A stretch of DNA of 64,000 bases from Dimorphilus gyrociliatus (Eukaryota; Animalia; Annelida). The stretch covers positions 3,095,891 to 3,159,890 of the forward strand of contig CAJFCJ010000002.1 of NCBI GenBank assembly GCA_904063045.1, given 5' to 3'. The first letter of the stretch is position 1; the number at the start of each line of letters is the position of its first letter. The notes beneath the pieces were generated by a model. It was not told the origin of the DNA and ran no database searches. It saw nothing but the letters and a program-made list of their open reading frames with translations. Shown here piece after piece: positions 1-64,000 of this stretch. A program made the translations under genes and the position numbers.

Positions 1-624
1 CATCTAAACGTTCTAAATTAGTTAATCTGTTGAATGTATTTGGCAAATTTCTCAGACGGTTTTCCCTAGTTGAAGATAAAAAACGAATTAAAAAATTTTA
101 AAGGAATTAAAAATTTAATTCTTTTACCTTAATTCCAAAACCAGTAGGTTTGTTAGTCTTCCCAATTGGCCAGGTACAAAATCCAATAAACAATCGTTCA
201 AGTGCAAACTAGTTAGTGAAAGGCATTGACAAACGCCATCAGGCACACGACCTAAGGGATTAACGCTTAGATCTAACGTTGAGAGCCGTTTACAGCTCTT
301 TATTGCGTCAGGAACGTATGACAAAGAATTTTTCGATACATCGAGTTGCTCGAGACAAATTAAACTTCCAATGGCTGGTGGAAGGAGTTTGAGCTCGTTA
401 TCAGAAACCGATAAGATTCTCAGACCAGTACAACAAAAAAGTTCTCTGGGTAGATCCGAAATGCAATTAGCATCCAAAAGTAGTTCTTCAAGCGTCCTCT
501 CTCGAACGAACACGTTGTTGGGAACTTGATCCAAAGATCCATGTCGATAATCTAGTAGTCGAACATCGTCTTCGAATTTTTTTCCTCTTATGCAAGCGCA
601 CAAAGCTTTCTTTGTCGATAACAT
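1..624 (-). CDS. ERBIN: LAP-family leucine-rich-repeat protein (Erbin/Densin-180 LRRC7 co-orthologue, Lap1-like); 5' part only, runs off the window start
   Basis: Exon 624-128 encodes CACIRG..LDYRHGSLDQVP..TLEELLLDAN..SVNPLGRVPDG..GRLTNLLVLELR. It ends AG|GTAAAA; acceptor CTAG gives exon 65-1, R-ENRLRNLPNTFNRLTNLERLD. This matches the Erbin/LRRC7 N-terminal LRRs (CRCLRG..LDYSHCSLEQVP..GRLTKLQILELRENQL) better than Scribble. ERBIN vs LRRC7 cannot be distinguished. Confidence 0.88.
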
Positions 625-2059
625 TTTATCTGAAATGAAATAATAACAAAAATGAACTTAGCATTTTTGATTCTAATAGAGGACACTATTGTTCTTTCAA
701 AAAAAAAGTACGACATAATTGATAGTTACCATACCTTCTGACTAATCGTTAATAACTATACTGAATAAAAAGTTAGCTACCACTATTCCATACAGGTGAA
801 TTCTTTTTATAATAGAACAAGATTGGATATCTTTCATCCAATCCCTCACAACCCCTCCCCCGTAAGTGAACTATTTGAACAAAGTTAAATCACAAGGACT
901 TAAAGCATGGATTTTAGTAGCCATGGGTAAAATAAATAAACCATTTTATTGATTTACTTTGAAACAACACAATTTGTTATTAAAGCGAGTTAAAGCTTTT
1001 CCTTTGAACGGAACGAAATTTTTCTCGTTAGATTTATACTCTATATATTAAAAATTTTTCAACAAACCAATAGTAGATTGCATATTTTCCCTCTTTTTTT
1101 TATATATATGTTTACTGCAAATAGTAAGTATGATATTGTTAGAACTTGTATATGAACACGAAAGAATAGGTTTTTCTTTTTTATTTCAAGATAAATTGAT
1201 ATCGTATCCTATAATCGAAAATCAATTGACAAAACTACCTTTTTATGCAAAGTAAAAGAGAAAAAAATGACTAAAAAAGTACTGTATATTATTAAAGCAA
1301 GTTTTAAAACATATAGTATATTATATCGTACGATATGTAGACAAGAGTAATTTTTAATTATGTCAATATTAAAGATTTTTCTTTATTTAACAAGGAGGAA
1401 AGTACAAACATTTCCCATATATTTTTTGGCACGCAAACCTACTTCGTTACTAACCATTTTTCTTGATTTAATTATATTCATAAAAAAATACCACAAAGGT
1501 TTGAGAGAAGACTATTATATAAAAAAAACCTCTTCAATTGAGTTATTCAGATTCAAAATTAGTTCTTGAATAAGAAACTGGACTACTCAAGTCTGCTAGA
1601 TATTTGAATTTAGAGACAAAGTTAAATTAGTAATTGAAAGATATCTGCAACAATTCAGTTCAAGTGTTAAGTACTTAATTTGCATGAGAAAACTAGGAAA
1701 GCCCTTTGATCTTTGTTTATTGTCCGCCTGTCACTACGCCTATTCAACATGACCATGAGAAGTTTGCGATCGCCACTTTTCGGTTAAGGGTGAACGTTTT
1801 GAAACCAATCCTCTAATATTTAGTTAACTAAGCTAGGTTATCTATTTCAATGAGTTACTTATGTTCACAAATTTTCCAACTCTTTTGAGCGCGGGAAGTG
1901 GTCTCTTCATAAACAAGAAAAATAGGCTGGAAATACTCACCGATATAAACTATAATTTATCCAATAGTAAAATAAAGTTACTGTTACATTATTACGTAAC
2001 GGATTTAACGTATAATTTTGACATGATTACTGGGAATCAACGCCGTTGTTTACAAATGT

Positions 2060-2104
2060 CCGCCATTTTAAAAGACGCGTTTCGAACCGGTACGCAACCG
2101 GTTC
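2060..2104. promoter_or_regulatory. Candidate promoter element: YY1-like CCGCCATTTT plus two Grainyhead-like AACCGGT sites arranged as an inverted repeat
   Basis: CCGCCATTTT at 2060-2069; GAACCGGT-acgca-ACCGGTTC at 2084-2104. GC-richer island about 1.5 kb upstream of the LAP coding exon. Confidence 0.4.
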
Positions 2105-3081
2105 AGCCGACTTGAACCGATTAATTTTAAAAGCAAATAAGCTATTGGTTCAAAGCGACAATTATGCAAATCTAATAGGATTATGAATAATTATGTTTTA
2201 AAGATGTTTAATTGAATGAGTAACTGGGAAAATTGATGTAATATCGATAAAAAACAACTTTGTGACACCTTTTTTGTATTATTTGTAATGGCCGTTTATC
2301 TTAGCGTGAAACCTTAATTGTTTTTCAGACCATGTTTAGTAAAAAGTAAATTTATTATATAATCACGCAGCAAGTACTAGAAACGCGAACAAATAAAATC
2401 TGCTAAAGGCTACTTTTGGATGAGTCTTATATTGATTCCATCAACTTGCAATTATCCGATTATCAATAGATCTGATCAATACTTTTATCGGTCATAAACG
2501 CCGAGTAAAATCCGAATAGAAGACAATTACATTACCCCATTAAAGTCCCAATCCAATAAAATTTTTAATACCTATTGTTGTATATTACAAAGAGATGAAA
2601 TTCAATTAGAGATATACAGAATAAGTTCAAATAGAAAAGTTAGAAAAAGAATTCACTTAAAATTAAGAAAGTATTTAATCATTTCCCTTATGTAAATAAA
2701 TCTTCAATCACTTAACACGTTGTTCTTCTGCATTATTTAAAATATAACTAGATTACTCCTACTGTTCAATTCCAAACTAGAGTTATTTAAATATAAATCA
2801 AAATTCTCACATCTCTAATAAGGGTAGCCTTCTACAAAACCAAAAAAGAGACAAACTTCAATGTTAAACTCCTCTTCACCGCATATTCTTAAATAAAGAA
2901 AATCTGTCACTGGATGATACTGTGATTTCACAAACATAAAAGCCTAAATTGAACAATTGTTTCTCTTTCTACTAACAATTTATTAACATCGTATAACAAT
3001 AAAAAAATACAAGAAAGCATTCAGTAAATGTATATTTTTACAAAGGATGAACAGCTTTTCAAAATTAGCGAATCCCTTTCA

Positions 3082-3461
3082 TCATGTCTCTGATCTTTCA
3101 ATTCCACTATTTACGACATTAAGAGCGATCGGAATTTCTGCAGCAGTCTTGCACAAAGTCATTGAAGCTCTAAAACGTTCTTCATCTTTTTTTTTTATTT
3201 TCAAAGAAATATTCTTTTGAAAAGAGCTATCAAATTTTATAACTTCATAACGCATAGCTTCACCGGTCACACCGTATAAAGTTCTTATTGAATTCCTTAA
3301 AACTAATTCAAATTCGGCTTTAGCCATTTGTATAGGTTCATCCGTGTCAAATTTCCTGTAATATCAGTCAATAAAGTAATACTCTAAAATAAATGCGCAT
3401 TTTATACTAACACATTAACTTCCAATATCACCATATTATCGCTAGGAATTTCTTTAGACAT
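3082..3461 (-). CDS. RPP14: RNase P/MRP subunit RPP14/POP8-like, 2 exons (3461-3412, 3355-3082), 107 aa
   Basis: Spliced protein: MSKEIPSDNMVILEVNVKFDTDEPIQMAKAEFELVLRNSIRTLYGVTGEAMRYEVIKFDSS..ISLKIKKKDEERFRASMTLC. The 56-nt intron has GTTAGT..ACAG and is phase-consistent. The pattern resembles RPP14 (KVCLEF..FKQLLISAVKDLFGEVDAALPLDIL..ILRI..LWSSLTL), recalled from family knowledge. Confidence 0.6.
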
Positions 3462-4190
3462 TATATTGTTCTATTCTAAAAGTAAAATTTTATCAATATA
3501 GTTATATAACATTGAATTTTTTTATATTTGAATATTAATATTTACTACAATCTATGACAATGATTAATTTCTTTTGCAGAAGTAGAGAGCAAGGTGTGTC
3601 TACCAGTTTTCGCAAGAGCGGGAAAAAGATCAACGAATACAATGAAACATTTAGCTTAAACTTGGTAATCAACTTTAGAATTACAGTAAGAGCTTAGTTT
3701 GTATGCTATATTTTCTAGCAATAAACATGTTAAGACTTCTTTTAGTGGCTACTAAAATTTTGCGCGTAATCTTGTTGGTCCAAAGTACGAAGAATTATTA
3801 CTTCCTAAATGTTATATCTTTTATATAGCATGATCAATTTTGTGTAAAATTTTATTGAGCGTAAATGCTTGATAGTATAAGTTTGTTCTATATCTTTTTT
3901 TAAAGTATAAGTTTAAAATGTTTACAGCTCGCAGCGCCACCAGGTGTACAGATGGTTTTATAATATTTTTGTTGTTTTAAGACACTTTTCGTCATAAAAG
4001 ATACTAAACAGTGCCTGCCAAAAAATATATTTTTTAAATCTTTAACATTATTTTAATTTATATTACAGGAATATGAAGAGTTTGTTATTTCTATTTTCGG
4101 CGCATGCGCAAAGGTACGATTTGTAGAGAGCGCTAGTAGTTGTCAACACAATATCGCTCATTCGGCGGAAAAAAAGGGATTTCTTTGAAA
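3462..4190. promoter_or_regulatory. Bidirectional promoter RPP14-like/TRRAP with NRF1 site and CTCF-like site
   Basis: Lies between divergent ATGs. GCGCATGCGC (NRF1/Ewg palindrome) at 4100-4109; GCGCCACCAGGTG at 3934-3946. Confidence 0.6.
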
Positions 4191-7100
4191 ATGGCAGCCC
4201 ATTTGGCTCAAACGAGCGATGCCTGCCGTCAATATCTTCTGCTCGTTGGAGATTCCAGCGTTCAAGGTAATAAATACAAAATTAAACATTATAGGTAATA
4301 ATCATGGACTTGTGCCGATCAAATAGTTGAGAAAAGGGCTAAAGCTGCCTCGGAACTCGCGGATCACATAGAACAAGTCGCTTCATACACTAGCTTTTCA
4401 GTTTTGATCAATGATTTCTTAAGAGTTTTTACAAGTATCATGAAAGAAATAGAGCCAAATTTCATAAGCGAAAATCCTTATCAGGTTGTTTTCTCTCTTT
4501 ATTTTCTCTTATAAAGTATCCAAATGTAACTAAATTTATATATCAGTTGTTGAGGAAACATATGCTGGAGTGCATTCACAGGATACCTGCGAATGAAATT
4601 GTCAGACCTCTTGTTAAAAATATTTTAAATAGCATGTTTCAATTGATCGACGTAAGTAAAGCTATCTTTTTACTGTTGTTACTGAATTTTAATGAAGCAA
4701 CTGTTTTTATGCCAATGTATTCAGATTGACAATGAGGAAAATGTTCTAATTTGTTTAAGAATAATAATAGAAATGCACAAACAATATAGACCTCAAATTT
4801 CTCAAGAGGTTAGTTGAAATAATTTATAAGCCCTGGAAAGAAATATATTGTTCTTAATGTCTAGATTCATCGATTTCTCATTTTGGTGAAGAGAATTTAC
4901 GAAGACGTTCAAAAACCTATAAACTTAGGCAAAATATTTGAACCCCAAACGAGCTTGCGAATAAAGGATATAGCAGATGTTGATATTCCAACTCTATTAA
5001 ACGAAACTTATACAAGTGTAACCGTCCATTACGAAAAGCGAGACGGTACTGGAACTGCAACGGTAAATAAATCTATTAGCATGCATAGGAGCTCACGTTA
5101 TAGTTATTACTTAATACATAGAGTGTCGTACTTCCAAGAGCAACGATGTCATTAAAAGTTATGGCTGAACTACCGATTATTGTGGTTTTGATGTACCAGT
5201 TGTACAAACAAAATGTTCTTAATGAAGTCTCAGATTTTATTCCATTAATAATGAAAACTATTTTATTACAACCAACACCAGCGCAAAGGTATACAAAGCT
5301 CTATCCTTCTGTTAATTTATTTAACAACTCTCTTTGCTCTTTAGGTCCAATGCAAATTTTAACAAAGAAATATTTTGTGATTTTGTTGCTGCTCAGATAA
5401 AGACTCTTTCTTTTATTGCTTTTATTATACGATTTTATCAAGAAATTATTAATCAACACCACGAACCTTTAATGAAAGGCATGATAATACTCTTTCAAAC
5501 TTGCCCACCCGAAGTGGCTCATTTGCGTAAAGAACTACTTATAGCTGCTCGACATATCTTAGCAACAGACCTACGAAAGCGTAAGTTCCAGTTAAATTTT
5601 AACCACAAAAGTATAGTAATTTTTTATATAGATTTTGTTCCAATTATTGATAAACTTTTTGATGAAAATCTTCTAATTGGGGCCGGTTGGACTGCTCATG
5701 ATTCACTGAGACCGTTGGCTTATAGTACTCTGGCAGATCTTGTTCATCATGTGAGAAATCAGTTAAAATTCAATGACCTCTGTTTGGCCGTCAATCTCTT
5801 CAGTAAAAATATAATGGACGATACACTTCCATGCTCTATACAAACTATGTCCTGTAAATTGCTTTTGAACTTGGTGGAGTGCATAAGATCAAACAGCGAA
5901 ACTGAAAATAAAGAAGTATGCCTTTGTGATGTTTGTACAATATTATAACATTTAAATTAAATATTTTACAAAACAGGGAAGAGATTTACTTATGAGAATG
6001 CTTGAAGTATTTGTTATCAAATTCAAATCTATTACTGAACTCCAGTTACCTATTCTTCTTGATAAATGGTAATTAATTACTTAAATTAATTATAAATTTT
6101 ATAAAAAGGATCTATTTTAGTAAAACTGATTCTAAGAAAAAAGATACCAAAGAAGCTGTGGTTAAGCCATCATCATCAGATGGGGATAACAATAATGGTA
6201 CATATTACTTTTGAAGAAAGTTGAGTGGCTATTAATTTATATCGTTACAGAAGCTAAGACAGCTGACGAAAAATCTCCGTTGCCAGATTTTAGTAAAGAA
6301 AAAGATGTTGAAAAAGTTATTCCAGGCGTTCCATCCTCTCCTAATTATTTGGTATCCGAATGTCGAGCACTTGTAAAAACTTTAATTTGTGGAGTAAAAA
6401 CTATCACTTGGGGTACAACAACTTGTAGAACGGCTCAACTTGGTTAGTAGAAAAAGGTTAATTTATTAATATTGTCATTTATATTATTTACTATAGACGC
6501 AGCATCTGTCCAAAGTAAAAGACTGACTCCAAAAGAGACACTCGTTTTTGTTCGATTAGTAAAATATGGCTTAAGCGCTCTTGATATTTATACGATAAAC
6601 GTAACACCTACTGGTCTCCATGTTATTAGACCTGCTTCGTAAGTCTTTTTACCAGTTCACCATATGATCTTTTAATTGACAAAATTTCTCTCCAGCCTAC
6701 AAACATGCAGAACAAAAGAAGAAAAAGAAGTTTTGGAGCATTTTGGAGGCGTGGTATGCATTCAAATTTTTATAACTGCTAATTACAAAATGACAGCATT
6801 TTTGTAAATATATTTATATTTTCACAGTTTACTATGATGTATCCGCAAACCTTTAAAGAGATTTTTGTAAATACAATTGAGGTAAATAAAGTCACTTATT
6901 TTAAGATTCGATTGTTACCTATGAAAAATTGTTAAACTTTTTTTCAAATTATAGTTCATGGTTGACAGAATGCAAAGCAATTACTCCATTCAAGTAGTGG
7001 CTAATTCTTTTCTAGCAAATGTTCAAACATCAGCTACGTTTGCAACTATCCTTGTCGATTTCTTATTGACAAGATTACCTGATATGGGCTGTAAGAAATT

Positions 7101-10100
7101 TAATATATTTAGATTCATCATAACTTTAATTATATTTTATTACCAACAGCGAATTCGGATAGATCAGCACTTTATTTGAAATTGTTTAAACTTGTATTTG
7201 GATCTGTATCTCTTTTTTCTCAAGAAAATGAACCAATGTTAAAAGTATATACAGTCACTAAACTGAAATTTATATAAATAATTTATCGAATTTATTTTTC
7301 TAGCCTCATTTACATTCCATTGTAAATCAATCTATGGAATTAGCCATGACTGGAAAAGATCCATATAATTACTTCTTACTTTTGAGAGCTCTCTTTCGAT
7401 CTATAGGAGGAGGCAGCCACGATCATCTTTATCAAGAGTTCCTACCCCTTCTTCCAAACTTGTTGCAGGGATTAAATGGTTTACAGTCTGGACCACATAA
7501 ACAACACATGAAAGACCTCTTTGTCGAATTATGTCTCACCGTTCCAGTTAGATTATCTTCTTTATTGCCTTATTTACCAATGCTAATGGATCCACTGGTT
7601 TCTGCCTTAAATGGAAGTCCAACTCTCGTGAGTCAAGGATTAAGGACATTAGAGTTATGCGTTGACAACTTGCAACCTGATTTCTTGTATGAGCATATTC
7701 AACCAGTTAGAGCAGAGCTTATGCAAGCCCTTTGGACTACTCTTAGAAATCCGTCAGATCAAATCGCTCATATTGCCTTTAGAGTTCTTGGAAAATTTGG
7801 AGGTGCCAACAGGAAAATGTTAAGTGAACCTCAAAAATTAAACTACTTAGATAGATCATGTGGTGCACCAACTATGAGTATTTTACTCGAAGATTTAAAA
7901 TCTCCAATAAGTCTGCCAGTGGAAATGATAATCGACACTGCGTACAATTCATTAAAACATTCAAGTACAGATGAATACATCAAGTCTGAGGCTTTGGATG
8001 TCATTAAATGTTATTTAATAGCTTCCACGAATTTGGACGATGATGTTCCTACTGTTACAAAAATACTTGAACATCAGAGTTTTAAAATTGGACCAATCAT
8101 AAGTCTTTCTTCTAGTACCTTGTATAAAACAACCGACCCATCTATTAGAAAGACTCACGAGAAAGCTCTGTTGTCATTATTTATTGCCTCATCAGTTAAA
8201 TCTCTAGAAAACAATGTCTTACCATTTCTACATGGAATTATTAGACAATATGTAATGATTGCATGTTGTCATCAAAGCGGACCTTTTCCCTTAATGAATG
8301 ATAAATTGAGCAAATTGAACGGTTTAGATCCACACATACTTGTAGATTCAATTTGCTCAGTTTTAGGCCATGAAGACTCCGAATTAGAGGAAGCTGGAAT
8401 AGTCGGCCTTAAGTTAATTGTGAAAACAGCAACAGTCGTTATGACTGATATAGAAAGAGCATGTCAACTACCATTCTTCGAATATTTGTGTGAAAAAATA
8501 ACTGAACTATGCTATGAAAGAGCCTGGTATTCTAAGATGGGTGGTTGCATTGGAATTAAATTTGCCATAGTTAATTTTTCTCTTAACTGGGTCCTTGAAC
8601 ATCAATATCAACTCTTAAAAGCACTCTTGTTTGTTTTGATGGACTTAACTGGTGAAGTCTCCAGTGGTGCTGTTGATCAAGCCAAAGAGAATATAAAGTT
8701 GCTCCTGAAACATTGTGCCCAAAAGATTAGCTCCGATAAAGAAAGCCTTCTTGATTTACAAAAGAAATCAACATCGGATGTCACACATGAGTTAATGAGA
8801 CAAGTAACTTCTCCGAACACACTAGTAAGAGAGCAGTCAGTTGAATCCTTAAAATATGTCGCAGAAATTATGGATGTTCCACTTTCTGAGCTAATTATGC
8901 CTCATAAAGATGTATTACAGGATATGCTACCTCCTAAAAAACATCTACTAAGACATCAACCAATTAATGCTCAGATAGGCATAATGGAAGGGAATACGTT
9001 TTGTGCAGCTTTGGATGAAAGATTTTCATTAACAGTAAACACAATTGTAGAGCATAAAATTTATTTTGACGAATTATTAAGTATTTGTGAGACGGAAGAT
9101 GCAATGCTACAAAAATTTCCTTGTTATAAGAGCGCTTCAAGCTTAGCTCCTCTCAGGTGTAGCGCTATGAGAGCGCTAGCCTGTTGTCATCATATAGAGG
9201 AAAAGAGGCAAACTATATTCAAGATATTTTTTATAGGTCTTAAATCAGAAAAGAAAGAAATCCAAGATACTGCTGTTGCTTGTTTACAAAAATTTCTTTC
9301 AAAGTGCCCAATAGAAAATTTGAATGTTGAAAGCAATTTGAACGGGCTTCTTGATGAGATTAACGGAAAAGAGGCATGCGCATTAAAATTTATGAACAAT
9401 TTAAAATCTCTTGCCAAAATAATTCCTGAAGTGTTCAAGGAGAATCATGTCAATAATTTGTTGGAACAATTTGTAACCTGGATGGAAACAGCTCCATCAA
9501 AGCAAAATCAAAAAGCCGAAGGATTTATTAATTGCGATCATGTTCGAATATGCGTTGCTGTCATTGATATACTTCACCTACTTCCTGCAGCTTCATCAAA
9601 GTGTGTTGAGAAATTAGTACATACAGTAATGAAGTGTGAGAAAGAAATTCTTACGGAATGTGCTAGTCCTTTTAGAAAGTCTCTCAGAACTTTTCTTTTA
9701 CGATATCCAAACGAAACTGTTGACTTTTTCCTCAGCGATTCTTTAATAGTGCAAGAAAAATACGTAAGATTCTTTATTAATCTCATAGAGCATCCGGATT
9801 CAATCAAACTGAGGAGCTATTTAGAAGTTCAAGATAAGAAGTTGAAAAATCTATGTAAAAGCGTTTCCCACGGGAGTTCCGAATTAAGCGACACAACTAA
9901 AAACCTATTACAATTTGTTGGGATAAAAATTGTGAGAATTTTGGCTGTTAAAAATGATTCTTGGTTGTCACAACAAGTTGGAGTAGTTAGTGCTCTCCTT
10001 ACTGTTTGGGTGTCAGCCAGTTTTCAGGAAAAGCACCAGCATGTAGACAGTATTGACTATGAGCAATGGGAAGAACCTCAATTATTAGTCGAATGCCTTA

Positions 10101-13100
10101 TACTTTACTTTCAATCTTTTCCGAAAAAGTTAGAACTTCTCTTCCAGACATTAAAATGCTTCGTGCATAGATATGCAACAAGTATGCAGTTTGTCAAAGT
10201 TTTCCTTGCTAAAACTGTCGTTGAAACTTACTCTGTTCAATGGAAAAGAGAAGCGTTTTTCAAATTTGTCGAAATTTTTCACAATCCTGACTGGAATCAA
10301 GATTTAAAAGCCAATATCTTGAAACATGTTTTGTTGCCAAGTTTTGCGCATGCCTTTGAGAAAGGTCAAGATATGCTTATTGAGGCACCAGATTCGAATG
10401 GGGAGGAGGATAGTGAAAACAATATTGTTCACTGCTTCATAGCCAAGATTATTGATCCAGATAAGCCTACAACATGCGATTCGATCAGAATCCTTGTCTT
10501 ACAATTTGCATCTCTTCTTGTTGAGTACGCAAGTCACCACATTCACGACGGAACTTCTTCAAATAAGAAAGATGGAAAAGAAGGTAACAAACTACGAAGA
10601 TTAATGACTTATGCTTGGCCATGTCTTCTCACTAAAACATGCGTTGATCCTTCAACAAGATACCATGGCCATTTACTTTTGTGTCACATTATTGCTAAAT
10701 TTGCTATACACAAAAGAATAGTTTTGCAAGTTTTCCATAGCTTACTAAAATCTTACGGAGTCGAAGCTCGAAACGTTGTTAAGCAAGCATTAAACGTTGT
10801 TGTTCCAACACTACCGAATCGAATGGAAGATTCGAATGTCAGTATGCTTGTCTTTTGGACCAGAAAAATCATTGTTGAAGAGGGACATTGCGCTGCCCAT
10901 CTTACTCATATTCTTCAATTAATAGTTAGACACTTCAAAGTATTTTACACTGTCAGATCTGGTTTGATTATGTATATGAACACTTCTATCCAGCGTCTCG
11001 CTTTTACACCAAGTTCGAATATGGATAATCGCAAATTAGCGGTAGAAGTCTGCGAAGTTTTGATAAAATGGGAAATAATGCGAATAAAGGAAGAAGAAGA
11101 GAGCAAGAATAGTGGTGATGGAATAGTTGATGCTAAAAGAGCAAGGCGGCTCGTCGACAATAAACCTATGGAGAGATATGCTTGCGACAGTGTTGTGAAC
11201 TCATTGATGAAAATAGCTTGTCAAGTCAATGAGGCATCATCCACGGGACAAGCTGGGGAGCTTTTATCGAAAAAATGTGTTCAGCTTATAAAGTTAGTAC
11301 TGCGAAGTGATGTCTGGCCAAACGTTGACTTAAAATTGAGCTGGTTAGATAAACTATTACAATCAGTAGAGGCAAATTCTCCAAATTATGGCAATATTAT
11401 GTGCGGATTGGAGCTTCTCACTATTCTTACTGGTTTTCTTAAAAAGCAAGAACTGTTAGCTAATTTGAGAATAATGCAGAAAGGACTTACTCTTTGTTTA
11501 AGATGTTCCAACACCAGAGTTATTAGAACATTGAATATCTTCCTAACAAAGCTGATGACAATATTTCCTACTGAACATACAGCTTCTACAGTGGCAAGTA
11601 AGCACGAGGAATTAGATCCCATTTATGCTGCAGCCTCTAAAATAGTATATGAGGGATTAAGCAACTATGATAAAGTAGTTGAAAGGTCACAAAATTCATC
11701 TCCTTCTCAATTATTCGGAACCTTGATGATACTGAAAGCAGCCTGTGTCCAAAATCCTGCCTTTATAGATAGGCTACTAAGTATATTTTACAGAGTATTG
11801 CAAAGAATGGCCAAAGAACATCTTACACCTCCAACAAGTGATACTAACACTGCTTCAATAACATGTGAATTGCTGATACTCTCTCTGGACTTGGTAAAGA
11901 ATAGAGTTGGCTGTATGGGCGGTGAAATGAGAAAAAGTTTCATAGGAACCATTCTAACTATGTTAATTGAAAAGAGCACAGATAGTAAAGTTATAAAAGC
12001 AATAACAAAGATGGTTGAAGATTGGGTAAAGTCTAAACAAAATTTGCCAATGATAAATCAGGCTCCATCAGTTAAAGAAAAAGTTTTACTACTCGTGAAA
12101 TTAATGTCAAATATTGAAAAGCGGTTTCCAGAAGAAAAAGAACTTCAGTCTCAATTCTTGGAATTAGTAAAATTTGTCTACTGCGACGAAGATCTTAGAG
12201 GAACTGAAATAACTGTCAAATTAGAAGCTGCTTTTATGTACGGTCTAAGATGCCCCCAACATACTATACGACAGCAATTTATGACTGTGTTTGACTCAAG
12301 TATATCAAGAAGCATAGAAGATAGATTAATGTATATTTTGCAAAGTCAGAGTTGGGAATCAATCGGTACCCATTTTTGGGTTAAACAATGTATTCAACTG
12401 TTACTAGTTCTCACCTCGAAAAACAATAGCTTTACGTCATCGAATTCTCTATATTCAGTACCCTCTATTACTAGCATCTTGTCTCTGGCTGACAAAGGAG
12501 AAATGACCTCCTTCCACACTGAGGAAGAAACACATACAAAGGTAGTTAACTCACTAAAAGAATTACTTAAATAGGACAATAAAAAAGTGTAAACTATTAC
12601 TTTTACTTAAACAGATGGAAACCGATGCAAATGATGAGGAATTCACAATATCTTCAATGATGAAAAAACAGCAGGAATTTTACAACTTGTGCCAAGAAAT
12701 GAAGGTTCAAATTAAAATATCTGACTTGTAATAAGTTACATATATCCTTATATTTTTAGATGAGTCAATTCGCTTCCTCTTTATCCGAATTATGCCACTC
12801 CAACACTAATCTCTCTTATCATTTATGGATTGATCTTTTTCCCCGATTATATAAAGTTCTACCGGAACGCATTCAGACCTTTCTTAATCAAGTCATGTCT
12901 CAATTTCTAATTTCGTAAGTTTATTTAATGTATGCGATTGTTATTTCCAAACTATTTTATTTGTTTTGTAGTCCTCAGCACTTACCTCAAAAAGAAGTTT
13001 ATCCTAGTGCGGCAAATTGTTTTCTTGAAGCCATCTGCAAATGTCTTCCTCACGTCTCATTAAAACCGTCCATTATCAAATATCTCGGAAAATCCCATAA

Positions 13101-16100
13101 TCTTTGGCATAGATCAGTTTTAATGCTGGAACAATTAGCTATCGATGGATCTTCTAACAACATTCGCCGTCAACAAACTGAATATGAATTTGAAGTGGGC
13201 ATGAGCACGGGTCAGAATGAAGTGTTTGACTGTCTCTGTGAATTGTATTCATTGCTAAGAGAGGAAGATATGGTAGTTGGAATATGGTCTAAACGGGCCA
13301 AATATCCTGAAACTGTTCAAGCTCTAGCTTACGAACAGCATGGTCACTTTGAACATGCACAAACATCGTTCGAAAGCTGTATGAATAAAGCTAGACAAGA
13401 ACATAATACTCAAAATTGTAGTTTGCAACAATGCCCCGAATATAACTTGTGGATACAACATTGGATACGGTGTGCGAAAGAGCTGAATCAATGGGAACAA
13501 CTGCTCGAATTCTGTAACGTCAAAGGTCAAGTTAATCCTGAATTAGCAATGGAGTGCGCCTGGCATGTACCTAATTGGATAATAATGAAAGATGCTATTA
13601 CTCAAGTGGACGGAAATTGCGCAAAGGAGATGAACTGGAAAGTAAATTTATACAAGGGTTACGTACATGTGTGTACTCCTGAAGATCAGCCTTTCCAACC
13701 AGCTGTAAGTTTATTTTGTAATCTTTCAGCACGAACATAATATAATTTCTTTTTATGTAAGCAGCAAGTAGATAAATTTGTGGATGCCTGTGGTAACAAC
13801 GTAATAAGGGAGTGGCGAAGGCTGCCTCATATTGTTTCACACATTCACGTGCAATATTTGCAAGCCTCCCAACAAGTGATGGAGTTATACGAAGCATCTC
13901 AAATACATCAAAACTTACAAGCAAATGCTGCGACCACAAGAAGTGGTGCTGCACTCCATGATATGAAAGCTATTGTTAAAACTTGGAGAAATAGATTACC
14001 TATGATTTCAGATGACTTATCTCACTGGAGCGATATATTCACATGGAGGCATCATCATTATCAGTACATAGTGAATCACTATAACGCACAGGCTCAGCAA
14101 GATACTGTAAGATAAATTTATTTTATTTTATAATGAGATAAACCAAATAATTTTCATTTTGTTTCAGTCTCAAAGTTCAAATGCGATGCTTGGTGTTCAC
14201 GCATCAGCGCAAGCTATTATACATTTTGGTAAAATTGCTCGAAAACATTCACAGACTAATGTATGCCTTGATCAGCTTAGCAGGTGAGTTAACGAGACAA
14301 ATAACGTCAAAACCGATATACATGAGTTTGCTTGTTTGTACTAAAATTTTCCTCATCAACAGAATTCACACCATTGCCAGTGTTCCTATTGTTGACTGTT
14401 TTAACAAGATACGTCAACAAGTTAAATGCTATTTACAAATGTCATCTGTATTGGGTAAAAATGAATTACAAGAAGGATTGGAAGTTATTGAATCTACGAA
14501 CTTGAAATATTTTACTAAGGAGATGACAGCAGAATTTTATGCTTTGAAAGGAATGTTCCTTGCCCAAATAGGTCGTTCAGAAGATGCTAATAAAGCTTTT
14601 TCAGCTGCAGTTCAAATGCATGATTTCTTAGTGAAAGCATGGGCGCTATGGGGAGATTACCTGGAAGCTCTGTTTACGCGAGACAGAAATATTCAAGTCG
14701 GAGTTTCTGCTATAACATGTTTCCTCCACGCCTGTCGACACCAAAATGAAAGTAAATCAAGGAAATATTTGGCCAAAGTTCTATGGTTATTAACATTTGA
14801 TGAAGCCGAGAAACAAACACTTTCAGAGGCCGTTGAGAGATATAATGTAGGAGTTCCACCTATCCAATGGCTTACATGGATACCACAGCTTTTAACTTGT
14901 TTAATAAGGAATGAAGGAAAATTAATGCTAAATTTATTAACTCAAGTTGGCCGTATGTACCCGCAAGCCGTTTACTTTCCTATTCGAACTCTTTATTTGA
15001 CTTTAAAATTGGAACAAAGAGAAAGAGGTTAAACTCAATTCATTATCTTCAACAAAAATAATTTAAATTAAATTTTATTTACAGCTGCAAAAACTAGTGC
15101 TCCTCAAACACCAACGACACCACAAACACCTAATCCATTAAGCACTCAGCAACCAATAACTCCACAATCAGCTGAACCAAACGGAGGCCAAACTGCTCAG
15201 AGTGGCGCACCAATACGTGCGACTCCTTCAATGTGGCGTTGTTCTAAAATAATGCATAGTCAAAGAGAATCACATCCTTCTATTCTTAGCTCCTTAGAAG
15301 GCATCGTTGATCAATTTGTATGGTTTAGGGAACGATGGCATGAAGAAGTTCTCAGACAGTTACGTCAAGCTCTAGCCAAGTGTTACACTCTAGCATTTGA
15401 GAGTCGTCAAGTGGTGTCAGAAGCTAGTATCAGCCCACATACTCGAAATTTCATCAAAAAGATTGTATCGACCTTTGGTACTGGTCTCGAACAGGCTAAT
15501 ACCCCTGTTTCAAATCCTGGGTCTGCAGCTTCAGAATCTTTAGCTAGAAGAGCTCAACTATCTCGACAAGATCCAGTATTTCAGAGAATGAAGCTACAAT
15601 TTACAACTGATTTTGATTTTTCTCAACCCTCTTGTACTAAATTACACACCGTTATGAACAAACTGAAGAAATGGATTAAAATTTTAGAAGCGAAGACAGT
15701 TTCGTTGCCCAAATCTCACCTTATTGAAGAAAAATGTCGTTTCTTGAGTAATTTTTCTACCAGTACGGCTGAAGTGGAATTACCAGGCGAATTTTTGCTG
15801 CCAAAAGCCTCTCATTCGCATTATTATGTTAGAATTGCTCGATTTATGCCTACAGTTCAAATTGTTGATAAATATGGAACAGCAGCCAGAAGAATATATA
15901 TAAGGGGTCAGAATGGAAAGATATATCCATACTTAGTTGTAAGCGATAGAATGATGACCGAATCAAGACGAGAGGAGAGGGTTTTGCAACTATTAAGAAT
16001 GCTCAATCATTTTCTTTATAAACAAAAGGTAATTGGAATATCTTTATTTAAATTGGTTTTTTTAATTTAGGTTTTTTTTTCATGTTTTGCAGGAGACTTG

Positions 16101-17108
16101 CAGGCGATTGTTGAATTTCACCGTACCAAGAGTTGTTGCTGTATCACCTCATACACAACTCATAGAAGATAATCTATCTTCCATTTCTCTTTCTCATGTA
16201 TATAAACAACTGTGTATGAAAAGGGGAGTTGAGGCCGACCTTCCAATAGTAAGATACTATGAGAGAGTAGCAACAGTTCAAGCCAGGGGTAACTCGGCTT
16301 CTCATCAAGTTCTACGAGAAATCCTAAAGGAAGTACAAAATAATACTGTTCCAAAAACTCTTTTGAAAGAATGGGCTCTTGAAATCTTACCAAATGCCAC
16401 AGAATTTTGGACATTTAGGAAAAATCTTACTTTACAACTGGCTTTGGCTGGTTTAGCAGAATTTGTTTTGCATTTAACAAGAACAAATATAGATATGATG
16501 TACGTTCACCAAGACAGTGGATTCCTGAGTATCTCCTATTTTAAATTCGATGTCGACGATCAAAGTGGAGACTTGCATTCAAATAGACCAGTTCCATTTA
16601 GATTAACACCCAATATAGCTGAATTATTGGCCCCAACTGGTGTCAATGGCCCACTTGCAGCTGCAATGCTAGCAGCTGCAAGGTGCTTTGTACAACCTCA
16701 ATATAAATTCTCAGCTCTACTCAAAGCAATTCTAAGAGATGAATATATTACTTGGCATAAAAAGGTAACTTTTTTGTTATTTTGTTCTGTTAGAGTATCA
16801 TTAAAACTTTTATTATATCTAAATAGCAACAAGATGAAAGAAATCCTGGAGCCCAGCCCGTAGATATGGAAGGTGAAGTACTAATTCAAATGGTTCAAAA
16901 AGCTACCAGTGCCATAACAACACGTCTTCAAAGTAAGCCTAAATAATAGTTACTCTAGGAAAATTTATATAAATTGTAATTGTTAAATTTCAATTAAGGT
17001 TTGGCGTCATTGGACGGTGCAGATTCAAAAGTAAGCACACTAGTTGCGGCTGCTAACAGTCTGGATAATCTCTGTAGAATGGATCCAGCTTGGCATCCTT
17101 GGTTATAA
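4191..17108 (+). CDS. TRRAP: Transformation/transcription domain-associated protein (PIKK pseudokinase scaffold of SAGA and NuA4/TIP60), complete, about 27 exons
   Basis: Exons join in frame via GT-AG introns from MAAHLAQTSDACRQY to FATC ..DNLCRMDPAWHPWL*. Hallmarks: ENEENVLICLRIIIE-type, VSQGLRTLELCVDNLQPDFLY, FAT region, and pseudokinase segment LHLTRTNIDMMYVHQDSG..YFKFD lacking the PIKK catalytic D/N/DFG. One exon (7304-12541) is 5238 nt. Confidence 0.98.
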
Positions 17109-17252
17109 AATTGACTCTATTATTGTTCGAAACCATATTACACTTTTTATGTGATGTTTGTAAATGTATATTAGTGAAAATATGTTGTATATCTTGTGAT
17201 AAAGTTTTTATTTTGCAAACATTTAAATAAATTAAGCCGGAATCTATCTATT

Positions 17253-17257
<5 letters not shown>

Positions 17258-17297
<40 letters not shown>
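17258..17297. repeat. (AT)20 microsatellite in the TRRAP 3' region
   Basis: Perfect AT run, followed by degenerate TATA(C/G) units to about 17410. Confidence 0.95.
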
Positions 17298-17306
<9 letters not shown>

Positions 17307-17730
17307 CTGTATATAGACTGTATATGTTTGGTGTATGCAGCATAAGTATATACAAACATATAAATATACTTGTATATATATTGTATATGTACAGACGATA
17401 CAATATATATATTTAAAAGATTATCTATGAATAAATTTTATCTCATTGTTATTCTTGACATTATGAATATTCAATTTTCATTCACTATACAGTTTACAAA
17501 GCTTCTTTAATATTTTTCATTTTATTATGATTTATGATAAAGCATCGACTATTAAAAATCATTGAAAGAAAGCTTATTTGTTTTTATTTGATTATTATTA
17601 AAAGCTATTTAATGGCTAAGATGATTTTTCTTTCTTTTTGATTTCAACTGCTAAAAAACAAATTAATTACTTCTCTAAATACAGTTACGCCCTTTAAAAT
17701 ATTTAAACAACTATACTATTGGGCCTATAA

Positions 17731-19089
17731 TCATAATGAAAAGTTCCTTGTAATTAGATTATTGTTGTTATCGACAAAATAGAGGATAACTTGATCTTTC
17801 AATACTTTGTTAAATGCTAAACGAAAGTTTCTAAGCTTCTTTCCAATTTTGTAGGCAGTACCCTCAAGATTAGAAGGATTGACGAGAAATATTAAATCTT
17901 TGTTCGATAAACAACAATACCCTTCTTTTAGTTTCGGTATAAGATTGTCTTGAATTGATAAATCATATTTCGTTTCTAACTCAACATTAGCGTACAAGAA
18001 TGATTTGTCATTTATTCGGACGACTAAGATGCTCGTATCTTCCAGCAATAAAATCAATTGATCGTCGACAAGTTTTGAATCTACAATATCCAGATCGTCG
18101 TCAATACTGAATTCCCATATAATATCAAATTTCGAATCGAGATGAACAATTTTTCCTGACATAGTAAGAATAACTCCGCTGTTAACGCAGAATATATTTG
18201 TCCATCCTTTTTCGGTAGAAAATTTTTCTCGTAATTGATACTTAACCCCTCTCTTTCCTAAACTATATAGTAATAGTTTCTCAACATCGAACAAATAGAT
18301 AGATGATTTTGAATGTGATTCACTTGCTAATTTTACGGTTTTGCATCCGCAATTATCCAATGTTACAAGATTATTCGGTTGCTTACCATTTTCTAATTGA
18401 AAAACAGAATATTTTTCTTTTAAAGCATGTTCAAGGACTAGAACCAAAATTGATTGCCTGAATGAGCAAATTTGTTTGATTTCACCATCGAATGAAGTGG
18501 TTTTCTCGTGATCCGAATGAGATAATGACCCAATAGAGAATCTCTGCTGAAAATCATTCATGTCAAACTTCAATTGTCGTTTCATTATATTAGCCACGCC
18601 CATCCTTAATCTATCTTCTATATCTTTAGCATACTTCTTACTAAGCTCATTACTTAGAGTTAAACCTTGATAATCTACAAAGCTCTGCTGGTATTCTTTC
18701 AATTTCTCGTGTAGATTGTAGTAATAATCACCAACCTCTTTATTCAAAATTTTCACTTGTTCATCCATCTTCTTCTCAAGAGCTTTCTGATGACCAACGA
18801 TCTTCTTAAGGACATTTTCTTTCTCAATTATTAAATTCTGTGTTTCTTCCTTCATAAAGATCTCAAAATCTATTTTGTTCCTTTCAAGACTCGATATTGT
18901 TACACTTGGCCATTCAACAAGTTTCTGACAAAGAGGACACTCTAATCGATCTAAATGTTTGTACTTGCTACTTTCCTTCATCAATTTTAGACAATCAGAA
19001 CAAAATCCATGAGTATTATCACAAGGAAGAACAAAAATATCATCAAGAATCTTATCGCAAAAACGGCAAATTTGATTTAAATCAGACAT
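17731..19089 (-). CDS. Intronless RING (C3HC4) - coiled coil - probable beta-propeller protein, TRIM-like without B-box, 452 aa
   Basis: C-x2-C-x11-C-x3-H-x2-C-x2-C-x17-C-x2-C at the N-terminus; E/K/Q/L-rich helical segment; C-terminal ~250 aa of short beta-strand-like repeats (IYLFDVE, LLLYSLG, IVHLDSKFDIIWEF). The propeller fold is inferred. Confidence 0.8.
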   Translation of the reverse strand: MSDLNQICRFCDKILDDIFVLPCDNTHGFCSDCLKLMKESSKYKHLDRLECPLCQKLVEWPSVTISSLERNKIDFEIFMKEETQNLIIEKENVLKKIVGHQKALEKKMDEQVKILNKEVGDYYYNLHEKLKEYQQSFVDYQGLTLSNELSKKYAKDIEDRLRMGVANIMKRQLKFDMNDFQQRFSIGSLSHSDHEKTTSFDGEIKQICSFRQSILVLVLEHALKEKYSVFQLENGKQPNNLVTLDNCGCKTVKLASESHSKSSIYLFDVEKLLLYSLGKRGVKYQLREKFSTEKGWTNIFCVNSGVILTMSGKIVHLDSKFDIIWEFSIDDDLDIVDSKLVDDQLILLLEDTSILVVRINDKSFLYANVELETKYDLSIQDNLIPKLKEGYCCLSNKDLIFLVNPSNLEGTAYKIGKKLRNFRLAFNKVLKDQVILYFVDNNNNLITRNFSL

Positions 19090-19262
19090 GTTTAAACCTC
19101 TTGCTTTGGTGGATTTTTACAAACTGACAGACAGCCTCTCGATAAATCTCTTTACAAATAGACAACATATCATATAAAGGCTTATACATCCGTAATGGAT
19201 ATTTGAGAACCATAAAAAATAATGAATATACTATATGCTTTTTATAGATTTAGACTTTTTAT

Positions 19263-20762
19263 TTATATAACATTACCTCTAAAATGTCTAACAATTAAGA
19301 TATTATTAGTAGTAATGATGTAAAAAATGACACCTCTTACGGTCAAATGGTAATCAAATTGTTTACAATTGTGAAAAACTTTATCAAACGGATAAACAGT
19401 ATCTAAGCGTTTGTTTACGTTAACAACATGAATAAATTCACAATTTTCATTCAGAAGGATACTTCCATTGCATAGAGGATAAACTATTTGTTTTTGAAAT
19501 GAAATTATATCATTTGCAGGTTCGTTTCTATCGAAATGGGTGGAGGTAGAATGAAGTCTTAGAATAGTGCCATTTTCCAATAAAAGTATTAAATCAGAAG
19601 TTGAATTGCATCTCATATCGATAATTCTATTTTTGAAATATGATGTTGTATATAATTTTTTGAATTGTTTCGTATTCCATTTTTCTATAAGTTTACAATT
19701 ATTTCTCAATATATAGAGATAATTTTCAGATGATTTCAATGCGTTTACTACGCCATCTGTTGTTGGAATAGACTGAATGTTTTCTAATTCATAACTATCT
19801 TTATTCTGTTGTAAAGTCTTTACATTGTTTTCAGTTTGTAAGAGTCGCATTAGATTCATTTTAGGACTAATTTTCATAAGAAATAGACAATCGCTAGCTG
19901 ACAGTTTGTACGTAGATTCAGAATTCTCTTTCCATTGTATAATTGATAAATTATCGCCGTTCCATTGAGCTTTTCTCGAAATCCTGTATAAGTACTGATT
20001 ATTCGAAAGGTCCTCTTTAGTTAAAGTATAAAAAGCATCTTTTGAACAAGTGATATCTTGAACAAGGCCATCATAGGTGTATTGGCAATCCAGACCATTA
20101 AACGTACTCATAGTCTTTGTTAGATGACCTAAATCGATTGAATTTGTCTTAACAAATCTTATTGAATAATTGAGAATTGATTCTAAATGATCAATTAAGC
20201 GAGTTTGGGTTTCTTTCAAACTAAAATTATCTTGATTATTAGAAGAGATCAGTTGAAAATCTCTAAGCGAATTTAATAAAACATTCAAATCCATGTCTTT
20301 ATTCTTATAGAACTTTTCAAGATTTCTTCTAAGCATATCCCGCTTAACTTTTAATCTTTCGGTAAGACGTTCTAGTTCTCTATCAATCAAAATCAACTCT
20401 AATTCTTTTCTTTTATGAAGATCATCTAAGACAAAGATTACTTCTTGTTTCATCTGTTCACAAATCTCATTCCAGTAATTATCATTCCTTCTCTCGCAAA
20501 TGGGATTTAGTAGTAATGATAAAACTGTTTTATTCAGCTCACTCCAATTATGTTCATTATTACATAACGTACAACGGAATTTATCATTAATTGTCATTCG
20601 ACTAGTTCGTATTAGCCGTTCAAAGCATTTTAAGCATAGAAGACGAGTTGAATCGCAAGGTAGACAACATAAATATTCATCAAAATTAGTAACTTTACAA
20701 ATTGAACATATTTGATGATAAATATCCTCTTTCATATCGTATCCTTCATTATGGTAGGCCAT
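19263..20762 (-). CDS. Intronless paralogue: degenerate RING - coiled coil - probable beta-propeller, 499 aa
   Basis: C-x2-C-x13-C-x3-R-x2-C-x2-C-x17-C-x2-C (Arg at the His position); coiled coil ELELILIDRELERLTERLKVKRDMLRRNLE; strand-rich C-terminus. AATAAA follows the stop on the - strand. Confidence 0.8.
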   Translation of the reverse strand: MAYHNEGYDMKEDIYHQICSICKVTNFDEYLCCLPCDSTRLLCLKCFERLIRTSRMTINDKFRCTLCNNEHNWSELNKTVLSLLLNPICERRNDNYWNEICEQMKQEVIFVLDDLHKRKELELILIDRELERLTERLKVKRDMLRRNLEKFYKNKDMDLNVLLNSLRDFQLISSNNQDNFSLKETQTRLIDHLESILNYSIRFVKTNSIDLGHLTKTMSTFNGLDCQYTYDGLVQDITCSKDAFYTLTKEDLSNNQYLYRISRKAQWNGDNLSIIQWKENSESTYKLSASDCLFLMKISPKMNLMRLLQTENNVKTLQQNKDSYELENIQSIPTTDGVVNALKSSENYLYILRNNCKLIEKWNTKQFKKLYTTSYFKNRIIDMRCNSTSDLILLLENGTILRLHSTSTHFDRNEPANDIISFQKQIVYPLCNGSILLNENCEFIHVVNVNKRLDTVYPFDKVFHNCKQFDYHLTVRGVIFYIITTNNILIVRHFRGNVI

Positions 20763-21733
20763 AGTTTATTTCCAAAAAAATATGGTGGAGAATTTTGATC
20801 ATATACTACCTCTATTACAGTATTAAACAATATTAGTCGTATCTAATCTCCAATAGAATAAAAAAAAGAGTTCAAGTACAATAAACTGATAAAAAGAAAT
20901 ATGATTTAGTATCTAAGCTCTGTTTTCCTATGAAAAATTGAATTATTAATATACAAAGAGAAAGAAAGAGCGAGTGAATAACAGAATGAAAGAAAGAAAA
21001 GATAAATGAATAAGATAAAGGAGGTCATTCTTAAATTTTATTGACTTTTTCTTGGCTTTTCCGTATTAAAAATACTCGAAATAAAGGATTTTACTTGACT
21101 ACCATATTTGGATATTTTTTTCAACTTGAATACACTGATTATTTTCCTCAGTTTTACACATTTAAACATATCAGGTTAAGTCTGCAGGGCATATTTTTTT
21201 GTTACGAGATTTGTTCTCCAATTTCAGTTGGATGTTTTTACCTAACATCTGGCTTTTTTTATAAGTCTTATACAATGAATTGTTGTTTTGAACATAAGGG
21301 AGGGGTGGGGGTGGAGGAAGGAGGGGAAAACCTTTAAAATGTTTTTAATATTCATTATTTATACATTACCTAATCCCTTTCTTATCTCTCTTTCTCTCTC
21401 TGTCTTCCCCTCTGTCTCCCTCTCTCTTTATCTATCTCTTGCCTTTGTCTATAAATTCTCAATTTCGTTTAAAGCCAGACGAGTCGTATAGAGCGTATTA
21501 CGTCATAATTTATCTGGGAAATCGTATATTTTGTCATCTCTCGTTTACTAGATACGAATTAATGGAATTTTAAATTAACCTTGGTCATTATATAACGTTT
21601 AAAAATATTTGTAAGATATATTTAATAACAAATTGTTAGATTCTTTATGAATGGGAAAAGTCAATATTCTTTTACTATAAATAATAATAATAATAGTAAT
21701 AGCAATAACAATAATAACGTATAATTGATAATT

Positions 21734-24483
21734 ATGAAAACAAAAAGCTCTCCTATTAGAAGAAAGCTTAAAGCTTCGACGAGATTGAATACAAATAATT
21801 TGACAATGATTAGTCAAGGATCGCTAAATCGTTTAATTAATAGAGAAGAGAAAGTTGAGATTACGTTACCTAATCTTCTAAAGTCAGCGTGTACTAATAA
21901 AGTACAAATGATAAAGGAAAATCATGACGGAGAGGCGGATAATAATCTGTAATAAAATAGTTTAAATTATTTCTTCAATTCTTAAAGTTAATTGAATTTA
22001 TTTTCATTAAAAAAAAAAGACGTAACGCAGACATCTGTAAAGGATGGGAGAGTGTAACAAAGGGATCAAATTTATGCAGGAATGAGAATGCGTTTCTGCC
22101 ACCGTTCCAACTAAATCACAACCATATGCAAGAATGCTTACAAGATAAAAAACAGAGTTTTCAATCAAATAATAACAAACAAACGAACAAGATCGATTCC
22201 TATCACCATCAATCTTTGAAATGTGTTAATAATCCATATAAATTAACAAACTATGAAAATTCTCCTAAAATTCATCGTATTAATAAGTTATTTGACTGCA
22301 AATCGCAAACACCAACATGCGAATCTTTTGTATCAAGTAAAGCTATTGAATATTCTTGCATTGATGAACCTATACTATGGAGGTTAAATAAAACGAAAGA
22401 TTTTTTCTATGGTAACAATACCTTACGTAATAAAAAACGCCCCGTAGAGATGAATTCAATCGCATCAAAAATATCATGCGGATGTGAATGTCTGGATAAT
22501 AAATATTGGTCAACATTCAATTTAGCTGAATGGAGTAAAAATTGTAAGAATATCGACGAATTTATTAGGTTAAAGGAGAGAAAGAAAGAGAAGAGTTTAC
22601 TAAATGAACTTGTAGAGAGAAGGGGAAATGGTAGGAGGCGCGGGACGGGACTGAATTGGGAAATTTAGGATAAAAAATGTAACAGAATATCAACTTTTTT
22701 CTCTCCTTCATCGATTTTCTAAATAGCTTTAAAGATTTTAATGAAAATAGAAAAAACGATTTATTTACTAACGAGCTGTCAGAATCTGCTATTAATAAAG
22801 AGGAATTTATAAAAACAAATTCACTGATTGACAGTAAAGAAGAGCAGAAATCATCCAATCTTCCTTTGATAACTATCTCAAAACATGATAAAAATGTTAA
22901 AGATGAATGTGTACATAGTAATGAGAATATAGGTATTGAAATTAGGAAAAATAGTTCATATTCAAAGAACTTGTCGAAATTCTGGAAAAACTTAATAGAT
23001 AAGATAAAAAGTTCAACCAAAAATAATACAAATTCTCATCAGCATATGAGTAAAAAATTACGGCTACCCATTCAAATAACACCGACTGAAATTTCTTGGC
23101 AATTTTCACATGTAACTACGCCATCTACCGACGAACTTGATGCCTTATCTTTATCTGACGACAAAGATACTTATTGTGAGAATACAGATAATAAAAATAC
23201 TGATTTATTAATACAAATGAAATTTGTATTGAAGATAACGCATTATGATTTTGGTTGTTTGGAAAAAGTTACTAAAAATAAAGGAAACTTTTTAATTAGT
23301 ATTAAAGAGAAAATAAGGATGATATCAATTGATAAAAATAGGAAGATACTATCAAATAGAGTAGTTAATAGGTTGGTAAACGATGAAGAAAGTTACCTTT
23401 CTCTTTCTGATAGTTTTCTGTCACAAACCACTGATATTGTATCATCGAGAACGGAGAGTGAATTAAGAACTACGGAAGACGTCCTATCAAGCGATGGGGA
23501 GCAAGATGATAAGAATTATATAGAAGGTATCGACAACTCAGATATACAACCACGAGAAAGTCGAGCATATTCGTCAAACAGTCAGGGTTCGAACTCCTAC
23601 ACAGAACAGCGGTCTGGCGGTTTGATTTACGACGACCCCCTGCATTCGAAATACGAATCCAACAGCGATAAAGAATCCAGCAAACAGATTTCTATTCAAA
23701 CATACAACCTAGATTCGCCCAAATGTATAAAAGCAGAAAAAAAATGGATTAATGATAAGGATAATGATAACATTAACTTTGGATTTATTGGCAATAATCT
23801 CTTGACTCATACTTTAATCATAGCTTTCATAAATTCCAGTAAAAAAATTCCCACCAACCGTTAATCTGTTTTTATCATAGGGCTATTTAGTAATAAACTT
23901 CTCTCTTCTTTTCTAGGTTCCATACAAGGGATAAATATATACGTAAGCCATAGTGATTCTGATAGAATTATTCAAAAGGTATATATAGATATAATTACAT
24001 TTTCAATAAGCTAAGTTGATATTGTGCTCTTTTTCCATCTCTCTCTCTCTCTCTCTCTAATCTATGACTCAATTCTGATTTTAAAGAAGGGAATAAATAA
24101 ACTGGAATCTAGAAGTAAAGTAATCATCAATTCCGATGTACTTTTTATAACTTTTAGCGATTTTTATGATTCTCATTTACTAAAAGAGCTACCTGATTTA
24201 AATAGTTGTAATAAATTAATAGCAACAGTCAGTACTAGCAAGATGTCAGTTAGTTTGGCGGATATATGTAGAGTAAGTATAAACAACTACTTTATCAATA
24301 TAGATTTAACATCTTCTACATTCTTCCTTTCTCCCCACATTTTCCTGTAGTCATTGGACTTTCAGGGATGTCACTTACATATTTTAGTAAATCAAGCAAT
24401 AGTTGTAAATTGTGGTATTTCTATCATTATCCCAGGTAATTTTACTTGCATTTGATATTCTTATCAATGTTTGGGTAATCGTC

Positions 24484-24525
<42 letters not shown>

Positions 24526-25092
24526 TTCTCCCTCTCTCACTTAGGAACAGAAGTAACGGAATCAGATGTCTTATTGATTAAAGAATATTTCAATGTTTTC
24601 GGCATGACTATAACATGTAAAGAATTAAGTTTAGATGCTATACAAGCTTTAGTATTCGATGGAATAGCTTTAGTAAATCTTTTTTATACATTTTATTCAT
24701 TTTACAACGAAATAAATAATAAAGGAACAATTTTACCTTTTTCTTTTAATTCGTTGACTTATATAAGTGGGCTTACATAATAGAATCTTTAACTATGGCT
24801 GGTTCTCGGCAAGGAATTCCTAAAAGAGTATCATTAGAATCAATTTCTTACACCCTCTTGGTATTGTTATATTATGTATTATTCACACAAGTATTTTATG
24901 AAATGTAATTACCGAAAGGGTTCTTCAAAACTGTTAATGGAATCTAACGCCCAACCATCCGAATTAAAGGACGCTCTAGTCGGCCCCAACAACCCTTCAA
25001 TTAAAGGTTTATTTGAAATGGAAAAATGTCTTGTAAGGTCAACAATTATGAACGCCGTTGAAAAACTTGTAAATTCCTATAAGAAATTTTAA
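21734..25092 (+). CDS. Pyrroline-5-carboxylate reductase (PYCR/proC)-like protein with degenerate active site and ~600 aa N-terminal low-complexity extension; 9 exons, about 867 aa
   Basis: Exons 21734-21948, 22020-22568, 22727-23838, 23917-23978, 24087-24272, 24351-24435, 24545-24672, 24768-24860, 24919-25092; all GT-AG and phase-consistent, 2604 nt. The C-terminal ~265 aa (NINFGFIG..SDVLF..GTEVTESD..DAIQAL..GIPKRVSL..LLGSSKLLMESNAQPSELKDALVGP..FEMEK..RSTIMNAVE) is colinear with PYCR1. The first two exons are less certain. Confidence 0.85.
24038..24058. repeat. (CT)n microsatellite in a PYCR-like intron, serving as polypyrimidine tract
   Basis: TCTCTC run before the acceptor at 24086; a second (CT)n run lies at about 24487-24522 before the acceptor at 24544. 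Confidence 0.9.
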
Positions 25093-25275
25093 ATAGAGCA
25101 ATCTTTGGCGCCTCCTAACGATTCTTTTATCAAGAAATTGAATATTTAGTATGTCAATAGTTTATTTGTATTAATAACAATCCAACTGCAAAAGTATAAA
25201 ATATAAAACAAAAAAAATAAACAAAGGTATAAGAAAAAATACATATAAAAAAAATAGTTCACTACGAAGAGGATC

Positions 25276-28200
25276 CTAAGATGCTGTCATCCATCTGACG
25301 AAGTTCGACCTTCTATCTCGATCGGACTGAGAGAGGGCATCTATACTAAAACAATGTGGTGCTGGAGGAGCTTCTCGTATACTTTTCTGCTGAGGTTGAG
25401 CAGGTTGAGGGTGTTGGATTTGATTTTGCTGGTTAGAACCCGTTTCACCGTGAGTTCTCAAGTGCGTTTTCAAGTTGTTCTGAAGGGCGAATTTACTACC
25501 GCAGATATGGCATTCGTGAGGCTTTTCGCCCGTATGCAATAGTTGATGATTTCGTAGGTTTGTTGGTTTACTGAAACCTCTTTGACAAACTTCGCATCTA
25601 TACGGCCATCTACCATTGTGAACGTACATATGCGATTTTAAATCTCCGGGGGTTGGGAAGGACTTGGAACAAAGAGTGCATTTATGCGGCTTTTCCTTTT
25701 TGTGAGTCATTCTATGATAGTAAAGATTCGAACTAGCAGTAAACCTCTTTCCACAAACTTCGCACTGATGAGGTTTTTCTCCCGAATGAATTCTTCGATG
25801 AGTGTTCAAACTGGACGACGTTGAAAAACCTTTACCACAGACGTCGCATATATGGGGTTTCTCGCCAGTATGCGTTCTCATATGGCGTCTTAACAATGAT
25901 GGCCTGTCAAACTTTTTACCGCATACGGAACACGGTAACCATGTTCTCTCTCTTTGTCTCTTTTGAGGTTGGGTGGGTAGTCTACTTGGGCCGTCGTCAA
26001 CGGCAGCTGGTCTGAGGAAGGGTGTGCTAGTGAGAAGGGCGTTACCGAATAAAGAGGGTGGGGAAAGTAAACCCGTATTGGGAGCCAATAGATGACCAGA
26101 TAACACTTGATGATCCGATCCAGGAGGGGTTCTTCTCCATTCATATCTATCGGGCACCTTTTCCTCTTCTCTCGAGTGTTCTTTACTCTATAAAAAAAAA
26201 ACATTTAATTATACAAATGCAAAAATTAGATTTACGTAATTTTGACTATTATTAATGATATCATTTGGCTTTTGTACAAGCGTAACAGCTGGATCGAAAA
26301 TGTTATAAATACAAAAACGTAAAATGGGAAATAAAACCATTCGCATTTTTAAAGAAAAGGGAACAGTTGTATAATTTCTTTTTCTCGGGTAAAAAATAAG
26401 AAAATCATCGAACAGGAACGGGAAAATTGTCGGGGGAATGGCCAAATGTTGGTCCGTAACGACTTTTTGTTTATTTATGCTTACCCTTAATGAAAAATAC
26501 TGCGAATCGTCGCTAATGGCTGATCGTTTAGATAGATCTTCAGCAGATATTGATAAGCTGTTTGTTGCTCTTCCACTATCGTCAGTAATATTCTTTTGAG
26601 TTTGAGTACAACCCTCTTTAATGTTTGCAGTAGTTGCCGATCTATGGCTTAAATCGAATCTGGAGAGGAAGGAAAAGAATGAAAATATATTATTTATTAT
26701 TATTTATATATTAGCTAAAAAGCCGTATCCAATTAAGATTTAGAAATAAAAAGTAAAAATAAACATACTTGGCCCTTAATTCTCCATTAGCTTCTACGGT
26801 TCTTATTATATGAAAAACGGCCAATTCATTTTCATCATAAATAGCTTCTACATTAGCTTCATCATCCGAATTGCATATGCTCAAAAATCGAACCCAATTA
26901 CAATGTCGAATTTTTTCACCCTCAACCTCTTCCGTTTCTTCAAAGCATCCGAATTTAAATCGTATCTATAAGAGATAAGAAAATCTTTCAATATAGAGTA
27001 TATAAGGTTAAAACATTAGTACGTTTTTTATTATTTTAATTGTTATATTTACTTGATTTAATAGGCCTATTAAGAATAACATACGACCCACGGTCAGTAA
27101 ATTTTGCGTAACTATTACGGAGGGTCTTTATCGTTGAGTACTCGCTGTAATGACAGCTTTATCGGGATAAACTAGGGACATGAAAGTCTGTTTAATACAA
27201 ACCATGACCGCTCGATGAGTTTGCTCGTTAATTGTATTGTTTAAAGAGGGAAGGGGTACGAAAGGGTGAAGGATAGAAAAGAGAAAGTGCTCTTTATTCT
27301 CTTTCTTTCGTTCTGACTTTTATGTAACTTAATTAAGAAAACTTTTAATTAAAATGGCCCTTTCCATTACTTTTCCTAGTCTATAGACAAAAAAATGTGT
27401 GGAATATAAAGAAAGAAAGGAAGGAATGGGTACTTTTCATTCTTTTATACTTAATTGAAAAGAATGAATGAATGAATGATATCACTAGTCAAAATGAAGG
27501 TGAAATTTACAATAGCGAGAGATATGTAAGAGTAAACTGTGAAGATTTCAAACAAAAGGAGGAGTGAAAAGTTTCGGCAAATGGCTCTAAAATATATAGA
27601 CATAACGCACCGATCCGTTAGTTTGTGTTGTTTTTTTTCGATTGTTTTTATCTAATTTAACGCATCAGCGTTAAAAATAGAGATAGATTACGAAAGTGAA
27701 TATAATAAAGGGGAAAAGGACGCCGACATTCGGCGAAAACGATGGGGGAGGAAACGACCTCGTGACTTTCGAACAACAACAAAAACAGATGCGCCAAAAT
27801 CACACCGCTGCTCACATTCTCGCCCTACTGTTGGTTATGTAATTTTACTTGAAAAGAAAGGTGCCGGCCGCCCTTTTTCATCATTGCCCCTTAATGAACG
27901 ACTTTGAAAAATTGACGACGTAACGCCTACTACCGTATACTTATGAAAGTTAATTAGGTAATTACTAATTCGACCAGGCGTTAACAGCTGCGAAAGAAAA
28001 AAGGGTAAATGAATGAAGGGCTTGCGCAAAGTGGGAAAAAAAGGAAGGGGAAGACAGCTGTTATCCCAACTTGGGTCTTCTATCTCCGCTGGACTTCTCC
28101 CTTTTCTCTTTATATCCCTTTACTTTATCCCAATGGGAAGGCAGGATGGATAGGGCTTATCATTTGTAAGCACGTGATTCCTATTAGAAAACTATTGGGA

Positions 28201-31200
28201 TTTGTCACAACTTGTAATCGCTTTCCCGTCTTTAAAGTTGACCTTTTTTTCTAGGTCATAAACTACGAATATCTGTAACATCCAGGCGGAAAATTGCTCA
28301 TACGTTACGTAAATAACGAATATCTAAACAAAATATCTGGCGGTGATGAATATCTATGGAGCTGGTATATTCTGTATATACTCTTTAATTGCTCGGGTCA
28401 CGTGGTACGGATTATATATTTTTCAACTCAATTATATTTATATATTTTTTATATAGAAAGTGAGTGGTGAGGGGAGAAGAGGTTAGGGATTACTCAAACA
28501 CTTCAACCCTGGGAATATTTCTGCTAAACCTATTTTTATGAAAATATTTCGTCGAATATTTGTGCAGTCGGTGCTCTATGTCTATATGTTTTAGTGACCA
28601 CTTGGCAAAACACATCGACTATTGCAAGTCGACAGGACGAGGCCGGTTACGGAATGCGAAGAAGGCCGCAAAAAAAATAATGGTATATTTAGGTCAGCCT
28701 TTGATGTCCATCAAGCCGGGGTCTATAGTTTTTCGCATCTAGATTTCTTTCAAAGATATACCGAAACACCTATAAAACTAACTCAATCCAACTTTAGCCT
28801 TTTAAGACTTTGTTTCGATCAAAAAGATAGAAGGGAGAGAAGAGGCGTAGGAAATAAAGATCCCCGCCGGGTTATTTCGTAACCGGGCAATTACAATTTT
28901 CTGGTCGATTGTTATAAGAAAGAAAAGGTCTAAAGAATTACAGAAAAGGTTTAGACGATTTGACGCGTTGATTGGCTTGCAGGATGCGTTGAGACAACAT
29001 TGACTTGTTTTTTTTAGTATTTTTAAGATCAAGCTGATGTCGGCCTTTTTTTTCCTTATTCTCAACAAAATAATCTCTCATGTAAAAGAAGGATAAACTT
29101 TCACTAAATTCGACATGGTCTATCTCATTCTCTTCTTAATTAGAACTATAAACCTACATGATAATTTTGGCATTTTTACTGTTTTACAATTACTACTTTA
29201 ATAACCAAGATAATACAATCTAGTGCCTTTTCTTACACACTTCTCAACTTGTTCATTAAAACACAATTAACAATCCATCACTTCCTTCACATATAATAAA
29301 ACCTCACCCGAGAAATGATAAAGAAAAAGTCTTGTCTCAGAGCATTTTTAATACCTTTTTTTTACTATTTTGTTTTTAAACAAAAGTATAAAGTAGTAAA
29401 CTACCAAGATGACATTTAATAGATCACAAAATATACCCATATGCTGCTTAAAAAGTCGTTGATTGATTTCGTTGTCGCATTTAGCATTGATAACAGCTTG
29501 AAACGCCATAGGTAATAAAATTGTCAATATGTGCATTAAAATTATATGAGCCCTTATTTACTTAGAAAAAGAATACAATTACTTTTGCTAATAGGAAAAA
29601 ACGTAGCACTGTAGATCACATGACCTAGAAAAATGCTATGCAAACATGACTGCGTGGATAAGTTTCTCTTAGTGTTGAAGTTACTTCGCGGCAATATCGA
29701 TATAGTACACGGAATTATATCATCCTAATAATCGTCTCGTTGTCCCCGAGAAGCGTGCCTACAACTCAAAAATTGCGCAATTTTAGTAACGCAACGTCAG
29801 CGTTACGCAACATAGAGCTTCTCTCGTAACGAGTGTTTGCAATTACGCAAACTCTGGCGTTGGGAAGTATTACATAATACGGCCGCATCTGGCCGTCGTC
29901 CCCTTCCTTTTGTCGGTTTTTTTTTAAAAGAGACATTTGAAATTCAGTAATTTCTTGTCTCTTAGGAAAAATGTTTTTATCTTTACATTTCTCTATATGA
30001 ACCATGACGAAGCGAAACAAGACGACCGAAGAGAAGATAAAAGATAAGATAGCGTAAAAACGGCTCTTCGCGCCCGTTACACCAAACGAGCCGTAGCTCG
30101 TAAAAAAAGACTCGGGAAGCAACTTATATTAGGAATTTTTTCACTTACTAGTAAAGACGCGGTCACGCTTACGTTTTTTGGAGGTTTTCTTTTTCTAGTT
30201 GCGGGGTGAAAGCGGTCGTGACGTAATCTATGACGTCACATTGGCGGGCGGGCAATTAGAAAACGAAAAGTGTTGCGCAGTCGAGTAATTTCTTCGCTTT
30301 TGTCGAATTAGAAGGGTCGAGTGAACATTCTGAGATGATATTATATAAAAAAAATTACCCCGACTTTTAAACGGTCATTAGCAATGAGCGTCTCTAAATA
30401 CTTAAGGCATAAAGACAGGTCCATAAAATATCTGATAGTGCATATATTTTTATCTAATTATCTATCATCGTTACTTTCGAAATATAAGTGAAATATGGAA
30501 TCTCTTAGATTATTCACCATAGAAATGTTGCGTAACATCCTAAAAGATATTTTGAAAAATACATTCAATATGTCACTCTCATAGGAGTGAGTCGTTTCAA
30601 GCAAAGTTCATCGCTAATGACGGGAATAATTATAGACTTTTTAAAATTTCGCTTGTTTGTAAAAATGTTACAATTATTAAAGATCATCTCTTATGAACCT
30701 TGTCTTATTGCTCTTTTCCGTATCATTTCTTCGGTAGTGAATAAAAAGATATTCTGTTTCTATTCAGTAACATTAAAGACTTTATCCTTTGTAATGATAG
30801 TTCCTATTCCTCCCTTTTCGACCAATTATATTATAAAATGTATGGAAATATACTATAAAACTAACATAATGACCCACAGTAAACGACTTTACGATATTAT
30901 TTTGCCTTTAACTTTTGATCACGTGATCTTTCAGTAAATCTAATAAAATCCGGTATAATACCCTTAGTCATATAGTTATTTTTTTTGTAAAGCGGAAGGT
31001 GTAACGTGATTTATAAACCATATCCTAGTTCTTCTACCCCGTTCTTGTATCGAAATGCCGCTAACCACTCATAATCATTGAAGGCGATTACTATATCCTT
31101 CTACGATGCTTTCTTGCCCGAGGCCTAATTATAAGGTTTTCATCAATCACAAGTATTTCAAGTTAACAAGCCAGTCAAATCACCTTAACTTTTTCGCCTT

Positions 31201-32101
31201 TTGTATTTAAAGAAAACGAATTAATGTCACATTTTACCTAGTTTTCTTTTAATTTTATAATATTGCCTTTGTTTTTTTAATCGTGTACTTTATGCTTTTT
31301 TTATGCTTTTCACTTATTAGTCTAAATGTTCTCTATTTACAATATAAAACTATAAATTTGTATATATGACGATGTTTCTTTTACGATCTTATACAAAAAA
31401 AACTCGAATAAATTTTGCTCTTGATACGCAAAAAAAGGAAATAAAATAGAATAATGATCTGCAGCCTAGAGCCATTTCGAGGTGGCTGAAAACGCATCAT
31501 CAAATTGGCATTAAAGATCTTTTTACCACCCAGAAGCACCAAGTATTTTTTTTTTCTTGTACAACAAATTCTAGGCCTACTTGTTATAAACAAGACGGAT
31601 TTTTGGGGTTTAAAAAGCATAATCATAAAATGCAAAAGTCATGAATCGACAATGAGTTTTGACACGCCGTGTGCTATGCCATAAAAAGGGAAATGATAGC
31701 GAAGATTTTTATCAAAAGGAACCTTGTTTATATTAACAATATATAGAATATTGACGAGGACAAAGCGAACGCGTTCCAGATGTATATCATCGATATTCCG
31801 TATCGAATTACGGAGAAGTTGCATAATAACCGATGCGCTCTTTGACGAGGTGATTTCAACGTCAATCTGTCGCTATTTGCTTTGTACTTACATCGTCTCT
31901 CTTTAGTAACTTTTCAACTTGTAGGGTGTAAAGTCGTAGTTGCCCGTCATCGGGATAGAGGATTGTTCCTTCTTCCAATTTTTTTCGAGCCCATATAGTG
32001 ACTCCCATGTCGAATTTGTCAATACTGTTGGTTGATATTTCCGAAGAGTAAGGTTGCAAAACCAGGGAAAGACCATCGGGAATTAGTACACAACTCTCCA
32101 T
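25276..32101 (-). CDS. PR/SET-domain (PRDM-like) transcription factor with six C2H2 fingers; 4 exons (32101-31892, 26965-26769, 26659-26485, 26187-25276), about 497 aa
   Basis: Exons 1+2 give GVTIWARKKLEEGTILYP..IRFKFGCFEE..HCNWVRFL..ANVEAIY..VFHIIRTVEANGELRAKF, a PR-domain pattern. The last exon has six tandem fingers with TGEKP-type linkers. All junctions are GT-AG and in phase. PRDM subfamily not recognised. Confidence 0.85.
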
Positions 32102-32161
32102 ATCGTCAAGATAGTGCAGAAAGGGAGAAGATACTGACTGAAATATTACAAGTAGGGATGA

Positions 32162-32214
32162 GGGGCGGTCAGAGCCAGTCGCGAGTCGCCAGCCAATCAG
32201 CGCCTTTAGGCGGA
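32162..32214. promoter_or_regulatory. Proximal promoter of the PRDM-like gene: GC box and CCAAT (NF-Y) box
   Basis: GGGGCGGT at 32162-32169 and AGCCAATCAG at 32191-32200, 60-110 nt upstream of the ATG at 32101. Confidence 0.55.
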
Positions 32215-35200
32215 GCCTAAGTATTGAAATTTATACAACGACGACACGGCAAGCGTAAAGATATAAGATACTAGCGAAATTTTCAACGCTGGCGGCATAT
32301 TACTGATAAGGTAGATGCGTATTCACATAGATAAAGCGTCTAGAATAGGCCTATAGTGTAGCGGTTTATATCAAAAATTGTATACATCTGCGTTCGTGTT
32401 TAATTGCTTCCTGCGCATCTGCACGTGTCTTTTACACATTTGCGGGCGATTTATACATGAAAGGCATAAACAAAACATGCATAGAAGAATTTATATACAT
32501 AAAATCCTAATTCAACGCTTTTAGTTCATTAGCGTATAAGATTTCCAGCCAAAAAGCTTATTAACTGGTAAAAAGAAAATCGTTGATATTTTTTTAATGA
32601 TTTCATTTAGAGTGAAACTTAAAACTTAAAAATAATTTAAATCTTTATATATACAGTTTTAAAAAAAAATCACGTGACAATGAAAATGTATAGAATAGTT
32701 AAATGGAGAGAAACTTTTTCCGTCAACGCTAAAGGCTATTTTCACAAATTGTTGATTCTCAGTATAATCTTATGAACGCGTGCCTCAGTTCTCAAAATAA
32801 GTTTACTTTGAGCTTGAACCTCTTAATTGGCGGTAACTTTCTGTTCTTATTCATTCTTTCTCTACTAAAGAAAACAAAATCATGGGAAGAGAGCCATAAA
32901 TTACAAATGTATATATTCATGTTCCATAAATAATTCATGAGCGTATTATTTAAGTGCAAGAAACTTTTACATAACTCGAAAAAATAAAAGAAATAGCCCT
33001 TAAATTAAAGGACACGGTGAACAAGCAACAAACTCAAGGGTTTAATTAATCAGCAAGCGTGTTATATAGTTTATTGGCCGGCAAAGTTCAAAGAATTTGA
33101 AAAGAAGCGACACTACCGTTCGTTTTGGTATTCTTTAAACATTGCATTAATATTTATAACATTGCATAACTTGTCATAAAATATTTGGTTAGTACTCGAG
33201 AAAGTTTTTATTATTCTTTCTTTAATAAACTCTACCGCGGTTATAGTTTTCTTCTTCTAAGCGGAAGTGGCATTTTAGATAGAAAAAACGTTACATTAAA
33301 CTTTCTCTACGGATATACAGATAGAGTTAATCGAACGGTTACATCACATTACATAGGGTCCAAAAAGTTTCAAACTCAAAGCAGGCGAGTGTCGTGGGGA
33401 GAAGAGAGGAGGCAGAAAACGGATATCGGCCCTTATCACCCTCAACTTTGCCCCGAGAGACGGTCGTTGCTCGTTAGCGTTCCACTTTCGCTTAATCAAC
33501 GCCTTTCCCACCATATTTTTAGTACCTGGTTACGCAAAATCGGGCGACGCTTTAACGCCGTCAATCAACTGACTAAATAGACCACAGGTTTCTTTAATGA
33601 GCGGGCGTTTTCTACCCTAATGAGTAAAGCTTAAAAAATATCCTTTCTCCAAAGACGTTTCTTTGTTTATTTACTAAAAGATTTAAACTTGTACATTTTC
33701 TTAAATAAAAAGAGAGAACTAAAATAAAAACTAGCAAACAAACAAGTATAAAATAAACAACGAAACGACATGGAGACACCAAACAAAAAGAATCGATGCT
33801 AAAGATGTATTTTTCATTGAAAATGTACAAACAAACATAAATAGGGCAATGCATAAAAAAAGAGAGGGTATAATAACTTTAGACGTGTGTCAGTTTCCAA
33901 CAATTGTTTATTCGACTTGCTATACTATAACAATAGATGCCCTTTTGTGCTATATTTTAGACGCCTTTATTTCCGTAAAAAATGTTTAAGTTTTATATTT
34001 TTAAAACATATTTTAAGAGAAAGAGAGACGGGTGATATATTTAAAAATATAAATATGAAAGGAAAAGACTCATTTGATATAGAGAGATAAGATTAGAATA
34101 AGGAAAAGAAAAGAGTTTTTTTATCATTATTGTAACAACGGAATATCTTATCTTCTTAGAAGTCGTATAAAAGTTTGAATAGAACTTATAAAACGTTTGG
34201 TTAATTCTTTTAAATAGTCTTCTATAGAAATTTGGTGAGAAAAATGCTATACAAGCCGTTTATATAAGATGCATATCTCTATAAGGACAATTGATCGAAT
34301 TCGGGCTAATAAAAAGGTCAGACGAATAGATTGAAATATTCACCTTTAAAAGAGAATACTTTAGTTAGAATGAGTGAAAGTTAAGAATAAAAAAAAGGAG
34401 TAAAAAAGCGGTAGGGGTTCAAGTATGAACGAAAAATTATGGTGATTTTTCATTCTTTGTTAATTATTCGAAAATATCCGTGTAAAGAGGTCAAAGAGAC
34501 TAAAAATTTGAATTAAATTGACCGTCATTTAGATGAAGCGTATATTTTAAATGGACAATCATCGACCTAAATTGAAAAGTAATACCCTACCTGCTCCGTG
34601 TCTAGGCCCCTCTCCAACCGAGTTTTTTACTTGAGGAAATAAAGTGAAGTTGAGTTATTACGAAATTAATTTAGCCTATATAAATTCCTACGAATAAAAG
34701 AGTCATTTGGTCATGCAATAGTTCTAAATGAGACGAATAACGGTCAATTATACAAGTTAAAATTAGTTCATGCGAAAAGAAATTGACGTTATTTTTTCTT
34801 TTAAAATAGAAAGTAATAAAGTTTCGGGGGGTCCTAAGATTCCGATAAGGAAATGGATAGAATACGGTTGTGTATGACCTGAACCGAACTTATCAGTATA
34901 AAAACTGAAGATTACGCAATCTTATACAGGCCTTTTAAAGAAAAACTTTCCAAACGATACAATCTGAAGAGAGTGAGTCACGTTACCCTCGTTTAAAAAA
35001 GTGACGCGCGTTCAAGAGAAGTAAATATATACGAGTACTTGAAAACTGCTTCGTAGTTTAATCGTGCGAGATGAAGGGTTGTATAAAAATGTTTTGTGTA
35101 AATATTAACGATCGAAAAGATAGAAATAAGAAGATGAAGATTGACCTCCTTTCCTCCAAACATGTAGTTTATTTTTTTAAACGTCTCACAAAATCTCAAG

Positions 35201-35429
35201 AGGACTTTTTTATTTTCAAATAAAATAAAAAGTGGTGAAGAAAAATCAATCCGTAACGGTCACGCGTTTCATTTGAATATTCTGACCGTTTCGAACAAGG
35301 CGTCTAATTCGAAAGATAAAAAGTCACAGCATCTACAGCTAGACGACCAAATGTCACCGGAAATCGGAACGTCCCAATTTCCGATGTCGTTCTACACCGT
35401 CAAAAAGGATGCCCCAACTCCCTTCCCCT

Positions 35430-35990
35430 AGTTTACGTAATCGCACGCGTCCGGCTCTGTGACGTAACTATCCGTCTATATCATCTATACGCCTGTGCAT
35501 CGCGTTTAGTTTGTTTACTCGATGGCTTTTTACGAGCGTCTCCCGAGACGCAGACGTCGTCCAGATGCGCCAGAATAGTTGATTTTAACTCTTCTGGTTT
35601 TTAAAAAAGAAAATATTCTCTCCCACCCACCGAAACCAGTACACAAAACCCCCCATTTTTACCCCCTAGGCGGTCGTCGTACGCGTCATTTGGTCGTATT
35701 TCGCACGGCTCTTCTCGTGACGTCATAATTACATAATACCGACCGGCCTGAACGAAACGTTAATGAGTGGACGTCGTAACGGAAAGTGAAACGTTTCAAA
35801 AGCTAATTACTGCCCCCCACCAGTACGTAAAAGTTACTGGCCTTAAGTTTCCGTAATTTATTCCTTAAAGTATACGTTTGCGCTGAATTATATATGTCCC
35901 TTTTTTTCTTTCGAGAAGAAAAGAGAGAAATGATCTTTTACAACGAACCAAGACGTTACAAGTATAAATGATAATATGACGTAATGGGAA
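35430..35990. promoter_or_regulatory. CpG-rich candidate enhancer with CRE/PAR-bZIP motif cluster
   Basis: TTACGTAA 35433, TGACGTAA 35460, TGACGTCA 35718, TGACGTAA 35977, in a GC-richer island with no long ORF. Confidence 0.45.
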
Positions 35991-38297
35991 ATTGCGTTAC
36001 TTTGCCATTTCGGCACGTGTCCACTTCGGTAGCTGTAGGTTCTCTTTGAAGACAACTCAAGACGGCGTTAAATTCGACGCTTTTCGACTTTAGCGTCATC
36101 TCGTTAGTGGCGAGAGTGACGCTTTTACGGCTAAAGATCCAGGCGTTAAGAAAAACCGTTAGTGTTTCAAGATTTTTCTAAATCAGTCGAGAGTTTCTCA
36201 CCACTTCTATTCCTCTCTCTCACTCTTCGGTCCTCCTCTTACCATTTGACCGAGAGAAGGAGAGAGATACATTGCAGAGAGATAGATAGATAGAAAGAGG
36301 ACGAAGAGAGAGAAAAAGAGAGAGAGAGAGAGGGAGGGATAGAGGGAGACGGAGAAAAGGAAATATTCGGTAACGAATTGTTTATATTATCCTAAATACA
36401 AAATATACATACAAAGGTACCCTATGCTGCTTTCTCTTCATCTGAAAAAAGTATTACACTACTCAATTAACATAATTTTAATTAATTTATTCGCAAACTT
36501 TCTATAATCTATTACAAAGTTTTAACAAAACTTTTTATTTCGGATAAGCTCCCCCAATCTAATAGACAAAAGTTGGAAGATTCACCTACCCTTTTCTTCT
36601 TCTCTTTTCCCCTTCTTAAACAAAGTTCAAGAAAAAACAGAGACTTTTACATAATCTATTAATATTACTAATTTGCATAAATATCTATATCTGTCTATTC
36701 GCAGTAAACAAATAAAGAAAACTGAGATAACTAATTTTTGTTCAGACGCTTAAAATACAAAACTTCGTGCTTGTTCAGATTTCTAACGGCTGTTCTTTTA
36801 AGGAGAAATGTGAACCGAGTTGCTATATAAAGAACTAGATAGATTCTATTAATTACTATCGTATGTTGCCTTTTCATCCTACAATAGGGTATACGCAAGG
36901 GTGTTTTCTCCTGATTAGCATTCCACAATTACCATATAGGGAATAATCTATAACGAATAACACCTGTTCATATCATGTATATTTTTTTCAAAAAGTTCAC
37001 TATTTATTTTTTTTCTTTTATGTTCTTTTCTTTTCTTTTCTTTTCTTGTTTTTTTTAAAAAAAACCGTTAATTTTATGTCTAAGATCTAAGAATGAAATG
37101 TTACTAATTACCACCCAACAACCTCGATACATTGCATCCTCTTATCGCCTGATCATAGAAATGGCTCTTTTCTGTTACTTTTAAAAGGCTAAGGTGAACA
37201 GGGAAGTCATCTGCTTGTCAACACCGATGATATTTAAATGTTTAATAGCCATTACGTTTTCATTAGTAAGCTCACTTTAATTTCAAATAGATAATACTAG
37301 CTAACAGAACAGACTAAATCATTTGCTATTTAAAAAAAATGGAGCAAGTGCTGCCATCTACCGTATAACTATACAATAAAGTCATTAACCGTATCTTAAT
37401 TGCAACCGTCGTAAGAAGATTATACACCGTAACGGTTCTAGTGATATCATTAATGTTTTATTATGTCTAATTTAACGTAAAAGAAGTTATATAATAGAGT
37501 AAGAAAATCAAAAAAATTATATAAGTCATCTAAAAGGACAATTTCTTCCACTTGTCAATTTTATTTAATACCAATCAGATTACGGCTTAGAAGGTACCGA
37601 AGTAGCCATATGTTGTATTTCGTATATATATATATATACTGTATATACTGTATATATGTATTTTACACATAGTTATTATTAAAAGCCTTCATTAAGAAGG
37701 CAGGAAAGTAAAGAAAAATAAATAATGAGTAAAGATTGTTAAAGATAGAGGAGGATAGAGAAAGTAACAAACAAAAAGAAACAAACACAAAAATAGAAAG
37801 AAATCATTACATAATTAAAACAATACATACATATAGACTATATACGAATATTACAGTATACACTCTTTTATACTTTTTATAGTATGTTAAATAGTGTACT
37901 GTTTTGTGTATACTATATAATTTATAGTAGATTTTGTTAATTAGTGCCATCATAAATTATTTAAAAAAACAATATAAACATAAAAGAATGTTTAATTAAA
38001 GATCTTCTTTTGGAAATATACTATATAAATATAAATATTGATAAAATACTCTAGCTGTATCAATAAAATAGATTGTTATTTCTTTTCTCTTCTCTTCCAC
38101 CACCTCCTTCTTGTTCTTGTTCCTCCTCTACCCTTCATTCTCTTTGCCTCATTCTTATTTATTAATAAGATAATAGAAAATAAAGTATGGTTTGCTTTTT
38201 TGTTAGAAATGAATATTTATTAGAAATCAACCAACACTAAATGAGCTACCTATAGATATATATAATACTGAATTTATAAGAAAAACAGCTACAAAAG

Positions 38298-40103
38298 ATG
38301 AACACTATAATAACAAACAGCGAAGAGAGCGATAAGACAGAAGATAAAAAGGGCATTATTAAGAATATGATTGTTGTAATGATTTCAGTTGTCCTTGTTT
38401 TTGCTACTATACAAGGATTGCTAGTTCTTCAGAGTACCTTGAACTCTTCAAAAGGCGTTATATCCCTTAGCATTTTTACTTGCTCCGCTGTATTTTCGTG
38501 CCTATTTATTTCTAGTTACGTTCCAAGGAAAATTGGTTGTAAAAGGTCCTTAATTTTAAGTATTGTTGGAACTACTTTATGGACCATGGCTAATTTATAT
38601 GCAACGTGGTATACGCTTATTTTCGGCTCTTTGATTTTAGGTTTAGGTTTGTTGCCCTTTACATAATCAAACCGTTAATTTATTACCTAATTCCGGAACA
38701 TTCTAAATAGCCTGGGGTATCTTATGGACATCTTACAGTACATTCTTTACAATGTGTGCAATAAATTACGCTAAATTAACAAGTCAAGAACCATCTAGAG
38801 TAATAGCGAGGGTGTTTGGTTTCTGTTTTATGGTCTTATTGTCGGGTAATATAAATTTTTGCTCTCATATTTTTTAAAAGAATATTGTTTATTTTCCTAT
38901 TTTTTTTTTAGGTCCAATTTGGGGTAACTTATTATCATCCTCTATACTCTCTTTATCCTCATCGATCCCCTCATCAAATTTTAATGCCACTTCGACCGAA
39001 AGTAACGATACCCTGCCAGGCTTCTGCGGCTCTGATGATTGTCCCACAAGTAATACAACGGAGGGTGGAACGCCTCACAGGCCAGATCAATGGGTAATTG
39101 GCGTGCTAATAGGAGCTTATGCCTCTGTAACAGTCCTTTCTCTCCTTTGTCTGTTACTTTTCCTCGATTTAGCAAAGACAAAATATTCTGATAAAAAAAT
39201 TGATTACAACTGCAACATTTTCTTGTCAACCATGTCAAGACTTAAGGATAAAAATCAGGTTTTGTTAGTTGCTATTACAGTCTACACTGGAATGGAACAG
39301 GCCTATATGACGGCTGAATATACAAAATCATTTGTAGCCTGTTCTTTAGGATTATCTAAAATTGGTTTCGTTATTATGATCTTTAATTCATCTGCAGCAA
39401 TAATGTCGATTCTCTCCGGAATAATGGTTTCCAGGTTCAACCGTCTCTCTGTTTTCACACTGGGTATCGTAAATATATAAATAGACGCCTCTTCAATTAT
39501 ACTTACTTTTCGCAATGAACCGTAATTTTAGCTTTCATAACACAATTCAGTTGTTTAATAGTCTTTCTCTTTTGGAAACCGGAAGTATCTAAAACGTGGA
39601 TAATATACGTAATGGCTATATTTTGGGGTATTGGCGACGGTATATGGCAATCGCAAATCAACTGTAAGTTTGACAAATTCCGGATTTATTAGAGAAACAA
39701 ATCAATAACCCATAATTTTTCCCTTTTGATGATTAAAAATACATTTACAGCGTTTTATAGTATTCTTTTCAAAGAGAACTCCGAAGCCGCTTTCTCTAAT
39801 TATAGATTATGGGAAGCATTGGGGGCAATGCTATCTTTCGGATATAGTCCTTACTTGTGCGCTTCAACAAAGATAATCTTTATGATAACAGTACTTTCGT
39901 TAGGTATGATTAATTACCTTATTGTGGAATTCCTTAATCGTAAAAGGTTAGAAGTTATCGTAAGAAATATCAATGATAATATTGATGACGTACGAATCAA
40001 TTCCATAAAAGAGTGCAAAAATACGATAGCAGAAGAGGAGGATATAAGTGAAATTTTAACAGTTCAAGATTTAGAGGCTAGTGAATATTCAGTATGCATA
40101 TAA
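38298..40103 (+). CDS. UNC93A: UNC-93-like MFS membrane protein (UNC93A-like), 5 exons
   Basis: Hydrophobic TM segments; GPIWGNLLSS..FCGSDDC; FWGIGDGIWQSQIN; EAAFSNYRLWEALG..SFGYS, all typical of the UNC-93 family. Exons start at 38298, 38711, 38912, about 39531 and about 39752, with in-phase GT-AG introns. Confidence 0.92.
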
Positions 40104-42957
40104 TAAAAAGATAAACATGGGATATAAAATTAAAAGTGAAAGTAAATGGAATAACGCTTGCTTGAAATAGTATGTTATCGTTATTTATTATTTGAATTAT
40201 TATTACTTTATTATATTTTAATATACTTTTAATGATCAGTAAAGGCCACTCAACAGATTCTAAATTTAGAGGGTTTGGGGGACGGAAATTGTAATGTGAA
40301 TAGCTGATAACATCATCACTCTAGGTTATCGAATTTCAATTTATTAACATAGAATCAACTATTGTGGGAGTTTGTTGGGTAATTTCGCAGCCGGTCAAAT
40401 AGAGATATGCAAATTTATGTTAATTTTGTAATAATTGACATACCTTGTTTATATTTTACACTTTTTGGGAAAATCATTTATTATCTACTAATTATTTTGG
40501 GCTTATTGGTTGGATTATGACGGATATCGGTAAACCATACTACTGTAGTATTGATTGATTTTTATCGGATTTATGTAAATGGCAATAATAACTGTATTTC
40601 TTATTTGTTATATTGAATATATAATTAACCTAATATAGATGGCGCGCTATATTATTAACGGAATTGTAGCCAGATCCGAAATAATCCGATTATGATTCTT
40701 TATGTCTGGCGAGACTCTGTTGATTGAATCATTTCGTATCTTAAAGATCTATATATAAAAGTAAAGAGTAAATTGTAACGGCTCTTTCATCAAATAATTA
40801 CTTTTCTTATTCAAGTTGATAAAGATTCTCAAAAGGAATGGTTCAAAATCGTATAGATGGCGCAAGTGGTTTCTCAAAAGCGGAGTATTATTTTCACATG
40901 TATTAGTAGATTGTTGAGAGGGTCTTGAATAACTTTATGATAAAAACTTACAATGAAAAGTTGATGTTTTAGTTAATAAAAGTTATTTGAAAAACGTTGC
41001 TGATCTTCTGGAAAATCGTATTATCTGTTGTTCGTTGTAATATATCACAATCAAGACTTTTAACGTAGGATAAATCCACAGTTTTGCAGCTTTTCAATTA
41101 GCACTTTTTGGCCCCATCGAACACTTACCATTGGAAAAGCAACTCTAATACGAGAAGGGGTAACCTCTATAAACGGCTGTAAATGTCGTTTTCTTAATCC
41201 GCTTATAGCTGATGATATCAAAGAATGACGCATGCAATATTTTCGTCCAGTTGACGCTTTGCCAATTGTGAATATTCGCTGCTAACTCTTTTATCTGTTC
41301 TCGTTTGTTGTTCTATCGTTAATATTCTTATTGTTATTTATATTTATCTACTATACGAATTAGCATTACAGTAGGATTAGGTACAGTTTCTGTCTCTCAC
41401 CAAATGGTCATCGTAAATTTCGATTCTTCCTTTGCATCTTGATGCAAAGAGATAGATACAGAAACACGGTTTAACGGATTTGCGACAAAACCGCCTTAAA
41501 TGGACTTTAAAAAGATTTAATGCAAAATGTAATCTCAATGCAAATTCGTAATAAAGCCAGAACGAGGTGTAAAAGGGAATTTTATTGGCATTTTTATGTT
41601 TTTGACACTGATTTTTCATTCATATCTGGTATTTTGTCTCAAAAAGCCAAATAAAAACTTTGCCATTAATTGTGTGTCATTTTTATTTAACTAGGCTTCA
41701 CAATTCATAAAATTGATATTCATAAATCTAATCCTTTTAAAAGACAAACAGTATATTAATTTAGAATTTTAACTCATGCCCTGTATCATCTTTGAAGATA
41801 AGAAGCACATAGAAGAAAGAGAGGGAGAAGACGATTTTCTTTTTTTTTTTTAACTCATTTCAACTCGTTTTTGGACCTTTCTATTTAATTTTCTAAATTT
41901 AGAATAAGGTTTAAGACCTTCGAAACGAGTTCCAATTAATGTAATTTATTTACCTTTTTGTTTTTTTTCAGCTTTCTTGTCAATAAAAAATTTTAAGCAT
42001 TTAAACTTTAGAATGCTTGTCTATTTATTAAAGAATACCAAATACGAAATAAAAGGTGAAAAAAAGGCTATAATAACCAATAGTTACCGGGCTTTTGTTG
42101 TACTATAAAAGAGAGAATATTCGACTAATGTAACACAGTAATTTGATAACGGATATAAATTCTTTCTAATTCAAAATTTTATCAATTCGACCAGAATAAC
42201 TTTGTTAAAATAAAACGGTTTTTAAAGGGTTTCATCTAAGAGTATTTAGCTCTCTATTCAGATGAATCTCTAGAAAATGGTTATCTTTTGTATTATATTT
42301 TATCCTTATATATTTAAGATACTTTTTTGCTTCTTTTATTCTTTATTTTTCTCTCTCCCTCTCTCTCTCTTTCTGTCACTTCTATTCCCTTTTAAGACGC
42401 CGAAGGGGGGCTTGGCGAAAATTGGAATATCTTATGTACATATATTCATTTGTTCTGCAGTCCACGGTTTGTTGCGAATGAATGCATAAAAACGAATATG
42501 TAAGCTTTACTGCAATCTTTTACCCGCCAATTGGACGATAAAAACGATAAAGGTTGATTCTTTATCTTTTGAAGAGAAGAATTCTCAGATAAACTTGACC
42601 TACGTGACTGAAGAGAATTTCGGTGAAAGAATAAAGAAATAATAGAACGAGACTGTTTAAAGAAATTAGTTTGATCAATTCGCATAGGCTTAAACGAAGA
42701 CTCGAATTTTCCTTATTTGTTCAAGCACACATTTGCCAGACTGATTTTCCGATTTCCTTAATAAAGCTGTTCAAACTATTTTCTAAATGTATTGAAGTAA
42801 AAACTGGACGCTATTTCTTCTTATCTGCTGATTGCGTCTGAAGTGTAATTACATTATTAGGGCTATATAATTACCCAGAATATTGCTTTCTAGATTGTCT
42901 GAAGAGTTTAGAAGGAGGTAGAGAGGGAGAATGAGCGAGCCAGTGAGCGAGCAAAGA

Positions 42958-42994
42958 GTGTGTGTGTGTGTGTGTCTGTGTGTGAGAGAGAGAG
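42958..42994. repeat. Compound (GT)n(GA)n microsatellite
   Basis: GTGTGT..GAGAGAG run seen directly. Confidence 0.9.
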
Positions 42995-43708
42995 TCCTTT
43001 GTCAGAAATTTACCAGAAAAAGAAAGCATGCATTGGGTTGTGGTGCAGTGTTGTACTGTTTACACTTGCTAGAAAAAGTTGAAGAGTAAGAAGACCAATT
43101 AAATCGCGTGCAAAAGCAGTATGTGAGTTTCTAATTAGGGTTTAACAAGATACACCTAAAGCTACTTTATCAACAATCATTTAAATATACTCTAAGGGAT
43201 GAACATTTAGTGTATATAGAGAAACACTTGTCTAACCTTATCCTCAACATCGGCCTAGTAAAAACATTAAAAAGGGCGTGGTTAACGGCATAGACAAACA
43301 ACAATAATAACTAAAAGAAAAATCTGTTGTAATAAATATAACAAACTCTCTATGTAATATATTTTATTATAAATAGGATTCTGTTGCTCTCACGTTCGAC
43401 CGGTCGTTCGTTTTAGGTTAAAGTGTAATAAATAAATTATAGTCAAGAGAATTCGCTTATATAATACAATAAGACAAACAAGGGGGTGTATAAGTTTTAT
43501 ATGCATATAATACAGCGCTATAAGAACCTTCTATATTTAGAAACAATTTGCATACTCTATTATACAAGACTAATATACATTTTCTTTTAAGAATAACAGT
43601 ATATTTTTTTTCGTTAATTGAAATATTCATTAATTAAAATGTATGTCAGGATTAATTATTTGGAATAATTCGTTTCTTTCTTCTCTTCTTTTCTATTTTA
43701 TTTTCCTC

Positions 43709-43743
<35 letters not shown>

Positions 43744-44343
43744 CTTTGGACCCCCTCCCTTACTAATCATTTATGTTCTGTCTTTGTTTCTTTGTCAATT
43801 TTGAGAAATCACATAGTTTGAATATTCCTAATTCTACTTATTAGCCGTTGTTTCTGCTAGCGAAAAAAGATTGACTGCAGCGACGTCTATAAAGTCTATC
43901 CCGTCAATCGAGTAACGTTCGTGTTTCCTTTAATTGACGACATTTTATGTACATTAATGCCTTTCGGGAGGAAAGCAGTCGTCTAACCGACTGCTCTTCC
44001 TTTTCCTATTTTGTATAAAACAGAGTTAAAAAAATATAAGAGTAATATTTTGATATAAAAGTTGTCTTTTCTGTTTATATTAAATAAATTAATAAGGGAT
44101 AAAAAATAAGAGCATATTGCACGAAATATTTTTACTAGTATCTTTCGCCATTTTGGATGCTACGCGCATGCGCCTAACTAGTACAACACGCGCTAATTCT
44201 CTATACATCGTACCCATGAACAAATAGTTCGATAGTGCACACTGTTAAAAAATGATAAAGAAAAATGGACAAAAAGAATTTGAACTTCTATATATCTTCC
44301 ATATATAAATGTATATATGTACAACAATCTCAACTTTCGTCAG

Positions 44344-47300
44344 TCAAGTGATTACGCAACAAGCTACCAACAATAACAACCAACAATTATATAAGACACG
44401 ATCCGAATTTGAAATTCCATAAACAATTCCTGTTTGTATAGGTCTCTTTTTACAATCATTGGTTAAGTACATTGAGCTAGCTCTGACGAGTCCATGCTCA
44501 TCTCTCAGCTCAGTAATTTCAGATTCTCTTCCCTTCGTAAAATTTACAACACCGGCTCCTCCATTGTATGGAATTTGAGAAAGACATCCAAACATTACAA
44601 TCATGTGACCGGAAAAGACTTCTTTTATTGCAATTCCAGTAACGATTTCATCGGATCCTGGCCAATTTGAATAACCTGGAAATATTCCTTACATTAAAAG
44701 AAATTGAATAAAGAACCATTCTATAAATAGAAAAGGGGCAATAAGTTTCTTGTTAACCGTTTTTTTATTACCTACAAATATAAGCAAAGGGTTTTACATG
44801 GGATACGGCTATTGTATACATTTTTTGGGCTTTGAAATTTGAATGCGACCTCATTCACCCTAAATATTTTGACAATCTGTTTGTCCATCTGGAAAGAATC
44901 AGACAAACGAACGGGATGTTTTAAATTTCATGCTGTATTAACATGCTTAATTTGAAAGTAATTCAATTCAGGTAACTTGTCTTAATTCGAAAAGAGAAAT
45001 CTATGTCCCTTACTGTGAATCCATTTATCACCTTTTTACCAGAGCAATACTATCTATGTATTTACAAACAATTCTAGTATTTATAGCCAAGTAAAATTCC
45101 CAATTTTATATATGGTTCCTATATTTTCAATGAAATATTACAGATTTATCATTCTAAAGGTTTTCAAATTAATTTATCCAATCAACCAAAAGTATAATAA
45201 TTTGCTTATGAATAAATAAATGATAACATGTTGATGAAATTGGAGATTTCCCAGTTTAAATGTATTTTATCTATTACCAAAATTTAATGGTTTTTCCATT
45301 TCTATTATCTTTATGCTCTTCTCTCTCTCTCTCTCTCTCGATTTTCTCACACACACAACCTTACAGCTACGAATACACACACACGTATATTCTCTCTCTC
45401 TCTCTCTCTCTCTTTCTCCCACTTACTCTTTCTATCATTTCGATTGCTTTGCTCTATCATCTCATTTTACAAACCTTTCTTTACTGTTTATTTAAGGATC
45501 TACGCCTAGAAATGAGCAAAGATGAAGTGTACTGAGCAGACGAGTCCCTCATAGTCCCTTCAACTTTGTTAATTATTTTAACTAAAAAGCAAGGGATTAA
45601 ATAGTAACACGAATAAAGAGAATGATTAACACCGTAACTTACAACCTTCTCAGAGAGATCTAAGAGAAACCCTTAGTAGAATATTTTCAATATAACAAAT
45701 GGTTTAAATTTACTTATGTAAGCTTTATCAGTCAATATTATTCTCCGTTGTTACGAATGTTCGATATTTATACTTTGTACTATATAGACCAAGTATATTT
45801 AGTATATGCTGAACTATTCATACTGCGTGGCATTAATGTATATGCTGGAAGCCTGTATCGTGGGGCTTATAAAAATTTATAAAATACCATTTATCTCTCT
45901 TTGCAGAGTTTCATAGGTTTAGCTTTCTGCATATTTTCATCAACTAGTGAAACGTTTTGATCCAAGGCCTATTTGTTAACGATATCCCGTATAGATTTTT
46001 TTTTAAACTTTATGTAAACTGGAATAAAAAAAAGAGATTTTCTCTCTCATCATGGCAAAATATAAGTTATAGTATAGTTTCAAATCTCTTGGCGCCACCT
46101 ATGGATAATTATATCTTTTTTTTACCCGTATAATTGTTTCTTTCTTTAACCTTCTTTTTATACCTGATGGAGTGGTTTTACATAATGAGCGCTTATAAAT
46201 TAATTAGATAAACTAATTAACGCGTTGTAAAACAAGATAAATTGGGGGAAAATGGTATAAATAATGTATAAAAAAATGCTATTCATAAACGAATGCAAAG
46301 CATTTATCGGGTATTTAAGATGATTTGGATAAACAGCCGTGTTATTAATCTTTACTAAATACGATCTGCTTAATCTTTATAGGGGATAGACTTTTTGAGA
46401 TCTTTCTCTTTTATTTTTTTTGACCTTTAAACTCTCGAATATTATTGATTAAACGATAAGAGGGGAAAACTTACGTGAACAAGCAGTAGACGCAAATCTC
46501 TTCGGCAATACAGTTCGTATATTTTTTAAAACTGCTTCTCCGGGCCGCCATTCAGCACATAATATGGATTCTATCGCACTCCAACATAATTTACCGTCCC
46601 TATAATCCAAACCACCTGCCTCTCGTAGTTCTACGTTAAGGAAATGCTCCCTTAAATTCTCGGAATGCAAAAGTTTTGCCCAACCCCGTTCATTAATTAG
46701 CCAAAGATCGGCTGTAAAAGAGTTAAGAACAGCTCTTCTCCCGCACGGACAGAGTGTAACGTTACGAACCAGGACTATGTAGTTTAAATGTCCGTAAGGG
46801 TCTTTAAGGACTTTTAGCAATTCGGAAGGTGTTAATGTTGGGCCTCGTAAGAGTTTAGCAGAGGTAAAAGCTGATATCAATTTAGAACAGTTAGAAACCC
46901 TAACAAACTCTTGAATAATAGGATATCTCTTTTCACATCCAGTTAGGTGACGAACTTCAAGGGTTTGATGTTTGCTAAGATATCCGTTTGATATTTTTTG
47001 ACAAACAATATATATCTCTGAATCGTAAATCCCTATGCTAGTTAATTCACATCCGACAAGAGAAACTTCTTTAAATAATATAGTTTTTGTGGAGTTACAA
47101 TTTGTGCAGTCGGGAAGTTTGAAGAGAGTTACGGATCTTGAGTAACCTGTTTCGCTTTTGGCCCATATCAACATCTCTCCGGTAACATCGTCTACAGTGA
47201 AGAACCGAGTTGTGACGCCCTTGTCCGTACAATTAAATCCGAATCTCCTCAAATTAGACGCTGTGCTTCGATCGATATTACCGCCGTAGATTCCCGGTAC

Positions 47301-47393
47301 AGCTTTTCCTTTGTCTCCAGGTGATAGATATACCAATTGACGGGCGTCTAATATTGTAGCCAGAGAGAATATCCAGTAAAAAATCCATTCCAT
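44344..47393 (-). CDS. Uncharacterised secreted, probably GPI-anchored Cys-rich protein; 2 exons (47393-46475, 44687 or 44675-44344), about 420 aa
   Basis: Signal peptide MEWIFYWIFSLATILDA. Exon 1 ends in phase 1 at C|GTAAGT and joins in frame to RIFPGYSNWPGSDEIVTGIAIKE..; the protein ends ..GISNSDRVLYNCWLLLLVACCVIT* (hydrophobic tail, no cytoplasmic part). Extra internal exons cannot be excluded. Confidence 0.75.
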
Positions 47394-47464
47394 CTCACAG
47401 CATCCTTTGCAGTTTTGCTGCCGACTGATAGCAGACGTCTCTGGCGGCGACTGTTATAGCTACC

Positions 47465-47654
47465 GCGCATGCGCTTTTGAAAGGTCAGGGACGTCGCAAT
47501 TTTGTAATAGAATTCGTTAATATATGTGGGTCATCAGGTCAATGGGCGGGGCTTATCACCTGTTTTATCAATAACAAGTTGTTTCGTAACATCTTACGCA
47601 TCGTTGAAGCAAGAAATTTAAGCTTCAAACAAAGACGCTGGTTACCATAGAGAC
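47465..47654. promoter_or_regulatory. Promoter upstream of the orphan GPI-type gene: NRF1 site, GC box, RFX X-box
   Basis: GCGCATGCGC 47465-47474; GGGCGGGGC 47544-47552; GTTACCATAGAGAC 47641-47654, whose reverse complement GTCTCTATGGTAAC fits GTHNYY-AT-RRNAAC. Confidence 0.55.
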
Positions 47655-50600
47655 TTGTCTAGACGTTCAAGTGACGCTGGAAGGAGGAAGGGATTTTATC
47701 AGTACAACTCGTAAATTTCATACGCTTTATCGCCTTATAGCACATGTTTTCCATTCAGGAACGTGAGAAGAATTCTTACGAAAGACTAAAAGTTGCCCTT
47801 AGCAAGTTTTATGGTAGCAATTTCAACGCTGTTATGTAACTTGTCAAAAACATCTCTGAGATGTTCCCTATGGACACATTGTCATTTTGTGAATGCATCT
47901 GTTCCGAGAAAAATGAAAATCTCTTTTCGTACAAACATAAAAACAGCAATAAGAAATAATCAAAGTCATAAAATGCACCAGCACGAAATTTTACAGGAGA
48001 AATTTCCAACAGTTCGTTTTATCATTAATCGACTTTGGCAAATTAGCTTCTTTTCACAGCACCCTGCCTTCCAAGCATTTACAGAATAAACACTTAGAGT
48101 CATCCCTCCTTAGATTGCCGACTCTTAAACGACAGATGTCCGGTGTAGCAAGTAACTGTCAACGTTTATTTACGTTCTATAGATCGAGTTGCTGTTTAGG
48201 GGCGTAAGAAAGCCTTACTAATAGGAATGAAGTGCTCTTCTCATCACGCCATCTATAGCACATTTACATATCCGCTTCCAAAGCAAATAAAATATACTCG
48301 GGTCTCTTTAGACGTGGAGATACATGCTTATTGCACCATACAGTACTTGCTGTCCATGTATATTTTGCTCAATGCATACAACACACGTTTCCTTGAACGT
48401 GAGAAATACTAAGAGTGTGTACATTTTGGATTATAACCGTATTAGAAAAACATTTTTCAAAAAACAGCCAGGTGTCAGAGGGTAAACGTTTTACAGTCTT
48501 TGTCCATCAAATTTGCATAAGGTTTAAATAATAGATGCTTATGTACGGATAAAAACTTACTAAAGAGGGAAGGTGTGTATGTGGGGGGGAAGGTGGGAGG
48601 GAGTATGAACAAGAGTTAGGAGAGAAAAGGAGGAAGTTAGGGGCGTAAACAAAAAAAAAGACTTCTTAAAAAGAACATAAAAAGTAATGATAGGAATAGC
48701 AAGAGTAGGGTCATGTTGTCAGGGTTACTGGGTTGAGTTTATTACCGGAAGATTGGTATTAAAAAAACGAAAGCCTTAAACTGTATGCAGGTATGAGTGT
48801 ATACTTAAAAAGTCATGTGTTTGTGTATGCATTCACGTCATTTTATTTGTTGAATATAAGCGATCGCGTGACATGAACTGTATGCACATAGACTGGACGT
48901 CGATTGTTGATTAAAATAGGTATACTCGATGCGTTATTTTTATGTTAATTAGACGTCAAAGTCTTTCTATATGCAAAATACTTATTTTTACGGTCACGTG
49001 CAAACTCGCTCCCGGCCCTGCGATGCTATTCAAAAAGTAAGATTTATGATGGAGAAATATCCCATGTAGATGGCGCTTCTAGGGTCAAAAAGATGACAAT
49101 TTACCCTAAAGCCAAACTTTTTGGTGAAAGATGAAGGATATAGTGAAAAAAAAATGACAAAAGAGAGTTGTTCATCCATAAAAAAAATAAAAAATGGATG
49201 TTTTGTGAAAATTTCACATACGGTAAAGTTCGAAACACAACAGTAAACAATATCAAACGCCCATGTATATTAATAATAAATACAAGGGAGGGGGGAGGGC
49301 GATTCCTATGGGAGGTCACTATTAATACAGGTATTCTTCTCGTCGGATTAATTAGGCGAAAACTTAACGATTTGCCCCCATAAAAGGCCATAGAATGACG
49401 ATCGTAAAGCATTTAGAAAAGGAAAAGAGCACAATGGCTCTCGTTCAAAGCTACTGTTCCGTTTAGCTATTTATGGGTGGGATGGACAGAAGGACAGGGG
49501 GAAGGCGCATAAAGAATTTCCATTTTCAATACATCTCTGTCGAAAAAAAAGAAGAGAAACATTCTCTTTCTTTCGTTTATAGTGTTTATTTATTTACTTT
49601 GTTTCTTTGTTTTGTTAAGCCATCTTTTTTCAATTTATACTTTTGGTGAAATGTATATAATGGAATAAAATAAATATATATGAGAAAATAACTCCAATCT
49701 AGTCAACTCAATTTTCTCCCCTAATAACTCATATCCTTATCTTATCGCCTTTCATTTGGACTAACGAAAAAAAATAGTAAAATTCGGGCTTTGATGAATG
49801 ATAAAGGCATATCGTCATTAACTTTTTCAAGTTTATAACCTCTATAACGCGGTGTAAGAGCTTATTTAAGTTCCCATTTAGCTGTTTTCTCTTAGAATGC
49901 CTTTGATATTCTTTTTCATTACACACACATAGCCTCCTTGTAATGCTTTACTTTGATTCTGGGCCAAGATTAAATCTGCTTTTTGCAAGCAGGCGGCAAA
50001 ATGTCGATTACGTAACACCGGTTTGTAATGGGTTTTAATTGGCTGTCTGTTACGCCTGGAGCATTCATTGATAATTACGGCGATTCAAGGCGCTGAATAG
50101 AAATGAATGATGCTGCACGAAATATTATTTACCATCTGTTAAAATTTCTTTTGTTTTATGAAAAACTTTGAACAGACCGTCAGATGGCGTTCAAATCCTT
50201 TGTGACATCGAGAACTTAGTGATTGATGGGCATATATAATTATCAATTTAAAACTCACTAACTGTAACCGTTATACTAGGATTTACCCTCTGTGAAATAA
50301 AAATACACTTGTTGATTAGAACGTATGGATCAGCTTTAGGCTTCCCGGGAAGATTGTTTGGATAATAGCAACAGATAATATTTGCATAGTGTCGTTAATT
50401 GTTAAAGTTGTTTTGGCAGCTACTGACTGAAATTTCATATTTTCAGGACCTTATTTCAGTGTCTAACGGTTAGCAACCCTGCGTATTATTTAACAAAGCA
50501 AACATCAATCTTGAGTAACAACCGCAATTCTGTATTATCTGAAATCAACTTTACGGTTACGATGTGATATGTACAAAATATTACATTGCAGGCATAAAAA

Positions 50601-51341
50601 CAATTCAAAAGGCTTTTTCGTTTGGCTTTACTGATAAAATACTTATTGGTTGCTAAAATAAACAAAATATTTTTAGGTAACTATAGATAACTTTGTTGAT
50701 TTTCTCCAGCGCCGTCGCTCAACAAGCATAGTGTGCAGGAAAAGTTAAGTTTCGTTGAAAATAAGTTGAAAACCAATCTTAAAACTACAGTAACTTTATA
50801 TTTAGCAAAAAAGAAATTGTGAACATAAAAATAAAATTTGCTTTCAGGAGATTTATAGAATGATAAACCGATTTATGGGAAAAAACTATAAAGTCTCTTA
50901 GTCTAGTTTGTGCAAAAATTTTCTTTAAGTTAGACACGGCGCTAAAGAAATACAAACACGTAGGCCTAATTGATCTTTATTCCCATTTATTTATTTTGCT
51001 GGTAAATCTTTTTTGTAAATAGCAAAAATCTGTTTACCAATAGATGACGCTACGTTGACGAATTTAGTCCGTGGAGAGGGTTATGGGTGTCAGGAAGTGT
51101 TATATTAATTTGTTTTCTAAATATGTAGAGATTGAAGAAAATAATGCTTTGTAAAGACTAGAAGAGCCTAAACGAATGTTTGCAGATTGAAATATAAAAA
51201 AAATATTTCGCCTATAGTATCACAGAAGCGTTGAAAATTTTTAAAAAATCACAGACCAAACGATAACTCTAAAAAGACGGACGGAATAAAACAAACAAAC
51301 AAACAAACAAACCCTTCTCTTTCTTAAAAACACCCCACTTA

Positions 51342-54300
51342 TCAACTAGACCATTTTTTCGAGTGTAAATTTGCAAGCCCTGAGGCAGTTATCGTTCCAT
51401 AGTTCTGGGAGTAATTGCCAAAGTTCGACTTGGAAACTGTCGATGATGTAGCATTTGCCTTATTATCATATTGTTTCCTGCCATAGTGCGATCTCGGCCT
51501 TGTTGCGCCCGATTCGACTTGTTGTCCTTGTTTTGATGACAATGGTCTTTGATGTGGTATCTATATAGTAAAAAAGAGGGAAAACATAAATACTGATGAT
51601 ATAAAACATACAAAAAGGAGGGATAACAAGCCTAAAGAAAATATAGAGATGAAAAAAAAAACATAAAGAAAAAAAGAGAAGAAAGGCAGGCTTTTAGAAA
51701 CGACTGGAGAAAGATAGAAAGAGTACTTGCCACAGGTAGCCAGCGACGTTGGAATGGAGTGCAAGTGAACGACGGCCCATGCTGTGATACACGCAAAAAA
51801 AAACTTAACGCTGCATACAACTAAACATTTTAAAATATACGCCAAAAAATTATGGAGATTGCTGTATTTTTTCATAATTTTCCCTTATAGAGAGAGCTGC
51901 GCCATCTATCGCTTATACTTACAACCAACTTTTTTTATTTATGTTTGAGTTGTTGGTTGCTGAGGATTTATTTGGAATTAGGAAAAAATTCGAACAACTC
52001 CTATATAGAAACGTCTTCGAACATGCTCGAAGAGGAAAGGTAAAAAATCATAATAAGAACAATGTAAAAGAAGACCGAGTTTTTAAAGAAAAAAGTAAAA
52101 GATAAATTGAAAATAGTATGCTAACCACTTTTGTTGAAGATGGTCCCAAATCACGTAGAATGGCAGGATTATTAGTGTGATTTCTATGTAGGCCTGCTGA
52201 GTGAGTTCTTATAACTGTTTGAACTGGTGTGGCTCTACCAACTGGGGCGGAAGTGTGTCTGCTTTTTGTCTAAAATCAAGTCAAATAAGAATTATAAGCA
52301 GAAAGTCTAGTTAAAATAGTTTTCTGTTTTAAAAGGTTAAGAGAAGCGTAAAACATTTACTTACCGAACCGTTTTCAATATTTCCGGTTGAATGTTGCTT
52401 ATGAATGACAGCATGGCTTTTCGGCTTTCCCTGAAATTGATTCGGCACGGGGGTAGCCGTCTGATGTGTTGTTCTTCCAAAAGCTACAACTTTCTTTGCA
52501 TCAGCAGAACCTTGGTGTTTTTGTGTTGGCTCCTTTGGTGATGATGATCTCTCATTTTTGTGGTTAGTAACTTCCTGTTCTGCTAAATTTTTCGATCTTT
52601 CCTCCCTTCTTCTTCGTCTTCTCTCTAGCTTTTTTTGCATGATCATTTCGTATAATTTACTTCTATATTCTTCTACAGTTAGTTGTATATCATCATTCAG
52701 CGGTGGTAGGACATCGCGGCCTATAGACTGTTCTTCAGCAGCGTTATGAAAACGAGCAACATATGGATGTTTAAGAGCTTGGTCAGCCGTTATTCTTTTA
52801 CTTGGATTAAACTGAAGCAGTTTGTGAAGTAGATCTAAAGCTTCACTTGGAGCATCTGGTATTAAATCATTTAAAGTTTTCCGTGACCTAAAAAAATGAC
52901 AAACACGATTAATTTCATAGTTTTAAGCCTTTAACAGATATAATTCTTAGATTAGAAGCTGTGAGTTTGTTGTTTCTCAATATAGCAGCTGCTGCATCTT
53001 ACATTTTTTATAAATCAAGTCAAAAGGATCTGTTTCAGCCCTGATATTTAGATATCGACTATTATGACAAAATCAATTTTATCGAGGTGCCATTGAATTG
53101 ACTCTATTTTAAATCTTACTGGAAGTACTATTTATTCTTTGTTAAATCTTAATATTCAAGATGATAATAATAGAAAAACTACTTATTGAAACCAATTTAT
53201 CGATTTTTACAGGAAAAAGAATAGCTAATATTTGACGTTAGCTGTAAGAGTTTCAGCATGTCTTGCAGTATTCCTTAGACATATTAAATATTGATTGAAG
53301 ATTTGTTGATAATATAATTCTATATTTCTACGGAATAAAAAAATATTGCTATAGTTTTCTTACTTTTAAGTGCTAGGGATTTTCTAGTTTTGCTTCAAGA
53401 AACATCCTAATTACAAATCTATAATAGTTCTGAATGCTAGTCAAGAGGAAAATGGTTGATGTAATGGGAATAGTATATCCCACACTCTCCGTCAAAAATA
53501 GAGCGCAGAAAAGGAAATAAAAAAACATACTTTTTTACGATTTTGTCCAAGAGAGATGCACCAAATGTGCTTTGAATACTGTCAACGTCTTCTCTACTAG
53601 GAAGGTCAATTGTCGACATAATACGTTCAATCTGATTAAGTGTAGAACTTCCAGGGAATAGAGGCTTACCCATTAGCATCTCCCCTAGAATACATCCCAT
53701 ACTCCACATATCTACGCCTTTAGTGTAGTTGTGTGAAGCAAGTATAATTTCTGGAGCTCTATACCATCTAGTTGCAACGTATTCTGTTAGACTTGGGTCG
53801 GTTTGGTCATCTGCCTCTAATTGAGTCAAAGATCGTGCTAAACCAAAATCACAAACTTTGACAAAGCATTCACTATCTAATAGTACATTTGATGGCTTTT
53901 GATCTCTATGTATAACATTTCCAGAATGCAAGTATTTGGTTGCTTTAAGTAATTGATACATTATATATCGCTTATGAACGTCCTTCAAAATATTTCCTCT
54001 CTTTATCACATTGTGCAAATCCGTGTCTGAAAAAAAATAATAGTATTATCATTCTACTATGAATAAATCGAATAACGCTTGATTGTAATCATATATCTTA
54101 TCATTAAATTCAAGTATCGACTGCGTAACGTAATGATTCAATTTCATGTACAACCGATACTATGTCAAAGATGAACAAAGTCAGTTTTATTTCAAAAAGA
54201 GAGCTGTTTTGATTTTAGAAATTGAAAGAGTGAATAGCTGAATAATTCTTCACAAATTAAATTTATCTTAAAGCATATAGTAATATATAAAAAAGGACTG

Positions 54301-55215
54301 GTGTTTGTTTGAATACTGAATGAATAATAGATATCTTGAAAATATCTACAGAATTCAAAATAAAGTTAAAAATTTAATAAATGCTTCAGGCGTTAGAGAT
54401 GTGTTTCTTTCTTTTTTGTTCATCTATATCTCTGTTTTATAATCTGTTCAATCCACCTCTCTTCAATCTAATGACGTTCAATTAATTAGGAATGAAGCCG
54501 AAATTAAATTAGTCTTAAAACGGATGGAATTTGAGTTACTTAAATAGAGCGCTTAAATTTTAACATGGTTGTTTTTTGTCTAAGGATTAATTGAAAGAGT
54601 GGTGCGTAATGTGATATTGTGTTGTGGTTGAATCGATTTAATTAGAAAATAACAACAAACCCATAAATTCAAAAACCAAGTAAATATCTTTATCGTTTTC
54701 TGCTCGTAGAACGTTGTGAAGTTTTACAATGTTTGGATGATCTCCGAATTCTTGCAAAAACATGATTTCCCTAAACGTTCGCTTTGGGAAAAAATTTAAA
54801 TAATCAATAAATTAGCTCGCGTGCAATTGGTTCGTAAATTAAAATTGACTGGAAAAGTCAATTTTTACTACTTGTAAATCAATTAAATATTTACTTGAGC
54901 ATCTGTAGAATTTCGAAAAGCATCAAATATTTTCTTTAAAGCTACCACTTCTCCTGTCCTTCTGTCTATTGCTTTCCATACGATACCGTAGGCCTAAAAA
55001 GTATTTATATTAATTTTAAAAGTAAAAAATTAATCGTAATAACCTTTCAGATACATTAGAATAACTATGTTAAATATTATTCATATTGTGAATAACTATT
55101 AGATATTTTTAAATTGATAGTTAAATATGATCAATTAAATCATGTTTACCCCTTTGCCAAGTCGTTTCTTAATTTCATATTTCTTCGTTACATGTTCCTC
55201 TATCTCGGAGCTCAT
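51342..55215 (-). CDS. MAPK15: Atypical MAP kinase ERK7/ERK8; 7 exons (55215-55150, 54993-54895, 54781-54661, 54026-53531, 52887-52365, 52269-52126, 51560-51342)
   Basis: [127 protein letters not shown]; C-terminal YGTIT motif. All junctions in phase. Confidence 0.97.
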
Positions 55216-55586
55216 TTTGTTTGTATAATCAAAGTTTCCTTAACACTTTTTTCAATAAAGAACATTGGGTCGCATTTTTTCAGGCTGACATTCCATAAGC
55301 TGTGAGGTGTTTGTTTAATAATCATACGCGTTAGAAAATAGTTATGAGGTATTTGGTAACTTTTATAATAACGATAAAAAGGAAACATAAAATTTATTCC
55401 CCAAAAAAAAAGTAAACATTTTTATCTATTATTTTTTAATAAATCTGCTCATAAACAAAAATTTTACATTTAAGCGTAATAACACAAGAGAAACCGAGAA
55501 TCCAAAGACGTCATATGTCAAATTCCGGAAGTTAGCGCCATCTATTGTTCACTAGTGTTTCCGGTGGCCATATTATTCACTTAGAA
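55216..55586. promoter_or_regulatory. 371-bp bidirectional promoter MAPK15/RAB10
   Basis: Lies between divergent ATGs (55215 and 55587); contains GCGCCATCTA at 55535-55544, AGACGTCA and CCGGAAGT (ETS-like). Confidence 0.65.
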
Positions 55587-58100
55587 ATGGCAAAGAAAAC
55601 GTACGATTTATTGTTCAAATTGCTGCTAATTGGAGATTCAGGAGTAGGAAAAACTTGCTTACTTTTTCGATTTTCCGATGACGCTTTTAATACTACTTTC
55701 ATTTCGACGATAGGTGAATTTTATAAGATTTTGTATATTTAACCATGAAGTGATTAATACAATAAAAACTTCCACGCTGTCATGTATTTCTTATAATGTA
55801 AATGTTGTTTGGTAAAAATTTTTGTTGGAAAGTATAGTTAATAAGTTGAATGACAGGCATCGATTTCAAGATAAAAACGATCGAACTGCGAGGAAAGAAG
55901 ATAAAATTACAAATTTGGGACACAGCGGGACAGGAACGATTTCACACCATCACAACTTCCTATTACAGAGGAGCAATGGGAATTATGCTAGTGTATGATA
56001 TTTCTAGTGCTAAATCCTTTGAAAATATCTCGAAATGGCTCAGGAATATTGACGAAGTAAGCATATAAAAATTTTCCATTACTAAAATGAACGAAAACAG
56101 GATCTAGTAAAAAACTGATATCACCTGAGTTTTTTGCCTATATATCAGGATTTCACTAGTTTACAAAGTTGGCCTAAATGATAAAATAGTGTACATTAAA
56201 AACTAAGTTTTGATATTCGCCCTACTCAGGCTAATAGAGGTTCATGAATCAATCACGTTTGCGGACAAACGTGCCTTGAGGCATATGATGAATTTGCATT
56301 TTGTATATGGATATCTATATACAATATAAATATGTAGGTATTTTTTTTATAAATGTACTTGGTGGTAAAGATAACTTTTAATAGCTAGATAATTTCACTG
56401 ATAGTTTGTTATAAATTTTAATGCTAATTTTATTAATCAGCAACAAAAACAATATATTTTAGTTTTTAGAACACATAACACACTTGGAAAAAACTGTCAA
56501 ACCTTGTTAAATTGATATGGTATTCTAATTTACATCAAAAATACTTCCTAATAAGTCTTGAAGCAAAAAAAATTATAGAATTTTATGACAGTCAATTAAC
56601 TATCTATAGATCGGTAGGAACAAGGAAATAATATGACGTATGTTTTTTGAGAAATAAGAACTAGTGTTGATAAGTGAGTGGCGTTATTCTCCTGAGCAAA
56701 CGCATTATTTAGAAGCGTTGCAGCAGTCACGTTAGTAAGTGACTGAGTGATTTTAGGACGGTTTTAAATGGCTCAAAAAGCCTTGTTCATTGAAAACTCG
56801 TAAGAAAGTTCAGTTTGAAGTAGAATAACAAAGGAATAAATTTCCTATAGACATTTGTATAATTTTGTATCAGTAATAGTTTTATTGCTTTATTTGAATA
56901 TCTACTTTTTTCTGCATTGGACATCAGTTGTCCAATGCATGGTTATTTTTTTGTTAGAATTAATAAACGGTCCCAAAATACAAATAGGACAGACGTTAAT
57001 AATTTGATAGGACTAACTAAATGACTTAGAAAAATAACCACTTTATACAGGCCATTTAGGATTCACCTAACCATATAATAATATCATTTACTCGTTAGAA
57101 TGAGCAAATTTAATCTGCAATGAATGTTTACATAATAGGCTTTGACTAAGATTGTCCAGTGATGATAAATCTTAAAATGAGAGACGGGGCTCTATATATT
57201 GCGACTAGTGTTCACTTCATATCATTTCATTATTTCATGCATCATTTCCAAGCACTAGTTGTGAATTATGGCGGCTTGTGGTTTCTGTGAGTTTGAGATT
57301 ATGAGATCTGAGGACGATTTGCTTTACTAATAAAAAATAATGTTTATATATATCAAAATATATAGCTAAGTAAAGAAAATACTAGGCCAAACCAATTAAG
57401 ACACATAATTGGGAACTGAGTAGAATTCTACGTTACCTATCTGTAATATCTAGTTATTAGAATGCCTCAAAAATGTACTTTAGCTGAAACTGAACTTCTA
57501 TTCTAAGGTAATGAGTTGTGTCTTTCAGCTATACATTTTTGTTGGTTTAATCTAAAGAGATACGTTTTTGAGGCTTTATTCTATTTCCCACAATGTTTCT
57601 CAATTTGGCTGCGTAGTAAAAATAGCACTGGGCGAATAAATTGGTCACATTTTTATACAATGCTTCTATATATGATTTTCTTATTTAACAGCACGCGAAC
57701 GAGGATGTAGAAAAAATGATCTTGGGTAATAAATGCGATTTGGTTGAAAAAAGACAGGTTCCTAAAGATAAAGGCGAAATGGTACGTGTTTCTTTTCTAT
57801 GTTTTGAAGACGGAAAAAATATTTTCCTTTCTATAGATTGCAGAGGAGCATAACATTCCCTTCTTAGAAACAAGTGCCAAAAGTAATGAAAATGTAGAAA
57901 AAGCTTTTTACCAGTTAGCCGAAGCTATATTGGATAAGGTGAGCTATTTAACTTTAATCTGAAATTTAATTTATCATTAATTAATTGACTGATTGATATT
58001 CTCCTTTTTTCTACAGACGCCGAATAAAGAATCAGACAATAGAGGCCCTGTTGATATTCGTAATTCATCGGACTCCCGGCAATCTAAATGCTGTTCATGA
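55587..58100 (+). CDS. RAB10: Rab10 small GTPase; 5 exons (55587-55713, 55857-56056, 57692-57781, 57837-57938, 58017-58100), 200 aa
   Basis: [101 protein letters not shown]. Confidence 0.97.
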
Positions 58101-60122
58101 TTTTTAGTCAAGCTTAACCTGCTTTTAGTATACAAAACTCTGAGAAATTTGATTTTCATCTTTCGATTCGGACACGCTATAAAAACGATTTTAATCGTTG
58201 GCATTTAATGATGTCTATCGTCAATCGATTTTCGTTCTATTTTATTTCGCAATCTGCATATTGAGTATATTTTAACAAAGCCTATACAATAGACATGATG
58301 TAAGTATAATTATGAAACGCTTTTGTTTAAAAGCGATAAAAAAGTCGAAACAGATTTTTAATTGCGAGGAATTACGCTTACTTGTACAACTTTGTATAGT
58401 ATTATTATGTTGAATATTATAATGACAAAATAAATTTTTTATTGTACAAAGCTTTTCAACAGGTTTTAAACCATACTTACTAATAAAAAGTATATTCTCG
58501 TTGTTTCGGAAAGAGTAATTGAAGACCTAATACGCCCACAAGACAATTAGTTGACTTTATCATCCTATATCGCTTGTTTCTTTGTTCACTTAATATTTTA
58601 ATGGGAGATGTAAAAAATAAGCAAAATGTAGCTCTCTAAATTTTTCCTCAGCCTGTAACAAGAGCGGATGTGAAATTAATGCTCTCTTGGCCTATTACAC
58701 TGAGACTTAGCAATTTCATCTTGAAATGAGTTTTAGTGGAGACACGTTGACATTAATTAATCTTTAGTACAAGTTAGTGCAAGAACTAAATAAAAATCTG
58801 GTATTTTATTAAACCTGCAATAGAAACACTGTACAATTTGTATCTTCTATTAGGAGAAAAATATTGCAAGTATTACTTTTCCATTGAAAATAACACAGTT
58901 AAGTCGTATTCTTCTAGATATTGTCTATTTCTAAAGGAAAATTTCCACGAGTAATTGGCAAGTTTGCGGGTAAAAATTGGATACTTACGCCTGACGTTGA
59001 TTTTACTTATATTCCTGTTGTATAAAATATTAAGAACAGTTCATACAATTAATTATTATTTTCAAAAAAAACCAGATTAATAAGAAAAGTACTAGAGTTA
59101 TAAATTGTTTTCGAGCTAGGAATAACAATTTCGGAAATAAAGCTTAATTGTAATTCGGTCTATACAAATATAATTCTTTCAATCCACACTGACCGAGGTG
59201 AATGTCATCTCCTTTCCATCTATCCTATACTAGATAATAAATCTTTTTCCACAAAAAAAGAGAAATACCAAATGAAGCATAACACGGTTTAATTGAAAAT
59301 ATTACTCTTTATTTTAGTAATAGAGTAATAAAAAGAGAGATTAAGATATATAAATAATATTTCTTATTTCTTTTTAATGTTTGCTAGTTACGCAGTTAAT
59401 TTAATGAGGAATTGTTACTGAGAGAGAGAAAGAGAGAAAAGAGATGGAAAAAAACATATAGTAAAAGAAAGTAAACAGATTTTTTTGAAAACGACAAAAG
59501 AATATAATTTTATTTCATTAGGAATAAGGTTTTACCGTAATAGCCTTCTTTCTATTCTCTTTCTGTCCTTTCTCTCCCACTCTCCGTTAACGAATAATTT
59601 GCATATGTATAGTTTTGTTTATAAAATATATACTGTTACAATATTTAATACGTGTTTTATTTCTATTGAATAGAAGTTTATCATATGCGCCTTTTCGATA
59701 ATTAAAAGATTGTTTTCTAAGCGAAAAGCTGAAGGAGAAAAGAGAATGAAAAAGGAAAAGGTGTGATTAGAATGAAATTAATTAAATGAATAGCATTAAG
59801 TAGATATCGCTTGTCTTTTCTATCAATATTCATTATGGTGATTCTCCAGGCACAGAATAAAAATCTCTAACGTTGTTGTTCCGCTAGTGTTAATTATTGA
59901 CAATTTTTTTATTACAGGCAGAAGATGGCAGTACTGAGGTTTGAAAGGCTTCTCTGGTGACTGAAAGTTTGATACTGTAAATGTACGAAATGTATTGAGC
60001 AAGAGAAATGTATAAATATTTATTTACTTGATAATTTTTAATGGAATAGTTAGGAAGAAACTTGAATTCTTTCAAGAGAGACTAATTTTATTCATTAAGA
60101 CAAAAGGTCAACTTGATTTAAA

Positions 60123-61471
60123 ATGTCTTTGGGACGAACATATGATGTTCTCCTAAAAATTGTTTTAGTAGGAGATACTGGCGTTGGAAAGACGGCTCTT
60201 ATGTTATTCTTCGATCATGGACTATCAGCGTCAACAATTATACCTACAATAGGTAAATTAATAATTTACATATTGCTATATTCCACTTAGTAACTTTAAT
60301 AAAATCATACATTAGAGTATATTGAACCAGTTTTCGCTTAAAATATATTTTCCCCATTAACTAAAGGAAGGAAGCAAGAATCTTTTTAAATGACGCCTTC
60401 TAGATTATGAATGTTCTTTATTTCCTATTACAAAATAAAAAAAAGCCCTACAAATGTGAAATATTTTGCCCTATTAATTTCGTAATAGTCGATTTTTTTT
60501 ATTTAGCTTCCGTGTTTCGTCATAGCTTAGCACTTTTTAAAATTACCCTCATTTTAATAATTAATAATGTTTACTTTATTTTTCTTTTAAAAAACAAAAA
60601 ACCGAACAGGAATTGATTTTAAAGTAAAAACTATAAGCGTTATGGGTAAAAGAATCAAACTACAAATATGGGATACTGCAGGCCAAGAGAGATTTCAGGC
60701 AATACCTTCATCCTATTATAGAGGTGTTCATGGAATTTTACTAGTTTATAGTATCACTAAGGCATCATCCTTTGAAAATGTCTCAAAATGGTTAAATCGT
60801 ATTAAAAAGGTAGGTTAATTAAGATGAATAATAATAATAATAACAATCATAAAAGAAGACAAACTTTATTCTGTATTAAATGAATATTCCAATTATAAAT
60901 TAATATTTACTTGGTTTCGTATATAAAAGAGAAATTTAACGTTTATATTCTGAAACCTCAAGATATAACGTCGTAGAATTTTCCTTGTATATTAAATTTA
61001 CTACTTATGATTATCCTTTTTACTTTGTTCCTTTAAAAGCAAACGGGCTCTGATGATCCCGAAATGATTCTCTTAGGCAACAATTGCGATCTGGAAAATG
61101 AAAGGCAAATATCGAAGAAGAACGGCGAAGAGGTTTAGTCTCTAAGAATTTTTGGCCATAGGCTAAATATAATTAAATAGATTATGATTTTTTCCCTTAA
61201 ATTATAGATGGCCAGAAACTTAAATATCTCCTTTATGGAAACTAGTGCCAAGACAGGCATAAATATTAATAAAGCTTTTTATAGTATAACGGAATTAGTT
61301 TTAAATAGGGTGAGATGGCTACATTATCTTTCACACAGTATTTTTCCTTTCATTAAATCATAATTCTAATAACAATTTTAGAGAACAAGAGAAGAGAAAG
61401 CCGAATTCGAGGATATGGAGAAAACGTATAAAAAGAAAGGATTACTTGATTGTTTTGGATGTCGTTCTTAG
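60123..61471 (+). CDS. Divergent Rab8/10-family GTPase, tandem duplicate of RAB10; 5 exons (60123-60252, 60610-60809, 61040-61132, 61208-61309, 61382-61471), 204 aa
   Basis: [91 protein letters not shown]. Same four intron positions and phases as the neighbouring RAB10; frame intact. Confidence 0.9.
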
Positions 61472-62770
61472 AAAGAGTTGTGTTTTTTTTTGTTTGTTGT
61501 TGCTATTACAGTATATAATATAAATTTATATATATAGATAATGTAAAAATATACTGTAGCAGTACATGTATCTGTTTCTTATTTTCTTTGAATTTTTAAA
61601 AGTAAACCCAAATTCATTTTACAAGGTATTATATTTCTTATATTAAAAGATTTTCAGCTGTTTAGAATGAGTTACAATTTAGATTTTAATGGATATTTCT
61701 TTTTTTTTTGTCTATCCTTGACCATATAGCGTATAGAGTTAGTTATATGACTGATCAAGGACATTTTTCGTTTTTTAAATAACAATAGACAGTGAATAAT
61801 ATATTCTTCTTTATTAACAATAGTTTAGTATTGCGTAGAAAAGGTTCTTCAACTCGTTTAGAATTCGTTTATATTATACTTTATATAATAATGGTAATAG
61901 TAATTTGTAGGCCTATATATACATTTAGTTAAAGAACCGTTTTAAATTTACAATTTCTTTTGAAAGTATATTCTTAAGGACCAAAGTTTAAAATGAAATA
62001 AGTCGCGCCATCTATAGTTAAGAGGATTGTTAATTTTTTAATGTTCAAAGCTTTGGGCATCAGTCTTGACTACTAATGGCTCCAATCCTCAGAGATCTTT
62101 AATTCCACAGGGTGATTACAAGGCTAAATCAATGATAGTCAATTCAAATTGAGGAACTAAATAGGTTCGAGTAGTTGTTACATTCACTGTATTTTTTTTT
62201 TCGATTAATCCATGCTCCTTTTGATGAAGTATAAAATGTAGTGAATTTCATGAATTGAGTAGGATTAGTCTTTTTTTTTTCAGGTATTATATTTCCAACT
62301 GTAAATAAAGTTAACTTCACAGAGATTTAATTGGATCAATAGATTTTTTTTTTCTAGCGTTTGCTAGAGGTTTTGAAATAAAAATTTCATTTGCAATTCG
62401 GTTGGATAATCAAACTGTAGAACTTTTTAAATTGAAAATGTAACAAACAAACTTTAACCATTGTAAACAAATATAGAAAAAGTTGATTATTTTTCTTTAA
62501 TGGATTTGTATTAAATAAATACGACGCAAGCAACAGTAAATAATATCTCATTGTATACTACAATATACATATAACATGTCATGTATAAACATTCAAGTAT
62601 ACATGGGGTACGTACGTATAGTTTGGTGTGTAAAATTTATATGTATAACGTAGTTACGTACATAAATACATATACTGTATATACTAATATATAGACGGGT
62701 AATAAATTACAAAAATAGCAGCTCAAACAAAAAGAAATCTAACGTGACAAAGGACATAGTCAGGAGGCTA

Positions 62771-64000
62771 TCAGGATTCCAACGACGGAGTAAACATGTG
62801 GTGAAAACATAAATCGGAATGCCTTGACTTTCTATGACAAAATGCAAACTTTACACCTGTCGGGGTCCGGAAATGACCTACTAATTGTTCATTGAAGATA
62901 TTCCTTGGAAAAGTGTATAGTTGAATATCATCTATATATTTGTCATTATCGTCGATTCCGTTATAGGAGGCTGGCGGTTGAGCAACTATTGTGGTCAAAT
63001 AATTAGTTTCGAATGAGCACAGTATGTAGTGAGGAAAATAGTGAAAATCCGTAAGGAAAGATGATGGAAAATTTCTACGTTTCTTATTCCTGCTAATGTC
63101 GCCAACTAGTTTGCCATTTTTTACGTCCAGTACCCTTATAATACCCCGAGAACCAGACAAGAATACCTTATCATTAGCGACTTTCATTTCCTTAATATCT
63201 CCAATATCGTCCAAGTCGAAACGATATGTCCATTTAAATTGAAAAGCTCCGTCTAACATCTCTACAATATTATACTCCGAAGCATATCTCGTTATAATCA
63301 CTTCCTTAGAAGTAACATCCATATCGTGTAAACGCTCTTTGTCGTTTTTACAACGATAATAAATCATTCTACTGAAATCTTTAATTTTGTAAATCTCAAA
63401 ACCATTAACTTCTATGATATACAATGTATCGCCAGTCACCTTCATATCGTAGTTTTGCTCCAAATCGCATTTCCATTTTACAATCACACGTGGCTTTTTA
63501 AGACCGTCCATATCGTATTCTGTTATTTTATATAAATAATAGTCGGATAATACGTCCTCTTCCAAAACGTATATTTTCTCCTCCGTCAGAGCGACTGATT
63601 GATAATTTTCATTTAGACAGAAACTCTCATCCAATTTAGCGTCTTTCTCAATCAATCGATAAAATTTCAAATTTTCGTAACAATAATCAATACAAAACGA
63701 ACGGCTTAGAGAAGCGTCTATGGAGTTTGTCAACTTTTGCCACATATCTTTAACGTTTGAGCCAAAAGCATCGCCAATAGTAGTTTCGAAACTTTCCAAT
63801 AATTTAATATGCTGTAACAATTCGGCAAGTTGACTTTCCTTTTCATCGTAAAAAGTAATTATTCTATCTTCTAAAAAGTCCTTTTGTTTTTGAATGAATT
63901 CAATAGCCTTTTCAATATCAATATTAACATCGCTTCTTGTTCTTTGCTTTTCTTCAAACACTTTTTCAATACCTCTTAAAATAACCTTTCTTAATTCATT
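62771..64000 (-). CDS. Coiled coil + probable beta-propeller protein, likely third member of the RING-CC family; 5' end lies beyond the window
   Basis: Frame open to the window edge (NELRKVILRGIEKVFEEKQ..). Coiled coil followed by strand-rich repeats (KIYVLE, TLYIIE, FQFKWTYRFD, KVFLSG..IIRVLD) like the two genes at 17.7-20.8 kb. The RING itself is not visible. Confidence 0.75.
   Translation of the reverse strand, partial: NELRKVILRGIEKVFEEKQRTRSDVNIDIEKAIEFIQKQKDFLEDRIITFYDEKESQLAELLQHIKLLESFETTIGDAFGSNVKDMWQKLTNSIDASLSRSFCIDYCYENLKFYRLIEKDAKLDESFCLNENYQSVALTEEKIYVLEEDVLSDYYLYKITEYDMDGLKKPRVIVKWKCDLEQNYDMKVTGDTLYIIEVNGFEIYKIKDFSRMIYYRCKNDKERLHDMDVTSKEVIITRYASEYNIVEMLDGAFQFKWTYRFDLDDIGDIKEMKVANDKVFLSGSRGIIRVLDVKNGKLVGDISRNKKRRNFPSSFLTDFHYFPHYILCSFETNYLTTIVAQPPASYNGIDDNDKYIDDIQLYTFPRNIFNEQLVGHFRTPTGVKFAFCHRKSRHSDLCFHHMFTPSLES

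Follow-up and report, generated by a model that had tools for sequence, protein, structure and literature searches.

Our analysis of a nine-exon gene of the annelid Dimorphilus gyrociliatus leads us to a single reading of its parts. The gene is probably best explained as a selected gene in which a domain derived from P5C reductase (P5CR) has, as we judge it, lost its activity and forms a self-associating module on an N-terminal arm. The evidence concerns the integrity of the gene, the origin of its C-terminal domain, the continuity of the arm with that domain, and the state of the motifs on which a P5C reductase would depend.

Gene structure and selection

The gene lies on the plus strand at positions 21734-25092 of the window, the 64,000-nucleotide stretch of DNA that was analysed as a whole. 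The nine-exon model is in frame over 2604 nucleotides (867 codons plus a stop), and all of its introns are of the GT-AG type, 58-158 nucleotides long and compatible in phase. In two related taxa, L001 and L006, syntenic orthologues share its splice sites and phases and have exons of the same length. Each of the nine exons has an open frame, in the window as in L001.

The 5' part of the model comprises three exons. The putative first coding exon (21734-21948) begins with an ATG at 21734 and ends in a phase-2 donor, GTAA, whose position is shared by all three taxa. Its frame is open, with 49% protein identity to L001, no gap columns and a dN/dS of 0.54; the start codon itself is uncertain, the head of this exon in L006 being without an ATG. 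Exon 2 (22020-22568), part of the N-terminal region, is conserved over its first 70 residues and variable over the rest. Its acceptor, at 22019/22020, fits the phase-2 donor and has a counterpart in both orthologues; two further acceptors in the window are also compatible with that donor. Coding conservation in exon 2 reaches upstream of the ATG at 22126, and the in-frame donor/acceptor pair that leads from exon 2 to exon 3 is present in all three taxa. Exon 3 (22727-23838) encodes about 350 low-complexity residues with conserved islands, followed by the first strand and helix of a Rossmann fold (GFIGNNLLTHTLIIAF, from 23781).

The other six exons would complete the C-terminal domain. Exon 4 (23917-23978) covers the region of the second strand in the Rossmann-like domain, and its GT-AG sites, phase and length are kept in L001 and L006. 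Exon 5 (24087-24272) covers the core of that domain and aligns without gaps to two orthologues, at 63% and 53% identity. The strand that once read MTNTP is encoded by exon 6 (24351-24435), which has the same length in L001; the end of the N-domain and the hinge are encoded by exon 7 (24545-24672), with splice sites and length again the same in L001. The two halves of the dimerisation domain fall in exon 8 (24768-24860), which is 84% identical to L001 with a dN/dS of 0.31, and in exon 9 (24919-25092), where identity to the orthologue P0001 is 80% and dN/dS is 0.09, and which also contains the stop codon and, as GPNNPS, the rewritten substrate loop. To judge from its sequence, this is a real protein-coding gene, so far seen in three related taxa, with a predicted product of about 760-870 residues.

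The rate of protein change was then compared between its parts. The dN/dS ratio was 0.27 for the P5CR-like part (bootstrap 95% CI 0.17-0.39), 0.14 for the dimerisation exons (0.06-0.31) and 0.34 for the Rossmann-like exons; in the N-terminal part it came to 0.60 (0.48-0.76). Selection was thus strongest on the dimerisation exons, and a ratio of 1 was reached by none of the bootstrap replicates. The gene is therefore under purifying selection in the three related taxa and is not a pseudogene, as an earlier note on this DNA had argued from the intact frame.

Homology to P5C reductase

Homology, family and structure analyses were run exon by exon. The dimerisation domain that the earlier note had proposed was recognised from exon 9 alone, which matched the Pfam family P5CR_dimer (PF14748) at 29.0 bits (cut-off 25) over profile positions 49-103. 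Exon 8 scored 12.8 bits at the adjoining positions 19-47, and the L001 counterpart of exon 9 scored 22.6 bits. Exon 9 also matched P5CRs of solved structure, including human PYCR1 and PYCR2, and its alignment with human PYCR1 spans the SSPGGAT loop.

The Rossmann exons, taken singly, gave no match above threshold in Pfam (including PF03807), none among solved structures and none in a thin profile-profile comparison; a deeper profile, built from 120 P5CRs, was needed. Exons 3 to 9 tile this profile collinearly, at positions 5-23, 32-37 (the weak match of exon 4), 50-106, 121-128, 137-171, 182-207 and 210-262, and the same ordered tiling by seven exons was seen in two taxa. The E values were 1e-4 (window) and 1e-5 (L001) for exon 5 and 2e-6 for exon 7. 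When all 1948 open pieces of the window were scanned in six frames, only three matched, all at this locus and collinear; the piece with the Rossmann core had an E value of 0.27 and the piece at profile positions 137-171 one of 0.005. The same scan found no tandem paralogue in the window. Every language-model neighbour of exon 5 belonged to a Rossmann family that binds NAD(P), at a score below 0.9. On the strength of the profile alignments we conclude that the C-terminal ~260 residues descend from P5C reductase, with a complete dimerisation half and a Rossmann-like half that is probably complete. The seven collinear exons agree with the complete scaffold that the earlier note had assembled by hand-splicing.

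The N-terminal arm and its junction with the P5CR-like domain

The N-terminal 500-600 residues are of low complexity, interspersed with islands of short motifs that are strictly conserved. No Pfam family matched them, no domain was recognised in them and no fold was predicted with confidence. In structure predictions made from three-sequence alignments, mean pLDDT was 36 for exon 2 and 30 for exon 3, and values were below 50 throughout the N-terminal part. This region had been described as disordered; its low complexity and low pLDDT agree with that description, but the disorder is a prediction only. Among 5.8 billion proteins, the relatives of exon 3 were solely the orthologous exons P0011 and P0012. 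Searching with exon 3 by word and by profile, which covers proteins of 204-648 residues only, found no protein with the N-terminal part beyond the three taxa. Nor did a longer annotated relative turn up in the exhaustive search with exon 9, which covers proteins of any length.

Exon 3 is open for 370 codons, whereas the longest open frame among 2000 shuffles had 127, and its S/D/E/K/N-rich stretch continues without a stop into GFIG at 23781. In each of the three taxa the frame passes over this junction uninterrupted, within a block of 85-98% DNA identity. The fusion can thus be seen in the DNA itself, as had been claimed. No conserved in-frame ATG was found near GFIG in the three taxa: the window and L001 have their closest one about 150 codons upstream, and L006 has one at -24 that is unconserved.

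Conservation at this locus is partly at the nucleotide level, extending to synonymous sites and to three introns, those at 23839-23916, 24273-24350 and 24861-24918. The GFIG block is identical in all three taxa, an identity that is therefore not wholly creditable to selection on the protein. A known RNA or tRNA was considered as the source of the conserved nucleotide blocks and rejected, there being no Rfam match, no tRNA and only ordinary folding energy.

Cofactor and substrate motifs

We compared the motifs of the P5CR-like domain with those of P5C reductase in the same alignments. The glycine-rich NAD(P)H loop, which reads GlGnmg in the P5CR profile, P0005 and P0009, is GNNLLT in the window, L001 and L006 and departs from the G-x-G-x-x-G/A pattern. 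In exon 5 the AVKP site (avKP in the alignments) is now TFSD, and the CAAG site is now VSTS (aaG to STS). The MTNTP strand in exon 6 has become LVNQA (pNtPa to VNQA), with the Asn retained, and the SGSGPA hinge in exon 7 has become VFDGIA (GSGPA to FDGIA), with one Gly retained. The substrate loop, SPGGAT, has become GPNNPS in the window; L001 has V-P-K-N-P-S, and neither conforms to S-P-G-G-x-T. Relative to PYCR1, Ser233 is replaced by Gly, Pro234 is kept, Gly-Gly is replaced by Asn-Asn and Thr238 is replaced, conservatively, by Ser. In PYCR1, Ser233 and Thr238 form hydrogen bonds to the carboxylate of P5C or proline, and the role of the Rossmann domain is given in the same source (PMC7560826).

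Most of the altered motifs, GFIGNNLLTHTLIIAF, VSTS/VSTC, DGIA and P-x-N-P-S among them, are found again in the orthologues; the former AVKP site differs between the taxa (TFSD, IFNE and TLNK). The earlier note had held that every functional motif was changed. All six motifs are indeed altered, but the statement goes too far for individual residues: the MTNTP Asn and Pro234 survive, as does one Gly of SGSGPA, and Thr238 to Ser is a conservative exchange. With the cofactor loop now reading G-N-N-L-L-T and the substrate-loop residues replaced, we infer that the P5CR-like domain would no longer use NAD(P)H to reduce P5C and is most likely a pseudo-enzyme, catalytically inactive.

Alternative explanations

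The uncertain 5' end and start codon, together with the different evolutionary rates of the N-terminal and P5CR-like parts, might suggest that two genes have been wrongly joined, the N-terminal frames making one product and the P5CR-like exons being transcribed separately, starting within exon 3 or beyond it. We consider this very improbable, because exon 3 is a single open frame over the junction in all three taxa, within the block of 85-98% DNA identity, and because the nearest in-frame ATG lies some 150 codons upstream of GFIG in the window and L001, the ATG that L006 has at -24 being unconserved. Moreover, without exon 3 the Rossmann fold would lose its first strand and helix. Harder still to credit, to the point that we give it almost no weight, is a decaying pseudogene copy of a P5C reductase gene: this would account for the lost functional motifs and for the detection by Pfam of the C-terminal exon only, but it is at odds with nine open exons in the window and L001, with the kept splice sites and exon lengths, and with a dN/dS well below 1 in every bootstrap replicate.

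Two other explanations accept an intact gene and differ over what its C-terminal domain is. It could still be an oxidoreductase or a ligand-binding sensor with a non-canonical nucleotide pocket, GNNLLT and P-x-N-P-S being parts of a re-tooled site. Such a site is improbable in our view, since the dinucleotide loop has lost its second glycine, AVKP its Lys-Pro and the substrate loop its Gly-Gly, all by replacement, the AVKP position varies among the taxa as expected of a site without function, and the GFIG block is conserved in part at the nucleotide level; what speaks for it is the conservation of the replacement loops across three taxa, the Asn kept on the MTNTP strand, the hydroxyl residue at the Thr238 position and the dN/dS of 0.34 for the Rossmann-like exons. 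Somewhat less improbable, but still unlikely, is that the gene is orthologous to NOXRED1 (NADP-dependent oxidoreductase domain-containing protein 1) and so belongs to a named family, with fast evolution and an unusually long N-terminal extension as its peculiarities. NOXRED1 is a divergent, uncharacterised animal protein of the P5CR fold, and a two-domain P5CR-like layout and an N-terminal extension would be common to both; it is not known to have any activity and is, as far as is known, the sole named P5CR-like protein of animals. The literature searched contained gene-list mentions of NOXRED1 and no functional or sequence study of it. Against orthology stands, as indirect evidence, an exhaustive phmmer search of 1.84 billion representatives with exon 9, which returned nine matches: one orthologous exon, seven canonical P5CRs with S/T-P-G-G-x-T and the repeat protein P0002, which is unrelated. 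The set, which may not include NOXRED1, yielded no P5CR-like protein of divergent sequence.

Proposed role

We return to the reading that we prefer, a selected gene with a silenced P5CR-derived domain on an N-terminal arm. For its product we infer oligomerisation and a role as a scaffold. The P5CR-like domain would be a self-associating module, forming dimers and possibly a pentamer of dimers, which is the typical assembly of P5CRs, and the resulting oligomer would display several copies of the N-terminal arm. Alternatively, the domain might pair with the canonical enzyme; the earlier note had proposed a dominant-negative partner of true PYCR or a metabolite sensor as candidate roles. A more specific version, which we put forward tentatively and regard as rather doubtful, is that dinophilid annelids have kept a silenced P5C reductase core for its ring-forming self-assembly, making a multivalent hub with up to ten disordered arms that carry conserved short linear motifs. 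If this is true, the quaternary structure of a metabolic enzyme would have been newly used as a scaffold.

P5C reductases have been intensively studied, both as enzymes of the proline cycle and as cancer targets. The earlier note knew of no described family with this architecture, and in the literature searched no paper linked P5CR to pseudoenzymes. A selected copy in which the assembly domain is kept, both ligand loops are rewritten and a long arm with short motifs is attached would reveal non-catalytic uses of the fold, and the gene would serve as a natural separation-of-function variant. The weight that we give to this find is moderate, confined as it is to three related taxa and to the level of sequence.

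Comparison with known proteins

With P5C reductase (ProC; PYCR1, PYCR2 and PYCR3; PF03807 and PF14748) the gene shares, by the exon-wise profile alignment, the two-domain layout, over about 260 residues and at a near-constant offset, and its dimerisation domain is recognised as such through both Pfam and solved structures. It differs from P5C reductase in its NAD(P)H loop, AVKP and CAAG sites, SGSGPA hinge and SPGGAT loop, all of which have been replaced, and in the addition of an N-terminal extension of 500-600 residues that is absent from every P5CR retrieved. With NOXRED1 the likeness would consist of a divergent P5CR fold and an N-terminal extension, whereas the two differ in size: human NOXRED1 has about 360 residues, compared with the 867 codons of the gene described here.

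Results

The gene was read in window positions 21500-25300, and its phases were then checked by script. The resulting model, on the forward strand, has exons at 21734-21948, 22020-22568, 22727-23838, 23917-23978, 24087-24272, 24351-24435, 24545-24672, 24768-24860 and 24919-25092, reproducing the coordinates and nine-exon count proposed in the earlier note. The window is AT-rich (33% G+C) and its introns are short; all eight introns of this gene are GT-AG, 58-158 nt long and consistent in phase, and the coding length is 2604 nt (867 codons plus stop). In the window, translation could start at the ATG at 21734; L006, a contig from a related taxon, has no ATG at the equivalent place, and an upstream exon or the ATG at 22126 is a possible alternative start. 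(TC)n microsatellites lie in introns 4 (24030-24060) and 6 (24484-24535), both of which vary in length and cannot be aligned between taxa.

The model is matched in two relatives. L001, the 18-kb contig that carries the close relative of the last exon (see below), shows synteny with the window along 17 kb; its exons 4-8 are exactly as long as those of the window, no exon is interrupted by a stop and the GT-AG sites are preserved. A search with exon 3 recovered this taxon again and added a third, whose contig L006 spans exons 1-5 and agrees with the model. Exon 3 is 50-63% identical among the three taxa, in each of which an in-frame donor and acceptor are present for both intron 1 and intron 2. 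Searched against 5.8 billion proteins, neither exon 3 by itself nor a profile of the three sequences brought up further relatives. An exhaustive phmmer search of 1.84 billion representatives with the last exon yielded one close relative, an open frame of 49 residues that shares 80% identity with the exon used as query; seven of the eight weaker matches (35-40 bits) were canonical P5C reductases (P5CRs) and one was an unrelated repeat protein (P0002). A canonical P5CR of another organism, P0003, carries a K/E/D-rich low-complexity insertion of about 130 residues within its Rossmann domain, an independent case of disordered sequence inserted into a P5CR.

As the earlier note had observed, the fusion is visible in the DNA: exon 3 runs open from an S/D/E/K/N-rich stretch into GFIG (23781) and the first Rossmann strand. 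Its frame is open for 370 codons; shuffling its bases 2000 times gave no open frame longer than 127 codons. The N-terminal exons matched no family in a Pfam scan, and 63-69% of their residues are polar or disorder-promoting. AlphaFold2, given their three-sequence alignments, returned pLDDT below 50 throughout (means 30 and 36), which is consistent with the proposed disordered arm, although so shallow an alignment cannot prove disorder.

The C-terminal exons are related to P5CR. The last exon alone (57 residues) passes Pfam P5CR_dimer with 29.0 bits against a curated 25, over profile positions 49-103, bearing out the predicted dimerisation domain, and exon 8 matches positions 19-47. The last exon also matches solved P5CRs from Plasmodium, Medicago and Streptococcus and human PYCR1 and PYCR2. 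Taken singly, the Rossmann-side exons had no match in Pfam, among solved-structure sequences or in a thin profile-profile test. Because they are too short and divergent for such tests, we built a profile from a deeper set of 120 full-length P5CRs and searched each exon separately. Exon 9 aligned at profile positions 210-262 (E 1e-16), exon 8 at 182-207 (3e-4), exon 7 at 137-171 (2e-6), exon 6 at 121-128 (0.1), exon 5 at 50-106 (1e-4; orthologue 1e-5), exon 4 at 32-37 (0.12) and the end of exon 3 at 5-23 (0.015; L001 0.009). The seven exons are thus collinear with the profile in the window, and likewise in the orthologue except for a very weak exon-4 match; pairwise alignment to one P5CR gave the same order for all seven. 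A six-frame scan of the 64-kb window (1948 open pieces) with this profile gave three matches, all at this locus, on the same strand and collinear. The language-model neighbours of exon 5 all belong to NAD(P)-binding Rossmann families; they scored below 0.9 and so serve as a lead only.

Alignments also confirmed the reported motif replacements. Where true P5CRs have the glycine-rich loop G-l-G-n-m-g, the gene has G-N-N-L-L-T; a-v-K-P is replaced by T-F-S-D, a-a-G by S-T-S, p-N-t-P-a by V-N-Q-A and G-S-G-P-A by F-D-G-I-A, and S-S-P-G-G-A-T of PYCR1 reads V-G-P-N-N-P-S. The claim that every functional motif is changed was slightly too strong, since the Asn of MTNTP, Pro234, one hinge Gly and a hydroxyl residue at 238 survive. 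The stretch GFIGNNLLTHTLIIAF is identical in the window, L001 and L006. VSTS/VSTC, DGIA and P-x-N-P-S are seen again in the orthologues; the former AVKP site differs by taxon (TFSD, IFNE, TLNK).

We estimated dN/dS by the Nei-Gojobori method between the window and L001, summing exons and bootstrapping over codons. The ratio was 0.27 for the P5CR-like part (253 codons; 95% CI 0.17-0.39), 0.14 for the two dimerisation exons (81 codons; 0.06-0.31), 0.34 for the Rossmann-side exons (130 codons; 0.19-0.57) and 0.60 for the N-terminal part (586 codons; 0.48-0.76). For scale, a neighbouring zinc-finger gene gave 0.02 and a 499-residue open frame 0.33; an adjacent RING-like frame (52% amino-acid identity) has saturated synonymous sites and gives no ratio.

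Conservation extends to the nucleotide level. pS in the gene is 0.46-0.50, below that of three neighbouring genes (0.62-0.75), and DNA identity between taxa reaches 85-98% in blocks 23560-23890, 24200-24335 and 24760-24940. Synonymous sites fall within these blocks, as do intron 8 (58 nt) over its full length and the opening 50-60 nt of introns 3 and 5, whereas the remaining introns are unalignable (31-40%). The identity of the GFIG block is therefore not wholly creditable to the protein. The blocks gave no match to Rfam, no tRNA and no fold of unusual stability; they possibly reflect intron retention or conserved regulatory elements of the zinc-finger gene. Read-through of the intron after exon 5 (24273-24350) is open for 26 codons and stops at the acceptor TAG; the peptide is nearly identical in three taxa, and the intron may be retained in an isoform that ends within the Rossmann-like domain.

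The zinc-finger gene (25276-26157, reverse strand) is a single exon encoding six C2H2 fingers and converges tail-to-tail with the P5CR-like gene; the two stops lie about 180 nt apart. Its protein is 95% identical to the L001 orthologue (dN/dS as stated), and DNA identity is 78% over about 6 kb around the gene. On the other side, also on the reverse strand, are adjoining single-exon frames of 452 residues (17731-19089; weak RING-finger match) and 499 residues (19263-20762); both are syntenic in L001 and evolve fast, with amino-acid identities of 52% and 43%. The 499-residue frame is head-to-head with the P5CR-like gene, starting about 970 nt from its ATG. Consecutive forward-strand frames at 14181-16863 match Pfam FAT and PI3_PI4_kinase and encode the C-terminal region of a PIKK-type kinase.

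Discussion

We conclude that the gene is probably a lineage-restricted pseudo-enzyme derived from P5C reductase. A P5CR copy would have lost canonical cofactor and substrate binding and retained its fold, the dimerisation domain above all; translation would place the derived domain as C-terminal module on a long protein that bears motifs and is probably unfolded. As to its role, we infer that the domain most likely self-associates or pairs with the true enzyme.

The gene might instead be a fast-evolving orthologue of NOXRED1, the named P5CR-like protein of animals. We consider this unlikely, and such orthology is in any case compatible with a pseudo-enzyme; our literature search found NOXRED1 mentioned in gene lists only. 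It is rather improbable that the domain houses a site re-tooled for ligand binding or catalysis. A wrong merger of two genes in our model is very unlikely; in the window, the closest upstream in-frame ATG lies about 150 codons from GFIG. Finally, the gene can hardly be a pseudogene, because no bootstrap replicate reached a dN/dS of 1, in keeping with the earlier judgement that it is not a decayed copy.

A literature search found no paper connecting P5CR with pseudoenzymes. In PYCR1, NAD(P)H is bound by the Rossmann domain, and a substrate analogue is held by Ser233 and Thr238 (PMC7560826). The P5CR-like gene differs at both of these residues, with glycine in place of Ser233 and serine in place of Thr238.

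What the first reader, a model, noticed from the sequence alone, without database searches (positions are those of the whole stretch)
60123..61471. RAB10 tandem duplicate with predicted fast-cycling nucleotide pocket and non-canonical lipid tail
It lies 2 kb downstream of RAB10 with identical intron positions, so it is a local DNA duplication. P-loop (GDTGVGKT), switch I Thr, DTAGQ and ETSAK are kept. Two guanine-contacting residues are changed: G4 NKCD->NNCD (equivalent to Ras K117N, a known exchange-accelerating change) and the base-capping Phe (Ras F28 position, DDAF->HGLS). The effector surface is remodelled (FISTIG->IIPTIG, HTITT->QAIPS). The C-terminus [13 protein letters not shown] is not CC, CXC, CCX or CaaX. 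Inference: a GEF-independent or nucleotide-poor Rab with new effectors and possibly palmitoyl/polybasic targeting instead of GDI recycling.
Basis: partly seen in the sequence, partly recalled or inferred. Interest (0 to 1): 0.7.

Follow-up and report, generated by a model that had tools for sequence, protein, structure and literature searches.

The report
Divergent RAB10 tandem copy in annelid
The small marine worm Dimorphilus gyrociliatus keeps, right behind its normal RAB10 gene, an old and very fast-evolving copy in which both residues that clamp the guanine base are replaced, so it is probably a weak-binding, fast-exchanging Rab switch. Its expression and biochemistry are still unproven.

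Summary
At 60123-61471 (+) there is an intact five-exon, 204-aa Rab gene, identical to the public record DgyrCDS1647 of Dimorphilus gyrociliatus. It starts 2,022 bp after the RAB10 stop codon.

- **Origin:** it shares all four RAB10 intron positions and phases. The worm's RAB8 shares only one of them.
- **Changes:** Ras-F28 and Ras-K117 equivalents are Ser and Asn, against Phe and Lys in 159 of 159 RAB10/RAB8 sequences. The LRRK2-site Thr is Ala. The tail is CFGCRS.
- **Age and selection:** the duplication is old. Synonymous sites are saturated, yet codon-position identity is 0.62/0.81/0.35, and neutral drift to this divergence almost never keeps the reading frame. So it was under purifying selection, on a branch roughly 15 times longer than RAB10's.
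- **Relatives:** no orthologue turned up in three very large searches. Protein trees cannot place it; the RAB10 origin rests on gene structure and adjacency.
- **Expression:** not shown. There is one unspliced low-depth contig, and no signal where RAB10 is deep.

Fast cycling is a reasonable inference from Ras and Rho mutants. Palmitoylation replacing prenylation is unsupported. This is a lineage-restricted Rab variant of moderate interest.

The parts
60123..60252 (+). Exon 1 of the divergent copy (DgyrCDS1647). It runs from Met1 to the first base of the Gly44 codon and holds the P-loop GDTGVGKT (60171-60194), HGLS and IIPTIG.
   Evidence: The donor is GT at 60253. The intron has the same position and phase 1 as RAB10 intron 1.
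60225..60227 (+). Codon TCA, Ser35. It sits at the position of the guanine-capping Phe (Ras F28, human RAB10 F34).
   Evidence: The column reads Phe in 159 of 159 RAB10/RAB8 sequences.
60610..60809 (+). Exon 2 (200 nt, the same length as RAB10 exon 2). It holds [17 protein letters not shown] (60672-60686), [15 protein letters not shown] and LVYSIT. Ala74 (60699-60701) replaces the conserved switch II Thr, which is human RAB10 T73.
   Evidence: It is 70% identical to RAB10 exon 2.
61040..61132 (+). Exon 3. It holds G4 as NNCD (61079-61090). Asn125 (61082-61084) stands where Lys is expected (Ras K117, human RAB10 K123).
   Evidence: The column reads Lys in 159 of 159 RAB10/RAB8 sequences.
61208..61309 (+). 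Exon 4 (102 nt, the same length as RAB10 exon 4), with G5 ETSAK (61238-61252).
61310..61381 (+). Intron 4 (72 nt, with an in-frame stop). It is retained in the only RNA-library contig that lies on this gene.
   Evidence: run X1, record 4, 61213-61408, no mismatches, depth 2.9.
61382..61471 (+). Exon 5: a charged segment, then KKK, then LLDCFGCRS and the stop codon. Cys199 is at 61451-61453 and Cys202 at 61460-61462.
   Evidence: AlphaFold2 extends the last helix to residue 193.
55587..58100 (+). Canonical RAB10, the parent-type gene. It has 5 exons and 200 aa and ends KCCS. Its 3' UTR reaches about 58480-58650.
   Evidence: spliced contigs in X1 to X4. It is 83-86% identical to Lingula and human RAB10.

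Best explanation
This is a real protein-coding gene. It is an old tandem copy of RAB10 that the Dimorphilus lineage kept under purifying selection while it diverged very fast.

The copy keeps what a GTPase needs to bind phosphate and magnesium and to hydrolyse GTP:
- P-loop Lys/Thr
- switch I Thr
- DTAGQ with the catalytic Gln
- the Asn and Asp of G4
- SAK

It has lost both side chains that sandwich the guanine base, Phe to Ser and Lys to Asn.

Inferred mechanism: nucleotide affinity is lowered and spontaneous GDP/GTP exchange is raised. The protein would then load GTP without a GEF and still switch off by hydrolysis.

Switch I, switch II and the regulatory switch II Thr are rewritten. Partners and kinase control should therefore differ from RAB10's.

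Membrane attachment is most likely still through the C-terminal cysteines, helped by the KKK patch.

Shown here: the gene model, the RAB10-type structure, the substitutions, their uniqueness, the past selection and the lack of orthologues. Inferred, not shown: exchange kinetics, lipidation, partners and expression.
For: - **Gene and model:**
- **RAB10-type origin:**
  - All 4 introns are shared with RAB10, whose introns are confirmed by RNA.
  - The worm's RAB8 shares only intron 1, has two introns of its own, and lacks RAB10 introns 2 and 3.
  - The copy begins 2,022 bp downstream on the same strand.
  - The best named matches are RAB10, in PDB (204 bits against 196 for Rab8A) and in 5.8 billion protein clusters.
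  - At 9 columns that tell RAB10 from RAB8, it matches RAB10 four times and RAB8 never.
- **Selection:**
  - Codon-position identity to RAB10 is 0.62/0.81/0.35, against about 0.28 expected at random.
  - Identity at four-fold degenerate sites is 9 of 28. dN is 0.37 and dS is saturated.
  - In simulated neutral drift, 0.05% of copies keep the frame at 63% amino-acid identity, and 0 of 20,000 at 41%.
  - It keeps 65 of 90 columns that are invariant across RAB10 and RAB8.
  - Pfam Ras scores 197 bits over the whole domain.
- **Pocket:**
  - The Phe and Lys columns are invariant in 159 other sequences.
  - K117N and K117R are described as fast-cycling (PMC10205766).
  - F28L is fast-cycling through lost contact with the guanine ring, and the naturally fast-cycling RHOU and RHOV carry Tyr at that position (PMC9029563).
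  - AlphaFold2 gives pLDDT 66-72 for P-loop/helix 1 and 67-70 for switch II. A RAB10 control run with the same alignment gives 92-95 and 81-89.
Against: - **Expression is unproven.** In four RNA-type runs RAB10 is spliced and covered, up to depth about 900 in X4. The copy has only one 196-nt unspliced contig at depth 2.9.
- No Logan-derived copy of the exact protein is on record.
- GC3 is 0.28, close to non-coding composition.
- Protein trees do not place it inside RAB10. Holding it with RAB10 costs 10.8 log-likelihood units (p 0.113). Holding it with RAB8 is hardly worse (p 0.077).
- The selection signal covers its whole history and cannot exclude a recent loss of function.
- No kinetics were measured. 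The double change could instead abolish nucleotide binding.
Confidence: 0.6

Rival explanations
1. It is a silent or dying copy. The gene was functional for a long time but is now not expressed, or only as unspliced noise, and is on its way to becoming a pseudogene. On this reading the odd pocket residues reflect relaxed constraint.
For: - There is no spliced RNA evidence.
- The only contig retains intron 4, which carries an in-frame stop.
- Run X4 has RAB10 at depth about 900 and nothing on the copy.
- GC3 has drifted to 0.28.
- It changes 25 of 90 universally invariant columns.
- AlphaFold2 confidence is low in the nucleotide-binding half.
Against: - The 204-codon frame, the ATG and all eight splice dinucleotides are intact in a region of about 27% GC, where stop codons arise easily.
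- Neutral drift to this divergence keeps a frame in fewer than 5 of 10,000 trials.
- Second codon positions are 81% conserved against 35% for third positions.
- The core catalytic motifs are kept.
- The runs laid were contigs from unknown tissues, and two of them from metatranscriptomes, so absence there is weak evidence.
Confidence: 0.17
2. It is a nucleotide-free or nucleotide-poor pseudo-GTPase. Losing both guanine clamps lowers affinity so far that the protein is mostly empty. It would then act as a scaffold or as a trap for a RAB10-type exchange factor, not as a cycling switch.
For: - Both base contacts are lost together.
- Helix 1 and the P-loop are modelled poorly, with helix 1 drawn as a strand at pLDDT about 66-72, unlike the RAB10 control.
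- From general knowledge, nucleotide-free small GTPase mutants bind their exchange factors tightly.
Against: - The P-loop Lys/Thr, the Mg-binding Thr, DTAGQ, the Asn and Asp of G4 and SAK are all conserved. That is hard to explain if nucleotide binding no longer mattered.
- Single changes at each position in Ras and Rho give fast cycling, not empty proteins.
- The switch regions that an exchange factor would grip are themselves rewritten.
Confidence: 0.13
3. It is not a RAB10 derivative. On this reading it belongs to an older, separate Rab8/10-group subfamily that merely lies next to RAB10.
For: - The maximum-likelihood trees put it outside the RAB8+RAB10 group, with support 97/97 and 90/88.
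- It pairs weakly (80/65) with other divergent proteins, P0461, P0480 and P0103.
- A sister relation to the worm's RAB10 has AU p 0.022.
Against: - Its branch is 3.7-4.2 substitutions per site, and the program flags those joins as long branches meeting.
- It is only 43-46% identical to that group, less than to RAB10 at 47-53%.
- At least one member of that group comes from sponge-associated metagenomes.
- No orthologue exists at above 56% identity anywhere.
- Four of four introns are shared with RAB10, against one of four for RAB8.
- A clade with RAB10 is not rejected (p 0.113).
Confidence: 0.1

Closest known systems
RAB10 (canonical, including the gene 2 kb upstream)
   Same: - Same five-exon structure and intron phases
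- Rab fold
- IGIDF, KLQIW and the FENxSKWL signature
- Lys in IDFKxKT and Ser in SSYYRG
- C-terminal cysteines
   Different: - Only 50-53% identical, whereas RAB10 orthologues are 83-87% identical to one another
- Phe34 to Ser, Lys123 to Asn, Thr73 to Ala
- Switch I reads IIPTIG
- The tail is CFGCRS, not CC(X)
- The branch is about 15 times longer
Fast-cycling mutants Ras K117N/K117R and Ras, Rac1 and Cdc42 F28L
   Same: The same two structural positions are hit, the two faces of the guanine clamp. The literature ascribes faster spontaneous exchange to each change (PMC10205766, PMC9029563, PMC6678527).
   Different: - Those are disease or laboratory single mutants in Ras and Rho proteins. Here both changes occur together, naturally, in a Rab.
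- The Phe replacement here is Ser, not Leu.
- Nothing was measured here.
Naturally fast-cycling atypical Rho GTPases (RHOU, RHOV, RHOD, RHOF)
   Same: The hydrolysis residues are intact while the surroundings of position 28 are altered (RHOU and RHOV carry Tyr). This gives activation without an exchange factor (PMC9029563).
   Different: They belong to a different family (Rho). They are conserved across vertebrates and known to be expressed, and their G4 Lys is kept.
Other lineage-restricted, fast-evolving RAB10-like paralogues
   Same: - A third RAB10-structured gene lies in this genome on contig C17 (locus L004). Its exon lengths are 127/200/90/102, and it has degenerate TIACDL, DTTGQ, YYPG and ETSAL motifs.
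- Locus L035, from an unknown organism, carries two divergent RAB10-like genes in tandem. One has Ser at the same Phe position and SKID in G4.
   Different: These are only 33-52% identical to this gene. They are not its orthologues, and each has a different set of degenerate motifs.

Membership tests
Rab family of small GTPases | Ras-type G domain with motifs G1 to G5 | tested here: met
   Pfam Ras PF00071 scores 197 bits over profile positions 1-160 of 162. G1, G2, G3 and G5 are canonical. G4 reads NNCD in place of NKxD. The fold search returns Rab8, Rab10 and Rab1 structures at E about 1e-16.
Rab family of small GTPases | Rab-specific RabF motifs (IGVDF, KLQIW, RFrsiT, YYRGA, LVYDIT; the list is from general knowledge) | tested here: inconclusive
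   IGIDF and KLQIW are kept. RFQAIP, YYRGV and LVYSIT are each altered at positions that are invariant in RAB10 and RAB8.
Rab family of small GTPases | C-terminal cysteine motif accepted by RabGGTase (CC, CXC, CCX, CCXX, CCXXX, CXXX; PMC9141697) | tested here: not met
   The tail is CFGCRS, that is CXXCXX. The cysteines lie 3 and 6 residues from the end. Whether the tail is prenylated cannot be tested here.
RAB10 orthologue | Groups with RAB10 in a tree and shows orthologue-level identity | tested here: not met
   It is 47-53% identical to RAB10s, which are 83-87% identical among themselves. It lies outside the RAB8+RAB10 clade in the trees. A clade with RAB10 is not rejected (AU p 0.113).
RAB10-derived paralogue (origin by gene duplication) | Shared derived gene structure and genomic adjacency | tested here: met
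   It shares 4 of 4 intron positions and phases with RAB10, against 1 of 4 for the worm's RAB8. It lies 2,022 bp downstream on the same strand. At RAB10-versus-RAB8 diagnostic columns it scores 4:0 for RAB10.
Fast-cycling (exchange-factor-independent) GTPase | Raised intrinsic nucleotide dissociation with hydrolysis retained | not testable with these tools
   Only the sequence basis is present: Ser at the F28 position, Asn at the K117 position, and the catalytic Gln kept.
LRRK2-type Rab substrate | Thr or Ser in switch II at the position of human RAB10 T73 | tested here: not met
   The residue is Ala74, codon 60699-60701. The column is invariant Thr in RAB10 and RAB8.

The most novel reading that the evidence does not exclude
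A naturally evolved Rab that has given up both guanine-clamping side chains while keeping its hydrolysis machinery. [quoted passage not shown] Together with a second degenerate RAB10-like gene on contig C17, it would mark a small lineage-specific radiation of rule-breaking RAB10 switches.
Probability: 0.3. Interest if true: 0.55.

Novelty: new variant of a known kind. Interest (0 to 1): 0.33.

Why it matters
Rab switches are normally held in check by tight nucleotide binding, so that exchange factors decide where and when they turn on. Suppose a Rab kept by selection has lost both guanine clamps and still works. It would then be a natural experiment on how far the pocket can be loosened, and a ready-made fast-cycling scaffold for Rab biochemistry. 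It would also show how a tandem copy of a highly conserved trafficking gene can escape its parent's regulators.

If the gene turns out to be unexpressed, it is simply a slowly dying paralogue. It would then serve as a caution against reading function from motifs alone.

Tried and rejected
- **Exon 2 against 1.84 billion cluster representatives.** Nothing exceeded 72% identity. The best full-length matches were RAB10-like proteins at 51-54% identity.
- **Exon 2 in the word search.** Its length window admits only fragments. None was closer than 71% identity.
- **NCBIfam scan, exon by exon.** It returned only a generic small-GTPase hit.
- **Exact look-up of P0358 in assemblies.** Nothing is on record.
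- **Scan of JGI metagenome contigs.** All 581 confirmed matches were at most 54% identical, no closer than ordinary Rabs. The gene-specific peptides brought in no closer relative.
- **Trees with rough paralogue models.** Intron read-through spoiled them, so they were discarded. Cleaner trees still left the gene unresolved, and the AU tests do not discriminate RAB10 from RAB8.
- **The P0461/P0480/P0103 group as possible orthologues.** This was rejected on identity (43-46%) and on source.
- **L035 gene 1, which has Ser at the same Phe position.** It is only 33.5% identical, so it is not an orthologue.
- **Supplements of the genome paper.** There is no Rab entry. Gene ids there (DgyrG...) cannot be mapped to DgyrCDS1647.
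- **My first splice model of the worm's RAB8.** It had a wrong acceptor offset. The intron positions were therefore read directly from the sequence.

Full report
**How the spliced model was handled**

The joined protein was never typed into a search, fold or look-up tool, so that step was left out. The joined sequence was built only inside scripts, from window.fa, for local comparisons.

A public record was then reached with an alignment of a public RAB10 plus the exon translations, each given by reference (alignment A2, searched). This was P0358, 'DgyrCDS1647 [Dimorphilus gyrociliatus]', 204 aa. It is letter-for-letter identical to my model. From then on it was used by its id.

**The observation**

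The window is AT-rich eukaryotic DNA. It comes from contig C2 of a 77.9-Mb assembly, which is the annelid Dimorphilus gyrociliatus (genome paper PMC7854359).

The gene has five exons: 60123-60252, 60610-60809, 61040-61132, 61208-61309 and 61382-61471. All are bounded by GT..AG, and the frame is 204 codons.

The RAB10 gene upstream has exons 55587-55713, 55857-56056, 57692-57781, 57837-57938 and 58017-58100, and ends KCCS. Its four introns are seen spliced out in contigs of four RNA-type runs.

The two genes have introns at the same alignment columns and in the same phases. Exon lengths are 130/200/93/102/90 against 127/200/90/102/84. The copy's ATG lies 2,022 bp after the RAB10 stop codon.

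**Is it a RAB10 derivative?**

By similarity alone the case is weak.

- The copy is 50% identical to its neighbour and 53% to human RAB10. It is 48% identical to RAB8.
- Among solved structures it scores 204 bits to Rab10, 196 to Rab8A and about 172 to Rab1.

Maximum-likelihood trees give it a terminal branch of 3.7-4.2 substitutions per site, against 0.23-0.32 for the worm's RAB10. They leave it at the base of the RAB8+RAB10 group, with warnings that long branches meet.

| Constraint tested (AU test) | p |
|---|---|
| Copy + all RAB10 | 0.113 |
| Copy + RAB8 | 0.077 |
| Copy + the worm's own RAB10 only | 0.022 |

So protein phylogeny cannot decide.

Gene structure can. The worm's canonical RAB8 lies on C2 near 443.4-444.3 kb (locus L038). 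It shares only intron 1 with RAB10. It has its own introns inside the Trp62 codon and after Met82, and it lacks RAB10 introns 2 and 3. The copy shares all four RAB10 introns.

At the nine columns where 140 RAB10 and 18 RAB8 sequences are fixed for different residues, the copy matches RAB10 four times, RAB8 never, and neither five times.

Together with the tandem position, this makes a RAB10 origin the best-supported reading, at about 85%.

**Age and selection**

Against RAB10, identity by codon position is 0.62, 0.81 and 0.35. The random expectation is about 0.28. Shared four-fold degenerate sites are identical in 9 of 28 cases. dN is 0.37 and dS is too saturated to compute.

The duplication is therefore old, and the protein was constrained for most of the time since.

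In a substitution-only neutral simulation starting from RAB10:

| Neutral substitutions per site | Mean amino-acid identity | Copies keeping the ATG and an open frame |
|---|---|---|
| 0.2 | 63% | 0.05% |
| 0.4 | 41% | 0 of 20,000 |

The real gene stands at about 50% identity, with eight intact splice dinucleotides as well.

It keeps 65 of the 90 columns that are at least 97% invariant in both RAB10 and RAB8. Many of the 25 changes are conservative.

**No orthologue found**

- Exon 2 against 1.84 billion cluster representatives: nothing above 72% identity.
- The full protein against 5.8 billion clusters: itself at 448 bits. Apart from a few fused multi-domain gene predictions (222-303 bits), the best matches are RAB10s of many phyla at 50-56% identity (about 205-211 bits), then RAB8s.
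- JGI metagenome contigs: nothing above 54% identity.

As far as public data go, the gene is lineage-restricted.

**What changed**

The two columns of the guanine clamp read Phe and Lys in 159 of 159 other RAB10/RAB8 sequences. Here they read Ser35 and Asn125.

Other non-conservative changes fall at universally invariant columns (human RAB10 numbering):

- Arg28 to Phe
- Ser30 to Asp
- Asp32 to Gly
- Phe38 to Ile
- Ser40 to Pro
- Thr73 to Ala
- Thr75 to Pro
- Asp90 to Ser
- Glu109 to Lys
- Val115 to Pro

Thr73 is the conserved switch II Thr, known from my own knowledge as the LRRK2 site.

These changes cluster in helix 1, switch I and switch II.

AlphaFold2 gave the copy a mean pLDDT of 78. 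The P-loop and helix 1 reach only 66-72, and helix 1 is drawn as a strand. Switch II reaches 67-70. A control, Lingula RAB10 folded with the same 63-sequence alignment, gave 92-95 and 81-89 for the same parts, with a normal helix 1.

The C-terminal half is confident in both models. In the copy the last helix is extended to residue 193. That leaves about ten free residues before the cysteines.

The fold search returns Rab8, Rab10 and Rab1 structures.

**Mechanism**

The literature calls Ras K117N and K117R fast-cycling, because contact with the nucleotide is weakened (PMC10205766). It calls Rac1 F28L fast-cycling because contact with the guanine ring is reduced. The natural fast cyclers RHOU and RHOV carry Tyr at that position (PMC9029563).

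The copy still has the P-loop, the Mg-binding Thr, the catalytic Gln, the Asn and Asp of G4, and SAK. The most likely behaviour is therefore weak nucleotide binding with fast spontaneous exchange and retained hydrolysis. This is an inference.

An emptier pseudo-GTPase is the main alternative for how the protein behaves.

**Lipid tail**

However, the enzyme receives its substrate from REP and does not read a strict motif itself. Cys202 sits 3 residues from the end, within the span of the CCX to CCXXX motifs. A polybasic patch beside the cysteines also occurs in the worm's Rab35, whose tail is RKKKRDCC.

Nothing here points to palmitoylation replacing prenylation.

**Expression**

This is the weak point. 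In the four runs laid, which are all contigs, RAB10 is spliced and covered. Depths are 5-20 in X1 to X3 and about 340-1,400 in X4.

The copy has one 196-nt contig in X1 (61213-61408, depth 2.9). It runs straight through intron 4, which holds an in-frame stop. The rest is low-complexity or conserved-motif noise.

The other listed runs hold word shares of 0.05-0.10, which RAB10 mRNA alone would account for.

The public annotation pipeline combined ab initio prediction, protein alignments and transcript evidence (PMC7854359). The matching model therefore does not prove a transcript. That paper also excludes operons and trans-splicing, so read-through from RAB10 is not expected.

GC3 of the copy is 0.28, against 0.38 for RAB10. 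That fits low expression.

**Verdict**

This is a real, old, selectively maintained but extremely divergent RAB10 tandem paralogue. Its pocket is uniquely loosened and its switch surfaces are rewritten.

The fast-cycling idea is reasonable but untested. The lipid-tail inference is overstated. Expression remains to be shown.

Noticed in passing
L004 (G000 contig C17, about 118.9-120.6 kb); exons at L004 447-573, 1496-1695, 1812-1901, 1970-2071: A third RAB10-structured gene in the same genome. Its first four exons have exactly RAB10's lengths (127/200/90/102) and intron positions. Its motifs are degenerate: TIACDL for TIGIDF, DTTGQ, YYPG, and ETSAL for ETSAK. NKAD and the capping Phe are kept. 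Its branch is even longer than this gene's, at about 8 substitutions per site. The last exon was not found.
   Followed up: partly
L035 (Logan contig of SRR25758460, organism unknown), genes at 350-1039 and 2476-3138: Two divergent RAB10-like genes lie in tandem without introns. The first has Ser at the same guanine-capping Phe position (DGVS) and SKID in G4. It is only 33.5% identical to the worm gene, so this looks like a parallel change and not an orthologue.
   Followed up: partly
window 56626-56810 (RAB10 intron 2): Run X4 has a contig at depth 14.6 inside RAB10 intron 2, against several hundred to about 1,400 for the RAB10 exons in that run. It could be a minor alternative exon or an intronic transcript. 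The 'poison exon' region noted by another reader (57201-57292) had no coverage in any of the four runs.
   Followed up: no
window 57938-58046 (start of RAB10 exon 5): In run X4 the RAB10 contig replaces the first 29 bases of exon 5 with 29 other letters and differs at many 3' UTR positions. That run comes from a diverged strain or sister species whose RAB10 tail differs. The same run shows nothing on the divergent copy at 95% or more likeness.
   Followed up: no
window 59411-59446 and 59548-59580: In the spacer between the two genes, a purine-rich (GA-type) low-complexity run is followed about 100 bases later by its pyrimidine-rich near-complement. This is an imperfect inverted repeat, possibly a remnant of a mobile element or a hairpin.
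   Followed up: no
L023 (C3 about 2.778 Mb) and L027 (C2 about 2.786 Mb): These are two separate Rab3-like genes with near-identical N-terminal halves. The own-genome scan reports a TGA inside the L027 match, which may simply be an intron.
   Followed up: no
window 61382-61450 (residues 176-198 of the copy): AlphaFold2 predicts that the usually disordered hypervariable region forms a continuation of the last helix up to residue 193 (pLDDT 68-88). Only about ten residues are left as a flexible linker to the cysteines. In the RAB10 control this region is disordered.
   Followed up: partly
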